Shown here in pieces: positions 1-11,684 of a stretch of DNA of 11,684 nt. The position numbers were made by a program, and so were the translations under genes. The stretch lies in the UHGV virus genome UHGV-1583584. One strand, given 5' to 3'. This DNA is from a virus. Numbering within the stretch: the stretch's first letter is position 1; the number at the start of each line of letters is the position of its first letter. Under the pieces are notes generated by a model that did no database searches, was not told where the DNA came from, and saw only the letters and a list, made by a program, of their open reading frames with translations.

Positions 1-148
1 CAAAGAACCTTGCAGAGGCGTTCGAGCATTATAACGAATGGCATCCGCATAGTGCACTGGGTTATCGCTCGCCACGGGAATATCTACGGCAGCAAGCCAG
101 TAATGGGTTAAGTGATAACAGGTGTCTGGAAATATAGGGGCAAATCCA
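1..148 (+). mobile_element. IS2 insertion sequence, right end (partial; element continues left of the window)
   Basis: The + strand frame starting at base 3 encodes a transposase C-terminus, and the sequence up to about 148 ends in GGGGCAAATCCA, which I recall as the IS2 terminal sequence. Immediately after, the minus-strand integrase reading frame loses lambda Int similarity. Confidence 0.75.
3..137 (+). CDS. insD: IS3-family (IS2) transposase OrfB/InsD, C-terminal 44 codons (5-prime end outside window)
   Basis: Translation of 3..134 gives [44 protein letters not shown], stop TAG at 135-137. This matches my memory of the IS2 InsD C-terminus ([15 protein letters not shown]...[11 protein letters not shown]). 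Confidence 0.75.
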
Positions 149-890
149 CATGCAATGCTGTTGGGATGGCAATTTTTACGCCTGTTTTGCTTTGCTCGAC
201 ATAAAGATATCCATCTACGATATCAGACCACTTCATTTCGCATAAATCACCAACTCGTTGCCCGGTAACAACAGCCAGTTCCATTGCAAGTCTGAGCCAA
301 CATGGTGATGATTCTGCTGCTTGATAAATTTTCAGGTATTCGTCAGCCGTAAGTCTTGATCTCCTTACCTCTGATTTTGCTGCGCGAGTGGCAGCGACAG
401 GGTTTGTTGTTATATGGCCTTCAGCTATTGCCTCTCGGAATGCATCGCTCAGTGTTGATCTGATTAACTTGGCTGACGCCGCCTTGCCCTCGTCTATGTA
501 TCCATTGAGCATTGCCGCAATTTCTTTTGTGGTGATGTCTTCAAGTGGAGCATCAGGCAGACCCCTCCTTATTGCTTTAATTTTGCTCATGTAATTTATG
601 AGTGTCTTCTGCTTGATTCCTCTGCTGGCCAGGATTTTTTCGTAGCGATCAAGCCATGAATGTAACGTAACGGAATTATCACTGTTGATTCTCGCTGTCA
701 GAGGCTTGTGTTTGTGTCCTGAAAATAACTCAATGTTGGCCTGTATAGCTTCAGTGATTGCGATTCGCCTGTCTCGGCCTAATCCAAACTCTTTACCCGT
801 CCTTGGGTCCCTGTAGCAGTAATATCCATTGTTTCTTATATAAAGGTTAGGGGGTAAATCCCGGCGCTCATGACTTCGCCTTCTTCCCAT
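149..890 (-). pseudogene. int: Lambda-type tyrosine integrase Int, truncated after about residue 247 by the IS2 insertion
   Basis: The first 247 residues of the 108..890 ORF (MGRRRSHERRDLPPNLYIRNNGYYCYRDPRTGKEFGLGRDRRIAITEAIQANIELFSGHKHK...KIAIPTALH) are nearly identical to lambda Int as I recall it. The C-terminal 13 residues ([13 protein letters not shown]) are read-through into IS2 sequence. The catalytic C-terminal region (His308, Arg311, His333, Tyr342 in lambda Int) is missing. Confidence 0.9.
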
Positions 891-1086
891 TTCTGATCCT
901 CTTCAAAAGGCTACCTGTTACTGGTCGATTTAAGTCAACCTTTACCGCTGATTCGTGGAACAGATATTCTCTTCCATCCTTAACCGGAGGAGGGAATATC
1001 CTGCATTCGCGCACCCATCGACGAATTGTTTCAAGGCTTCTTGGGCGTCGCTGGCGAGCGTTCCACTCCTGAAGTGTCAAGTACAT
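868..1086 (-). CDS. xis: Excisionase Xis (lambda-type)
   Basis: The 72-aa product MYLTLQEWNARQRRPRSLETIRRWVRECRIFPPPVKDGREYLFHESAVKVDLNRPVTGSLLKRIRNGKKAKS matches lambda Xis as recalled. Its 3-prime end overlaps the int start (890), as in lambda. Confidence 0.95.
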   Translation of the reverse strand: MYLTLQEWNARQRRPRSLETIRRWVRECRIFPPPVKDGREYLFHESAVKVDLNRPVTGSLLKRIRNGKKAKS

Positions 1087-1111
1087 CGCAAAGTCTCCGC
1101 AATTACACGCA

Positions 1112-1133
1112 AGAAAAAACCGCCATCAGGCGG
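1112..1133 (-). terminator. Rho-independent terminator (minus-strand orientation), immediately upstream of xis
   Basis: Stem CCGCC (1120-1124), loop ATCA, stem GGCGG (1129-1133), preceded on the + strand by AAAAAA (1114-1119). On the minus strand the hairpin is followed by TTTTTTCTT. Confidence 0.5.
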
Positions 1134-1308
1134 CTTGGTGTTCTTTCAGTTCTTCAATTCGAATATTGGTTACGTCTGCATGTGCTATCTGCGCCCACAG
1201 CATCCAGTGGTTATAGCAGTCGCTGATGTTCTCGGCTTCGATAACTCTGTTGAATGGTTCTCCATTCCATTCACCTGTAACTCGGAAGTGCATTTATCAT
1301 CGCCATAA

Positions 1309-1362
1309 AACAAAACTCGCCGTAGCGAGTTCAGATAAAAGAAAACCCGCACTCGGCGGGTT
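1309..1362 (-). terminator. Tandem GC-stem hairpins each followed by a U-run on the minus strand (candidate intrinsic terminators)
   Basis: AACTCGC-cgta-GCGAGTT (about 1313-1330) and AACCCGC-actcg-GCGGGTT (1344-1362), each preceded by an A-rich run on the + strand, so each is followed by a T-run when read on the minus strand. Confidence 0.4.
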
Positions 1363-1641
1363 CGCATTCGTTCAAATTGCGTTTACTTCTTGGCGTTCTG
1401 TTCATCCATATCGATATACCATGGGTTGCTTCCCTTGGGCATGTTTAACGACTGCTCGCGATAGTATCTGATGCGCTCCATGAAATACTCGCGTGAGTGC
1501 TCAGGTTGCTCTCATGATACCTGCTCAGTGATAACAGGTATGTTAAGGCGCTCTCTGTACTCCATGCCTGATGCTGCAAGGTCAACGTTTACCTTGTTCT
1601 GTTTTTCTTTCGATTTCTCGGCGATGTTATGCCTGACATTG

Positions 1642-1926
1642 TCAACCCGCCTCCTTCTGAACATAACGGTTATAAATCAGTCCCTGAGGGCCATAAGGAA
1701 GCGGGATGTGCAACTCCTCTGGTTCAGAAACTATCCATTCCCCGGCCATCTCCGCTGGAGAGGTAATGATAAGTTGTTTGCTAATAAAAGGACCACTCCT
1801 CTCAACAACAAGCTTACCATCTTCATTAATAAAAGCTTGGATGTCAGGTGTGCTTCCACACTTGGTGATGCAGCGTTTGAACATTTTGTGTCCCCCCATT
1901 TTATGGACGGGGTAATTATAACACAT
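1642..1926 (-). CDS. Hypothetical small protein (accessory ea region). Probable true start is the internal Met at 1884 (about 80 aa), which is preceded by GGGGGA.
   Basis: Minus-strand ORF of 94 codons with no competing long ORF on the same strand. It is not lambda Ea8.5, whose sequence as I recall it starts MSINELESEQKDW. No SD precedes the first ATG; an SD-like GGGGGA lies 6 nt before the third Met (MFKRCITKCGSTPD...). Confidence 0.5.
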   Translation of the reverse strand: MCYNYPVHKMGGHKMFKRCITKCGSTPDIQAFINEDGKLVVERSGPFISKQLIITSPAEMAGEWIVSEPEELHIPLPYGPQGLIYNRYVQKEAG

Positions 1927-2010
1927 TGAAATATAGTAATATTTGACGTAGATTTCTTTTGATCTATAAGCGATTTTTTAATGCTTTTAAGTTATAAATA
2001 CTTGTTTTCA

Positions 2011-2586
2011 TCACCCATCTTGCTGCGGTGCTACTATTGAAAAGTACTCACACCCTTTAGCCCAAATAGTTTTGATAGTTGTCCAACTGACTGGAACCTT
2101 GATTTCGATTCTTCCGCTGCCGTCACAAGTTTCGCAATCATCATCACCAAAGCATTCCGGGCAGCTTATAAACGTAGTTTCTGAAAATTCACCGGATAGC
2201 ACACCCTTAGCGCCGTTCTCAGCGGTTAGTTTCTTCGGCACTATAACCCAACCATCCGGAGTTACCGGAGAATTGCCATTTATATCGAAGTTTGGCTCTG
2301 CGTCCTGAACCAGGAGGATGTAACCATTCTTGGCAGTATCAAGTTCTAACGCCTCGGTGACGGTACCGAAATAGCGATTACCTAAATCCGCATCACAAGT
2401 GCTTACATCAATGGAAACCTCCATGCCTTCGATTAATTCTGGCAAGTTGTAAGTTTGGCTTACAGGTTCTGCTCCCAGTGATGCCAGTGCAATTCGTGCC
2501 AGTTCCATTTGTTCGCCACGAGTAAGCCCGTTTTCAAGCGGATTTTTAATGAACAATTCAATACGTTCTTTGGTAATAGTGGTCAT
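2011..2586 (-). CDS. Hypothetical 191-aa protein with a C-terminal cysteine cluster (CPEC-x5-CETCDGSG, a DnaJ-like CxxCxGxG zinc-ribbon motif)
   Basis: ORF with SD AAGGA 5 nt upstream of the ATG at 2586. It lies 10 nt downstream of the stop of the preceding gene (2597), consistent with an operon. The Cys motif is read directly from the translation. Confidence 0.7.
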   Translation of the reverse strand: MTTITKERIELFIKNPLENGLTRGEQMELARIALASLGAEPVSQTYNLPELIEGMEVSIDVSTCDADLGNRYFGTVTEALELDTAKNGYILLVQDAEPNFDINGNSPVTPDGWVIVPKKLTAENGAKGVLSGEFSETTFISCPECFGDDDCETCDGSGRIEIKVPVSWTTIKTIWAKGCEYFSIVAPQQDG

Positions 2587-2596
2587 TTGTTAGTCC

Positions 2597-3352
2597 TTAA
2601 ACTGCTAGTTGCAATTGCATTTCAAAGCGGTCGCGTTGTTCACAATACGCAAGAGAACCAGGGCTATTGTGTGCCTCAATCCGTTCTACCATTAATGCTG
2701 CGCGTGTCTCTTTACTTGCAGGTGCATAAGCCCCAGACCAGGCTTTATCAATACCGATGTTTCGAGCGACGTTCGTACTATCTGCGCTGGCTAAGGGTAA
2801 TTTTGTGAATATCAGCGGATTTAACATGCGCAATCCATGTAGTTTCGTAACCAGCTGACCATGCCCATCAACAATGTGACGAATCAGGTCTTTCATTCTG
2901 GCTACCGCAAGAGTTGGGCGCTTTACGTCATAGTCGCCACAACTACCGATAGCCACTCGCGGAAACTCATTGCACAAATGAATAAATCGCTCGTCACTTT
3001 CATTCATGTGCCACACTGGAACGCCAGCTAGTTTTCCGTGAGGCCACTCATTCAGAAGCGCATCATTTTCCTCCTCTCCGCCATCAATAACATCCGGGAT
3101 AATGGCAAAATCGAATCTTGGGTGATTCTTCCAGCGAGCAACAAACTCGTAGTAATCGCTCCAGTCGATTTTGTTTTTGCCAGCTGCTTTCCAGGCGGTG
3201 AATGCACCGTTGTCCAGCGCGAACGACTGACAGTATTCAGCCGCGAGATTGATCTGGCCTGAATGCGCAAAACTGATAAACGCATGTCGCCCTTTCCATG
3301 CTCTCATTGCGCACGTATCAGGAGTAATAGGCCCACCGTGGTAGTGAATCAT
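2597..3352 (-). CDS. Putative TGT-fold (tRNA-guanine transglycosylase-like) protein, candidate DNA 7-deazaguanine transglycosylase (DpdA-like). Function is tentative.
   Basis: The six-frame ORF is 2597..3394, but the strong SD AAGGAG sits 7 nt upstream of the Met at 3352 (MIHYHGGPITPDT...), one nucleotide after the Ea22-like stop. A co-linear motif pattern resembles TGT family landmarks as I recall them from E. coli Tgt: ALDNGAF vs LTDSGGF, IIPDV vs MIFDE, VAIGSCG vs AVGGLAVG, KLHGLR vs YLMGVG, ADSTNVARN vs FDCVMPTRNARN. There is no CxCxxC...H zinc subdomain. Similarity is motif-level and not verified by search. Confidence 0.6.
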   Translation of the reverse strand: MIHYHGGPITPDTCAMRAWKGRHAFISFAHSGQINLAAEYCQSFALDNGAFTAWKAAGKNKIDWSDYYEFVARWKNHPRFDFAIIPDVIDGGEEENDALLNEWPHGKLAGVPVWHMNESDERFIHLCNEFPRVAIGSCGDYDVKRPTLAVARMKDLIRHIVDGHGQLVTKLHGLRMLNPLIFTKLPLASADSTNVARNIGIDKAWSGAYAPASKETRAALMVERIEAHNSPGSLAYCEQRDRFEMQLQLAV

Positions 3353-3353
3353 C

Positions 3354-3761
3354 TCACTCTCCTTTGATGCGAATGCCAGTAGCGCGGATTGCATCGATGA
3401 CTTCAGAAACTTTGTATGCCATTACCGTTTGGTAATCATCGTGAAAATCTGTTCGATGAAGCATGCTGCTACGTTCCGGGAGCAGTATTTCCCGCGCTTC
3501 CAGTTCTGCAATGCGCTTTTTTGCTGCTTCCAGTTCATCCAGTAATTCCAGCACGGTAGCCGGATTAGCCTTGGCAACAAAATCCCGGACTGGCTTACAA
3601 TCAATCTCCGCAATGGGTTGATACGATGTGTAGCCATGCTGTCTTGTATAACTACCGTGACGAATAACGAAAAAATCACCATTTATTTTTTTAGCCTGCC
3701 ACTTATCTTCACCGGCTTTCTCTGCCGCTTCACGCAGTGCCTGAGAGTTAATTTCGCTCAC
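3354..3761 (-). CDS. ea22: Ea22-like protein (mosaic: lambda-like N- and C-termini, different central region)
   Basis: The N-terminus MSEINSQALREAAE and C-terminus GIRIKGE match lambda Ea22 as recalled. The central part differs and the protein is shorter (135 aa vs 182 aa in lambda). Confidence 0.8.
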   Translation of the reverse strand: MSEINSQALREAAEKAGEDKWQAKKINGDFFVIRHGSYTRQHGYTSYQPIAEIDCKPVRDFVAKANPATVLELLDELEAAKKRIAELEAREILLPERSSMLHRTDFHDDYQTVMAYKVSEVIDAIRATGIRIKGE

Positions 3762-3979
3762 GTCGAACCTCTCTGTTTACTGATAAGCTCCAGATCTTGC
3801 TGGCAACTGGCACAAGTCCGACAACCCTGAACGGCCAGTCGTCTTCGTTCATCTATCGGATCGCCACACTCACAACAATGAGTGGCAGATATAGCCTGGT
3901 GGTTCAGGCGGCGCATTTTTATTGCTGTGTTGCGCTGTAATTCTTCAATTTCTGATGCTGAATCAATTATGTCTGCCAT
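3758..3979 (-). CDS. TraR/DksA-family C4 zinc-finger protein (lambda orf73-like)
   Basis: The 73-aa product has CCECGDPIDERRR...CRTCASCQ, a four-cysteine TraR/DksA-type zinc finger. The surrounding DNA matches lambda in this region as recalled. Its stop overlaps the Ea22-like start in an ATGA arrangement. Confidence 0.8.
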   Translation of the reverse strand: MADIIDSASEIEELQRNTAIKMRRLNHQAISATHCCECGDPIDERRRLAVQGCRTCASCQQDLELISKQRGST

Positions 3980-4030
3980 CTTTCATTAATCCCTGAATTG
4001 TTGGTTAATACGCTTGAGGGTGAATGCGAA

Positions 4031-4055
4031 TAATAAAAAAGGAGCCTGTAGCTCC
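4031..4055 (-). terminator. Rho-independent terminator-like hairpin (minus-strand orientation)
   Basis: GGAGC (4041-4045), loop CTGTA, GCTCC (4051-4055), preceded on the + strand by AAAAAA. On the minus strand the stem is followed by TTTTTTATTATT. It lies just downstream of the minus-strand gene ending at 4078. Confidence 0.45.
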
Positions 4056-4077
4056 CTGATGATTTTGCTTTTCATGT

Positions 4078-4293
4078 TCACCGTTCCTTAAAGACGCCGT
4101 TCAACATGCCGATCGCCAGGCTTAAATGAGTCGGTGTGAATCCCATCAGCGTTACCGTTTCGCGGTGCTTCTTTAGTACGCTACGGCAAATGTCATCGAC
4201 GTTTTTATCCGGAAACTGCTGTCTGGCTTTTTTGATTTCAGAATTAGCCTGACGGGCAATGCTGCGAAGGGCGTTTTCTTGCTGAGGTGTCAT
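4078..4293 (-). CDS. Small lambda-type early-region protein (orf61/orf63-cluster homolog), start assigned to the Met of MTPQQENALRSIARQ
   Basis: The six-frame ORF runs 4078..4359, but the ATG at 4293 overlaps the stop of the upstream small ORF (ATGA). The region is conserved with lambda as recalled. Confidence 0.65.
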   Translation of the reverse strand: MTPQQENALRSIARQANSEIKKARQQFPDKNVDDICRSVLKKHRETVTLMGFTPTHLSLAIGMLNGVFKER

Positions 4294-4373
4294 TGAACAA
4301 GCCCCATGTCGGCAAGCATAAGCACACAGAATATGAAGCCCGCTGCCAGAAAAATGCATTCAGTGGTTGTCAT
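4290..4373 (-). CDS. Candidate 27-aa hydrophobic micropeptide (MTTTECIFLAAGFIFCVLMLADMGLVQ)
   Basis: Short ORF whose ATG overlaps the stop of the upstream gene (ATGA at 4370-4373) and whose stop overlaps the ATG of the downstream gene (ATGA at 4290-4293). The product is a single hydrophobic helix-like segment. It is below the size threshold of the ORF track. Confidence 0.3.
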   Translation of the reverse strand: MTTTECIFLAAGFIFCVLMLADMGLVQ

Positions 4374-4561
4374 ACCTGGTCTCTCTCATCTGCTTCTGCT
4401 TTCGCCACCATCATTTCCAGCTTTTGTGAAAGGGATGCGGCTAACGTATGAAATTCTTCGTCTGTTTCTACTGATATTGGCACAAACCTGACTCCAATTT
4501 GAGCGAGGCTATGTGCCATCTCGATACTCGTTCTTAACTCAACGGGAGATGCTTTGTGCAT
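4370..4561 (-). CDS. Small lambda early-region protein (orf63-like)
   Basis: 63-aa ORF in the conserved position between exo-proximal orf60a and orf61. Assignment is by position and by recalled lambda DNA similarity in this segment. Confidence 0.65.
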   Translation of the reverse strand: MHKASPVELRTSIEMAHSLAQIGVRFVPISVETDEEFHTLAASLSQKLEMMVAKAEADERDQV

Positions 4562-4722
4562 ACAGCTCCCCGTTTATTATTTATCTCCTCAGCCAGCCGC
4601 TGTGCTTTCAGGGGATTTCTGATAACAGAAAGGCCGGGAAATACCCAGCCTCGCTTTGTAATGGAGTAGACGAAAGTGATCGCGCCCACCCGGATATTAT
4701 CGTGAGGATGCGTCATCGCCAT
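4534..4722 (-). CDS. Small lambda early-region protein (orf60a-like), immediately downstream-adjacent to exo
   Basis: 62-aa ORF overlapping the exo stop region, in the same arrangement as lambda orf60a. Confidence 0.65.
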
Positions 4723-5393
4723 TGCTCCCCAAATACAAAACCAATTTCAGCCAGTGCCTCGTCCATTTTTTCGATGAACTCCGGCACCATCTCGTCAAAA
4801 CTCGCCATGTACTTTTCATCCCGCTCAACCACGACATAATGCAGGCCTTCACGCTTCATACGCGGGTCATAGTTGGCAAAGTACCAGGCATCTTTTCGCG
4901 TCACCCACATGCTGTACTGCACCTGGGCCATGTAAGCCGACTTTATGGCCTCGAAACCACCGAGCCGGAACTTCATGAAATCCCGGGAGGTAAACGGGCA
5001 TTTCAGCTCAAGGCCATTGCCGTCACTGCATAAACCATCGGGAGAGCAGGCGGTACGCATACTTTCGTCGCGATAGATGATCGGGGATTCAGTAACATTC
5101 ACGCCGGAAGTGAATTCAAACAGAGTTCTGGCGTCGTTCTCGTACTGTTTTCCCCATGCCAGCGCCTTAGCATTAACTTCCGGAGCCACACCGGTGCAAA
5201 CCTCAGCCAGCAGGGTGTGGAAGTAGGACATTTTCATGTCAGGCCACTTTTTTCCGGAGCGGGGTTTTGCTATCACATTGTGAACTTCTGAAGCGGTGAT
5301 GACGCCGAGCCGTAATTTGTGCCACGCATCATCCCCCTGTTCGACAGCTCTCACGTCGATTCCGGTACGCTGCAGGATAATGTCCGGTGTCAT
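4713..5393 (-). CDS. exo: Lambda exonuclease (Red alpha), 5-prime to 3-prime dsDNA exonuclease
   Basis: The 226-aa product [40 protein letters not shown]... is essentially identical to lambda Exo as recalled. Confidence 0.97.
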
Positions 5394-6175
5394 GCAGCCA
5401 CCTTCTGCTCAGTGGCTTTCTGTTTCAGGAATCCAAGAGCTTTCACTGCTTCGGCCTGTGTCAGTTCTGACGATGCGCGAATGTCGCGGCGAAATATCTG
5501 GGAACAGAGCGGCAATAAGTCGTCATCCCATGTTTTATCCAGGGCAATCAGCAGAGTGTTAATCTCCTGCATGGTTTCATCGTTAACCGGAGTGATGTCG
5601 CGTTCCGGCTGACGTTCTGCAGTGTATGCGGTATTTTCGACAATGCGCTCGGCTTCATCCTTGTCATAGATACCCGCAAATCCGAAGGCCAGACGGGCAC
5701 ACTGAATCATGGCTTTATGCCGTAACATCCGTTTGGGATGCGACTGCCACGGCCCCGTAATTTCTCTGCCTTCGCGGGTTTTGAATGGTTCGCGGCGGCA
5801 TTCATCCATCCACTCGGTAACGCAGATCGGATGATTACGGTCCTTGCGGTAAATCCGGCATGTACAGGATTCATTGTCCTGCTCAAAGTCCATGCCATCA
5901 AACTGCTGGTTTTCATTGATGATGCGGGACCAGCCATCAACGCCCACCACCGGAACGATGCCATTCTGCTTATCAGGAAAGGTGTAAATTTCTTTCGTCC
6001 ACGGATTAAGGCCGTACTGGTTGGCAACGATCAGTAATGCGATGAACTGCGCATCGCTGGCATCACCTTTAAATGCCGTCTGGCGAAGAGTGGTGATCAG
6101 TTCCTGTGGGTCGACAGAATCCATGCCGACACGTTCAGCCAGCTTCCCAGCCAGCGTTGCGAGTGCTGTACTCAT
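5390..6175 (-). CDS. bet: Bet (Red beta) single-strand annealing protein
   Basis: The 261-aa product [48 protein letters not shown]... matches lambda Bet as recalled. Its start overlaps the exo stop region. Confidence 0.97.
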
Positions 6176-6180
6176 CCGTT

Positions 6181-6477
6181 TTATACCTCTGAATCAATAT
6201 CAACCTGGTGGTGAGCAATGGTTTCAACCATGTACCGGATGTGTTCTGCCATGCGCTCCTGAAACTCAACATCGTCATCAAACGCACGGGTAATGGCTTT
6301 TTTGCTGGCCCCGTGGCGTTGCAAATGATCGATGCATAGCGATTCAAACAGGTGCTGGGGCAGGCCTTTTTCCATGTCGTCTGCCAGTTCTGCCTCTTTC
6401 TCTTCACGGGCGATCTGCTGGTAGTGACGCGCCCAGCTCTGAGCCTCAAGACGATCCTGAATGTAATAAGCGTTCAT
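6181..6477 (-). CDS. gam: Gam, RecBCD inhibitor (98-aa short form)
   Basis: [60 protein letters not shown]... matches lambda GamS as recalled. Upstream DNA resembles lambda but the reading frame for the 138-aa long form is not open here. Confidence 0.95.
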
Positions 6478-6552
6478 GGCTGAACTCCTGAAAATGGCTG
6501 TGAAAATATCGCCCGCGAAATGCCAGGCTGATTAGGAAAACAGGAAAGGGGA

Positions 6553-6759
6553 TTAGCGATTCAGGCCGTTACCGCGTCCGTCGAGAAAAACTTCCACGAG
6601 CAAATCACGGGTATAAGTGCGCTCGATGCCGCGATGCAGATAAAGCCGTCCGCGTAAATTAGCTGATGCAGTCCAGGTACCATCTTTGTGTTTGACCAGC
6701 ATTCCTGGCATGACCGCACCTCGATTAACGGTCTGCGTTCCGTAATGTTGATGAACCAT
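6553..6759 (-). CDS. Hypothetical protein, first gene downstream of the candidate pL, in the position of lambda kil/N but unrelated in sequence. The start is uncertain.
   Basis: The six-frame ORF extends to 6963 with a TTG start and no SD. Internal ATGs with good SDs are at 6759 (AGGAG 5 nt upstream, product [14 protein letters not shown]..., 68 aa) and at 6711 (GAGGT upstream). The C-terminus ...[18 protein letters not shown] is not lambda Kil (recalled as MDQTLMAIQTKF...). Confidence 0.45.
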
Positions 6760-7036
6760 AAAAACTCCTGCCCGTAAGCTGGGCTGCTGAACATATAGAG
6801 ACTTCTGCGCGTATTCAGGCGGTGGATGGCCGCCGGTTGTCATAACTAAGTCGCCTCGTTGAAGCGACTGAGGTATGAAGTGTTGAGTTGATTTCAGCTG
6901 GTCACACCGACGTTCACGCGTCCGCTTCACCCCTCGCACTCCCCGAAGCCTGCTGAAATTCAAACTGCGGATCTAAGCGGTCATCGCAACGGTGAAACAG
7001 GTGGTTACCGTATCGTTGTGTCGTTGCGATGAATTT

Positions 7037-7110
7037 ATTTAAAACTGTAGTTGTTTTATCGTCAACAACAAAAGTTGTTTTGTCGGTTGTTTTAAATATA
7101 ACTGGTTGTA
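7037..7110 (-). promoter_or_regulatory. Candidate pL promoter with oL operators
   Basis: On the minus strand: -35 TTGACG (+ coords 7060-7065), 17-nt spacer, -10 TTAAAT (7037-7042). The spacer contains the 17-mer AAAACAACTACAGTTTT (7041-7057), 15 of 17 identical to AAAACAACCATAGTTTT in the pR spacer (8595-8611). Further GTTGTT/AACAAC repeats lie at 7064-7080 and 7085-7110. Confidence 0.5.
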
Positions 7111-7205
7111 TTTAGGATGGATTTATTTTGTGACTTGCATCGCATAGCGATAACTGAAGTGAGGTGTGGTGGTTTTTTGGACGGTATGAGTTATGAGGGG
7201 GAGGA

Positions 7206-7236
7206 AAAGAAAACCCGGCGCGGTTGCCGGGTATGA
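7206..7236 (-). terminator. Rho-independent terminator after the lipoprotein gene
   Basis: Minus strand immediately after the stop at 7240: CCCGGC-aaccgc-GCCGGG followed by TTTTCTTTTCC. Confidence 0.6.
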
Positions 7237-7239
7237 TTA

Positions 7240-7620
7240 TCAGTCAGCCCAACCTGATTTCGAGTTTATTTGGGTTTCTGACATTGTGTATTTCTTAATC
7301 GTGTCATCGTTAAAAAGAATAGTAAGTTCTTTTTTCGTACCGTTCGTTCCATTATGGAATAATCCATAGAATGGAATAAAAGTGGTGCCATTAACTTTTA
7401 CTTTTGCAAAGGCGTACTTCCAGATCTCGTTTCCACTGTCAGTATATGAAACAGCATCAGGAGAACCAAAGTAAGATTTAACCTCATTCTTGGTTGTTTT
7501 ACCTTCCTGAAGTTTAGACTGGACACTAATTTCAGTTTCATTTTTGAGTTGCTGGTTGCCTGAAGAAGCACACCCAGCCAATACAGATGCCATCATGGCA
7601 GCGATTAGGATTTTTCTCAT
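7240..7620 (-). CDS. Prophage-encoded lipoprotein (signal peptide with lipobox LAGC); possible BamE/SmpA-OmlA-like fold; candidate lysogenic-conversion or superinfection-exclusion factor
   Basis: The N-terminus MRKILIAAMMASVLAGC has a canonical lipobox, with Ala at +2 after the Cys (no Asp inner-membrane retention signal). The mature part has a pattern resembling BamE (GxTKxEV...GSP...WxY...LTILFxxDxIKxY), which is a motif-level impression only. The gene is AT-rich relative to its neighbours and is followed by a terminator. Confidence 0.8.
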   Translation of the reverse strand: MRKILIAAMMASVLAGCASSGNQQLKNETEISVQSKLQEGKTTKNEVKSYFGSPDAVSYTDSGNEIWKYAFAKVKVNGTTFIPFYGLFHNGTNGTKKELTILFNDDTIKKYTMSETQINSKSGWAD

Positions 7621-7849
7621 TTTATGTTTCCATTCATTATAATCAGAAACATCTTAACATAATGATTCGAAATAAAAACCGCTACGAGATAGGGGGACAT
7701 TTTGCTGACAGTAGCAACAAATCTCAGCTAACAACGAGAATATTTACTGAAATATGCAAACAGATTTGGCGTTCTTATAGAGAATTTAGTGCAATATCTA
7801 ATCCGAGTGGTATAAACCTTAACCTTCGCTCCCTTAAGTCGTAGATAAA

Positions 7850-8539
7850 TTAACCATGCTTCCTGTACGTCTGCGGCATGCTTCCAATGACCTTACCGAA
7901 TATGAACACCCGGTTCATCTCGTCTTTCTCGATCGGGTCCCACGGCGAGTAGCTCTTGTTATCAGAGATAACCAGCAGCTTATCCTTCATCATTTGAAGA
8001 CGTTTTACATGGGCAGTGTCGTCGTACAGAAACGCATAGATGCCATCACCGTCGAAAGATTTAACAGTGATATCAACGAACAGCAGGTCACCTGGTTCGA
8101 TCGTCCCTGACATGCTGTCACCTCGCACGTTAATGATGCGGATATTTTCCGCCTTCCTGCCATCGAACATGTGACGAGCATCGTCAAACGAGTACTCAAC
8201 CGAGCGTAGAACTTCTACAAACTCACGGTTGATTACACCTGGCCCGGCACTGACTTCTATATCAAGAACGTCAATTTTGAAGTATTTGGAATGGCTGACA
8301 GTTGATTGTATTGGTTGCACTGTACTGTCTGACATATTTCCAACGCCAGAAGATAACCATTCTGCGCGCACACCCAAAGCGTTCGCGATCTCCACGATTT
8401 TAGTTGTTTGGTTAGCTTTCCCTGTTTCGATTTTCTGAATAGCAGCCTGGCTAACCCCGACCAAATCCCCAAGCGCCTTTTGTGTAAGGCCTCGCGCTAA
8501 TCTGGCTTCTTTAAGTCTTTCTGAGAGTGTTGTTTTCAT
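7850..8539 (-). CDS. cI: CI-type prophage repressor (N-terminal XRE-family HTH, C-terminal LexA/S24-like autopeptidase domain)
   Basis: The N-terminus LKEARLARGLTQKALGDLVGVSQAAIQKIETGK is a typical HTH. The C-terminus contains GDSM (Ser nucleophile motif) and VKRL (Lys), with a candidate Ala-Gly cleavage site in EVSAGPG. It is transcribed divergently from the cro-like gene. The sequence differs from lambda CI, so this is a different immunity type. Confidence 0.9.
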   Translation of the reverse strand: MKTTLSERLKEARLARGLTQKALGDLVGVSQAAIQKIETGKANQTTKIVEIANALGVRAEWLSSGVGNMSDSTVQPIQSTVSHSKYFKIDVLDIEVSAGPGVINREFVEVLRSVEYSFDDARHMFDGRKAENIRIINVRGDSMSGTIEPGDLLFVDITVKSFDGDGIYAFLYDDTAHVKRLQMMKDKLLVISDNKSYSPWDPIEKDEMNRVFIFGKVIGSMPQTYRKHG

Positions 8540-8545
8540 AGATCA

Positions 8546-8616
8546 AATGTACAACCAAGGTTTTATTTCATCAAACGAAAATGGTTGTTGACTAAAAACA
8601 ACCATAGTTTTAATCT
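8546..8616 (+). promoter_or_regulatory. oR operator cluster with pR (and divergent pRM presumably within the same region)
   Basis: pR: -35 TTGACT (8588-8593), 17-nt spacer, -10 TAATCT (8611-8616), then SD GGAGG (8634-8638) and the cro-like ATG at 8644. Three related 17-bp dyad-type sites: about 8548-8564 (ACAACCAAGGTTTT), 8576-8592 (AAAATGGTTGTTGAC) and 8595-8611 (AAAACAACCATAGTTTT). Confidence 0.6.
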
Positions 8617-8643
8617 TGATTCGGATTAACCACGGAGGTTGTT

Positions 8644-8874
8644 ATGAACCCAGCAATCAAAACAGCGATCAATATCGTTGGTTCACAAAAGAAACTAGGC
8701 GATGCCTGCGAAGTTTCACAGCAGGCCGTCTATAAGTGGCTTCACAACAAAGCAAAGGTATCCCCTGAACATGTCGGCAGCATTGTTACGGCTACTGGTG
8801 GAGTTGTGAAGGCATACCAGATTCGCCCGGATCTTCCGAAGTTGTTTCCACACACCGAAAAGAACGCAGCTTAA
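8644..8874 (+). CDS. Cro-like HTH regulator of the YdaS type
   Basis: The 76-aa product, first rightward gene from pR, contains GSQKKLGDACEVSQQAVYKW...VSPEHVGSIVTATGGVV, resembling the YdaS/Cro-like family pattern as I recall it. It is not lambda Cro. Confidence 0.75.
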   Translation: MNPAIKTAINIVGSQKKLGDACEVSQQAVYKWLHNKAKVSPEHVGSIVTATGGVVKAYQIRPDLPKLFPHTEKNAA

Positions 8875-8943
8875 ATTTCCATTTCACGCTCTTTAACAAT
8901 AAGCAATCAACTTAACAGTCAATTCAAACTAAAGGAGTCAATT

Positions 8944-9483
8944 ATGCAACCACTTACATACCAACAGACTAGCGGATTTATTCCGACTGCGGTGATAAAT
9001 CGTTCTCAAACAAAACAAGCTCCAGGCCACGAAAAAATCCGTGATGCCGTCCGCGCCTGGTCGGCTGTAGATAATCAGGATGTCGTTGCCGCACTCATTG
9101 TGAATGAGTATCGGGAGCAGGGCGACGGCACCATCGATTTCCCTGATGATGTCAGCCGTGCACGCCAGAAGCTGTTCCGCTTCCTCGATAACAAATTCGA
9201 TTCTGAAAAATACCGAAATAACGTGCGTGAACTGACCCCGGCAATTCTGGCGGTACTACCGCTGGAATATCGCGGTTACCTGGTTGAGCAGGATAGCTTC
9301 ATGACTCGGTTGGCTGAAATGGAAAAGGAACTCAGTGAGGCAAAACAGGCTGTCATTCTCAACGCACCACGCCACCAGAAACTGAAGGAAATGAGTGAAG
9401 GTATTGTGTCGATGTTTCGTGTGGACCCGGATCTGGCTGGTCCATTAATGGCGATGGTGACCACCATGCTGGGGGCAATATGA
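8944..9483 (+). CDS. YdaT-like protein in the cII position (function uncertain: regulator or toxin-like)
   Basis: 179-aa ORF with SD AAGGAG 5 nt upstream. The segment LTPAILAVLPLEYRGYLVEQD resembles the YdaT family core as recalled from the Rac prophage ydaS-ydaT pair. It is not lambda CII (97 aa). Confidence 0.6.
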   Translation: MQPLTYQQTSGFIPTAVINRSQTKQAPGHEKIRDAVRAWSAVDNQDVVAALIVNEYREQGDGTIDFPDDVSRARQKLFRFLDNKFDSEKYRNNVRELTPAILAVLPLEYRGYLVEQDSFMTRLAEMEKELSEAKQAVILNAPRHQKLKEMSEGIVSMFRVDPDLAGPLMAMVTTMLGAI

Positions 9484-9569
9484 CAGGTTCAGAAATGGCG
9501 AAAGTCGGTCTGCGGGAACAGAACCGACTTTCAGGTGCAAATCGTAACACACTCATTGCGGGAGGAATT

Positions 9570-10499
9570 ATGGCAAACACTGCTGAGATATTCAATTTTC
9601 CAGTGCCGGATGCGGCACAAAAGGAGCCGCGCGTGGCAGATCTCGATGATGGTTATACGCGCATTGCAAATGAGTTGCTGGAAGCTGTGATGCTGGCCGG
9701 ATTAACACAGCACCAGCTTCTGGTCTTCCTGGCTGTCATGCGCAAAACATATGGCTTTAATAAAAAACTGGATTGGGTGAGCAACGAGCAACTTTCCGAG
9801 TTGACCGGGATATTGCCGCACAAGTGTTCTGCTGCAAAAAGCGTTCTGGTAAAGCGTGGGATTCTTATTCAGAGCGGGCGGAATATCGGCATTAATAATG
9901 TGGTCAGTGAATGGTCAACATTACCCGAATCAGGTAAGAAAAATAAAGTTTACCTGAAAGAGGTAAATTTACCTGAATCAGGTAAGAAAAGTTTACCCAA
10001 ATCAGGTAAAGGCGTTTACCCGAATCAGGTAAACACAAAAGACAAACTAACAAAAGACAATATAAAACCTTTTTCGTCCGAGAATTCTGGCGAATCCTCT
10101 GACCAACCAGAAAACGATCTTCCTGTGGAGAAACCAGATGCTGCAATTCAGAGCGGCAGCAGGTGGGGGACAGCAGAAGACCTGACCGCCGCAGAGTGGA
10201 TGTTTGACATGGTGAAGACCATCGCGCCATCAGCCAGAAAACCGAATTTTGCAGGGTGGGCTAACGATATCCGCCTGATGCGTGAACGTGACGGACGTAA
10301 CCACCGCGACATGTGCGTGCTGTTCCGCTGGGCATGCCAGGACAACTTCTGGTCCGGTAACGTGCTAAGTCCGGCCAAACTCCGCGACAAGTGGACCCAA
10401 CTCGAAATCAACCGTAACAAGCAACAGGCTGGCGTGACAGCCGGAAAATCAAAACTCGACCTGACAAACACTGACTGGATTTATGGGGTGGATTTATGA
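9570..10499 (+). CDS. O: Replication initiator O (hybrid: non-lambda N-terminal iteron-binding domain, lambda-type C-terminal P-interaction domain)
   Basis: Start assigned to the ATG at 9570 (MANTAEIFNFPVP...), preceded by GGAGG at 9561-9565, rather than the ORF-track start at 9480 that overlaps the upstream gene. The C-terminal part, about 130 aa (...WGTAEDLTAAEWMFDMVKTIAPSARKPNFAGWANDIRLMRERDGRNHRDMCVLFRWACQDNFWSGNVLSPAKLRDKWTQLEINRNKQQ...DWIYGVDL), matches lambda O as recalled. The N-terminal domain differs. Confidence 0.9.
   Translation: MANTAEIFNFPVPDAAQKEPRVADLDDGYTRIANELLEAVMLAGLTQHQLLVFLAVMRKTYGFNKKLDWVSNEQLSELTGILPHKCSAAKSVLVKRGILIQSGRNIGINNVVSEWSTLPESGKKNKVYLKEVNLPESGKKSLPKSGKGVYPNQVNTKDKLTKDNIKPFSSENSGESSDQPENDLPVEKPDAAIQSGSRWGTAEDLTAAEWMFDMVKTIAPSARKPNFAGWANDIRLMRERDGRNHRDMCVLFRWACQDNFWSGNVLSPAKLRDKWTQLEINRNKQQAGVTAGKSKLDLTNTDWIYGVDL
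9921..10032. repeat. Origin of replication iterons: five 17-bp inverted-repeat iterons, consensus TTACCCGAATCAGGTAA, inside the O gene
   Basis: Copies at 9921-9937, 9950-9966, 9969-9985, 9993-10009 and 10016-10032 (TTACCyGAAwsAGGTAA), immediately followed by an A-rich segment (10033-10080). This is the architecture of lambdoid ori. The repeats encode the repeated LPESGKK-like peptide in O. Confidence 0.8.
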
Positions 10500-11197
10500 A
10501 AAACATCGCCGCACAGATGGTTAACTTTGACCGTGAGCAGATGCGCCGGATCGCCAACAACATGCCGGAACAGTACGACGAAAAGCCGCAGGTACAGCAG
10601 GTAGCGCGGATCATCAACGGTGTGTTCAGCCAGTTACTGGCAACTTTCCCGGCGAGCCTGGCTAACCGGGACCAGAACGAACTGAACGAAATCCGCCGCC
10701 AGTGGGTTCTGGCTTTCCGGGAAAACGGGATCACCACAATGGAACAGGTTAACGCAGGAATGCGCGTAGCCCGTCGGCAGAATCGACCATTCCTGCCATC
10801 ACCCGGGCAGTTTGTCGCCTGGTGCCGGGAAGAAGCATCCGTTACCGCCGGACTGCCAAACGCCAGCGAGCTGGTTGATATGGTTTACGAGTATTGCCGG
10901 AAGCGTGGCCTGTATCCGGACGCAGAGTCTTATCCATGGAAATCAAACGCGCACTACTGGTTGGTTACCAACCTGTACCAGAACATGCGGGCCAATGCGC
11001 TGACTGACGCGGAATTACGGCGTAAAGCTGCCGATGAGCTGACCTGTATGACCGCGCGAATTAACCGTGGTGAGGCGATACCTGAACCAGTAAAACAACT
11101 TCCTGTCATGGGCGGTAGGCCTCTAAATCGTGCACAGGCTCTGGCGAAGATCGCAGAAATCAAAGCGAAGTTCGGACTGAAAGGAGCAACTGTATGA
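10496..11197 (+). CDS. P: Replication protein P (DnaB helicase loader)
   Basis: The 233-aa product MKNIAAQMVNFDREQMRRIANNMPEQYDEKPQVQQVARIINGVFSQLL... matches lambda P as recalled. Its start overlaps the O stop (ATGA). Confidence 0.95.
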   Translation: MKNIAAQMVNFDREQMRRIANNMPEQYDEKPQVQQVARIINGVFSQLLATFPASLANRDQNELNEIRRQWVLAFRENGITTMEQVNAGMRVARRQNRPFLPSPGQFVAWCREEASVTAGLPNASELVDMVYEYCRKRGLYPDAESYPWKSNAHYWLVTNLYQNMRANALTDAELRRKAADELTCMTARINRGEAIPEPVKQLPVMGGRPLNRAQALAKIAEIKAKFGLKGATV

Positions 11198-11367
11198 CGG
11201 GCAAAGAGGCAATTATTCATTATCTGGAGACGCACAAGAGCTTCTGTGCGCCGGACGTTGCTGCGACAACAGGTGTGACATTAACCAGCATAAATCAGGC
11301 TGCGGCAAAAATGGCGCGGGCAGGAATCCTGGTCATTGATGGTAAGGTCTGGCGAACGTTTGTTTAA
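11194..11367 (+). CDS. ren: Ren-like protein, short (57 aa) relative to lambda Ren (96 aa)
   Basis: Manual translation from the ATG at 11194 (overlapping the P stop): MTGKEAIIHYLETHKSFCAPDVAATTGVTLTSINQAAAKMARAGILVIDGKVWRTFV, stop TAA at 11365-11367. The N-terminal 50+ residues resemble lambda Ren as recalled; sequence diverges after about residue 54. Confidence 0.7.
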   Translation: MTGKEAIIHYLETHKSFCAPDVAATTGVTLTSINQAAAKMARAGILVIDGKVWRTFV

Positions 11368-11513
11368 CGGTTAGCTACTCAGGATGATAGGGCGGGGCAA
11401 GTGAGTATGAAGCGGATTTTCAGGAATGCCATCAGAGTTTGGAAATAAAGTGGGTTTTCTAGTGGCAAGAGACTTGATAATATTTAGTTCTTTAAATCCA
11501 AGGAGATAGGGTT

Positions 11514-11669
11514 ATGAGAAAATTTATTATAGCCTTTGTCATAAGTGCCTCGTTTACTGCAAATGCTGGTGTAGAGAAGTTAGGGTCGTGGATAACAAAG
11601 TCTGAGATAAATAAAATGACTGACCAGACTGAACCGCCCCGGGTTTCCTGGAGAGTGTTTTATCTGTGA
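11514..11669 (+). CDS. Candidate small secreted protein (51 aa) with an N-terminal signal-peptide-like segment
   Basis: ATG at 11514 preceded by AGGAGA (11501-11506). Product MRKFIIAFVISASFTANAGVEKLGSWITKSEINKMTDQTEPPRVSWRVFYL, stop TGA at 11667-11669. AT-rich context. Could be a genuine small gene or a remnant. Confidence 0.25.
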   Translation: MRKFIIAFVISASFTANAGVEKLGSWITKSEINKMTDQTEPPRVSWRVFYL

Positions 11670-11684
11670 ACTCAGGCTGCCAGA

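Follow-up and report, generated by a model that had tools for sequence, protein, structure and literature searches.

The left end of the viral genome UHGV-1583584 raises the question of whether a prophage with a lambda-type integrase gene (int) that runs into an insertion sequence can still leave the chromosome by its own means. A first-pass annotation of the window, as we call the whole stretch of 11,684 nt analysed here, had read the start of the sequence as an IS2 element truncating int, and had proposed that the prophage is probably locked in place. The answer that we consider likely, taken as a whole, is that IS2 has inserted into int, that the product is non-catalytic, that the prophage is grounded and that the allele is clonal. 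The coordinates used throughout are collected in Table 1.

Table 1. Features of the window and other disrupted copies of the same int gene
Feature	Position	Strand	Record	Basis or remark
Right (3') end of IS2 variant (IS3 family)	1..148	+	window	Gap-free alignment to annotated IS2, strain 582
Last 44 codons of IS2 transposase (OrfB/InsD) and stop codon (135-137)	3..137	+	window	Translation, Pfam rve_3
Chimeric Int::IS2 ORF, 260 aa	108..890	-	window	Int 1-247 plus 13 residues from the IS2 terminal repeat
Lambda-type int nucleotides 1-742 (codons 1-247 plus 1-2 nt)	149..890	-	window	Identical to strain 582 int
Predicted 5-bp target-site duplication CATGC, if simple insertion	149..153	.	window	Inference; int nt 738-742
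xis, 72 aa, full length	868..1086	-	window	Pfam Exc 1-72 of 77, E 5.9e-41
Second, different IS3-family terminal repeat	11633..11684	+	window	100% match to element ends in N10, DLI.6n and SW070919
IS911-like element in int	int nt 746-748		L020/L024	Both junctions (2732-2737, 3981-3986), 3-bp duplication
IS600-like element abutting int	int nt ~734		L016, ~3968-3972	int 5' part and xis deleted
IS3-family element in int	int nt ~664		strain SW070919
IS3-family element in int	about codon 20		strain PSS-16

The junction of int with IS2 and its recurrence

At its first base the window already lies within the IS2 element, whose terminal inverted repeat ends ...GGGGCAAATCCA at position 148. Positions 137-148 are letter for letter those that close the IS2 annotated in E. 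coli strain 582, and the tip of the element at 148 reads ...ATATAGGGGCAAATCCA, exactly as that annotated copy finishes. Over positions 1-148 the identity to the last 148 nt of the strain 582 IS2 is 95.3% with no gaps, and the same 148 nt recur with 100% identity in a variant copy of IS2 in strain DLI.6n. One related contig (L012) extends this element to 425 nt, with 98.1% identity to the strain 582 IS2, and the 425-nt stretch has matches of at least 99% in 282 E. coli complete-genome records. The open frame in the window fits positions 45-67 of the 67 in Pfam rve_3 (E 4.9e-08), that is, only the C-terminal tail of a DDE transposase, and in L012 the same transposase ORF is lengthened to 137 residues, with matches to both rve and rve_3. 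By these alignments the element is a common IS2 variant. The first-pass annotation had placed the transposase C-terminus at 3-137 and the end of the element near 148, and both placements agree with the strain 582 and DLI.6n copies; the sequence upstream of int is IS2, as it had supposed.

On the other side of the junction, an alignment with the uninterrupted int of strain 582 is identical from position 149 rightwards and unrelated leftwards, base 148 being ambiguous. The BLAST match to int begins at 144 because of a chance match of 4 of 5 bases at 144-148 (ATCCA versus ATCAA) between the IS2 tip and int, and a 5-nt homology overlap there was accordingly rejected as microhomology. The int frame continues across the junction as a chimeric ORF, the stop codon of which falls inside IS2.

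The window ends in repeats on both sides and is therefore probably a whole short-read contig. A contig of this kind could carry the junction as an assembly chimera, or as a minority variant misjoined at the repeat, in which case the real int would be intact; the resemblance of the window to a short-read contig with repeats at both ends would suit such an origin, as would the lack of the junction in complete RefSeq E. coli genomes (0 of 5,426). However, the exact 260-aa fusion ORF is recorded on 21-22 independent short-read contigs, and the fusion protein is also present in GenBank as GDA40007.1, titled "integrase [Escherichia coli]". Nine contigs were examined, each from a different ENA assembly; assemblers and k-mer sizes varied among these assemblies, several of which are labelled as human gut metagenome. 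All nine have the identical junction and end inside IS2, with IS2 overhangs of 54-425 nt and flanks that are 99.7-100% identical over up to 10.9 kb. The base-for-base recurrence across independent assemblies excludes the chimera for practical purposes, and we give it almost no chance. The same comparisons show the int::IS2 junction to be a single clonal allele that circulates within a lineage of gut E. coli.

Two sets of apparent further examples were discarded. Top matches in complete genomes that looked full-length proved to combine IS and int segments belonging to different insertions, and the partial Int proteins (219-260 aa) that share the 90% cluster come from normal int genes broken at contig ends and not from IS junctions.

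The truncated integrase and the probable loss of excision

The int DNA that is left codes for both DNA-binding domains, arm-binding and core-binding, and for the first ~70 residues of the catalytic domain, among them R212 and K235. Over residues 1-247 the protein matches an intact 356-aa relative, WP_000533642.1, at every position, and P164H is its single difference from phage lambda Int, which bears out the earlier statement that lambda Int identity is kept for about 247 residues. Residues 248-249 of the chimera (V, D) also agree with WP_000533642.1, by coincidence, as they are coded mostly by the IS2 end. In the truncated protein Pfam finds Arm-DNA-bind_1 at 1-69 (E 4.1e-33) and Phage_int_M with Phage_int_SAM_1 over 81-171, whereas the Phage_integrase profile is covered at positions 2-72 of 172 as against 2-168 in the intact relative; the match to the PDB lambda Int chains is confined to residues 1-250 of 356. 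The C-terminal 109 residues of Int (248-356) are gone, with the IS2-encoded residues in their place, and in the alignment H308, R311, H333 and Y342 are absent. The catalytic region is thus missing, as the first-pass annotation had claimed. The catalytic roles of R212, K235, H308, R311, H333 and Y342 in lambda Int are well established. The nucleophile is Tyr342, which lies in the C-terminal catalytic domain (PMC4880445). Judged by this alignment, int in the window is a pseudogene or fragment that codes for no functional tyrosine recombinase.

The same early account had described Xis as intact, and its 72 residues indeed fit the Pfam Exc profile at full length. The xis gene overlaps the start of int by 23 nt, as in lambda, and in the matching region of the relatives it is annotated as the excisionase WP_001303849.1. 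The lambda Int/Xis components in the window have 97-99% identity. Xis alone, however, has no recombinase activity. The truncated product would keep the arm-type and core-type DNA-binding domains and would lack strand cleavage and rejoining, so that the prophage could not excise through its own Int despite an intact Xis and would be inherited vertically as a grounded prophage. With the catalytic residues missing from Int, excision by its own functions would therefore be lost, and on established Int biochemistry we conclude that this prophage is very probably unable to leave the chromosome. The conclusion presumes that the genome has no other prophage providing a lambda-type Int in trans, since a second lambda-type int there could complement; complete genomes with this int carry it at a median of one place per genome, with a maximum of five. 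The prophage is presumably active otherwise.

Being unable to leave does not make such a prophage harmless. When a lysogen is int-defective and has an intact cleavable repressor, O and P, induction remains lethal to the cell through replication in place. In the window the repressor, O and P look intact on comparison with the relatives. As an int-defective prophage is not harmless on induction, its state should favour further inactivating mutations, and from established lambda genetics being 'locked in' would mark an early stage on the way to further decay, short of stable domestication.

The region around int and xis was also searched for other signals. A hybrid outward promoter at the junction of the IS2 end with int, antisense to int and xis, gave no sigma-70-like match in positions 1-1500, and antisense int/xis transcription from a junction promoter was dropped as a candidate for this reason. 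Upstream of xis, on the int/xis strand (-), there are terminator-like hairpins with T-runs at 1117-1136, 1313-1332 and 1343-1363, each sitting directly past a small ORF; positions 1-1500 hold five terminator-like sites versus 1.4 expected from shuffles.

Probable simple insertion, possible rearrangement and other disrupted alleles

The window and every related contig contain the right IS2 junction only. The IS2 variant would have transposed into the prophage int, landing between nucleotides 742 and 743 with its orientation opposed to that of the gene. We infer a simple insertion with a 5-bp duplication, in which case the second copy of CATGC would fall to the left of IS2, beyond the window; in strain 582, copies of the 5-bp duplication ATTTC stand on both sides of IS2. 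Around the insertion site the uninterrupted int has ...GAGAGCATCAACATGCAATGCTG... in the alignment. For the + strand of the window a simple insertion predicts a left junction in which ...TCCGAGAGCATCAACATGC is followed directly by TAGACTGGCCCC, the latter opening the left end of IS2; on the int strand this left end (TAGACTGGCCCC...) would meet GCATGTTGATGCTCTCGG, from int nt 738 onward. Farther left would come the int 3' end, attL and ybhC, and the int 3' end and attL have presumably been kept beyond IS2. The window itself contains neither the attL nor the attR site of this lineage.

Searches for this left junction were made in two ways. The int 3' part joined to the IS2 left end with 0-12 nt between them had 0 matches in IMG/VR and 0 in the JGI metagenomes; the right junction is likewise absent from both collections, and the zero is therefore uninformative. 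With the predicted 102-aa C-terminal Int ORF (P0001), the 24 longest-contig blocks of 419 gave other alleles, namely frameshifted ints and the IS911-like and IS600-like cases, and not the left junction.

Alternatively, the junction may have been left by an IS2-mediated rearrangement, such as a deletion next to the element, or an inversion or deletion arising when two IS2 copies recombine. This IS2 would then have lost contact with the int 3' end, with attL and perhaps with neighbouring DNA of the chromosome or the prophage. None of the 22 contigs shows the left side, and relatives have more IS2 in the same prophage (in the b-region of strain 582 and in the tail-fibre gene of N10), including the DLI.6n copy with its 100% identical end ~350 bp from int. 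Furthermore, the IS600-like element of L016 adjoins the int 3' part, from nt ~734 on, with the int 5' part and xis deleted. Nothing speaks directly against a rearrangement, but simple insertion is the commonest outcome and is documented 4-6 bp away in L020/L024, and the 11.5 kb of the window, IS ends apart, is colinear with the intact relatives. We consider a rearrangement rather unlikely, and its functional outcome would be equal or stronger, namely no excision, with int non-functional either way.

The lambda-type int is present in 2,057 of the 5,426 complete genomes, of which 2,011 have a copy matching at least 80% of the gene and 46 have no copy covering at least 80% of it in one alignment. 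Disruption of this int is uncommon (about 2%) but recurrent. The IS911-like element in L020/L024 is a simple insertion 4-6 bp off the IS2 site, and there the 3' end of int survives beside ybhC.

The junctions of the IS2 variant, the IS911-like element and the IS600-like element all lie within 15 bp of one another in int (nt 734-748). Those loci were retrieved through a 102-aa ORF from Met255, which reveals breaks only between about nt 660 and 760, and because of this restriction to a ~100-nt stretch the 15-bp clustering is weak evidence for a hot spot. That int nt 734-748 is a preferred target of IS3-family elements, and/or that Int(1-247) is kept as a dominant-negative against lambda-type phages, seems to us improbable.

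Retention of the truncated Int for a function of its own, either as a dominant-negative at arm and core sites or by sequestration of Xis or IHF, has to be weighed separately. A dominant-negative would block integration or excision by incoming lambda-type phages; the ORF is open over 260 codons, both DNA-binding domains are complete by Pfam and the allele is unchanged across many samples, all of which would fit such a role. However, recent clonal descent explains this persistence, since flanks that are 99.7-100% identical leave no time for decay. There is also no sign of selection and no independent recurrence of this truncation, no promoter-like site is made at the junction, and only the 46 int-carrying complete genomes already mentioned are without an int copy of at least 80%. 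A retained function is highly unlikely in our judgement, and we continue to regard the truncated int as a pseudogene or fragment of clonal descent.

A further IS2 copy near int was seen in DLI.6n (L026, ~4085-5415), the prophage of which is 99.9% identical to the window. This IS2 variant, with a 148-nt right end that is 100% identical, lies in a small gene next to xis, in the opposite orientation and ~350 bp from int, and its position suggests that IS2 is drawn repeatedly to the int-xis end in this prophage family.

The prophage and its comparison with known systems

Positions 144-11632 of the window align in one piece, with 99.9% identity, to the prophages of strains N10, M15 and MS 196-1, and the strain 582 prophage also aligns with the window, barring an extra IS2 there. 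In all four strains int is uninterrupted and adjoins ybhC. The N10 prophage is a lambda-like element of ~46 kb that occupies the lambda attachment site, with ybhC on one side and ybhB/bioA on the other; it carries a complete set of head and tail genes, an OmpC-like porin gene and iss, together with IS elements already in the tail-fibre gene and pseudogenised ren and holE-like genes. At the right end of the window the second IS3-family element, from 11633, cuts a TagO-like lipoprotein gene (start 11516) that is unbroken in the relatives. This element is of the same type as one with an 'AL1L pseudoknot' annotation in N10, DLI.6n and SW070919.

After gene P there is a ren-like ORF (11196-11367) of only 57 codons. 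In the closest relatives ren is annotated as frameshifted or with an internal stop, so that its decay would predate the IS2 insertion. Within 6550-8900, the interval that separates the leftward early genes from the S24-peptidase repressor (7850-8539, -) has no N-like antiterminator gene; its place is taken by a gene for a BamE-like lipoprotein (7240-7620, -), and the rightward genes are of the YdaS/YdaT type. The lack of an N-like gene together with the YdaS/YdaT genes suggests that the immunity region is not lambda-like, unlike int/xis and Red.

The disruption of a prophage int by an IS element is already known, as a textbook route to cryptic prophages, and no new mechanism is involved here; int disruption has been described as a route to 'grounded' prophages (PMC6379469), and int-disrupted lambdoid prophages are known from O157 Sakai (PMC2669165). 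The particular int::IS2 allele is, as far as we have seen, undescribed, though it is in GenBank as an unremarked 'integrase'. The deposition of the fusion protein (GDA40007.1, P0016) simply under that name deserves a flag, as the gene is disrupted. For annotation, this prophage lineage should be scored as excision-defective and its int as a pseudogene, contrary to the GDA40007.1 label. The phage-borne cargo, such as the Red genes and the lipoprotein genes, would then be passed on vertically only, except with the help of another prophage. Since many human gut metagenomes share this junction to the base, it is a handy clonal marker. Beyond annotation its importance is slight, as this is an ordinary case of prophage grounding.

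Among known systems, the inserted element resembles IS2 (IS3 family) of Escherichia coli in its terminal repeat ending TGGATTTGCCCC, in the C-terminus of its transposase and in its nucleotide identity, which is 95-98% to annotated IS2 and 100% to variant copies in other E. coli. It differs as a variant that has QQASNG where IS2 has QRACNG near the transposase C-terminus and that PGAP calls merely 'IS3 family transposase'; the window holds only its last 148 nt. The four other IS-disrupted int alleles also involve IS3-family elements in the same lambda-type int, but they are independent events, with other elements, orientations and positions, and their junctions are unlike that of the window. 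Compared with lambda Int (PDB 1Z1G, 5J0N), the window Int deviates over residues 1-247 at the single position P164H, whereas residues 248-356 are swapped for 13 IS2-encoded ones and H308, R311, H333 and Y342 are missing. The full-length Xis, the int/xis overlap and the gene order are those of lambda, but the remainder of the prophage, with its YdaS/YdaT-type immunity region and accessory genes, is not. In DE3 an engineered cassette interrupts int. DE3 in BL21(DE3) is like the window in that its int is interrupted, and it has a truncated lambda-type int in the genome survey (H128). Prophages Sp3, Sp11 and Sp12 of O157 Sakai are likewise lambdoid, with an interrupted int and with excision by their own functions expected to be impossible (PMC2669165). 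In DE3 and in the Sakai prophages the disrupting element and its position are others, whereas the window represents a natural IS2 variant after int nt 742.

Follow-up and report, generated by a model that had tools for sequence, protein, structure and literature searches.

The closest described relatives of the gene considered here are the "singleton" DpdA genes of phages. In the survey of Hutinet et al. (2019, PMC6884629), 76 phages that have DpdA without genes for G+ or preQ0 synthesis make up a third group, which includes a gamma-proteobacterial cluster of "singleton" DpdAs. Supplementary Data 1 of the same survey has entries for SPN3UB (YP_007011024), SfI (YP_009147480) and HK106 (YP_007151699), and also for 7-11, SE131, SEN1 and BTP1 (Hutinet et al., 2019, PMC6884629). 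The singleton members are found in Salmonella phages SPN3UB (gp54), 7-11 (gp032), SEN1 and BTP1, in Enterobacteria phages SfI (gp34) and HK106 (gp29) and in Pantoea phage MED16 (gp38). The members checked are ∼235–265 aa in length and are carried by phages without preQ0 or G+ genes, the zinc motif was present in none of four sequences inspected, and in the lambdoid members checked the gene is located in the early or nin regions. RefSeq phage records already name these proteins queuine tRNA-ribosyltransferase; a literature search found no paper on the lambdoid DpdA-only members specifically. Virion DNA of 7-11 contains 50 dADG per 10^6 nt, ∼0.02% of G (PMC6884629), and dADG accounts for ∼0.13% of G in the virion DNA of MED16, on which the restriction enzymes tested were not noticeably hindered (PMC8306585). 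In both phages the sole deazaguanine gene is a member of the family described here, and the dADG data are correlative.

Several better characterized enzymes permit further comparison. The DpdA of Pseudomonas phage Iggy, a validated phage DpdA1 (as also found in CAjan and 9g), inserts dPreQ0 at GA; it is 312 aa in length, its gene is clustered with folE-queD-queC-queE and ∼16% of G is modified. When a phage enzyme of the DpdA2 type is produced by itself in E. coli, preQ0 or preQ1 made by the host is incorporated into DNA, an activity that disappears in a queD mutant (PMC10516641). Bacterial DpdA, from the Dpd restriction-modification island of S. Montevideo (PDB 7ui4), is 413 aa in length, contains four insertions and a zinc site (CXCX2CX22H), requires the DpdB ATPase and belongs to a multi-gene dpd cluster. 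Bacterial Tgt (375 aa) has a zinc subdomain and tRNA-binding elements, while Cap10 of type IV CBASS (PDB 9ntn) partners a CD-NTase whose N-terminus bears a deazaguanine installed by Cap9.

The DNA under analysis, referred to as the window, is the whole stretch of 11 684 nt. It represents the early region of a lambdoid E. coli prophage, and E. coli chromosomes carry DNA that is near-identical to it. The features identified are shown in Table 1, and the ORFs of annotated size across the window were all accounted for. The tandem terminators (1313–1363) close the early-left block downstream of a theta pseudogene, and xis and int lie beyond. An initial annotation, made from the sequence alone, had described three linked minus-strand ORFs in this block; all three are present at the positions given in Table 1 (the small gene being taken from its first ATG), as are the motifs that were quoted from their products (ALDNGAF, IIPDV, AIGSCG, LHGLR, ADSTNVARN and CPEC-x5-CETCDGSG). 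The theta pseudogene is a fourth feature of the block, which was overlooked at that time; as annotated, it starts within the 3' end of the small gene.

Table 1. Features of the prophage early region in the 11 684-nt window, with strand and basis of assignment.
Feature	Position	Strand	Details
int	108–890	minus	Position and ORF translation
xis	868–1086	minus	Position and ORF translation
Intrinsic terminators	1136–1117, 1332–1313, 1363–1343	minus	Terminator scan and sequence
Lambda p35-like orf55	1126–1293	minus	Family search
Theta pseudogene (DNA polymerase III theta, HolE/P1 Hot-like)	1383–1664		In-frame TGA at 1512–1514
Small protein	1642–1884 (80 aa) or 1642–1926 (94 aa, first ATG)	minus	PHROG 9613, E 3e-51, function unknown
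191-aa mosaic 'Eaa/HkaE-type' early-region protein	2011–2586	minus	PHROG 60, E 1.4e-41, function unknown
DpdA-family (TGT-fold) gene, stand-alone	2597–3352	minus	251 aa
Ead/Ea22-like gene	3354–3761	minus	Pfam PF13935, E 2.6e-17
Ribosome-binding site AAGGAG	3359–3364	minus	Within the 3' end of the Ead/Ea22-like gene; read from sequence
TraR/DksA-like gene	3758–3979	minus	Family search
Small lambda-type ORFs (three)	Between TraR/DksA-like gene and exo	minus	
exo	4713–5393	minus	Family search
bet	5390–6175	minus	Family search
gam	6181–6477	minus	Family search
kil	Beyond gam	minus	Family search
Repressor	7850–8539		Family search
cro-position gene, O, P		plus	Position and ORF translation
cII-like gene, ren-like gene		plus	Family searches

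All three ORFs matched PHROG families (E 6.7e-104 for the 251-aa protein; the values for the other two are in Table 1), and the exact sequences of the three proteins each occur on hundreds of public contigs, that of the 251-aa protein on 425; they are therefore taken to be real genes and not chance ORFs. The start of the DpdA-like gene was placed at 3352 and not at 3394, since the homologues all begin MIHYHGGP, which corresponds to the ATG at 3352; the 265-aa ORF that extends to 3394 is without homologue support. The TGA of the Ead/Ea22-like gene occupies 3354–3356 and is separated from the DpdA-like ATG by 1 nt, and the TAA of the DpdA-like gene (2597–2599) is followed by a gap of 10 nt to the ATG of the 191-aa gene at 2586. 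Both gaps, the AAGGAG sequence and the position of the block in the pL early operon had been noted previously and can be read in the sequence. The ratio of dN to dS for the 251-aa protein, calculated against the Salmonella allele, was 0.022, which indicates strong purifying selection.

The 251-aa protein is a member of the DpdA family with a TGT fold and without the zinc subdomain. The PHROG to which it belongs, phrog_887, is named "queuine tRNA-ribosyltransferase". Among representatives of clusters at 90% identity, 7854 of 8000 scored candidates matched the family at E <= 0.001, and the family amounts to 1528 clusters at 50% identity. When the family profile was compared by hhalign with the experimentally validated DpdA of Iggy, a match with a probability of 98.9% (E 2.3e-17) was obtained over 152 columns, which span the LDxGAF motif, the KxHG strand and the DS nucleophile motif; a tblastn comparison also detected Iggy DpdA (E 1e-6). 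The corresponding hhalign values were 100% (E 4e-45) for Salmonella phage 7-11 DpdA and 100% (E 3e-53) for Pantoea phage MED16 DpdA. An AlphaFold2 model calculated from 61 diverse homologues (pLDDT 92.6, pTM 0.89), which superseded an earlier run with 28 sequences of at least 65% identity (pLDDT 67), had the form of an alternating beta/alpha barrel. This predicted (beta/alpha)8 TIM barrel appears closest to structures of the TGT family, and Cap10 is its best structural match as judged from the model, at 9% identity and undetected by sequence searches of the PDB. Foldseek searches with the model yielded generic TIM barrels only from the PDB and 27 matches with E < 1e-3 from BFVD, among which those that were named were phage "queuine tRNA-ribosyltransferase" proteins. 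The earlier call of a DpdA-like protein with a TGT fold and no zinc subdomain is thus borne out by PHROG membership, by the modelled barrel and by the profile matches to Iggy, 7-11 and MED16.

Other searches were negative. Scans of the 251-aa protein against Pfam, NCBIfam and PADLOC gave no match, nor did a Pfam scan of all 61 family members. The validated Iggy DpdA is likewise without a Pfam TGT match, and these negative results are therefore uninformative. From the PDB, only noise was returned for the 251-aa protein, whether it was searched by sequence or by profile, and an HMM search gave no detectable sequence match between the protein and TGT. The family profile also failed to match the single E. 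coli TGT sequence by hhalign, the two being too distant for a comparison of a profile with a single sequence.

The motifs of the 251-aa protein locate a putative active site. Judged from sequence, D47 (in ALDNGAF) is predicted to act with F51 as the general acid/base, D87 (in IIPDV) to recognize the base and D191 (in ADSTNVARN) to be the nucleophile, followed by S192 and R197-N198; H172 (in LHGLR) is a predicted catalytic or substrate residue. The alignment to TGT motifs that had been proposed holds at the sequence level, as D47-x3-F51, D87 and D191-x5-R197-N198 are colinear with D89-x3-F93, D143 and D264-x5-R270-N271, respectively, of E. coli TGT. The catalytic Asp pair and the base-recognition Asp of the TGT superfamily therefore seem to be present. 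In a 61-sequence alignment of the DpdA family extending down to 31% identity, D47, H172, D191 and S192 were invariant, and N48, D87, E118 and R175 were at least 90% conserved. The motifs also correspond to residues Asp95/Phe99, Asp130 and the nucleophile Asp256 of bacterial DpdA (PMC10164549), and the H172/D191 pair resembles the catalytic pair H226/D248 of Cap10 (bioRxiv 10.1101/2025.04.06.647259). The structural zinc site (CxCxxC...H) is absent from the 251-aa protein, which has five Cys residues (14, 41, 127, 138 and 240), none of them conserved across the family. CxCxxC is also absent from the proteins of Iggy, 7-11 and HK106; phage DpdA is consequently not defined by the zinc site, and its absence is not disqualifying.

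Genes for base synthesis were sought in the window and in 88 loci, drawn from IMG/VR, reference phages and genomes, that carry an orthologue at >=60% identity. No linked folE, queD, queE or queC (with or without queF, arcS or gat-queC) was found among the ORFs of annotated size in the 11.7-kb window, all of which are otherwise accounted for, in agreement with the initial annotation; genes of the preQ0 pathway were also absent from the frequent neighbour clusters of the 88 loci. Because the pathway genes were not found, the gene belongs to the DpdA-only group 3 and not to groups 1 or 2 of Hutinet et al. Identity to the 251-aa protein was 92% for SPN3UB, 68% for SfI, 38% for MED16, 36% for 7-11 and 36% for HK106, and a copy in the Stx1a-converting phage Stx1a_EH2115 was 98.4% identical. 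There is no substantive difference from the singleton DpdAs; the gene is an E. coli prophage allele in which only the local neighbours differ. The DpdA-only family is already published and annotated and this gene adds no new kind of system, so the novelty first attached to it was overstated, the orthologues in SPN3UB, SfI and HK106 having been catalogued as DpdA-only in 2019 (PMC6884629).

The locus differs more clearly from the other systems. The catalytic core of Iggy DpdA is homologous to that of the 251-aa protein and both are candidates for post-replicative modification of DNA, but the 251-aa protein is shorter, has 26% identity to Iggy DpdA and is without linked pathway genes, and modification in its relatives is <=0.13%. 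The insertions, zinc site, DpdB partner and dpd cluster of bacterial DpdA have no counterpart at this locus; the DpdB ATPase and the dpdC-K cluster were not found, and the neighbours are Ea22-like, TraR-like and HkaE-like proteins. Similarly, no CD-NTase, Cap9 (QueC-like) gene or effector was present in the window or in related loci, and PADLOC gave no match.

The genes downstream of the DpdA-like gene have a mosaic composition. HkaE of phage HK620 is 96% identical to the 191-aa protein over residues 1–114. The C-terminal ∼90 aa of the 191-aa protein contain one zinc knuckle (CxxC...CxxCxGxG), and PGAP splits the ORF and names this part 'molecular chaperone DnaJ'. The same zinc-ribbon module recurs in 472 protein clusters, in which its fusion partner is an Ea22, DUF550 or PF04447 domain or in which there is no Pfam domain. 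For the small gene, the RefSeq call of 80 aa places the start at 1884, and the alignment to PHROG 9613 begins at residue 13 of the 94-aa form; a scan of the minus strand detected no promoter of its own. Neighbours across the 88 loci fell into 243 clusters, the commonest being Ea22-like proteins and the HkaE-type N-terminus. DNA adenine methyltransferase-like proteins of two clusters, one with a DPPW motif and one resembling phage Dam, both assigned from their sequences, were adjacent in 16 of the 88 loci, and in MED16 the gene six positions upstream of DpdA is annotated as an N-6-adenine methyltransferase; such neighbours are consistent with a DNA-modification neighbourhood. In the loci examined from the close allele group, the downstream gene keeps an N-terminus of ∼40–45 aa, located 10 nt after the DpdA stop. 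This ∼45-aa N-terminus was considered as a DpdA-binding adaptor and rejected, since HK620, whose HkaE has residues 1–114, is without DpdA.

According to the initial proposal, the DpdA-like, zinc-ribbon and small proteins make up a dedicated three-component system for DNA modification and anti-restriction. The three genes are adjacent on one strand and in one operon, with 10 nt between the first two, the arrangement is near-identical in 30 complete E. coli genomes, and in three less closely related loci (L033, L037 and L081) a zinc-ribbon C-terminal module of 73–78% identity lies downstream of DpdA. However, the DpdA allele was present in 201 of 5426 complete E. coli genomes (∼4%; carriers include O121, O111 and O157:H16 strains) and the full 1901-bp arrangement in only those 30, the remaining 171 having the same allele without it. 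The downstream gene carries other C-termini elsewhere (DUF551, a dATP/dGTP pyrophosphohydrolase domain, EaA and other modules), and among the 88 loci the small gene and the full trio were each found in two and the zinc-ribbon module in at most seven. The zinc module and small gene also occur without DpdA (loci L011 and L012), in places together with the theta pseudogene, and HK620 has residues 1–114 of the 191-aa protein and no DpdA. Furthermore, an A+T-rich spacer of ∼85–125 nt separates the small gene from the 191-aa gene, and the G+C content falls to 0.39–0.40 around the small gene, which sets it apart. Comparative genomics thus appears largely to refute a three-gene system, which we regard as very improbable. 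As the neighbours vary and occur without DpdA, the three genes seem to be adjacent through lambdoid mosaicism; the 191-aa gene, the 80-aa gene and the theta pseudogene appear to be mosaic passengers, independent of DpdA, in the hypervariable ea region. The mosaic setting, with a pseudogene nearby and IS insertions in some genomes, could also be taken to mean that the DpdA-like gene is itself a decaying, non-functional relic. This is scarcely credible for an intact ORF with active-site residues that are invariant across the family, the low dN/dS given above, 1528 clusters at 50% identity and an exact sequence that recurs on 425 contigs.

If the gene encodes an active enzyme, its substrate and the direction of the reaction have to be considered. 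An active TGT-fold enzyme might act on a substrate other than bulk DNA, either tRNA or, as for Cap10 in type IV CBASS, a protein-linked or otherwise conjugated 7-deazaguanine, and could then help the phage against host defence or alter translation. A role on a substrate other than DNA, or one without protective value, is unlikely in our estimation, and is given some weight because Cap10 is the best structural match of the model and the DNA modification in relatives is minute. A related possibility, to which we give a similarly limited weight, is that the clade of DpdAs without zinc site or pathway genes places a few site-specific marks with regulatory, packaging or defence-evasion roles, or performs a Cap10-like transfer or removal of deazaguanine on a non-DNA substrate. 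The enzyme might also act mainly in reverse or as a glycosylase, removing or exchanging 7-deazaguanine or damaged guanine and so erasing host Dpd-type marks or contributing to repair. TGT-type chemistry exchanges bases reversibly, and the assay used for bacterial DpdA measured guanine exchange (PMC10164549); the phage is without a donor-base pathway, and recombination or repair genes are nearby (exo, bet and gam here, RusA in other phages). Nevertheless, dADG is present in the DNA of 7-11 and MED16, and the predicted base-recognition residues are kept as in the inserting enzymes, so that a mainly reverse activity is considered distinctly improbable.

The explanation that we favour, and consider probable though well short of certain, is that 2597–3352 is a single-gene DpdA cassette that places sparse, host-derived 7-deazaguanine marks in phage DNA. 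The gene would be a moron, and its product, which has no zinc site, a minimal representative of the phage DpdA branch within the tRNA-guanine transglycosylase superfamily. Transcription would take place as part of the delayed-early pL operon when the phage grows lytically or is induced, and initiation of translation would be coupled to that of the Ea22-like gene. If the enzyme works as TGT and DpdA do, guanine would be displaced when D191 attacks C1' of the target deoxyguanosine, with D47 as acid/base, and a free 7-deazaguanine would resolve the covalent intermediate. As the phage is without synthesis genes, we infer that the base is drawn from the host queuosine pathway (FolE-QueD-QueE-QueC), presumably as preQ0 or its precursor ADG, and such a supply is plausible given that lone DpdA2 enzymes insert host-made preQ0 or preQ1 in E. 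coli. Bulk replacement of guanine would not be expected; phage DNA would instead carry dADG or dPreQ0 at few positions, probably in a specific sequence context. Particular sites may be protected from host nucleases in this way; the general anti-restriction role in the initial annotation was overstated in view of the dADG levels of 7-11 (0.02%) and MED16 (0.13%) and of the restriction enzymes tested on MED16 DNA, against which it was not noticeably protected (PMC8306585).

The locus indicates that, in the lambdoid ea region, adjacency should not be read as functional linkage. The presence of the allele in ∼4% of complete E. coli genomes, and of a close copy in one Stx1a-converting phage, gives the gene practical value. 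A lambda-like, inducible E. coli prophage in a host with a tractable queuosine pathway is probably the easiest place in which to learn the role of a singleton DpdA, and this location makes the alternative readings of singleton DpdAs approachable by standard lambda genetics.

The gene lying 10 nt downstream of the DpdA-like gene was compared across the close allele group, the loci that carry near relatives of the DpdA allele found in the window, and an N-terminus of ∼40 amino acids was common to its members. This observation covers positions 2011-2586 of the window and the related loci L007-L010 and L016-L029, and in most of the close-allele loci the shared segment reads MTTITKERIELFIKNPLENGLTRGEQMELARIALASL. 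Beyond this segment the C-terminal modules, which follow in frame, differed widely and included a zinc ribbon, DUF551, a dATP/dGTP pyrophosphohydrolase and EaA, giving ORFs of between 122 and 454 amino acids. These ORFs are continuous, and PGAP splits them into a partial pseudogene and an internally started gene. As the in-frame fusion is consistent, the sequences suggest that the genes downstream of DpdA encode a genuine family of modular proteins united by a common N-terminal domain.

Clusters resembling DNA adenine methyltransferases directly adjoined the DpdA-like gene in 16 of the 88 loci with a DpdA orthologue. The methyltransferase observations concern L073, L082-L084, L090, L092-L095 and others, together with L010 at 4097-4858. 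Judged from their sequences, these neighbours were of two types, one MT-A70-like with a DPPW motif and the other similar to phage Dam. Plasmid pDEC12A-1 also carries an annotated DNA methyltransferase, two genes upstream of its DpdA-like gene. The link between these two DNA-modification functions is a loose one.

The G+C content fell to 0.39-0.40 at 1601-2200, across the small gene and its upstream A+T-rich spacer, from ∼0.46-0.50 in the flanks, and this drop fits a separately acquired insert. In the same interval, a promoter scan gave no minus-strand match to the sigma-70 consensus. G+C is also low (0.37-0.40) in an island flanked on one side by the kil end of the early-left genes and on the other by the repressor gene; the predicted lipoprotein gene within it looks like a moron of the lysogenic-conversion type.

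Additional features of the window
Feature	Position	Strand	Remarks
Pseudogene of a HolE / phage P1 Hot-like homologue of the DNA polymerase III theta subunit	1383-1664	-	in-frame TGA at 1512-1514
Predicted lipoprotein, 126 aa	7240-7620	-	signal peptide ending LAGC; PHROG 3135, unknown function

The theta pseudogene and the small gene overlap, at the annotated 5′ end of the former and the 3′ end of the latter. Judged by P1 Hot and E. coli theta, the in-frame stop of the pseudogene probably takes the place of an Arg codon that directly precedes the conserved EQPE motif. All three genomes inspected carry the same 'internal stop' flag in RefSeq, so the allele with the stop is widespread and not an isolated mutation. 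In some E. coli genomes (L001, 1125-3740; record NZ_CP120568.1) insertion sequences break up the same block of the prophage: ISCro1, of the IS66 family, separates the theta pseudogene from the lambda p35-like orf55, and IS2 lies inside the block. These interruptions indicate that part of the population carries decaying prophages.

Follow-up and report, generated by a model that had tools for sequence, protein, structure and literature searches.

A 27-codon open reading frame between orf63 and orf61 of lambdoid phages is probably an overlooked gene for a hydrophobic peptide

Does the short interval between orf63 and orf61 in the early-left operon of lambdoid phages hold a gene of its own? Lambda is the best-annotated phage, and the block that contains this interval, the 'exo-xis region' on which the Wegrzyn and Donaldson groups have worked, has been studied as a modulator of Shiga-toxin prophage induction. 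The question is raised by an 11,684-nt stretch of the virus genome UHGV-1583584, here called the window, in which a 27-codon open reading frame (MTTTECIFLAAGFIFCVLMLADMGLVQ; 4290–4373, minus strand; 84 nt with its stop) lies between the two genes. We consider it probable that these 84 nt are a protein-coding gene, whose translated and selected hydrophobic peptide would probably be inserted into a membrane and whose translation would also relay ribosomes to orf61.

Read on its minus strand, the window holds a lambdoid early-left (pL) operon that includes the exo-xis block. Across 721 bases around the mini-ORF, 181 phage records match at 90–100% identity, with ev099 and mEp332 the closest (99.7%) and lambda at 97.2%. 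On this strand, bet (RecT; 5390–6175) is followed by exo (YqaJ; 4713–5393), by an orf60a-like gene (DUF1317, Pfam E = 2e-39; 4534–4722) whose start, taken as in the lambda annotation, overlaps the exo stop as ATGA at 4713–4716, and by orf63 (DUF1382, Pfam E = 2e-29; 4370–4561), which starts 28 nt inside orf60a. Beyond the mini-ORF lie the 71-aa form of orf61 (MTPQQ..., phrog_303; 4078–4293), which published models show as three-helix and homeodomain-like, a 31-aa ORF (3986–4081) that is coupled to the orf61 stop by GTGA and has an ATG 6 nt further in, orf73 (DksA/TraR zinc finger; 3758–3979) and an Ea22-like gene (3354–3761). A terminator-like hairpin with a T-run inside the 31-aa ORF (4039–4057) agrees in position with the predicted t2 terminator (Bloch et al. 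2014, PMC4195576). Lambda itself (NC_001416) encodes the identical peptide at 30925–31008 on the complementary strand, and its copy differs from that of the window at two nucleotides, both synonymous in the mini-ORF frame.

A first-pass annotation of this DNA had described a 27-codon ORF at 4290–4373, between an orf63-like gene and the MTPQQ gene and joined to each by an ATGA overlap, and the sequence bears this out in coordinates and content. The 3' end of orf63 reads ...CAG GTA TGA, so that the ATGA at 4370–4373 opens the mini-ORF, and the mini-ORF ends in ...CAA TGA, whose TGA overlaps the ATG of orf61 at 4290–4293. Same-strand stop/start overlaps of 4 nt recur along the operon, at bet/exo and exo/orf60a (ATGA), at orf63/mini-ORF and mini-ORF/orf61, and at orf61/31-aa ORF and orf73/Ea22 (GTGA), whereas orf60a and orf63 overlap by 28 nt; the earlier likening of the orf73/Ea22 junction at 3758–3761 to an ATGA arrangement thus needs correcting. 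An open frame with ATGA at both ends arose in ~1% of composition-preserving shuffles of the spacer, and in ~0.3% when the spacer length was also left free. The ribosome-binding signals are weak, which in the case of the mini-ORF speaks against the coding reading: a purine-rich, Shine-Dalgarno-like element, GAGAGAGA, lies at 4380–4387 within the 3' end of orf63 and has an anti-Shine-Dalgarno duplex energy of −5.6 kcal/mol in the main class of loci, and the duplex of orf61 comes to −4.7 kcal/mol. At 39 of 322 loci the mini-ORF/orf61 junction is GTGA, giving orf61 a GTG start.

Comparison across related phages marks the ATGA at 4370–4373 as a recurrent mosaic breakpoint. A Dam methylase stands in for orf63 in 20 distinct segments, that of phage PhiR30_1 among them, and there homology to the window begins exactly at the A of the mini-ORF ATG, the methylase stop overlaps the mini-ORF start as ATGA and a GGGAGG Shine-Dalgarno takes the place of GAGAGAGA; the overlap at the mini-ORF ATG is thus kept when the upstream gene is swapped. 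In a diverged clade of Klebsiella/Citrobacter-type orf63 genes, orf63 always ends in GCATGA, an overlap that serves as the start of at least six different genes, most often a homologue of the 31-aa ORF; the mini-ORF is absent from this clade, where orf63 is ATGA-coupled to those other genes. Because the swap point falls at the ATGA across these classes, the ATGA is a cassette boundary, and the mini-ORF and orf61 behave as one inserted cassette. Two arrangements depart from this. SfI-like phages (9 of 176 distinct segments) have orf61 without the mini-ORF, the breakpoint lying 18 nt inside orf61, and the prophage of Escherichia sp. E1V33 has lost 14 nt, which joins the ATG in frame to orf61 and destroys the 27-aa frame. 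Judged by these sequences, the mini-ORF is dispensable in some lineages, a point that counts against its being a gene.

From this geometry we infer the following course of translation. On reaching the UGA of orf63, ribosomes would start afresh at the AUG that overlaps it (AUGA), with the weak GAGAGAGA element or, in the methylase class, GGGAGG assisting. The 27 codons would then yield a very hydrophobic peptide, probably a single helix in the inner membrane, and termination at the closing UGA, which shares bases with the AUG or GUG start of orf61, would hand ribosomes on to that gene, whose own Shine-Dalgarno is weak. The mini-ORF would travel as a cassette together with orf61.

The mini-ORF is common but narrowly distributed. 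By tblastn the peptide turns up in 176 phage records, without exception of lambdoid or Stx phages of E. coli; in 138 of these the match reaches at least 99% identity. Of 5426 complete E. coli genomes, 3142 (~58%) contain the interior 73 nt of the mini-ORF, at 4246 places altogether. No copy falls below 93% identity, and Escherichia is effectively the limit of their range; orf61 homologues, too, hardly occur outside E. coli. A scan of one genome per species found, outside Escherichia, only lambda DNA contaminating unrelated assemblies, and its Escherichia-labelled matches were limited to Escherichia sp. E1V33 and E. albertii. Deeper homologues were sought by way of diverged orf61 proteins and rejected: two matches at 51–52% identity proved to be indel-ridden sequences, and a third candidate was an IS insertion.

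Evidence that the peptide sequence itself is maintained comes from 357 loci gathered from IMG/VR, metagenomes, GenBank phages and E. coli genomes. To collect the later sets we anchored on a pattern internal to orf61, which keeps them unbiased as to the mini-ORF, and because some IMG/VR contigs had been fetched twice we counted distinct site and allele changes, not loci. The mini-ORF was intact in 322 of 325 loci and open in all 322, three of which had lost only the last codon; in the three exceptions the surrounding 751 nt contain 3, 13 and 49 gaps, other single-base indels among them, which points to assembly error or decay, and the deletion in the E1V33 prophage destroys the frame at one further locus. 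Within the 322 loci we counted 31 distinct changes in the mini-ORF frame, 15 synonymous and 16 nonsynonymous where 24% synonymous would be expected (P ~0.003, omega ~0.34). The excess grew when changes had to be seen in at least two loci (13:8, P ~3e-4, omega ~0.2) or in at least two distinct 272-nt haplotypes (8:4, P = 0.002, omega ~0.16), and eight of the nine variants found in 11 or more loci were synonymous. The other two sense frames over the same DNA gave omega ~0.75–1.3, and the accepted neighbours orf61, orf60a, orf63 and orf73 gave 0.26–0.6, so that the synonymous bias of the mini-ORF is at least as strong as theirs. The peptide is identical at 276 of the 322 loci, and the substitutions that do occur are mostly conservative (F8L, A10V, G12V, A21S/V, D22N/G and V26A). 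Frame conservation and synonymous-site analysis had been proposed from the outset as a check on this ORF, and both come out in its favour, with the synonymous excess in its own frame only. The test does rest on ~30 changes, because divergence among the copies is so shallow, and this counts against the coding reading.

An ORF in this position might be translated just to pass ribosomes from orf63 to orf61, its peptide being a functionless by-product. The ATGA at both ends would suit such a purpose, as would the weak Shine-Dalgarno of orf61 and its GTG start in a minority of loci, and the SfI-like orf61, which appears to work without the mini-ORF, has a GAGG Shine-Dalgarno of its own. For a relay, however, any open frame would suffice, yet the amino acids are conserved like those of the neighbouring proteins (omega ~0.2–0.35). 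Since the peptide sequence is under selection, we take the ORF to be more than a ribosome relay and think it unlikely that its product is a by-product only.

A chance ORF in a non-coding spacer is less probable again. Conservation could then reflect the youth or horizontal spread of the block, or an RNA structure, a processing site or a recombination hotspot; near-identity of the copies does mean that conservation alone proves little, and the ATGA site is a recombination junction. Against this, the three-base periodicity of variation is confined to one frame, and the double-ATGA open frame is as rare among shuffles as given above. The region also folds less stably than shuffled controls (z-score +1.74), Rfam has no match in the mini-ORF, no promoter-like site was seen on either strand within 4290–4450 and no terminator-like site inside the mini-ORF.

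Existing annotation bears directly on the question of which frame is read. The first-pass annotation had called the mini-ORF unannotated, which is true of the phage records that we opened (lambda, ev099, mEp332, 434, PhiR30_1, ev207, 1H12 and 933W) and of E. coli in RefSeq, where nothing is annotated under the match in 60 of 60 sampled rows and in 4 of 4 opened records; it is not true of a few GenBank E. coli annotations and of UniRef (A0A0A2SGE8_ECOLX), in which the exact peptide is a 'hypothetical protein'. The peptide string had no match in the searchable literature corpus or in two supplement sets. Several records assign the DNA to Orf61 in a different frame. In lambda the mini-ORF is hidden because 'orf61' (30839–31024) crosses it in another frame, and that 61-aa annotation owes its existence to just two changes, a T-to-G substitution that abolishes a stop and an additional A that truncates the MTPQQ protein. 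The additional A makes a run of seven in place of six, and only 29 residues of the MTPQQ protein are left. Among 176 distinct related segments, 167 have A6 and 3 have A7, and a review speaks of lambda Orf61 as 'truncated' (PMC8614690). In 933W and Phi24B a 93-aa Orf61 is annotated whose start falls, in the other frame, within the mini-ORF and which goes by the RefSeq name 'cell division protein ZapA', and PHROG 303 likewise covers mini-ORF DNA in that frame. The records of 434, mEp332 and ev099 and the opened RefSeq E. coli records have the 71-aa form and leave a gap of 76 nt.

The mini-ORF might accordingly be an accidental overlap with the 5' part of a longer orf61, either the 93-aa form or the 61-aa form of lambda, and we give this little credence. 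The frame concerned (frame B) is open in all haplotypes, the 93-aa form is used in many GenBank records as well as in PHROG 303, and in the E1V33 prophage an ATGA-coupled start preceded by a Shine-Dalgarno is fused to frame B. But frame B shows no synonymous excess, and no start in the series has a weaker Shine-Dalgarno than its ATG (MHFSG..., −3.8 kcal/mol). AlphaFold2 gives pLDDT values of 41–56 to residues 1–20 of the long form as against 74–92 for the core; residues 1–23 are reported not to model consistently (PMC8614690), and over-expressed Orf61 is reported in the literature to be insoluble. SfI-like orf61 begins MTIEHNNALR at the same ATG as MTPQQ, with GAGG upstream, a position that supports the 71-aa start, and this is the form called in the opened RefSeq E. 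coli records. The evidence favours a 71-aa Orf61 and a separate 27-aa gene over the long form, and the 22-codon 'N-terminal extension' of the latter (4294–4359) is probably not coding in frame B.

What kind of peptide the mini-ORF would make can be judged from its composition. Its GRAVY is 1.62, the 21-residue window C6–V26 has a Kyte-Doolittle mean of 2.42 and a 15-residue core reaches 2.87, so there is one hydrophobic segment long enough to span a bilayer. E5 and D22 are its only charged residues; without Lys or Arg, the peptide lacks the flanking basic residues of the positive-inside rule, which is unusual for a membrane anchor. The earlier suggestion of a single-pass membrane micropeptide is thus a plausible one, the hydropathy agreeing with one membrane-spanning segment. 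Family searches with the peptide gave nothing in Pfam up to E = 10, and the best hits in PHROG (E = 0.68) and NCBIfam (E = 0.034) fell below the cut-off. We also considered a −1 frameshift at the ATTTTTC run into the orf61 frame, which would give a membrane-anchored Orf61, and rejected it: F8L breaks the run in 13 loci and nothing else supports it.

A small, very hydrophobic and prophage-borne peptide also calls to mind type I toxins in the style of Hok, Ldr, Ibs or TisB, killer peptides silenced by an antisense RNA. The mini-ORF, however, sits inside a polycistronic operon with ATGA coupling and lacks a promoter of its own, an antisense promoter and a structured leader, and a toxin of this kind seems very improbable. 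That selection acts instead on an antisense gene, a 61-aa ORF at 4306–4491 on the plus strand whose third codon positions coincide with those of the mini-ORF, can be set aside as most improbable of all: the partial synonymous excess that it shows where the two overlap (9:17, P = 0.11) falls short of the sense-frame signal, no plus-strand promoter-like site lies upstream, and it is neutral where it overlaps orf63 (omega 1.08) and is therefore not the source of the mini-ORF signal.

If a gene for a hydrophobic peptide is the right reading, published genetics of 'orf61' take on another meaning. The lambda 'orf61' frameshift mutant pGAWorf61_mut lacks the C in CTTCATATTCTGTGTG[C]TTATGCTTGCCGACAT (Bloch et al. 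2014, PMC4195576, Table 1 primer), and matching the primer to the sequence places this C at the first base of mini-ORF codon 18 (CTT), position 4322 of the window. The mutation delays phage development after induction by mitomycin C or H2O2 (PMC4195576). In lambda the mini-ORF is the only intact coding unit that the frameshift strikes, the Orf61 core there being a frameshifted remnant; because that core is already truncated, we infer that the mini-ORF or its coupling is a strong candidate for the cause of the phenotype. Dydecka et al. (2018) made their orf61 deletions by replacing the whole annotated ORF, and with it most or all of the mini-ORF; every published 'orf61' mutant removes or shifts the mini-ORF. 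After infection, qPCR with one primer inside the mini-ORF puts transcription of the region close to that of N (PMC4195576). According to PMC8614690, lambda ribosome profiling (Liu et al. 2013) gave only two new ORFs in the block, of 7 aa and 31 aa, which counts against translation of the mini-ORF, although footprints over it could have been assigned to the annotated orf61 that runs across it. The phenotypes ascribed so far to 'orf61' are delayed induction, an altered lysis–lysogeny choice and impaired adsorption of Phi24B progeny. We suggest, tentatively and as a possibility that we hold well short of even, that lambdoid and Stx phages have in the 27-aa peptide a functional effector acting at the membrane, and that it is, at least in part, what truly causes these phenotypes.

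The consequences of a gene at this position would be considerable. The maps of lambda and of the Stx phages would be wrong here, with 'orf61' to be replaced by a 71-aa protein and a separate 27-aa protein, and lambda's own orf61 would be a frameshifted remnant. The published orf61 mutants, both the codon 18 frameshift and the whole-ORF deletions, would be double mutants whose phenotypes need re-assignment, and some 58% of complete E. coli genomes would carry an unannotated gene. Should the peptide also be the agent of the 'orf61' phenotypes, the lambda map would gain a new and widespread gene, and Shiga-toxin prophage induction a new participant. As a clean case of a whole gene between two stop/start overlaps, the mini-ORF could also be useful for studies of ribosome hand-over.

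The peptide would belong to a known class of small hydrophobic proteins, and its mini-ORF has gone unnoticed in lambda and in thousands of E. coli genomes. KdpF, AcrZ, MgtS and PmrR are small single-pass proteins of the E. coli inner membrane, of fewer than 50 aa and roughly one hydrophobic helix, that gene callers missed and that are expected to bind a larger membrane protein. The mini-ORF peptide differs from them in being phage-borne and expressed only from pL, in its lack of Lys and Arg and in having no homology to them. Overlapping stop and start codons of the ATGA or TGATG kind are a familiar means of translational coupling by termination–reinitiation in bacterial and phage operons; here such coupling would follow from geometry, and what is unusual is that a complete 27-codon gene stands between two such junctions.

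The nearest comparison lies within the same operon. The 31-aa 'orf2313' of lambda, as described in PMC8614690, agrees by length and position with the ORF at 3986–4081 of the window, and the mini-ORF resembles it in lying in the same orf60a–orf73 block, on the pL transcript, with a 4-nt overlap with the preceding gene. The 31-aa ORF is conserved in related phages, and much more widely than the mini-ORF, directly following orf63 in Klebsiella/Citrobacter-type phages; its product is basic and amphipathic (GRAVY −0.18), whereas that of the mini-ORF is hydrophobic. Orf2313 has reported ribosome-profiling support, and none was found for the 27-aa ORF in the literature searched. Outside the operon, the Entero67K set of small ORFs (PMC11188072) shares with the mini-ORF a length range of 15–70 codons, a position in a RefSeq 'intergenic' gap, purifying selection, hydrophobicity and neighbour overlaps of 1–4 nt, the last in a sizeable minority of its members. 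The mini-ORF peptide was not found among the supplementary rows of that study that were listed. Unlike the members of that set, the mini-ORF comes with a gene-specific context, namely lambda itself and the mutants that hit it.

The orf61 of reference lambda carries a frameshift. At a run of adenines within the gene (window 4229-4234; about 30862-30868 in lambda, NC_001416, locus L001), the window has six residues, as do 167 of 176 distinct related segments, and reference lambda has seven. Because the A7 allele cuts the 71-aa Orf61 (window 4078-4293, minus strand) to 29 residues, the annotated 61-aa 'orf61' of lambda is a chimera of two frames, a pseudogene-like remnant. Lambda DNA with the same A7 allele turned up in a series of matches from our genome contig search (loci L096-L109), frequently on contigs some 48.4 kb long, in assemblies labeled Shewanella, Bradyrhizobium, Pseudomonas, Kitasatospora, Paenibacillus and other genera. 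These matches are contamination of public genomes by laboratory lambda. A 27-aa mini-ORF peptide identical to that of lambda also occurs in 'Campylobacter phage CJLB-4' (MW057783, 48,361 bp), which looks like a similar case.

The name given to Orf61 also deserves caution. RefSeq calls it 'cell division protein ZapA' (for example, ST933Wp10 in NC_000924), a product name that is probably unfounded: its sole support here is a Pfam ZapA match that, at 16 bits (E = 0.014), falls short of the 23.8-bit cut-off, and an NCBIfam search of the protein returned no match. Among the loci found, the sole natural case in which the long form of Orf61 has a proper start context is Escherichia sp. E1V33 (locus L095, 371-1716), where a 14-nt deletion within the 27-codon mini-ORF (window 4290-4373, minus strand) gave rise to a 93-aa Orf61, coupled by ATGA to a 355-aa protein with a DGQHR motif that stands in place of orf63.

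Other copies of the block differ from the window or are interrupted. In the Jouyvirus phages ev207 and 1H12 (loci L086 and L087), orf63 is annotated at just 37 aa, a 50-nt gap separates it from orf60a and the 8 nt directly before the ATGA are unlike those of the window; the mini-ORF is intact, and its peptide is the most diverged one (A21S, D22G). One E. coli prophage (L091, 1250-2560) carries an IS3-family element in orf61 that leaves the mini-ORF intact; in another (L236, about 740-1439) the block has an interruption that falls inside the mini-ORF or immediately beyond it, with an annotated IS3-family transposase ~90 nt downstream.

Two further minus-strand ORFs have homologues in other phages. 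Downstream of orf61, a 31-aa ORF (MNMKSKIIRELQAPFLLFAFTLKRINQQFRD; window 3986-4081), which contains a terminator-like hairpin (window 4057-4039), is conserved across a broader range of phages than the 27-aa ORF, since clear homologues (MKALITRSLKRPFLLLAFTFNRINRQFREH) occur in a diverged Klebsiella/Citrobacter-type phage clade (L358-L437), there ATGA-coupled straight to orf63. Downstream of the Ea22-like gene, a 265-aa ORF (window 2597-3394) had no match in a Pfam search; it has a 250-aa homologue (MIHFHGGPITPDTCA...; L214, 10102-10854) directly upstream of orf61 in SfI-like phages, and its predicted product is a conserved lambdoid protein of unassigned function that shifts position within the operon.

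Follow-up and report, generated by a model that had tools for sequence, protein, structure and literature searches.

An early-left operon without N in a lambda-like phage: a conserved hairpin at the predicted 5′ end of the pL leader, upstream of a KilR-type kil gene

The stretch of viral DNA analyzed here, all 11,684 nucleotides of it (virus genome UHGV-1583584; referred to below as the window), represents by its gene content the early region of a lambda-like temperate phage. The genes on either side of the interval under study, positions 6553 to 7110, are the following.

108-1086, minus strand: integrase and excisionase genes, with accessory genes between them and exo, bet and gam
4713-5393, minus strand: exo
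5390-6175, minus strand: bet
6181-6477, minus strand: gam
6553-6759, minus strand: kil, encoding a 68-aa cell-division inhibitor of the KilR family (PHROG 294; BLASTP to Rac KilR; PGAP)
6765-6769, minus strand: Shine-Dalgarno sequence AGGAG of kil, read from the sequence and spaced 5 nt from the ATG at 6759
7213-7232, minus strand: intrinsic terminator upstream of pL that ends the cI-lipoprotein transcript (stem of 7 pairs, 6 being G-C, then TTTCTTTT)
7240-7620, minus strand: lipoprotein gene, with the above terminator as its own
7850-8539, minus strand: cI
8644-8874, plus strand: cro, YdaS-type
8944-9483, plus strand: cII-like gene, YdaT-type; O, P and ren also lie on the plus strand

Across 6400-7300, the window is 99% identical to PhiR26_1, a viable plaque-forming phage that grows on E. 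coli K-12, and 91-96% identical to Lambda_4C10, 4A7, Perceval and others. The leader-kil segment 6553-7110 was found in 2239 of 5426 complete E. coli genomes. For the counts given out of 91, 118 homologous leaders taken from IMG/VR were reduced to 91 unique sequences, hereafter called the relatives. A search of the literature on N-independent lambdoid phages returned nothing about this prophage group.

The first gene after pL, situated upstream of gam and followed by gam-bet-exo, had been described in the first-pass annotation as a non-lambda ORF in an operon missing N, cIII, ea10, ral and kil. The ORF at 6553-6963 is present, its well-supported start is the ATG at 6759 behind AGGAG at 6769-6765, and N, cIII, ea10 and ral are indeed missing between pL and gam. 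The statement that kil is missing was wrong, as this ORF encodes a KilR-type Kil, like that of Rac. The 68-aa product matched PHROG 294 over residues 1-67 (E = 1.7e-37), and the 136-aa ORF matched the same family, named "Kil protein for bacterial septation inhibition," from approximately residue 60 (E = 1.8e-38). By BLASTP, the 68-aa product aligned with Rac KilR at 36% identity (E = 9e-13), with Met1 falling on Met1. PGAP calls the same 68-aa protein a "phage encoded cell division inhibitor protein," and Kil or cell division inhibitor is also the annotation of this gene in lambda-like phages, so the label "non-lambda" had to be dropped. The 68-aa Kil is intact in 89 of the 91 relatives. That the ORF is unlike lambda Kil, as the earlier reading also held, is correct: BLASTP gave no alignment between lambda Kil and the present Kil, the present Kil had no Pfam match, and lambda Kil matches PHROGs 3924, 2461, and 2055 and not 294. 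Membership in the lambda Kil family (PHROG 3924/Pfam Lambda_Kil) was rejected for this lack of similarity. Altogether, on the grounds of homology, the first pL gene is a KilR-type Kil of the FtsZ/cell-division inhibitor family, an activity established for Rac KilR itself (PMC5793797, PMC12482147).

Upstream of kil, the interval comprises pL/oL and an untranslated leader of 271 nt, with which the early-left transcript of this N-less phage begins. Its features, all on the minus strand, are listed below from kil toward the promoter.

6760-6963: spurious extension of the ORF, an arginine-rich frame in non-coding leader (from variation in the 91 relatives)
6818-6848: AU-rich spacer UUAGUUAUGACAACC, then hairpin 3 (GGCGG-CCAUCCA-CCGCC, 6834-6818), shared with phi80, HK225 and HK639
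6849-6869: hairpin 2, with a conserved apical UUC..GAG (from covariation)
6870-6899: variable C-rich, G-poor linker with UCAAC repeats, C/G = 5 (from composition)
6900-6980: G-rich segment, 38% G, specific to the E. coli prophage group (from composition)
6981-7032: hairpin 1, the inverted repeat, predicted 5′-terminal stem-loop of the pL transcript (from folding and from pairing in relatives)
7030: predicted transcription start, an A, the 7th nucleotide after the -10 (from promoter geometry, the same in five promoter types)
7037-7065: pL promoter, -35 TTGACG at 7065-7060, 17-nt spacer, -10 TTAAAT at 7042-7037 (from the sequence; aligns with pR)
7050-7093: oL operators, three AAAACAAC repeats and a palindrome AACAAC-TTTT-GTTGTT, overlapping the -35, with the counterpart at oR at 8573-8613

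The kil frame continues upstream of ATG 6759 as far as TTG 6963, and it had been suggested that translation from the far upstream end would yield an arginine-rich N terminus resembling the RNA-binding motifs of N and Nun. According to this reading, the ORF would be translated from TTG 6963 as a 136-aa protein that binds RNA like N/Nun, and the frame is in fact open in the window, where it reads RLRGVRGVKRTRERR. Among the relatives, however, it is open throughout in only 43 of 91; an in-frame stop (CAG>TAG at 6870) interrupts it in 33 of 91, and 1-nt and 5-nt indels shift the frame in others. Nor does the extension show the third-position bias of a coding sequence, since polymorphic sites are distributed over codon positions 1, 2, and 3 as 12:9:14 in the extension versus 7:13:40 in kil. 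In addition, TTG 6963 has no Shine-Dalgarno sequence, and the PHROG and KilR alignments begin only at about residue 60-69 of the longer form. Translation into the 136-aa form is thus effectively refuted, and judged by this pattern of variation, the arginine-rich extension is an artefact of an open non-coding frame and not a protein. A short leader peptide, MTTGGHPPP from ATG 6843, was likewise rejected as a conserved peptide, because its continuation differs between phages, with lengths ranging from 10 to 110 aa; the first 24 nt of this frame were fixed by the search pattern.

No ORF in the window matched an N-like family. The first-pass annotation had considered that an N-like protein might be encoded outside the window; none is annotated across the complete genome of the 99%-identical PhiR26_1, in which Q is present. 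Its statement that delayed-early transcription must proceed without N therefore holds.

The sigma-70 promoter proposed for the minus strand, TTGACG-17-TTAAAT, was found where the first-pass annotation had placed it. pL/oL (7037-7094, minus strand) closely mirrors pR/oR in an alignment that spans GTTGTTGAC..AAAACAAC..AGTTTTAA and pairs the pL hexamers with TTGACT-17-TAATCT of pR. Together with the three AAAACAAC repeats at 7093-7086, 7081-7074, and 7057-7050, this alignment confirms that the operator repeats match those at oR. A consensus promoter scanner did not list pL because the second base of its -10 is not the consensus A. The homologous leaders sit behind at least five different promoter/operator sets; in each of the five promoter types, AU(C/U)(G/A)C follows the end of the -10 hexamer at the same distance of exactly 6 nt, and this constant spacing across promoter sets places the predicted +1 on the first base of the stem of hairpin 1. 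Lambda pL RNA starts AUCAGCAGG, in agreement with the predicted start at 7030. A start a few bases upstream of 7030 would leave a single-stranded 5′ tail.

The arrangement shares with lambda pL-nutL-N a repressor-controlled sigma-70 promoter that directs transcription leftward from the immunity region with operators matching oR, a transcript beginning AUC..., and an operon with kil-gam-bet-exo-orf60a/63/61. Unlike lambda, the present phage lacks an N gene, its leader contains no boxA, and no boxB was seen there by eye; its operon has no cIII, ea10, or ral, its Kil belongs to another sequence family, and its transcript opens with a predicted flush hairpin.

This hairpin arises from the 11-bp perfect inverted repeat TCATCGCAACG/CGTTGCGATGA (7032-7022 and 6991-6981), which has the 30-nt loop that the first-pass annotation described and, as described there, begins at about the start site. 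The RNA was predicted to fold with -20 kcal/mol (z = -2.98). Perfect 11-bp repeats with loops of 3-60 nt are expected 0.17 times per window, and because 13% of shuffled windows contain one, the repeat is not significant alone; the reality of hairpin 1 rests on its conservation and position. Its core of 8-9 bp (7031-7023 with 6982-6990) is paired in 86-91 of the 91 relatives, while the innermost pair (15/91) and the outermost pair (42/91) are particular to the subtype of the window. Common changes in the core, C>U at 7031 (46/91) and A>G at 7030 (22/91), both keep wobble pairs; as the search pattern for relatives fixed the 3′ arm of the hairpin, two-sided covariation could not appear. At least four different promoter/operator types precede the same core, which always starts at the predicted +1, and in four of the five promoter types the first nucleotide from this position has a pairing probability of 0.85. 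No part of the leader varies more than the loop (diversity of 0.11 versus 0.059 at third codon positions of kil), which fits a purely structural hairpin, and an inner stem predicted within it is absent from most relatives.

Could the palindrome be without a function of its own, arising by chance or hitchhiking at the recombination junction between the immunity and kil modules? Besides the frequency of such repeats in shuffled windows, this explanation may draw on the positions where homology between prophages breaks off (about 7029 and 6996), on the uncompensated A.G mismatch that PhiR26_1 tolerates in its stem, and on the AUCG start, which lambdoid pL transcripts conserve in general, whether or not they have the hairpin. 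Against it, the core stem is maintained behind four unrelated operator sets in nearly all 91 variants, while the loop that it encloses diverges strongly. The break-point at about 7029 shows that hairpin 1 moves together with the leader rather than with the immunity module. We consider an idle palindrome unlikely.

The arms of the repeat also hold GCAAC/GTTGC, similar to the half-sites ACAAC/GTTGT in the operators of the phage, and the repeat might accordingly be a DNA site for a dimeric protein, i.e., an extra operator or the target of a host factor, with 11-bp half-sites 41 bp apart. This is highly improbable, given that the same repeat is found beside repressors of other specificity (with ATAGCAAT-type operators) and that the tolerated variants are of the G.U type, by which RNA pairing is kept and DNA symmetry is not. 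Nor is hairpin 1 an intrinsic terminator, because no U-tract follows it: the tail reads CCGCUUAGAUCC, and a terminator scan did not report hairpin 1.

The first-pass annotation had also raised the possibility that the repeat is a nut- or put-like RNA element, and this identity found no support. No match to boxA (CGCTCTTA/GCTCTTTAACAA) was detected in 6760-7035 with up to 3 mismatches, nor did the first 6 kb after pL contain boxA in 125 related loci, and nut identity was rejected on the ground that the pL operon has no boxA. Inspection by eye revealed no boxB beside hairpin 1 or beside the boxA on the pR side described below. For put, a covariance model was built from HK022 putL, HK022 putR, and HK639 putL, which scored its three training sequences at 63-96 bits and detected put in 19 further contigs with scores of 52-92 bits; its best hit in the window scored 2 bits (E > 3), and it found nothing in PhiR26_1 either. 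Short-word BLAST of the leader against the same three put sites gave chance words only, and Rfam, searched at permissive thresholds with the whole window and with the leader alone, returned nothing relevant. The proposed comparison with HK022 put sites hence yielded neither a sequence match nor a covariance-model match, and put identity of the repeat was rejected.

In the pR transcript, CGCTCTTTAACAA at 8887-8899, located 13 nt beyond cro, matches the rrn boxA at 12 of 13 positions. This site does not vary among the relatives that have this immunity type; no boxB was seen by eye beside it, there is no N, and the cro-cII spacer showed no homology to lambda nutR/tR1 beyond boxA. This consensus boxA and the hairpin 2/hairpin 3 motif described below were both missing from the first-pass annotation. 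The prophage anti-sRNAs AgvB/AsxR, which were also considered, map to the pR′ moron site and not to pL.

Downstream of hairpin 1, the leader is a mosaic of a group-specific G-rich segment, a C-rich unstructured linker, and a widely shared hairpin 2/hairpin 3 motif. The G-rich segment has a diversity of 0.032, versus 0.059 at third codon positions of kil, and no homologue of it was found outside the prophage group. When the minimum free energy (MFE) fold of the whole leader was compared with natural variation, 22 alleles kept the predicted pairing and 26 broke it, and the single-sequence MFE structure of the window was rejected as unsupported by this variation. The linker at 6870-6899 has a neutral-like diversity of 0.064, with a 5-nt TCAAC insertion in 4 variants, and may serve for Rho loading.

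Hairpins 2 and 3 together constitute the most constrained part of the leader (diversity of 0.014), and hairpin 3 is invariant. Across 25 diverse contexts, 98.6% of cells in hairpin 2 were paired, compared to 36-55% in controls with slid partners; both sides change in 6 of its 9 pairs, and its covariation score was reached by none of 500 shuffles. The sequence UUAGUUAU lies between the two hairpins. The segment 6879-6812 is homologous to segments of phi80, HK225, and HK639, and the motif occurs in phages of Escherichia, Enterobacter, Klebsiella, and Salmonella; it was missing from the lambda region checked and from Rfam. Its position varies: in phi80 it directly follows N and t-L1, in HK225 it comes immediately before kil, and in HK639 it coincides with the second annotated "terminator." Usually, the motif is preceded by a strong intrinsic terminator at the end of N or of a variable cargo gene, as is the case in these three phages, whereas in the window the terminator stem before the motif is missing and hairpin 3 has no U-tract. 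The N/terminator module is simply missing from the present phage. In put-type phages, put lies further upstream of the motif, and in two contigs, L151 and L152, the order is pL, put, TTTCATAC, hairpin 2, such that put abuts the motif directly.

That order is relevant to the possibility that hairpin 1 and the G-rich segment, i.e., the 5′ ~140 nt, form a cis-acting processive antiterminator RNA, a functional analogue of put that would modify RNA polymerase and thereby carry it past terminators of the N-less early-left operon; put itself suppresses downstream terminators in cis and depends on the beta-prime zinc-binding domain. In L151 and L152, put occupies the place that the 5′ module of the leader has in the window, and put also lies upstream of the same hairpin 2/hairpin 3 motif in HK639-like contigs. 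As with HK022 putL/putR and HK639 putL, the host phage has no N, and the element opens the transcript, immediately beyond pL; hairpin 1, located at the predicted +1 just downstream of pL in a phage without N, thus has a put-like placement, and HK022 putL likewise starts at the 5′ end of its pL transcript (PMC9378689). N was found nowhere, the G-rich segment is under moderate constraint, and the pL operon contains terminator-like hairpins at 4652-4630, 4057-4039, 1363-1343, 1332-1313, and 1136-1117, ahead of xis and int. Because these hairpins are there, with no N to overcome them and a leader at the position of put, the put-analogue reading was retained.

Nonetheless, several findings speak against this reading. 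Besides the put model score of at most 2 bits and the absence of sequence similarity, the loop of hairpin 1 is unconstrained, whereas put contacts polymerase via specific loops and bulges (PMC9378689); put consists of two irregular stem-loops and the present element of a single simple stem with a free loop. Natural variation does not support the structure predicted for the G-rich segment, and within the leader itself there is no strong intrinsic terminator that would have to be overcome. Finally, a second copy downstream of pR is absent: the pR transcript contained only a 12/13 match, AAUCAACUYAACA (E = 9). A put analogue in this position is, in our judgment, improbable, and slightly less probable still is the stronger proposal that the first ~140 nt represent an unrecognized class of cis-acting antiterminator RNA that would replace both N/nut and put and allow read-through of the terminator-like hairpins from exo to xis/int.

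Alternatively, the leader might be an attenuator that holds toxic Kil at a low level, via Rho/NusG termination with loading on the C-rich linker or on the hairpin loop, and that is tuned by hairpin 1. Rac kilR, which encodes a homologous Kil of the same length class and also has a long untranslated leader before its toxic division inhibitor, is kept silent through NusG/Rho-dependent termination (PMC5793797). The present leader is untranslated over its 271 nt, its linker has a C/G of 5 and evolves neutrally, and RNAalifold proposed an alternative pairing of 6996-6986 with 6937-6926, which would connect the 3′ arm of hairpin 1 to the G-rich segment. The changes backing this alternative helix are, however, one-sided and wobble-compatible, and Rho sites here are putative. 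The Rac leader, moreover, is not homologous to the present one; a comparison with the Rac kilR leader and KilS revealed a shared 9-mer only (E = 0.38). In Rac, an intrinsic terminator forms the sRNA KilS, while the present leader has none, and the present kil sits directly behind pL and is followed by the lambda Red genes and not by recET. Attenuation of this kind is doubtful.

Emory, Bouvet and Belasco reportedly described in 1992 that 5′-terminal stem-loops of the ompA type stabilize mRNA. Two properties of such stabilizers would recur here, namely a stable hairpin within 0-2 nt of the 5′ end (here the predicted start) and a stem whose formation matters while its sequence is unimportant. Our tentative interpretation of the interval is that of pL/oL, an N-less leader, and a KilR-type kil, in which the inverted repeat may serve as a 5′-terminal RNA stem-loop acting on mRNA fate. 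The repeat would act as RNA: the first 8-9 nt of the pL transcript would pair with a segment ~40 nt downstream, and the message would start with a flush 5′-terminal stem-loop whose loop sequence would be irrelevant. Because the sole conserved property of the stem is the pairing of the extreme 5′ end, we infer that hairpin 1 would most likely shield the early-left mRNA from 5′-end-dependent decay by RppH/RNase E. Against this reading stand the uncompensated mismatch in the stem of the viable phage PhiR26_1, the O157-type variant, which retains 5 pairs only, and the leaders of kil homologues from other genera, which do not fold flush at the 5′ end with any reliability; the terminator-like hairpins farther along the operon keep a role in antitermination in play.

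Processive antitermination is taught from the N/nut system of lambda, yet ~40% of complete E. coli genomes contain the leader-kil module of a lambda-like lineage that has no N and that includes plaque-formers. Two false leads are now removed, as the locus encodes neither a novel protein nor an arginine-rich antiterminator, and three mutable RNA elements are left: the flush 5′ hairpin, the hairpin 2/hairpin 3 motif, and the consensus boxA after cro. If hairpin 1 is only an mRNA stabilizer, the finding is an ordinary one. The interest lies mainly in how N-less lambda-like phages manage early transcription, since delayed-early expression, including that of xis and int behind the terminator-like hairpins, is explained by no known element in the window. 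A new antiterminator RNA, if true, would replace N/nut and put across ~40% of complete E. coli genomes.

Terminator-like hairpins were located on the minus strand inside the leftward operon, from exo to xis/int, as follows:

4039-4057, minus strand, terminator-like hairpin
4630-4652, minus strand, terminator-like hairpin
1313-1363, minus strand, terminator-like hairpin
1117-1136, minus strand, terminator-like hairpin

The phage that bears these hairpins between exo and xis/int has no N. The hairpin at 4630-4652 falls inside the orf60a homologue, at about the same position as tL3 of lambda. Cargo and neighboring genes were assigned as follows:

2597-3394, minus strand, 265-aa protein, PHROG 887 ("queuine tRNA-ribosyltransferase")
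7240-7620, minus strand, 126-aa lipoprotein, PHROG 3135
8644-9483, plus strand, cro and cII-position genes of the Rac YdaS/YdaT type (Pfam YdaS_toxin and YdaT_toxin)

The gene for the PHROG 887 protein lies in the b-region of the leftward operon; the protein could be a DNA-modification enzyme similar to DpdA. The lipoprotein, which gave a weak BamE-domain match under the Pfam cut-off, is encoded between cI and pL, a moron position like that of rexAB, and its gene has a strong terminator to itself (7213-7232). In related phages, the cI-pL cargo differs, being either a member of the SIR2 family or an ASCH-domain protein accompanied by one of 353 aa. Alongside the YdaS/YdaT-type genes, the phage carries O, P, and ren of the lambda type; its cI is an S24 peptidase.

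On the pR side, CGCTCTTTAACAA at 8887-8899 (plus strand) matches the rrn-type boxA at 12 of 13 positions and lies 13 nt 3' of cro, the canonical nutR position. This boxA is conserved exactly in every relative of the same immunity type and is missing from other immunity types. No boxB hairpin was seen near it by eye, and no N gene was found alongside it among the window ORFs or in the annotation of PhiR26_1, a 99% identical plaque-forming phage.

In the pL leader, the loop of hairpin 1, the inverted repeat predicted to open the transcript, contains AACGAU (7012-7017, minus strand; +14 to +19), the hexamer that induces sigma-70-dependent pausing at lambda pR'. Types A and B retain this hexamer; type E does not. 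The hexamer also agrees with NANNAT, a pattern that has been put forward for HK022 putL (PMC9378689). In plaque-forming PhiR26_1, the 3' arm of hairpin 1 reads CGTGGCGATGA rather than CGTTGCGATGA near record position 4930, leaving an uncompensated A.G mismatch mid-stem.

Downstream, ahead of kil, the leader carries a conserved RNA motif, which was also located in three comparison sequences:

6818-6869, minus strand, covarying hairpin 2, UUAGUUAUGACAACC, and invariant hairpin 3
L018 2490-2540, L019 1380-1425, and L020 2505-2565, the same motif elsewhere

The motif has no Rfam entry, is common to lambdoid phages from four genera, and usually follows directly on a terminator, either that of N or that of a cargo gene. 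Its AU-rich spacer UUAGUUAUGACAACC, flanked by two stable hairpins, resembles an RNase E site, although this is conjecture. ATG 6843, which has no Shine-Dalgarno sequence ahead of it, falls within an extension of hairpin 2 and opens a frame (6760-6843, minus strand) beginning MTTGGHPPP. In HK225, phi80, and HK639, this frame is a separate ORF of 16-24 codons, frequently ending in ...EVLY. In the window it is in frame with kil and would give a 96-aa form, the one annotated in phage IdasGreatGrand.

In two IMG/VR contigs, L151 (6155-6300) and L152 (8420-8563), an HK639-type put RNA lies approximately 45 nt upstream of the hairpin 2/hairpin 3 motif, the same place as that of the hairpin 1/G-rich module in the window.

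Follow-up and report, generated by a model that had tools for sequence, protein, structure and literature searches.

The current work shows that the 126-aa minus-strand ORF at 7240-7620 lies in the cI-distal slot of a lambda-like immunity region, the place in which lambda keeps rexAB. By its sequence context the gene is best classed as lysogenic-conversion cargo, or "moron". It belongs to an already named family (SEN1984 family; PHROG 3135), and its product, a predicted lipoprotein, is modelled as a member of the BamE-domain superfamily that is no BamE orthologue. Of the functions considered, an envelope-level block of incoming phages is the most likely, although this reading is held tentatively and at somewhat under even chances. 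Both the category (prophage lipoprotein cargo) and the slot (rex position) are well known. New here are a natural presence/absence pair, consisting of phages PhiR26_1 (with the gene) and PhiR34_1 (without it); the range of mobile-element carriers, with two recurrent phage hot spots; a predicted cassette promoter that is conserved; adjacency to BstA; and the departures of the family from BamE.

The window, meaning the whole 11,684-nt stretch of DNA that was analysed, is part of a lambda-like temperate phage. Over positions 6900-8650 (cI-lipoprotein-oL) it shares 99.8% identity with Escherichia phage PhiR26_1, and of 5426 complete E. coli genomes, 69 cover this segment to at least 80%. Read leftward on the minus strand, the order is oR, cI, a 229-nt spacer, the 126-aa ORF, a terminator, oL/pL, kil, gam, bet and exo; rightward of oR lie a YdaS-type cro, a YdaT-type "cII", O and P. 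The features that define this layout are the following.

7037-7110, minus strand: oL/pL, with operator-like repeats common to oR (sequence comparison)
7037-7065, minus strand: candidate leftward promoter TTGACG-17-TTAAAT (read from sequence)
7203-7232, minus strand: intrinsic terminator, ACCCGGCAACCGCGCCGGGT + TTTCTTTT, ending the cI-lipoprotein unit
7232-7850, no strand assigned: 619-bp segment, present or absent relative to PhiR34_1 (PhiR34_1 alignment)
7240-7620, minus strand: lipoprotein precursor, 126 aa, SEN1984 / PHROG 3135 family, predicted BamE-like fold
7570-7620, minus strand: signal peptide and lipobox L14-A-G-C17 (read from sequence)
7621-7849, minus strand: spacer from cI stop to lipoprotein start, 229 nt, 34% GC
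7850-8539, minus strand: cI-type repressor with HTH and S24 peptidase domains, 229 aa (Pfam, PHROG; cI in the PhiR26_1 annotation)
8540-8643, no strand assigned: oR/pR/pRM region, from cI to the YdaS-type cro

The repressor was recognised by Pfam (Peptidase_S24, 1.2e-18; HTH_3, 5.4e-13) and by PHROG 4 (8.7e-73). The oL assignment of 7037-7110 is supported because operator-like sequence recurs in oR: 7039-7057 is 89% complementary to 8595-8613 in the cI/cro intergenic region, and 7055-7080 likewise pairs with 8573-8598. The rex-equivalent position proposed in the initial annotation is borne out, since the gene lies on the cI strand, downstream of cI and between cI and oL/pL. A scan of the whole window against Rfam gave no credible RNA.

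Judged by its conservation, the lipoprotein ORF is a real gene and no chance reading frame, because homologues are numerous, synonymous sites are saturated (pS 0.7-0.9) and pN is about 0.1. A word-indexed search returned 228 homologues at E<=1e-3, and an exhaustive search matched 1774 clusters, each defined at 50% identity. Homologues in Enterobacterales share 70-85% amino acid identity with dN/dS below about 0.1; across enterobacterial genera, 59 of the 126 columns are invariant. A non-functional sequence, either a chance ORF or a decaying remnant, would fit the fact that the window has lost both the -35 box of the cassette and the terminator found ahead of the cassette in relatives. However, the ORF is full-length and intact in about 100 loci, and its low pN, its invariant columns and a confident fold prediction speak against decay. 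The conservation data thus exclude this explanation, which is given a vanishingly small probability.

The precursor begins with MRKILIAAMMASVLAGC followed by ASSGN, in which a positive n-region, a hydrophobic core and the lipobox LAGC can be read. Cys17 is the predicted lipidated residue and the first of the mature protein, and the lipobox Cys is invariant in 46 relatives. Ala stands at +2 and Ser at +3, so the predicted lipoprotein has no Asp at +2; this agrees with the earlier description of a canonical lipobox without an inner-membrane retention signal.

The cargo character of the gene can be observed in the comparison with PhiR34_1, which belongs to the same phage set and is closely related. 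PhiR34_1 aligns to 6501-7231 (95.8%) and 7851-8900 (96.7%), with 122 unrelated bp in place of 7232-7850. The junctions are located exactly at the cI stop codon and the terminator stem. The flanks are the same and the gene is swapped for unrelated sequence; therefore, the difference is a clean cargo indel. The lower GC content noted previously was also found: the gene has 38.1% GC and its cassette (7232-7850) 36.2%, while cI has 47.0% and the arms on either side have 50-52%. Of the marks by which a moron is recognised, presence or absence between near-identical phages, a base composition unlike the flanks and a terminator are found here, and a promoter of its own is predicted. The two phages, both grown on MG1655, form an isogenic-like pair and, with a single 381-bp gene to be handled, offer a cheap and well-defined experimental target.

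The terminator at 7203-7232 (minus strand) has a 7-bp stem with 6 GC pairs, a 6-nt loop and a T-tract (dG -14.1 kcal/mol, z -3.2). An intrinsic terminator directly after the gene had been reported from the sequence; it is present and strong, but it is not gene-specific, for PhiR34_1 has it without the gene. It is therefore also the end of the cI operon in this phage type. In other carriers, whatever the genomic context, most copies have a hairpin and T-run no more than about 45 nt from the stop codon.

The layout predicts that the gene would be expressed in lysogens in two ways, from pRM/pRE by read-through and from a promoter of the cassette itself. Expression in lysogens is also what the rex/bstA-like slot would lead one to expect. 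The spacer between cI and the lipoprotein gene (7621-7849) was scanned for terminators and contained nothing terminator-like; read-through of the cI transcript is thus the simplest route. In 13 distinct leaders from other genomes, the gene follows the cI stop by 48 bp with neither a promoter-like element nor a terminator, so that it would be readable there only from the cI message. The elements found within the spacer are listed below.

7628-7631, minus strand: GGAA ribosome-binding site, 7 nt before the ATG (read from sequence; GGAAA or GGAT in relatives)
7636-7641, minus strand: TATAAT of the initial annotation, 15 nt from the ATG, specific to the window
7651-7659, minus strand: extended -10 promoter-like element TGTTAAGAT (putative; conserved in other genomes)

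The extended -10 element is a candidate promoter that accompanies the gene in other genomes. Its consensus, TGnTA(A/G)GAT, occurs in register about 30-38 nt 5' of the ATG in 26 of 52 distinct leaders, and 7 further leaders keep the -10 hexamer alone. Several loci also have, at 16-nt spacing, a TTGACC -35 that comes right behind the upstream gene's terminator; in the window, both the cassette -35 and the preceding terminator have been lost, save for a GGTTTTTATTT remnant. The transcript predicted from the extended -10 would start near 7644. About 45-60 nt 5' of the ATG travel with the gene, and the rest of the 229-nt spacer is not common to other genomes.

A different -10, the TATAAT upstream of the Shine-Dalgarno sequence, had been proposed initially. 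This hexamer does occur at 7636-7641 (minus strand), but it is not conserved in homologues: relatives show TTGCAA at this place, within the conserved GATTGCAAT, of which the window carries a variant. It was rejected as a functional -10 on these comparative grounds. Transcription from it, beginning about 7 nt further downstream, would start at or within the GGAA ribosome-binding site. A promoter-like site on the plus strand (7614-7643) was judged to be due to chance because ATTATAAT is nearly palindromic.

The protein matches PHROG 3135 over its full length (E 2.9e-48, residues 1-124 on profile positions 1-114 of 114), a family annotated as "unknown function". An identical protein is named SEN1984 family lipoprotein in RefSeq, in records whose DNA is about 99.9% identical. 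Membership in the SEN1984 family is based on this RefSeq (PGAP) label together with PHROG, as NCBIfam release 20.0 returned no SEN1984 model; its matches were at signal-peptide level only (Ag473, TrsH/TraH, YgdI and others) and far under the cut-offs. SEN1984 itself, from the excisable Salmonella island ROD21, is a gene of about the same size (378 bp), and its Phyre2 prediction is also BamE-like. A search of the literature on SEN1984, BamE-like phage proteins, SmpA/OmlA morons and the PhiR phages found no functional data.

A mature domain resembling BamE/SmpA-OmlA had been suggested from the sequence pattern. Fold prediction and comparison with BamE were performed, and the predicted fold is that of BamE. 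Modelled from 17 close homologues, the structure came out poorly (pLDDT 68); a model from 46 diverse relatives (pLDDT 85.5, pTM 0.72) was used instead. The family profile matches the E. coli BamE sequence with 90.6% probability over 92 columns, and 37 of the 46 relatives match Pfam BamE (PF04355) at E<=0.01. The window protein scores 21.8 bits against the same model (E 1.6e-4), which is under the gathering cut-off of 23.2. Against the PDB, the family profile finds BamE at E 0.06-0.4 only, and a sequence search with the single protein found no match there; in BFVD, only SmpA/OmlA lipoproteins of Pseudomonas phages were retrieved.

The family differs from BamE in several respects. An extra hydrophobic insert of 14 residues, GTTFIPFYGLFHNG, lies between strands and is highly conserved, with P83 nearly invariant, but it is modelled at a pLDDT of only about 55. 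A conserved SSGN...ET motif (SSGNxxLxxET) follows directly after the predicted lipidated Cys, and the model shows this motif as an extra strand. The N-terminal RPDINQGNY of E. coli BamE, which is part of its BamD-binding surface, has no counterpart in the family; hhalign sets most of it opposite a 7-column family gap. Moreover, BamE is a single-copy core chromosomal gene, whereas the family gene is borne sporadically by mobile elements and is additional to the host's own bamE. Older RefSeq records name the protein "outer membrane protein assembly factor BamE". On these differences the protein belongs to the BamE-domain superfamily but is no BamE orthologue, and the name over-annotates it.

The BamE-like core raises the question of mimicry. 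Through this core the lipoprotein might dock on BamD/BamA, either replacing BamE or alongside it, and retune the essential beta-barrel assembly machine, an unlikely course of events in our estimate. It is similarly improbable that such docking would steer assembly towards barrels encoded by the phage (porin, Lom, omptin) or would hide BamA, the receptor used by short-tailed Stx phages, and equally doubtful that the extra hydrophobic loop would change what BAM does or exposes. Mimicry would give phages, plasmids and islands a new way to manipulate outer-membrane biogenesis, and any contact with BAM would be relevant to outer-membrane biology and to BAM-directed antibiotics. The sub-threshold Pfam score and the PDB E-values given above count against it, as do the missing counterpart of RPDINQGNY and the presence of the insert. 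The same fold also serves unrelated binders, namely the N-terminal SmpA/OmlA-like domain of TpgA, BLIP, BtiO and OsmE; these share 11-20% identity with the lipoprotein, have other partners and contexts, and none is phage-borne.

Two of these binders, BLIP and the Bacteroides T6SS immunity protein BtiO, are the models for another explanation, in which the lipoprotein would be a periplasmic inhibitor or immunity protein against an incoming hydrolase or toxin (T6SS effector, colicin or lysozyme-type). The likeness is at fold level only (11-18% identity). No consistently adjacent effector or toxin gene was found in the loci examined, where the gene stands among phage modules and not in T6SS or bacteriocin loci. 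This function is considered improbable.

The family was followed in 80 IMG/VR loci, in 22 loci from species-representative genomes and in GenBank phages and plasmids; many carriers were viewed as loci of +/-5-6 kb only. The patterns used retrieved just the 22 loci from 185,579 species genomes, so occurrence is sporadic among species. Among 15 Enterobacterales loci, 10 have a prophage context by marker search, and two more (L096, L104) by inspection. The family is extremely conserved, and its carriers include phages, phage-plasmids, conjugative plasmids and a Salmonella pathogenicity island.

Several genomic contexts can be distinguished. In the first, the gene lies on the same strand as, and downstream of, repressors from three unrelated sequence clusters, either 48-75 bp after the repressor stop or behind other cargo. 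In the second, it belongs to tail modules, where the major tail and chaperone-like genes, and often a KilA-N/Ant-type gene, come before it and the tape-measure gene follows directly. It adjoins the integrase in Pseudomonas phage Lodos, and elsewhere it adjoins gtrABC-like ORFs, which were assigned by ORF sizes and order without a domain scan. A further 135 carriers are plasmids, mostly conjugative Burkholderia plasmids; a 48-kb plasmid with annotated phage tail genes is phage-plasmid-like. The Salmonella island ROD21, whose SEN1984 is the source of the PGAP family name, provides another context. More distant relatives (44-54% identity) are found in apparently ordinary chromosomal neighbourhoods in Nitrospirae and other MAGs. 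PhiR26_1 itself carries other outer-membrane cargo: a porin, Bor, Lom and an omptin.

Among the cargo that may stand between cI and the lipoprotein gene are a ParA-like ATPase, a P63C-domain protein and several proteins without a family assignment. Another such cargo is BstA, a prophage protein with an established defence role, which was recognised in one locus (L088; PADLOC E 1e-123); orf59 of Salmonella phage S107, a BstA cluster-mate by sequence clustering, holds the same place. Thus BstA and the lipoprotein lie side by side in the cI-distal slot in two relatives, the second by clustering. Genes that directly follow a prophage repressor and are made in lysogens have repeatedly proved to have defence or conversion functions, as in the case of rexAB and bstA. 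Lambda rexA/rexB and bstA of the Salmonella prophage BTP1 occupy the same slot in the same orientation as the lipoprotein gene, after cI and before the terminator and oL/pL, but have no sequence or structural relationship to it. Rex and BstA cause abortive infection from the cytoplasm or the inner membrane. The lipoprotein is predicted to be exported and lipid-anchored, so any defence that it provides would have to act at the envelope.

An envelope-level block of incoming phages may be pictured as follows. The lipoprotein would be made in the lysogen, from pRM/pRE read-through and from its own promoter, and would be placed on the periplasmic face of the outer membrane, where it could bind a host envelope component conserved across Enterobacteriaceae. 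The lysogen would thereby gain protection at the envelope stage of phage attack, through a block of either the receptor or DNA entry. Masking of a receptor from the periplasmic side, as by T5 Llp on FhuA, is one possible mechanism, and interference with DNA entry another. Ltp-type lipoproteins act on the tape-measure protein, and the position of the family gene directly before tape-measure genes recalls them. Strong purifying selection across genera (pN about 0.1, pS saturated) suggests a conserved host partner, not a fast-evolving phage partner. If the protein is indeed an exclusion factor, it would add a new fold to the few envelope-level phage blockers.

Exclusion is favoured by the position of the gene among lysogen-expressed conversion and defence genes, with BstA adjoining twice, and by the precedent of unrelated prophage lipoproteins, the Lpp of mEp021/mEp010, which exclude OmpA- or LamB-dependent phages (PMC11893012). 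T5 Llp binds FhuA (bioRxiv 10.64898/2026.03.26.714494). Together with Cor of phi80/N15, these are likewise small phage-encoded lipoproteins made by the resident phage, and they provide the mechanistic template for the exclusion reading, although all are unrelated to the lipoprotein. They have about 60-80 aa and lie beside receptor-binding genes, whereas the present family has about 110 aa in its mature form and a predicted BamE fold. The sequence comparison covered Cor and mEp021 Lpp. Homology to Cor (PHROG 1119) was not found, the E-value being 0.066 over residues 1-29 only, which is the signal peptide. The Lpp of mEp021 was also rejected as a relative; it has 72 aa, adjoins J, and shares 16 aligned columns in the signal peptide only.

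Other observations weigh against exclusion. A PADLOC scan of the lipoprotein matched no defence family, and the cassette promoter lacks its -35 in the window. The purifying selection and the presence on conjugative plasmids and a pathogenicity island equally fit a general envelope or fitness function. A conversion factor for host fitness or virulence, which would make the envelope stronger or alter its structure (tolerance of serum, bile or osmotic stress; membrane integrity), is accordingly a possible though somewhat less likely role. Lambda Bor and plasmid TraT, which confer serum resistance, would be its counterparts. In favour of such a role, the gene occurs on ROD21 and conjugative plasmids, and PhiR26_1 has additional outer-membrane cargo (porin, Bor, Lom and omptin). 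However, no phenotype was found for SEN1984 or other members in the literature searched, and phage-phage conflict is indicated by the repeated placement of the gene directly behind repressors and next to BstA. If neither exclusion nor a contact with BAM applies, the protein would be an ordinary cargo lipoprotein.

Cor and Llp are associated with receptor-binding genes, and a corresponding tracking of the J receptor-binding type by the lipoprotein gene was tested and rejected; this lack of coupling, unlike the situation of Cor and Llp, is a further point against exclusion. The C-terminus of PhiR26_1 J is present in 45 phage records at an identity of at least 95%, among which PhiR26_1 is the sole carrier of the gene. 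Only six phage records contain a full-length lipoprotein homologue at an identity of at least 46%. In PhiR26_1, the lipoprotein gene is located about 30 kb from J.

Additional genes were found in the slot between cI and the lipoprotein homologue in the following relatives:

L088, 3942-4910: BstA defence protein (PADLOC PDLC02356, E 1e-123).
L008 (Salmonella phage S107), 2489-3256: orf59, from the same sequence cluster as the BstA of L088.
L005-L007 and L099 (Citrobacter prophages), about 6991-7911: conserved protein of 302-306 aa.

In S107, orf59 occupies the position held by BstA in L088; it is assigned to the BstA type by sequence clustering, the PADLOC match being that of L088. With these cluster-mates present, the slot in L088 and S107 is a small defence or cargo island. 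The Citrobacter protein, which contains a transmembrane-like segment in its centre and has no match in Pfam or PADLOC, is a further uncharacterised cargo gene of this slot. Envelope and defence cargo is unusually abundant in the PhiR26_1 genome (L113), which encodes PD-lambda-1, an OmpD/NmpC-like porin, Bor, Lom, an omptin, and the 126-aa lipoprotein.

Downstream of the conserved -10 and ahead of the ribosome-binding site, the leaders of the lipoprotein gene in relatives contain GATTGCAATC, a perfect palindrome of 10 bp with TTCC...GGAA as its flanks. The window version, within 7621-7650 of the minus strand, is GATTATAATG. The palindrome of the relatives may serve as an operator, or may form a hairpin in the leader that masks the ribosome-binding site. 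One promoter-like site overlaps this region:

7614-7643, plus strand: TTCTCA-18-TATAAT, 10 of 12 matches, antisense and directed toward cI.

This site is probably a chance occurrence, because ATTATAAT is nearly palindromic.

Two features were identified downstream of the candidate pL:

6553-6963, minus strand: ORF of 136 aa with a C-terminal match to Kil.
6981-6991 and 7022-7032: perfect 11-nt inverted repeat, TCATCGCAACG / CGTTGCGATGA, 30 nt apart.

The Kil match is confined to the C-terminal ~68 aa (NCBIfam PRK11354, 1e-16; PHROG 294, 2e-38); an arginine-rich sequence, GVKRTRERR, occurs in the N-terminal 68 aa, which have no match in Pfam. No N-type antiterminator is present in the PhiR26_1 annotation for the pL-to-kil interval. 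The inverted repeat, in the leader directly downstream of the candidate pL (6964-7036 in the window lies between pL and the ORF), may represent a nut/put-like element of the RNA or a site at which a protein binds.

On the other side of cI, the regulator positions are filled as in Rac-like prophages:

8644-8874, plus strand: YdaS-type protein in the cro position (Pfam YdaS_toxin, 7e-17).
8944-9483, plus strand: YdaT-type protein in the 'cII' position.

The 'toxin' names of these families are probably misnomers for Cro/CII-like regulators.

Homologues of the lipoprotein are also plasmid-borne:

L114, 6986-7384: homologue, 46% identical, on Burkholderia glumae plasmid p85s3p.

This homologue is carried by MPF_F conjugative plasmids, with a zeta-toxin gene on one side, DsbD-N/YadA-like adhesin genes on the other, and TraG-N nearby; Burkholderia was the source of 111 of the 135 plasmid matches.

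Follow-up and report, generated by a model that had tools for sequence, protein, structure and literature searches.

The locus lies within an 11,684-nucleotide stretch of viral DNA (UHGV-1583584), referred to here as the window, and reads in the order cI, OR, cro, cII, an oop-like unit, O and P. This part of the window is very probably the immunity and early-right region of a lambdoid Escherichia coli prophage that integrates at the lambda attachment site. The phage PhiR26_1, whose record gives E. coli K-12 MG1655 as the host, is 99.9% identical to the window at this region and is annotated cI/Cro/cII/O. The source prophage is damaged elsewhere: int is interrupted by an IS, and ren is shortened. 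Neither an N gene nor nut sites were found in the window, whereas phi80 carries both, and an Rfam search of the whole window at E up to 1 returned no oop, nut or put match; the three matches obtained were at chance level, and all lay elsewhere. The coordinates and lengths of the two open reading frames on which the original prediction centred (76 and 179 codons) agree exactly with the ORF list, and they are the first two rightward genes past a pR-like promoter.

The 76-residue protein is encoded on the plus strand (8644-8874) from an ATG preceded by the Shine–Dalgarno sequence GGAGG (8634-8638), and both Pfam and PHROG place it with the YdaS-type proteins, as had been predicted from its helix-turn-helix motif: it scores 61.5 bits against YdaS_toxin (PF15943; cut-off 30, E 6.6e-17) and matches PHROG 35 (transcriptional repressor) with E 1.3e-27. 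It is 30% identical to Rac YdaS (E 2.4e-7), its closest solved structure is Xfaso1 Cro (PDB code: 3bd1; E 5.5e-3), and the corresponding gene of PhiR26_1 is annotated Cro; blastp against lambda Cro gave E 0.36, that is, no similarity. Besides the profile match, its position is that of a YdaS/helical Cro protein: it is the first pR gene and is divergent from the repressor gene over shared operators. The latter gene (7850-8539, minus strand) encodes a cI-like repressor of 229 residues, in which an HTH_3 domain (E 5.4e-13) is combined with a Peptidase_S24 domain (E 1.2e-18); it matches PHROGs 4 and 6201 (CI-like repressor), and its counterpart in PhiR26_1 is annotated cI.

Three operator repeats of the form ACAACCAnnGTTTT, located with a repeat finder and by direct reading, separate the cro-like gene from cI within the OR region (8546-8616), namely OR3 (8551-8564), OR2 (8575-8588, in reverse orientation) and OR1 (8598-8611). 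Embedded in these is the putative pR (TTGACT at 8588-8593, a 17-nt spacer and TAATCT at 8611-8616, plus strand), with about 28 nt (8617-8643) between its -10 hexamer and the cro-like gene. A putative pRM runs in the opposite direction (TTGATG 8574→8569, 17 nt, TACATT 8551→8546, minus strand); both promoters are assigned by analogy with lambda and CP-933P (PMC8630535), and by the same analogy the pRM transcript would start at about the cI ATG and hence be leaderless. The same repeats recur at OL (7037-7115), and a pattern search with the OR consensus found copies there and nowhere else nearby. Four operators (7041-7054, 7065-7078, 7084-7097 and 7101-7115) accompany a putative leftward pL identified by direct reading (TTGACG 7065→7060, 17 nt, TTAAAT 7042→7037, minus strand), and the function of this region is presumed from its layout. 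The 76-residue YdaS protein, whose gene opens the pR operon, is in all likelihood the phage Cro, and by analogy it would act on the same three OR operators (and on those of OL) as the divergent S24-type cI.

The second gene (8944-9483, plus strand), which starts with an ATG preceded by AGGAG (8933-8937), encodes the 179-residue protein, a member of the phi80-CII subgroup of the YdaT family. Resemblance to YdaT had been suspected from its core, LTPAILAVLPLEYRGYL (residues 97-113), and the profile searches bear this out: YdaT_toxin (PF06254) is matched over residues 67-154 with 104.5 bits (cut-off 21; E 4.3e-30), and PHROG 163, 'CII-like transcriptional activator', over residues 17-179 (E 1.4e-66). 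PF06254 is present in all homologues among the matches listed (120). The protein gave no Phage_CII match in Pfam at E up to 0.1, matched no NCBIfam model and showed no similarity to lambda CII by blastp (E 2.7); it is 66% identical to phi80 CII over the full length and 34% identical to Rac YdaT over residues 29-122 (E 5.5e-10). These assignments support its description as a functional analogue of lambda CII rather than a member of the Phage_CII family.

An AF2 monomer model (mean pLDDT 76) contains helices at residues 28-43, 45-58, 70-82, 88-104, 107-113 and 119-138, which form the all-alpha, POU-like helix-turn-helix domain followed by a long helix that is typical of the YdaT fold, whereas residues 1-27 have pLDDT below 50. 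When this model was compared with the PDB using Foldseek, the top six matches were all chains of 3c4r and 8bt1 (probability 1.0; rmsd 3.3-4.0 Å; target-normalized TM 0.64-0.69 over 117-121 columns), and the next match had a probability of 0.35. Arg79 aligns (phmmer) with the recognition-helix arginine of 8bt1 and is retained without exception in 31 homologues; it corresponds to R60 in CP-933P and R57 in Rac, and the adjacent tryptophan is replaced by phenylalanine in the 179-residue protein. The molecule would, then, consist of a disordered N-terminal segment of 27 residues, the POU-like domain with Arg79 in its recognition helix (70-82), the long helix (119-138), which tetramerises in the solved homologues, and a two-helix C-terminal extension. 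DNA binding, activation and a role in lysogeny are attributed to it by analogy with homologues that, phi80 CII apart, are 26-34% identical. Given family, fold, gene order and homology to phi80 CII, the proposal that this pair stands in place of lambda Cro and CII is well founded, and in all likelihood the two genes specify Cro-like and CII-like regulators (YdaS/YdaT, phi80 type) of a lambdoid E. coli prophage.

The further proposal, that the pair is directly fused to a lambda-type O-P module at a clean mosaic junction, fares less well, even though the module itself is of the lambda type. The ORF caller and the GenBank records start O at 9480, but the alignments with lambda O and phi80 gp15 do not begin until residue 31 of this long ORF, and the true start is most likely 9570 (MANTAEIFNF; Shine–Dalgarno GGAGG at 9561-9565), which gives a gene at 9570-10499 (plus strand); the 4-bp overlap between ydaT and O thus arises because the O ORF is over-long. 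The resulting 86-bp interval carries the promoter and hairpin of an oop/M3-like antisense unit (9484-9595, minus strand), with TTGAAT 9595→9590, 17 nt and CATAAT 9572→9567 (a scan match of 9/12, with TG) and a hairpin at 9501-9531 (RNA fold -24.6 kcal/mol, z -4.2), at which termination is uncertain because the U-tract is weak. The layout is that of lambda po/oop and phi80 M3 RNA. O matches Phage_rep_O over residues 51-145 of the long ORF (E 1.6e-34), is 66% identical to lambda O and contains internal repeats (9921-10032), and P (10496-11197, plus strand) is of lambda type (Phage_lambda_P, E 9.4e-62). Identity to lambda DNA (93% over 10033-11383) begins inside O rather than at its border with ydaT.

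The breaks seen in relatives also lie away from that border, at ~8302 and ~8943, and together with ~10033 these are the demonstrable junctions. Phage 4A7 is similar to the window over ~7850-8301 and from 8943 onward, with no similarity between. A scan of IMG/VR viral contigs gave 80 loci with ydaT at least 95% identical, a near-identical set suited to mapping junctions rather than diversity, and over half of them show the 4A7-like break (at 8941 in two loci); the scan of genome contigs gave 11 loci only. Two different immunity cassettes are therefore found next to a single ydaT allele, joined to it at 8943, and the exchangeable cassette (8302-8942) comprises the N-terminal DNA-binding domain of cI, OR, the cro-like gene and the cro-ydaT spacer.

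The original prediction regarded the locus as newly opening the Cro/CII question to experiment. The Cro/CII reading of the pair is correct, but it is already published: the analogy was proposed by Casjens 2003 and Jobling 2018 (PMC5917428) and has been tested in CP-933P (PMC8630535, PMC9986795) and Rac (PMC11879457), and the near-identical PhiR26_1 record carries the corresponding annotation. In CP-933P, YdaT targets the sequence TTGATT-N6-AATCAA and stimulates transcription from a leftward promoter (PMC8630535, PMC9986795). In the Rac study (PMC11879457), the site bound by YdaT is ATGATTCATGAAAATCAA, which spans the ydaT start codon, and YdaT raises racR expression up to 29-fold, an activation assigned there to PracR4, which was predicted with BProm ~190 bp away from the box; the Rac and CP-933P proteins recognise each other's boxes despite ~30% identity.

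A candidate YdaT-box, GTGATAAATCGTTCTCAA, with the core TGA-N10-TCA, is located at 8992-9009, within codons 17-22 of ydaT (+49 to +66). It agrees with the published TTGATT-N6-AATCAA at 8/12 positions, with both core triplets (TGA and TCA) present. Across 13 distinct homologous sites, TGAT and TC are invariant and the next A is kept in all but one, although the encoded residues vary: codon 21, within the box, specifies Ser, Asn, Ala or Cys, with T as its third base in every case, and a rare ATA isoleucine codon is retained. The box was the sole match above a shuffle null when the window was scanned with a PWM (built with this site included), so that the scan gave nothing above the null that might be an analogue of pI or paQ. 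A half-box in the cro-ydaT spacer, TTAACAATAAGCAATCAA (8893-8910; 9/12), was discarded, as its score falls below the null and it lies within the exchangeable cassette. By analogy with the CP-933P and Rac footprints (PMC9986795, PMC11879457), the 179-residue protein may be expected to bind at 8992-9009.

The box has a regularly placed companion. In each of 19 YdaT-family loci, Rac included, a minus-strand TAnnnT follows it, at 20 nt in 16 and at 21 nt in the remaining three, although these loci are homologous and not fully independent samples. TAnnnT has a background frequency of 0.0096 per position, and at no other offset between 0 and 79 does it occur in more than 2/19 loci. The spacer sequence itself is not conserved, and the placement of the box with respect to the ydaT start varies between -41 and +48: it lies in or over the 5' end of the gene in 16/19 loci and upstream in 3/19. 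The composite of box and -10 motif is found once in the window, once in 13.5 kb of PhiR26_1 and once in the whole 46 kb of phi80, there at cII. With this fixed spacing of 20/21 nt, the box would lie at about -41.5 relative to a leftward promoter, as is characteristic of class II activation. In the window, the predicted YdaT-dependent promoter would comprise the -10 hexamer TAGTCT (8971→8966, minus strand) and a start at about 8959; the hexamer matches TATAAT at 3/6 positions, these being the three most important. The pRE-like promoter reading antisense through the cro-like gene that the original prediction envisaged thus has a predicted candidate. The lambda CII target, TTGC-N6-TTGC, occurs only once in the window, at the lambda pI site (1099-1112).

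A scan of 6900-9700 with the sigma-70 consensus found four promoter-like sites, against 4.8 expected by chance, and at this level the consensus alone cannot identify pRE. Two other arrangements were dropped: CATAAT over the ydaT start codon (8948→8943) as a -10 hexamer is not conserved in relatives, and a possible -35 hexamer, TTGAxA on the minus strand at codons 6-8, has no -10 at a usable spacing. A long pRE transcript would have no obvious Shine–Dalgarno sequence ahead of the cI start.

The arrangement suggests a pRE-type promoter that is built into the start of ydaT. As the box, the -10 hexamer and the start all lie to the right of 8943, the predicted promoter would travel with ydaT and could serve any cI/cro cassette that is recombined in. 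On balance, we favour the view that such a class II-type pRE, with the box at ~-41.5 and the -10 hexamer 20-21 nt away, at the 5' end of ydaT or within it, is common to the YdaT/phi80-CII family. Following infection, transcription from pR would yield Cro and then the YdaT-like protein, which would bind the inverted repeat at 8992-9009, within its own codons 17-22, and from ~-41.5 recruit RNA polymerase to the otherwise weak leftward promoter (TAGTCT; start ~8959). The transcript would be antisense to the ydaT ribosome-binding site and to cro, and would continue over OR into cI, there establishing repression in the manner of lambda pRE.

This family-wide model of a box-adjacent promoter departs from the Rac study, in which PracR4, about 190 bp from the box, is credited. 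Activation at a distance could apply here if the responsive promoter lay inside cro, for instance at TTCACA-17-AACAAT (8810→8782, ~180 bp from the box), which we consider unlikely; on that reading, the box-adjacent TAnnnT would have another role, for instance within an extended binding site. The 29-fold activation in Rac is attributed to a promoter at such a distance (PMC11879457), the minus-strand match in cro is sigma-70-like and similarly spaced, and the CP-933P footprints extend ~95 bp around the box. Yet PracR4 is a BProm/EcoCyc prediction, and the text of the Rac study, as far as it was accessible, contains no activation assay with PracR4 knocked out (PMC11879457); moreover, the reporter fragments in both the Rac and CP-933P studies also hold the box-adjacent TAnnnT. 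The match in cro is among those found at chance level, and it lies in the exchangeable cassette, with no counterpart in the cro of 4A7, which has the same ydaT, or of phi80. Although considered as a PracR4 analogue, it was rejected as the main candidate for its location in the cassette and its absence from 4A7 and phi80.

It is less probable still that the 179-residue protein is mainly a repressor or autoregulator, which by binding the box, and perhaps weakly 8616-8633, would keep ydaT-O-P from being transcribed rightward or translated. The location of the box in or over the 5' end of ydaT in most of the loci would suit such a role, as would the weak box-like sequence TTGATTCGGATTAACCAC just downstream of pR; the Loris group names YdaT a 'repressor' (PMC9986795), and in Rac the racR-ydaS intergenic region, including PydaST, is another stretch protected by YdaT (PMC11879457). 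However, the near-pR site, with a score of 8.5, does not reach the mean of the shuffle null (11.1), in Rac the box made little difference to ydaT expression while racR expression increased sharply, and a roadblock leaves unexplained an opposite-strand, -10-like hexamer at 20/21 nt in 19/19 loci. Finally, a toxin–antitoxin or toxin–toxin module, as implied by the Pfam names YdaS_toxin and YdaT_toxin, by the RefSeq name 'toxin YdaT domain-containing protein' and by the toxicity and filamentation seen on ectopic expression of Rac YdaS and YdaT (PMC5700377, PMC11879457), is largely refuted and most improbable here: the two genes open a long pR operon that runs on into O-P within a complete lambdoid immunity region, the literature argues against the 'toxin' label, tests of the toxin–antitoxin hypothesis led to its rejection (Christensen-Dalsgaard 2010, cited in PMC5917428; PMC8630535), CP-933P YdaT is not toxic, the toxicity of Rac YdaT is explained by off-target activation of rcsA (PMC11879457), and overproduced lambda CII is toxic too (PMC5917428).

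Returning to the box-adjacent promoter, what is new in this analysis is a likely repressor-establishment promoter at the start of a CII-like gene, a modest mechanistic lead that derives from sequence comparison. The identification of the pair as Cro and CII adds little, since such proteins are known in these roles in many lambdoid phages from the literature and from phage annotation, and the protein is close to phi80 CII; its value is corrective, as the RefSeq 'toxin' name persists and O is annotated 90 nt early. The spacing of box and -10 hexamer could matter more, as it offers a concrete location for pRE in many enterobacterial prophages, including Rac and those of O157, and questions one published promoter assignment, that of PracR4. 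If true, the class II pRE model would explain how a single ydaT allele can function alongside different cI/cro cassettes.

The closest known system is phi80, the CII of which (180 residues; NC_021190 35671-36213) shares with the 179-residue protein both the N-terminal and the two-helix C-terminal extensions. The two phages have a common gene order (cI, OR, cro-like, cII, oop/M3 RNA, O-like, P-like) and in both the box, at codons 17-22, is followed at 20 nt by a TAnnnT, at codons 8-10. Their immunity regions are otherwise less alike: the phi80 Cro-like partner (gene 30) is barely related to the 76-residue protein (blastp E 0.022), the cI proteins are 24% identical, and the operators differ. CP-933P YdaT (8bt1) and the E. 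coli O6 homologue (3c4r) belong to the same Pfam family and have the same fold and recognition-helix arginine; they likewise follow a ydaS/cro-like gene and have a box with the core TGA-N10-TCA. They are only 26-27% identical to the 179-residue protein, however, which is longer by 27 residues at its N-terminus and by about 40 at its C-terminus. Here the box falls within the coding sequence, whereas in CP-933P it lies over the start codon, and the repressor, of S24 cI type here, is PaaR2 with a toxin–antitoxin pair in CP-933P. In Rac, the same two families occur in the same order beside a divergent repressor, and a TAnnnT (TATGAT) stands exactly 20 nt off the footprinted box, as in the window; the repressor is RacR, not of the S24 type, and the replication module is ydaU/ydaV, as opposed to S24 cI and O-P. 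In Rac, YdaT additionally controls host rcsA and is toxic (PMC11879457).

The parallel with lambda is one of organization. Lambda CII is a tetrameric helix-turn-helix activator, the site of which overlaps the -35 region of a leftward promoter and is partly inside its own 5' coding region, and its gene likewise comes second in the pR operon, ahead of an oop-type antisense unit and of O-P; by analogy, the 179-residue protein may be a tetrameric activator at a leftward promoter in the same sense. The two differ in their targets, a predicted inverted repeat here and a direct repeat in lambda, and one composite site was found here, compared with the three CII promoters of lambda (pRE, pI and paQ). 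Besides the dissimilarity in sequence, YdaT and lambda CII differ in fold and in tetramer symmetry (PMC9986795). In the window, the right boundary of the exchangeable cassette falls between cro and the predicted pRE. The right immunity boundary of lambda and 434 is placed in the same way, between cro and pRE.

The window is the early region of a lambdoid prophage. Lambda-type int and xis, exo, bet, gam, kil, a lipoprotein gene and an S24-type cI (7850–8539) run leftward; the two genes considered here, then O, P (Pfam E 1.6e-34 and 9.4e-62, respectively) and a shortened ren, run rightward. In E. coli chromosomes the element adjoins ybhC, the lambda attachment region. Positions 1–143 and 11633–11684 are IS sequence in some strains (IS2/IS3-family in the best-matching genomes), and the int ORF (108–890) is shortened to 260 aa, compared with an intact 356 aa in strain N10; the prophage copy in the window is therefore damaged. 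The ren-like ORF (11194–11367) encodes only 57 aa, and in N10 RefSeq notes both a frameshift and an internal stop in this gene.

The rightward cro-like ORF (8644–8874; 76 aa) and cII-like ORF (8944–9483; 179 aa; here ydaT) were placed exactly by the original prediction, as judged from the ORF table and the sequence; both start with ATG, preceded by GGAGG and AGGAG, respectively. The YdaS-type motif claimed for the 76-aa protein is borne out by a match to PF15943 (YdaS; 61.5 bits, E 6.6e-17), well over threshold. The protein also matches PHROG 35 ('transcriptional repressor') and is 30% identical to YdaS of Rac (E 2.4e-7); among solved structures, the helical Cro of prophage Xfaso1 comes closest. 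The profile search proposed for the 179-aa protein places it in the YdaT/CII families: it matches Pfam PF06254 (YdaT; 104.5 bits, E 4.3e-30, residues 67–154) and PHROG 163 ('CII-like transcriptional activator'; E 1.4e-66, residues 17–179), and an NCBIfam search returned no model. It shares 66% identity with phi80 CII over its whole length and 34% with Rac YdaT over residues 29–122 (E 5.5e-10), and has no similarity to lambda CII (E 2.7). At E up to 1e-3 the search yields 714 clusters, several of them exceeding 1000 sequences, which makes YdaT a large family; the 179-aa protein is a routine member of its phi80-CII branch, common in E. coli.

The only solved relatives found by sequence are 8bt1 (CP-933P YdaT) and 3c4r. 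The AlphaFold model of the 179-aa protein (31 homologues as input; mean pLDDT 76) comprises a disordered N-terminus (residues 1–27), an HTH domain of five helices, a long helix (119–138) and two more C-terminal helices. Its six best Foldseek matches in the PDB are all chains of 3c4r or 8bt1 (probability 1.0; target-normalised TM 0.64–0.69), with no credible match beyond these entries. Arg79, invariant across the alignment of the 31 homologues, aligns with the recognition-helix arginines R57 of Rac YdaT, reportedly shown to be necessary for binding, and R60 of CP-933P YdaT, said to be essential according to modelling.

The reading of the pair as a YdaS-like Cro and a YdaT-like CII, in which we have high confidence, is right in substance: the identity to phi80 CII, experiments on relatives and the annotation of phage PhiR26_1 all agree. 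It is not new, however, given the published work and such annotations. PhiR26_1, 99.9% identical to 7850–9600, is annotated with cI, Cro, cII and O, and some 15 further phage records hold the same gene under CII-type names. Jobling's letter credits Casjens (2003) with recognising YdaS and YdaT as homologues of Cro and CII, and argues that calling them toxins reflects an artefact of ectopic expression (PMC5917428). Jurenas et al. describe phi80 CII as homologous to CP-933P YdaT, which they show to be non-toxic and to activate the leftward promoter PRE933P (PMC8630535); Prolic-Kalinsek et al. solved the structure of YdaT, demonstrated that it forms a tetramer, and footprinted TTGATT-N6-AATCAA (PMC9986795). 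Additionally, Wons et al. footprinted ATGATTCATGAAAATCAA across the Rac ydaT start codon, found that racR was activated up to 29-fold in a box-dependent manner, and showed that Rac and CP-933P YdaT cross-recognise (PMC11879457). The experiments originally suggested have thus largely been performed already on relatives.

Between cI and the cro-like gene, three copies of the operator repeat ACAACCAnnGTTTT (8551–8564, 8575–8588 in reverse, and 8598–8611) interlock with a pR-like promoter (TTGACT, 8588–8593; TAATCT, 8611–8616) and a pRM-like promoter whose predicted start is the cI ATG; kin of these operators accompany a pL-like promoter at 7041–7115. This cI–OR–cro arrangement (OR being the operator region beside cI) has the layout of the classical cI/Cro switch, and we infer that both cI and the cro-like protein bind and act at the ACAACCAnnGTTTT operators. 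Within the cro-like gene, the 12-nt arms of an inverted repeat, TGGCTTCACAAC (8737–8748) and GTTGTGAAGGCA (8803–8814), 92% complementary and 54 nt apart, flank a minus-strand promoter match (8810→8782) that is itself at chance level; a third copy of TTCACAA lies at 8682–8688.

The prediction erred in the detail of the mosaic junction, having ydaT directly fused to O at a clean boundary. The ydaT stop overlaps ATG 9480, which starts a 339-aa ORF and is the O start in public annotations (PhiR26_1, 4A7, RefSeq). Alignments to lambda O and phi80 gp15 begin at residue 31 of this ORF (ATG 9570, with GGAGG ahead); this homology, the Shine–Dalgarno sequence and an overlapping oop-type promoter point to 9570, rather than 9480, as the true O start. 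The -10 of this oop-like promoter (TTGAAT, 17 nt, CATAAT; 9595→9567, minus strand) overlaps ATG 9570, precisely the overlap with the O start codon that is seen for lambda po and for the M3-RNA promoter of phi80, and downstream is a strong hairpin with a poor U-tract (9501–9531; -24.6 kcal/mol, z -4.2). An 86-bp oop-like unit therefore parts ydaT from O, and the two are not fused.

Nor does the ydaT/O border mark the mosaic junction: relatives break near 8302 and 8943, and lambda DNA identity (93%) is found only from 10033, within O. Phage 4A7 is window-like over ~7850–8301 and from 8943 on, and differs in the cI N-terminal domain, OR, cro and spacer. Of 80 IMG/VR loci (each with a ydaT at least 95% identical to that of the window), over half share this break pattern, with the rightward match starting at 8943, or at 8941 in two loci; from these comparisons, the exchangeable unit is the immunity cassette, 8302–8942. 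By the same comparisons, ydaT, the oop-like unit and the N-terminal part of O form a single block. The O stretch 9921–10032 is not lambda-like, and therefore origin specificity is probably unlike that of lambda; overlapping self-similar segments of ~65 nt (9921–9985 and 9969–10032) occupy the place of the lambda ori iterons.

Inside ydaT lies a candidate YdaT-box, the inverted repeat bound by YdaT proteins: GTGATAAATCGTTCTCAA (8992–9009) has the published core, TGA-N10-TCA, and is the sole PWM match in the window exceeding the shuffle null. It coincides with the predicted disordered part of the protein. Among 17 diverged subgroup loci (52–97% protein identity; 13 distinct site versions), ydaT codons 17–22 retain TGAT (box positions 2–5) and TC (15–16) in all 13 versions and A (17) in 12, and the residues encoded vary (M/V/L, I, N/K/F/Y, R/Q/E/P, S/N/A/C, Q/H/R). 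Codon 21, which specifies four different amino acids among the loci, has T in third position every time, and the Ile codon is throughout the rare ATA (or ATT).

A -10-like hexamer, TAnnnT, lies 20 nt past the box on the minus strand in each subgroup locus (TAGTCT, 8971→8966, in the window). Independent and far more distant family members (Rac, Klebsiella Kp4882-1 and Kp4865-4, Stenotrophomonas BUCT708, the CP-933P-like Evi, 689R5, Pectobacterium ZF40, Citrobacter Chris1 and Aeromonas pAEv1818) all carry a near-perfect box close to where ydaT starts (between -41 and +48, counted from the start codon). In each, a TAnnnT lies at a distance of 20 or 21 nt; Rac has TATGAT, Evi TACAAT and Chris1 TATTAT, for instance. 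The offset is 20 in 16 of 19 loci and 21 in three; at every other offset from 0 to 79, TAnnnT occurs in at most two, its background in these regions being 0.0096 per position. Coding or translation signals are ruled out as the cause, because the spacers are unrelated and the element holds no fixed place against the reading frame. In the window, the combination of box and hexamer has a single occurrence, as it does in the whole phi80 genome; searching the window with this pattern found no analogues of the lambda CII promoters pI and paQ.

With the -10 set at -12 to -7, the box would span -50 to -33, centred at -41.5 (or -42.5), where class II activators normally sit and close to the place of lambda CII at pRE. 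A YdaT-like protein at 8992–9009 would then drive a leftward class II promoter with a predicted start at ~8959 (minus strand), the transcript running antisense across the ydaT ribosome-binding site and cro, then into cI. Box, -10 and start would all lie to the right of the junction at 8943, which would account for the use of a single ydaT allele with two immunity cassettes. Judged from conservation, we consider this model moderately probable. The Rac paper instead credits PracR4, a BProm-predicted promoter ~190 bp away (PMC11879457), whereas the class II model places the promoter adjacent to the box. The adjacent hexamer is present in the reporter constructs of both published studies (Rac and CP-933P), and the CP-933P PRE fragment starts, by its primer sequence, exactly at the box; the published data therefore fit an adjacent promoter or a PracR4-type one alike. 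The conserved box/-10 geometry is a modest, testable addition to the known Cro/CII picture. In Rac, the TATGAT 20 nt leftward of the footprinted box, at the 3' end of ydaS (hexamer and box together at about 1420651–1420694 of NC_000913.3; 2652–2695 in our E. coli K-12 Rac locus, L005), goes undiscussed in the Rac study (PMC11879457) and is a candidate for the true YdaT-activated promoter.

Leftward of cI, the lipoprotein gene (7240–7620, minus strand) sits between cI and pL, the slot of rexAB in lambda, and is followed by a G+C-rich terminator-like hairpin with a T-run (7213–7232); it has a weak BamE-domain match, belongs to PHROG 3135, a family of unknown function, and probably represents a prophage-expressed moron. 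In the region 6760–7040 (minus strand), no N or cIII homologue is present from pL to kil; the Kil match of the 136-aa ORF is limited to residues 60–135, and RefSeq annotates a Kil of 68 aa. Directly after pL, the leader forms a long hairpin (~6981–7032, minus strand; -34 kcal/mol, z -2.6) that is without a match in Rfam and might serve antitermination as an RNA element of the put type known from HK022 and HK639. Finally, at 1099–1112 (minus strand), just upstream of xis (868–1086), the site bound by CII at lambda pI, TTGCGTGTAATTGC, is preserved intact; the window has no other TTGC-N6-TTGC. In place of a lambda-type CII, the prophage has an unrelated YdaT-type protein with a different box, and the int promoter may therefore have been orphaned through mosaic exchange.

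Follow-up and report, generated by a model that had tools for sequence, protein, structure and literature searches.

The DNA analysed here (the window, 11,684 nucleotides) represents the early region of a lambdoid prophage, in which a truncated integrase gene, exo (YqaJ-type), bet (RecT-type) and gam are accompanied by genes for a cI-like S24 repressor, a YdaS-like protein in the cro position and a YdaT-like protein in the cII position, and by the replication genes O and P. Within the O gene, directly after the part that encodes the N-terminal domain (which ends at 9920), lie five 17-bp palindromes of the form TTACC-N7-GGTAA (iterons), followed by an A-rich tract and by the sequence for a C-terminal domain, with P next in line (Table 1). 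A search of the whole window against Rfam returned 0 matches, and a terminator scan of 9300-10200 found none.

Table 1. Features of the replication region, with positions counted from the first base of the window
Feature	Coordinates	Strand	Remarks
Specificity cassette	9561..10062	+	ribosome-binding site, N-domain, iterons and the larger part of the A-rich region
O-type replication initiator gene	9570..10499	+	309 aa; GGAGG precedes the ATG at 9570
O N-terminal origin-binding domain (predicted)	9570..9920	+	aa 1-117; specificity type not that of lambda
Predicted recognition helix of a winged helix-turn-helix	9816..9857	+	aa 83-96, PHKCSAAKSVLVKR; helix assigned by inference
Iteron 1	9921..9937		TTACCCGAATCAGGTAA; extra, distal copy, 29 bp upstream of iteron 2
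Iteron 2	9950..9966		TTACCTGAAAGAGGTAA; variant centre (GAAAGAG), arms intact
Iteron 3	9969..9985		TTACCTGAATCAGGTAA; perfect palindrome, 8+1+8
Iteron 4	9993..10009		TTACCCAAATCAGGTAA; position 7 is A
Iteron 5	10016..10032		TTACCCGAATCAGGTAA; adjoins the unwinding region
A-rich region, presumed DNA unwinding element	10033..10079		two 15-nt ACAAAAGACAA units (direct repeat); homologous to the lambda AT-rich region
Lambda-type O C-terminal domain, presumed P-binding half	10080..10499	+	95% nt / 96% aa identity to lambda O
Helicase loader gene of the lambda P type, counterpart of the O C-domain	10496..11197	+	Pfam Phage_lambda_P, E 9.4e-62

The O protein matches the Pfam family Phage_rep_O (PF04492) at residues 21-115 (E 1.4e-34), over the full length of the profile (1-95 of 95). 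In alignments its Met1, encoded by the conserved ATG at 9570, coincides with that of lambda O and of Klebsiella O, while an in-frame ATG at 9480 provides an alternative start that yields the 339-residue form given in RefSeq and in some phage records. By tblastn, the N-domain is 48.7% identical to that of lambda O, 65.7% to that of P22 gp18, 61.5% to that of SEN34 and 83.8% to that of Klebsiella phage GZ7. The P protein shares 228 of 233 residues (98%) with lambda P, and the succession of a lambda-type O C-domain and a lambda P-type gene places the pair among the O/P replication modules.

The integrase open reading frame is truncated, so that this prophage may be defective and its origin unused in the present element: the frame stops after 260 residues, matches the 172-position catalytic-domain model at positions 2-72 only, and departs from the lambda Int sequence after ...ALHVD. 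Moreover, IS insertions and pseudogenes occur in its relatives at argU, so that the replication module could be an intact-looking but unused relic whose origin no longer fires here. We regard this as rather unlikely: both O and P are full-length, and the block formed by the iterons and the A-rich region occurs with 100% identity in plaque-forming isolates, eight distinct phages (nine records, 4A7 occurring twice) that include Lambda_4C10, 4A7, 1W, 3W, Perceval and Turner. Nor would a defect in excision settle the matter, since the replication module of an excision-defective prophage can still fire in situ.

The five iterons, with start-to-start distances of 29, 19, 24 and 23 bp, lie exactly where an earlier reading of this DNA from its letters alone (the sequence-only reading) had placed them. 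The pattern TTACCYRAAWSAGGTAA has five exact sites on the + strand and eight matches on both strands with at most two mismatches, against a chance expectation of 0.01, and a count of eight was reached in 0 of 200 shuffles. When their flanks are included, four of the five become 19-bp palindromes, TTTACC-N7-GGTAAA. The consensus proposed in the earlier reading, TTACCyGAAwsAGGTAA, does not cover iteron 4, which requires R at position 7. The same reading took the second iteron to be degenerate; its centre is indeed variant, but the arms are intact and 74 of 78 related viral contigs have the sequence with this variant centre, because of which iteron 2 is a conserved variant and not a product of decay. 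As for the number of copies, iteron 1 is absent from 3 of the 10 unique loci of the TTACC class, which possess the 19/24/23 set only, 6 of the 10 have an additional iteron 29 bp farther upstream, and totals of four (locus L130), seven (L164) and nine (L012) iterons occur within the class. The distal fifth iteron is an add-on of the TTACC lineage and, given this variation in copy number, recalls the additional iterons of Stx phages, among which iteron number also varies (PMC7466680). The commonest spacing across iteron classes is 20/24/23, that of the TTACC class being 19/24/23, and the four proximal iterons of the window, at 19/24/23, have spacing of the type associated with an O-some.

As the repeats are situated inside the O reading frame, they could in principle be a coding repeat only, specifying a peptide (LPESGKK...) in a flexible linker of O and having no role as DNA sites, and three copies (1, 3 and 4) do encode LPESGK, LPESGK and LPKSGK. 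The iterons occupy frames 0, 2, 0, 0 and 2, however, and copies 2 and 5 thereby encode YLKEV and YPNQV, the DNA being conserved where the peptide is not; this occurrence in two frames argues that the repeat is kept as DNA. Every copy is, moreover, palindromic, which is a property of DNA, and the constraint is concentrated in the arms: across 89 loci, which comprise 33 distinct sequences, a single one of the 40 arm columns is variable and mean entropy is 0.005 bits, against 0.237 for the iteron centres and 0.651 for the spacers between iterons, with an ascertainment bias that is small, since the spacing filter dropped just 1 of 90 TTACC-N7 loci. In where they lie, how they are spaced and the A-rich tract beside them, the repeats also match the mapped origin of lambda. 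On account of the two frames, the palindromy, the invariance of the arms and the lambda-like placement we reject the peptide-only explanation as very improbable, and regard the repeats as putative DNA sites for O.

The A+T-rich region begins directly past the last iteron, as the sequence-only reading had it. Bases 10020-10079 have a GC content of 0.30-0.35 and an AT skew of up to +0.77, an excess of A on the top strand. The tract opens with ACACAAAAGACA, which is exactly the start of the lambda AT-rich region and is common to the window, lambda, P22, HK97 and GZ7; ACAAAAGA begins 3 nt past the last iteron, a placement found in 50 of the 69 O-type origins examined. Identity over the A-rich region is 77% (nt) to lambda, 85% to SEN34 and 87% to GZ7. 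The segment 10033-10062 (ACACAAAAGACAAACTAACAAAAGACAATA) is common to the cassette relatives described below and to lambda-type phages, and its first 12 bases are common to lambda, 933W, P22, HK97 and GZ7.

When O is compared with its lambda counterpart along its length, identity is low at first (59% nt and 48% aa for the N-domain, aa 1-117; 54% nt for the iteron block; 32% aa for the linker, aa 118-170) and then rises to 95% nt and 96% aa in the C-domain (aa 171-309), in accord with the earlier description of a lambda-like C-terminus joined to an N-terminus of another kind. Megablast identity to 933W begins at 10033, the first base past the last iteron in both phages, and this base matches the first one past the annotated iteron 6 in the 933W record. 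On the other side, the block 9561-10062 is found at ~80% identity in Klebsiella phages GZ7 and 6 LV-2017 and in Enterobacter and Kluyvera prophages. Its ends are 9561 and 10062 by blastn in loci L009 and L010; in L163 and L165 the right end is also 10062 and the left one is farther upstream (9494 and 9491, respectively), while in L164 two extra iterons split the span into 9561-10032 and 10023-10062. Because these endpoints recur, one specificity cassette of ~500 bp can be delimited, which comprises the ribosome-binding site, the N-domain, the iterons and the greater part of the A-rich tract and which is found, from phage to phage, with no fewer than three C-terminal/loader types. The proposal that domain and iterons had been exchanged as a unit is thus borne out by the presence of the block beside an unrelated C-terminus, and needs widening only in that the unit takes in most of the A-rich region as well. 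Given that ACACAAAAGACA is conserved in nearly all O-type origins, this stretch is likely to be the homologous crossover site at the right-hand joint, where cassettes would be connected to different C-domains.

This combination is widespread. A 466-nt query spanning the N-domain and iterons has a 100% match in the argU tRNA-site prophage of E. coli strain 720632, and the module is 98-100% identical in ~15 isolated coliphage genomes, the value for the whole O gene being 98-99%. The N-domain and iteron segment is present in 2,421 of 5,426 complete E. coli genomes (~45%), the exact O protein is encoded by 634 public contigs in its 339-aa form and by 294 in its 309-aa form, and the 90% cluster of the protein has 7,825 members. 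The idea that O is a recent and rare recombinant of lambda and an unrelated phage, with an unusual pairing of domains, would suit the sharp break in identity to lambda and 933W where the iterons end, but is refuted by these prevalence data and by the recurrence of the same N-domain/lambda-C pairing at 98-99% identity in ~15 isolated phage genomes and in 70 of 80 IMG/VR contigs, and with virtually no probability left to it is rejected. O is a very common natural allele, and can be called 'hybrid' only relative to lambda.

The N-domain is predicted to contain a winged helix-turn-helix. A single-sequence AlphaFold2 model of aa 1-122, which is of low confidence (mean pLDDT 42.5) and gives no more than a rough hint of secondary structure, has a helix at aa 82-95. 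Sequence and profile searches of the PDB revealed no significant relative, the best profile match, itself non-significant (E 0.18), being to the MarR-type winged helix-turn-helix of AdcR over the expected helix-turn-helix segment. For a wider view, an O N-domain profile was scanned against the IMG/VR collection and a genome set holding one per species, reference phages were added, and the best palindromic repeat family just past the N-domain was taken for each locus (Table 2). Among the 73 unique O N-domains, the motif at the start of the putative recognition helix and the iteron half-site class agree with an adjusted Rand index (ARI) of 0.88, against 0.10 for C-terminal type and iteron class, figures to be read with the helix classes having been defined after the alignment was inspected and with physical linkage contributing to the association, as the N-domain adjoins the iterons. 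The TTACC-N7 iteron class is found with lambda-type, GZ7-type and other C-termini, and the TTAGC class with all three reference C-types. The gap between the two ARI values is further support for the joint exchange of N-domain and iterons, and the earlier interpretation has held in every part that sequence could test.

Table 2. Helix-start motifs of O N-domains and the iteron classes that accompany them
Helix-start motif	Iteron class	Unique loci with this class
PHKCSAAK	TTACC-N7-GGTAA	10/10
T(K/R)CSTA(K/R)	TTTAC-N7-GTAAA (P22 type)	6/9; two without a repeat family, one TTACC-N6
HTH(V/I)C	TTAGC-N7-GCTAA (HK97 type)	17/18; the other is phi80, loosely caught by the pattern
PRQKVN	GTCAC-N7-GTGAC	13/14; one without a repeat family
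SRQNVN	GTCTC-N7-GAGAC	5/5
P(V/E/I)KR(C/V)	lambda type	14/15; one without a repeat family

O-type proteins of different phages are known to have different iterons within their genes (PMC8022706). In lambda, O dimers bind 19-bp inverted repeats and a 40-bp A+T-rich region opens on supercoiled DNA (PMC5043065; PMC7466680), whereupon the complex of origin and O takes up P and DnaB (PMC5043065). Viewed in this light, the anatomy of the locus, its homology, the modular exchange, the co-variation of helix and iterons and the constraint at the DNA level, on which our case rests, make it highly probable that the region is the theta-replication origin of a lambdoid prophage together with its initiator, with binding and firing predicted by homology. 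O would be made from the rightward early transcript and, since the inverted-repeat structure of each iteron implies binding by dimers, dimers of its N-terminal winged-helix domain would bind the TTACC-N7-GGTAA palindromes inside the O gene. The array would then wrap or bend into an O-some, which in conjunction with negative supercoiling would open the adjacent A-rich region (10033-10079). Recruitment of P-DnaB in lambda runs via the C-domain of O, and the lambda-type C-domain here would similarly recruit a complex of DnaB with the P protein encoded at 10496-11197. Each of these steps, from the binding of O through unwinding to the firing of the origin, is deduced from homology and from patterns seen on comparison.

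The origin belongs to a well-known kind but, as far as we could find, has apparently not yet been described as such. In four records that we inspected (Klebsiella phages 6 LV-2017 and GZ7, strain 720632 and phage Perceval) the iterons are without annotation and the O gene is labelled O or 'replication protein', yet the module is present in nearly half of the complete E. coli genomes. A search of the accessible literature for the iterons, variant forms included, found no relevant paper and none containing the iteron sequence, and a study of co-transfer in lambdoid phages (PMC9836094) contains nothing specific on O or the origin. Tentatively, TTACC-N7-GGTAA iterons and the PHKCSAAK helix might define an experimentally uncharacterised specificity class that ranks with the most frequent types of lambdoid origin in E. 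coli. The locus is otherwise an ordinary and very common instance of a textbook modular pattern, and no concept is changed by it. It does provide a clean natural case of a DNA-binding domain that is kept together with its own sites and swapped against helicase-loading partners, and the matched table of helix motifs and half-sites could guide specificity engineering or the annotation of origins.

Among known systems, lambda shares with the window the order of a gene in the cII position, O and P, the location of the origin in O between the N- and C-domains, palindromes beside an A-rich tract that starts with ACACAAAAGACA, a similar spacing (20/24/23 versus 19/24/23 here), and C-domain and P sequences that are 96% and 98% identical, respectively. 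Unlike the window, lambda has an N-domain that is only 48% identical, four rather than five iterons, of the form TCCCTC-N5-GAGGGA, and an A-rich tract that differs in the middle; the iterons are thus non-lambda, as the sequence-only reading held. The helix PVKRCNEAK that marks rep-lambda specificity (lambda, 434, 21, 933W) is replaced by PHKCSAAK, so that the window falls outside this specificity. Stx phages 933W and P27, with six lambda-type iterons, also have extra distal copies beyond the four of lambda, which footprinting found to bind O weakly (PMC7466680), and their C-domain and P are ~97% identical to those of the window, whereas the iterons and N-domain of 933W are lambda-type. Phage 82 yielded no origin record among the matches of at least 95% identity in the phage collection. 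Lambda-82 hybrid O proteins exist and require a lambda-like C-half, as is seen here, which makes the classical phage 82 type a lead for the specificity of the window.

Klebsiella phages GZ7 and 6 LV-2017 and the Enterobacter and Kluyvera prophages share with the window the N-domain type (84% aa), the start of the A-rich tract and five TTACC-N7-GGTAA iterons at 29/19/24/23. In this group, unlike in the window, the C-domain of O is unrelated (17% aa) and is followed by a gene for a DnaC/DnaI-type loader rather than by P. Gene 18 of Salmonella phage P22 has the closest classical N-domain (~60-66% aa); its half-site is likewise TTTACC, its A-rich tract opens in the same way and its four iterons stand at 20/24/23, but its C-domain is unrelated and its partner is the DnaB-type helicase gp12. 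The P22 iterons are TTTACC-N5-GGTAAA, with half-sites 2 bp closer than in the TTTACC-N7-GGTAAA of the window, where the wider spacing holds in 5 of 5 copies and sets the specificity apart from that of P22; the helices are PTKCSTAKN and PHKCSAAKS, respectively. Should the P22 and TTACC-N7 initiators fail to cross-react, specificity would reside in half-site spacing, that is, in the geometry of the dimer, and not in base contacts.

Set against phi80 and HK97, as the earlier reading had suggested, the window has iterons that differ from those of both. The repeats of phi80 (TTCCCGAAAACGGGAA) are distinct and the N-domain of its gp15 is 39% identical, which excludes a common specificity. HK97 gp54 and the O proteins of SEN34 and phiES15 share with the window the 5+7+5 geometry of the palindromes, their spacing and the same kind of shuffling, the TTAGC class occurring with all three C-domain types, and differ in the half-site (TTAGC, in iterons TTAGC-N7-GCTAA) and in the helix, HTH(V/I/C). 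Farther afield, the initiators of iteron plasmids (RepA/pi family) likewise act on a repeat array that adjoins an A+T-rich region, but their iterons are direct repeats bound by monomers (PMC5043065), whereas those of the window, like those of lambda, are inverted repeats.

The conserved start of O is the ATG at 9570: GGAGG precedes it, Met1 of lambda O lines up with it, and no start further upstream exists in the Klebsiella homologue. In RefSeq and in several phage records, O is instead annotated as a 339-aa protein from an in-frame ATG at 9480, which overlaps (ATGA) with the stop codon that ends the YdaT-like gene.

Within the gene, iterons vary in number as well as in sequence. Among loci of the TTACC-N7 class found in the window, one has lost a 24-bp unit and retains four iterons (L130), another has gained two such units to reach seven (L164), and a third carries nine, with a 48-bp unit repeated in tandem and the 29/19 spacing present three times (L012); all of these copy-number changes are in frame. 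Two further classes, GTCAC-N7-GTGAC and GTCTC-N7-GAGAC, have their own motifs at the start of the predicted recognition helix (PRQKVN and SRQNVN, respectively), occur in L029, L031, L034, L036, L042, L058, L077 and other loci, and are each found with several C-terminal types. Most iteron classes keep both the 20/24/23 spacing and the start of ACAAAAGA 3 nt past the last iteron.

Two longer O proteins (367-373 aa), from Enterobacter sichuanensis (L014) and Klebsiella grimontii (L016), have N-domains 69-75% identical to that of the window and the helix motif AATRCSTAKN. Neither a palindromic repeat family nor ACAAAAGA was detected in the 300 nt after these N-domains, and the origin may therefore lie elsewhere or be of another form. 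Phage D2 (L003, OM475427) has two ORFs at 501-1522 in place of one O: the first 246 nt are 99.6% identical to the window allele, the remainder is lambda O with lambda iterons, and the junction between the alleles, near window position 9816, is frameshifted. This split gene is either a chimeric assembly from two phages or a dead recombinant. An O gene 100% identical to that of lambda was also present in genome contigs, mostly short or of low coverage, assigned to unrelated bacteria (L044, L047-L057), including Bradyrhizobium, Leeuwenhoekiella, Neobacillus, Oceanobacillus, Paenibacillus, Shewanella and Pseudomonas; these look like assemblies contaminated by lambda DNA.

The window prophage is probably excision-defective. 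Its integrase ORF has the full arm-binding domain, matches the catalytic-domain model only over positions 2-72 of 172, and departs from lambda Int after ...ALHVD, with a stop at 108. The ORF next to the cI-like gene matches the BamE domain weakly (E 1.6e-4), short of the Pfam cut-off, and is possibly an accessory gene of the lipoprotein type. In lambdoid phages, defence or accessory cargo is often located just after P. The E. coli 720632 prophage that matches the 466-nt N-domain/iteron query at 100% (L172) has, in order, P, a truncated ren and a NACHT-domain gene (12693-14384).

Features located on the minus strand of the window
Feature	Coordinates	Strand	Remarks
Truncated integrase ORF, 260 aa	108-890	minus	domain match and lambda Int comparison
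126-aa ORF	7240-7620	minus	just downstream of cI-like gene (7850-8539)
Perfect 10-bp stem, 13-nt loop	9532-9523 with 9509-9500	minus	downstream of promoter-like site
Promoter-like site, TTGAAT-17-CATAAT, TG-extended -10	9595..9567	minus	overlaps O start codon

The promoter-like site and hairpin at the start of O make up a candidate oop-like unit on the minus strand (9500-9595), in which GCCATTTCTG follows the 10-bp stem and the T-run after the hairpin is weak. An Rfam search of the window gave no match for this candidate. Its position and orientation are the same as those of lambda pO/oop RNA, and are likewise shared with the annotated M3 RNA of phi80.
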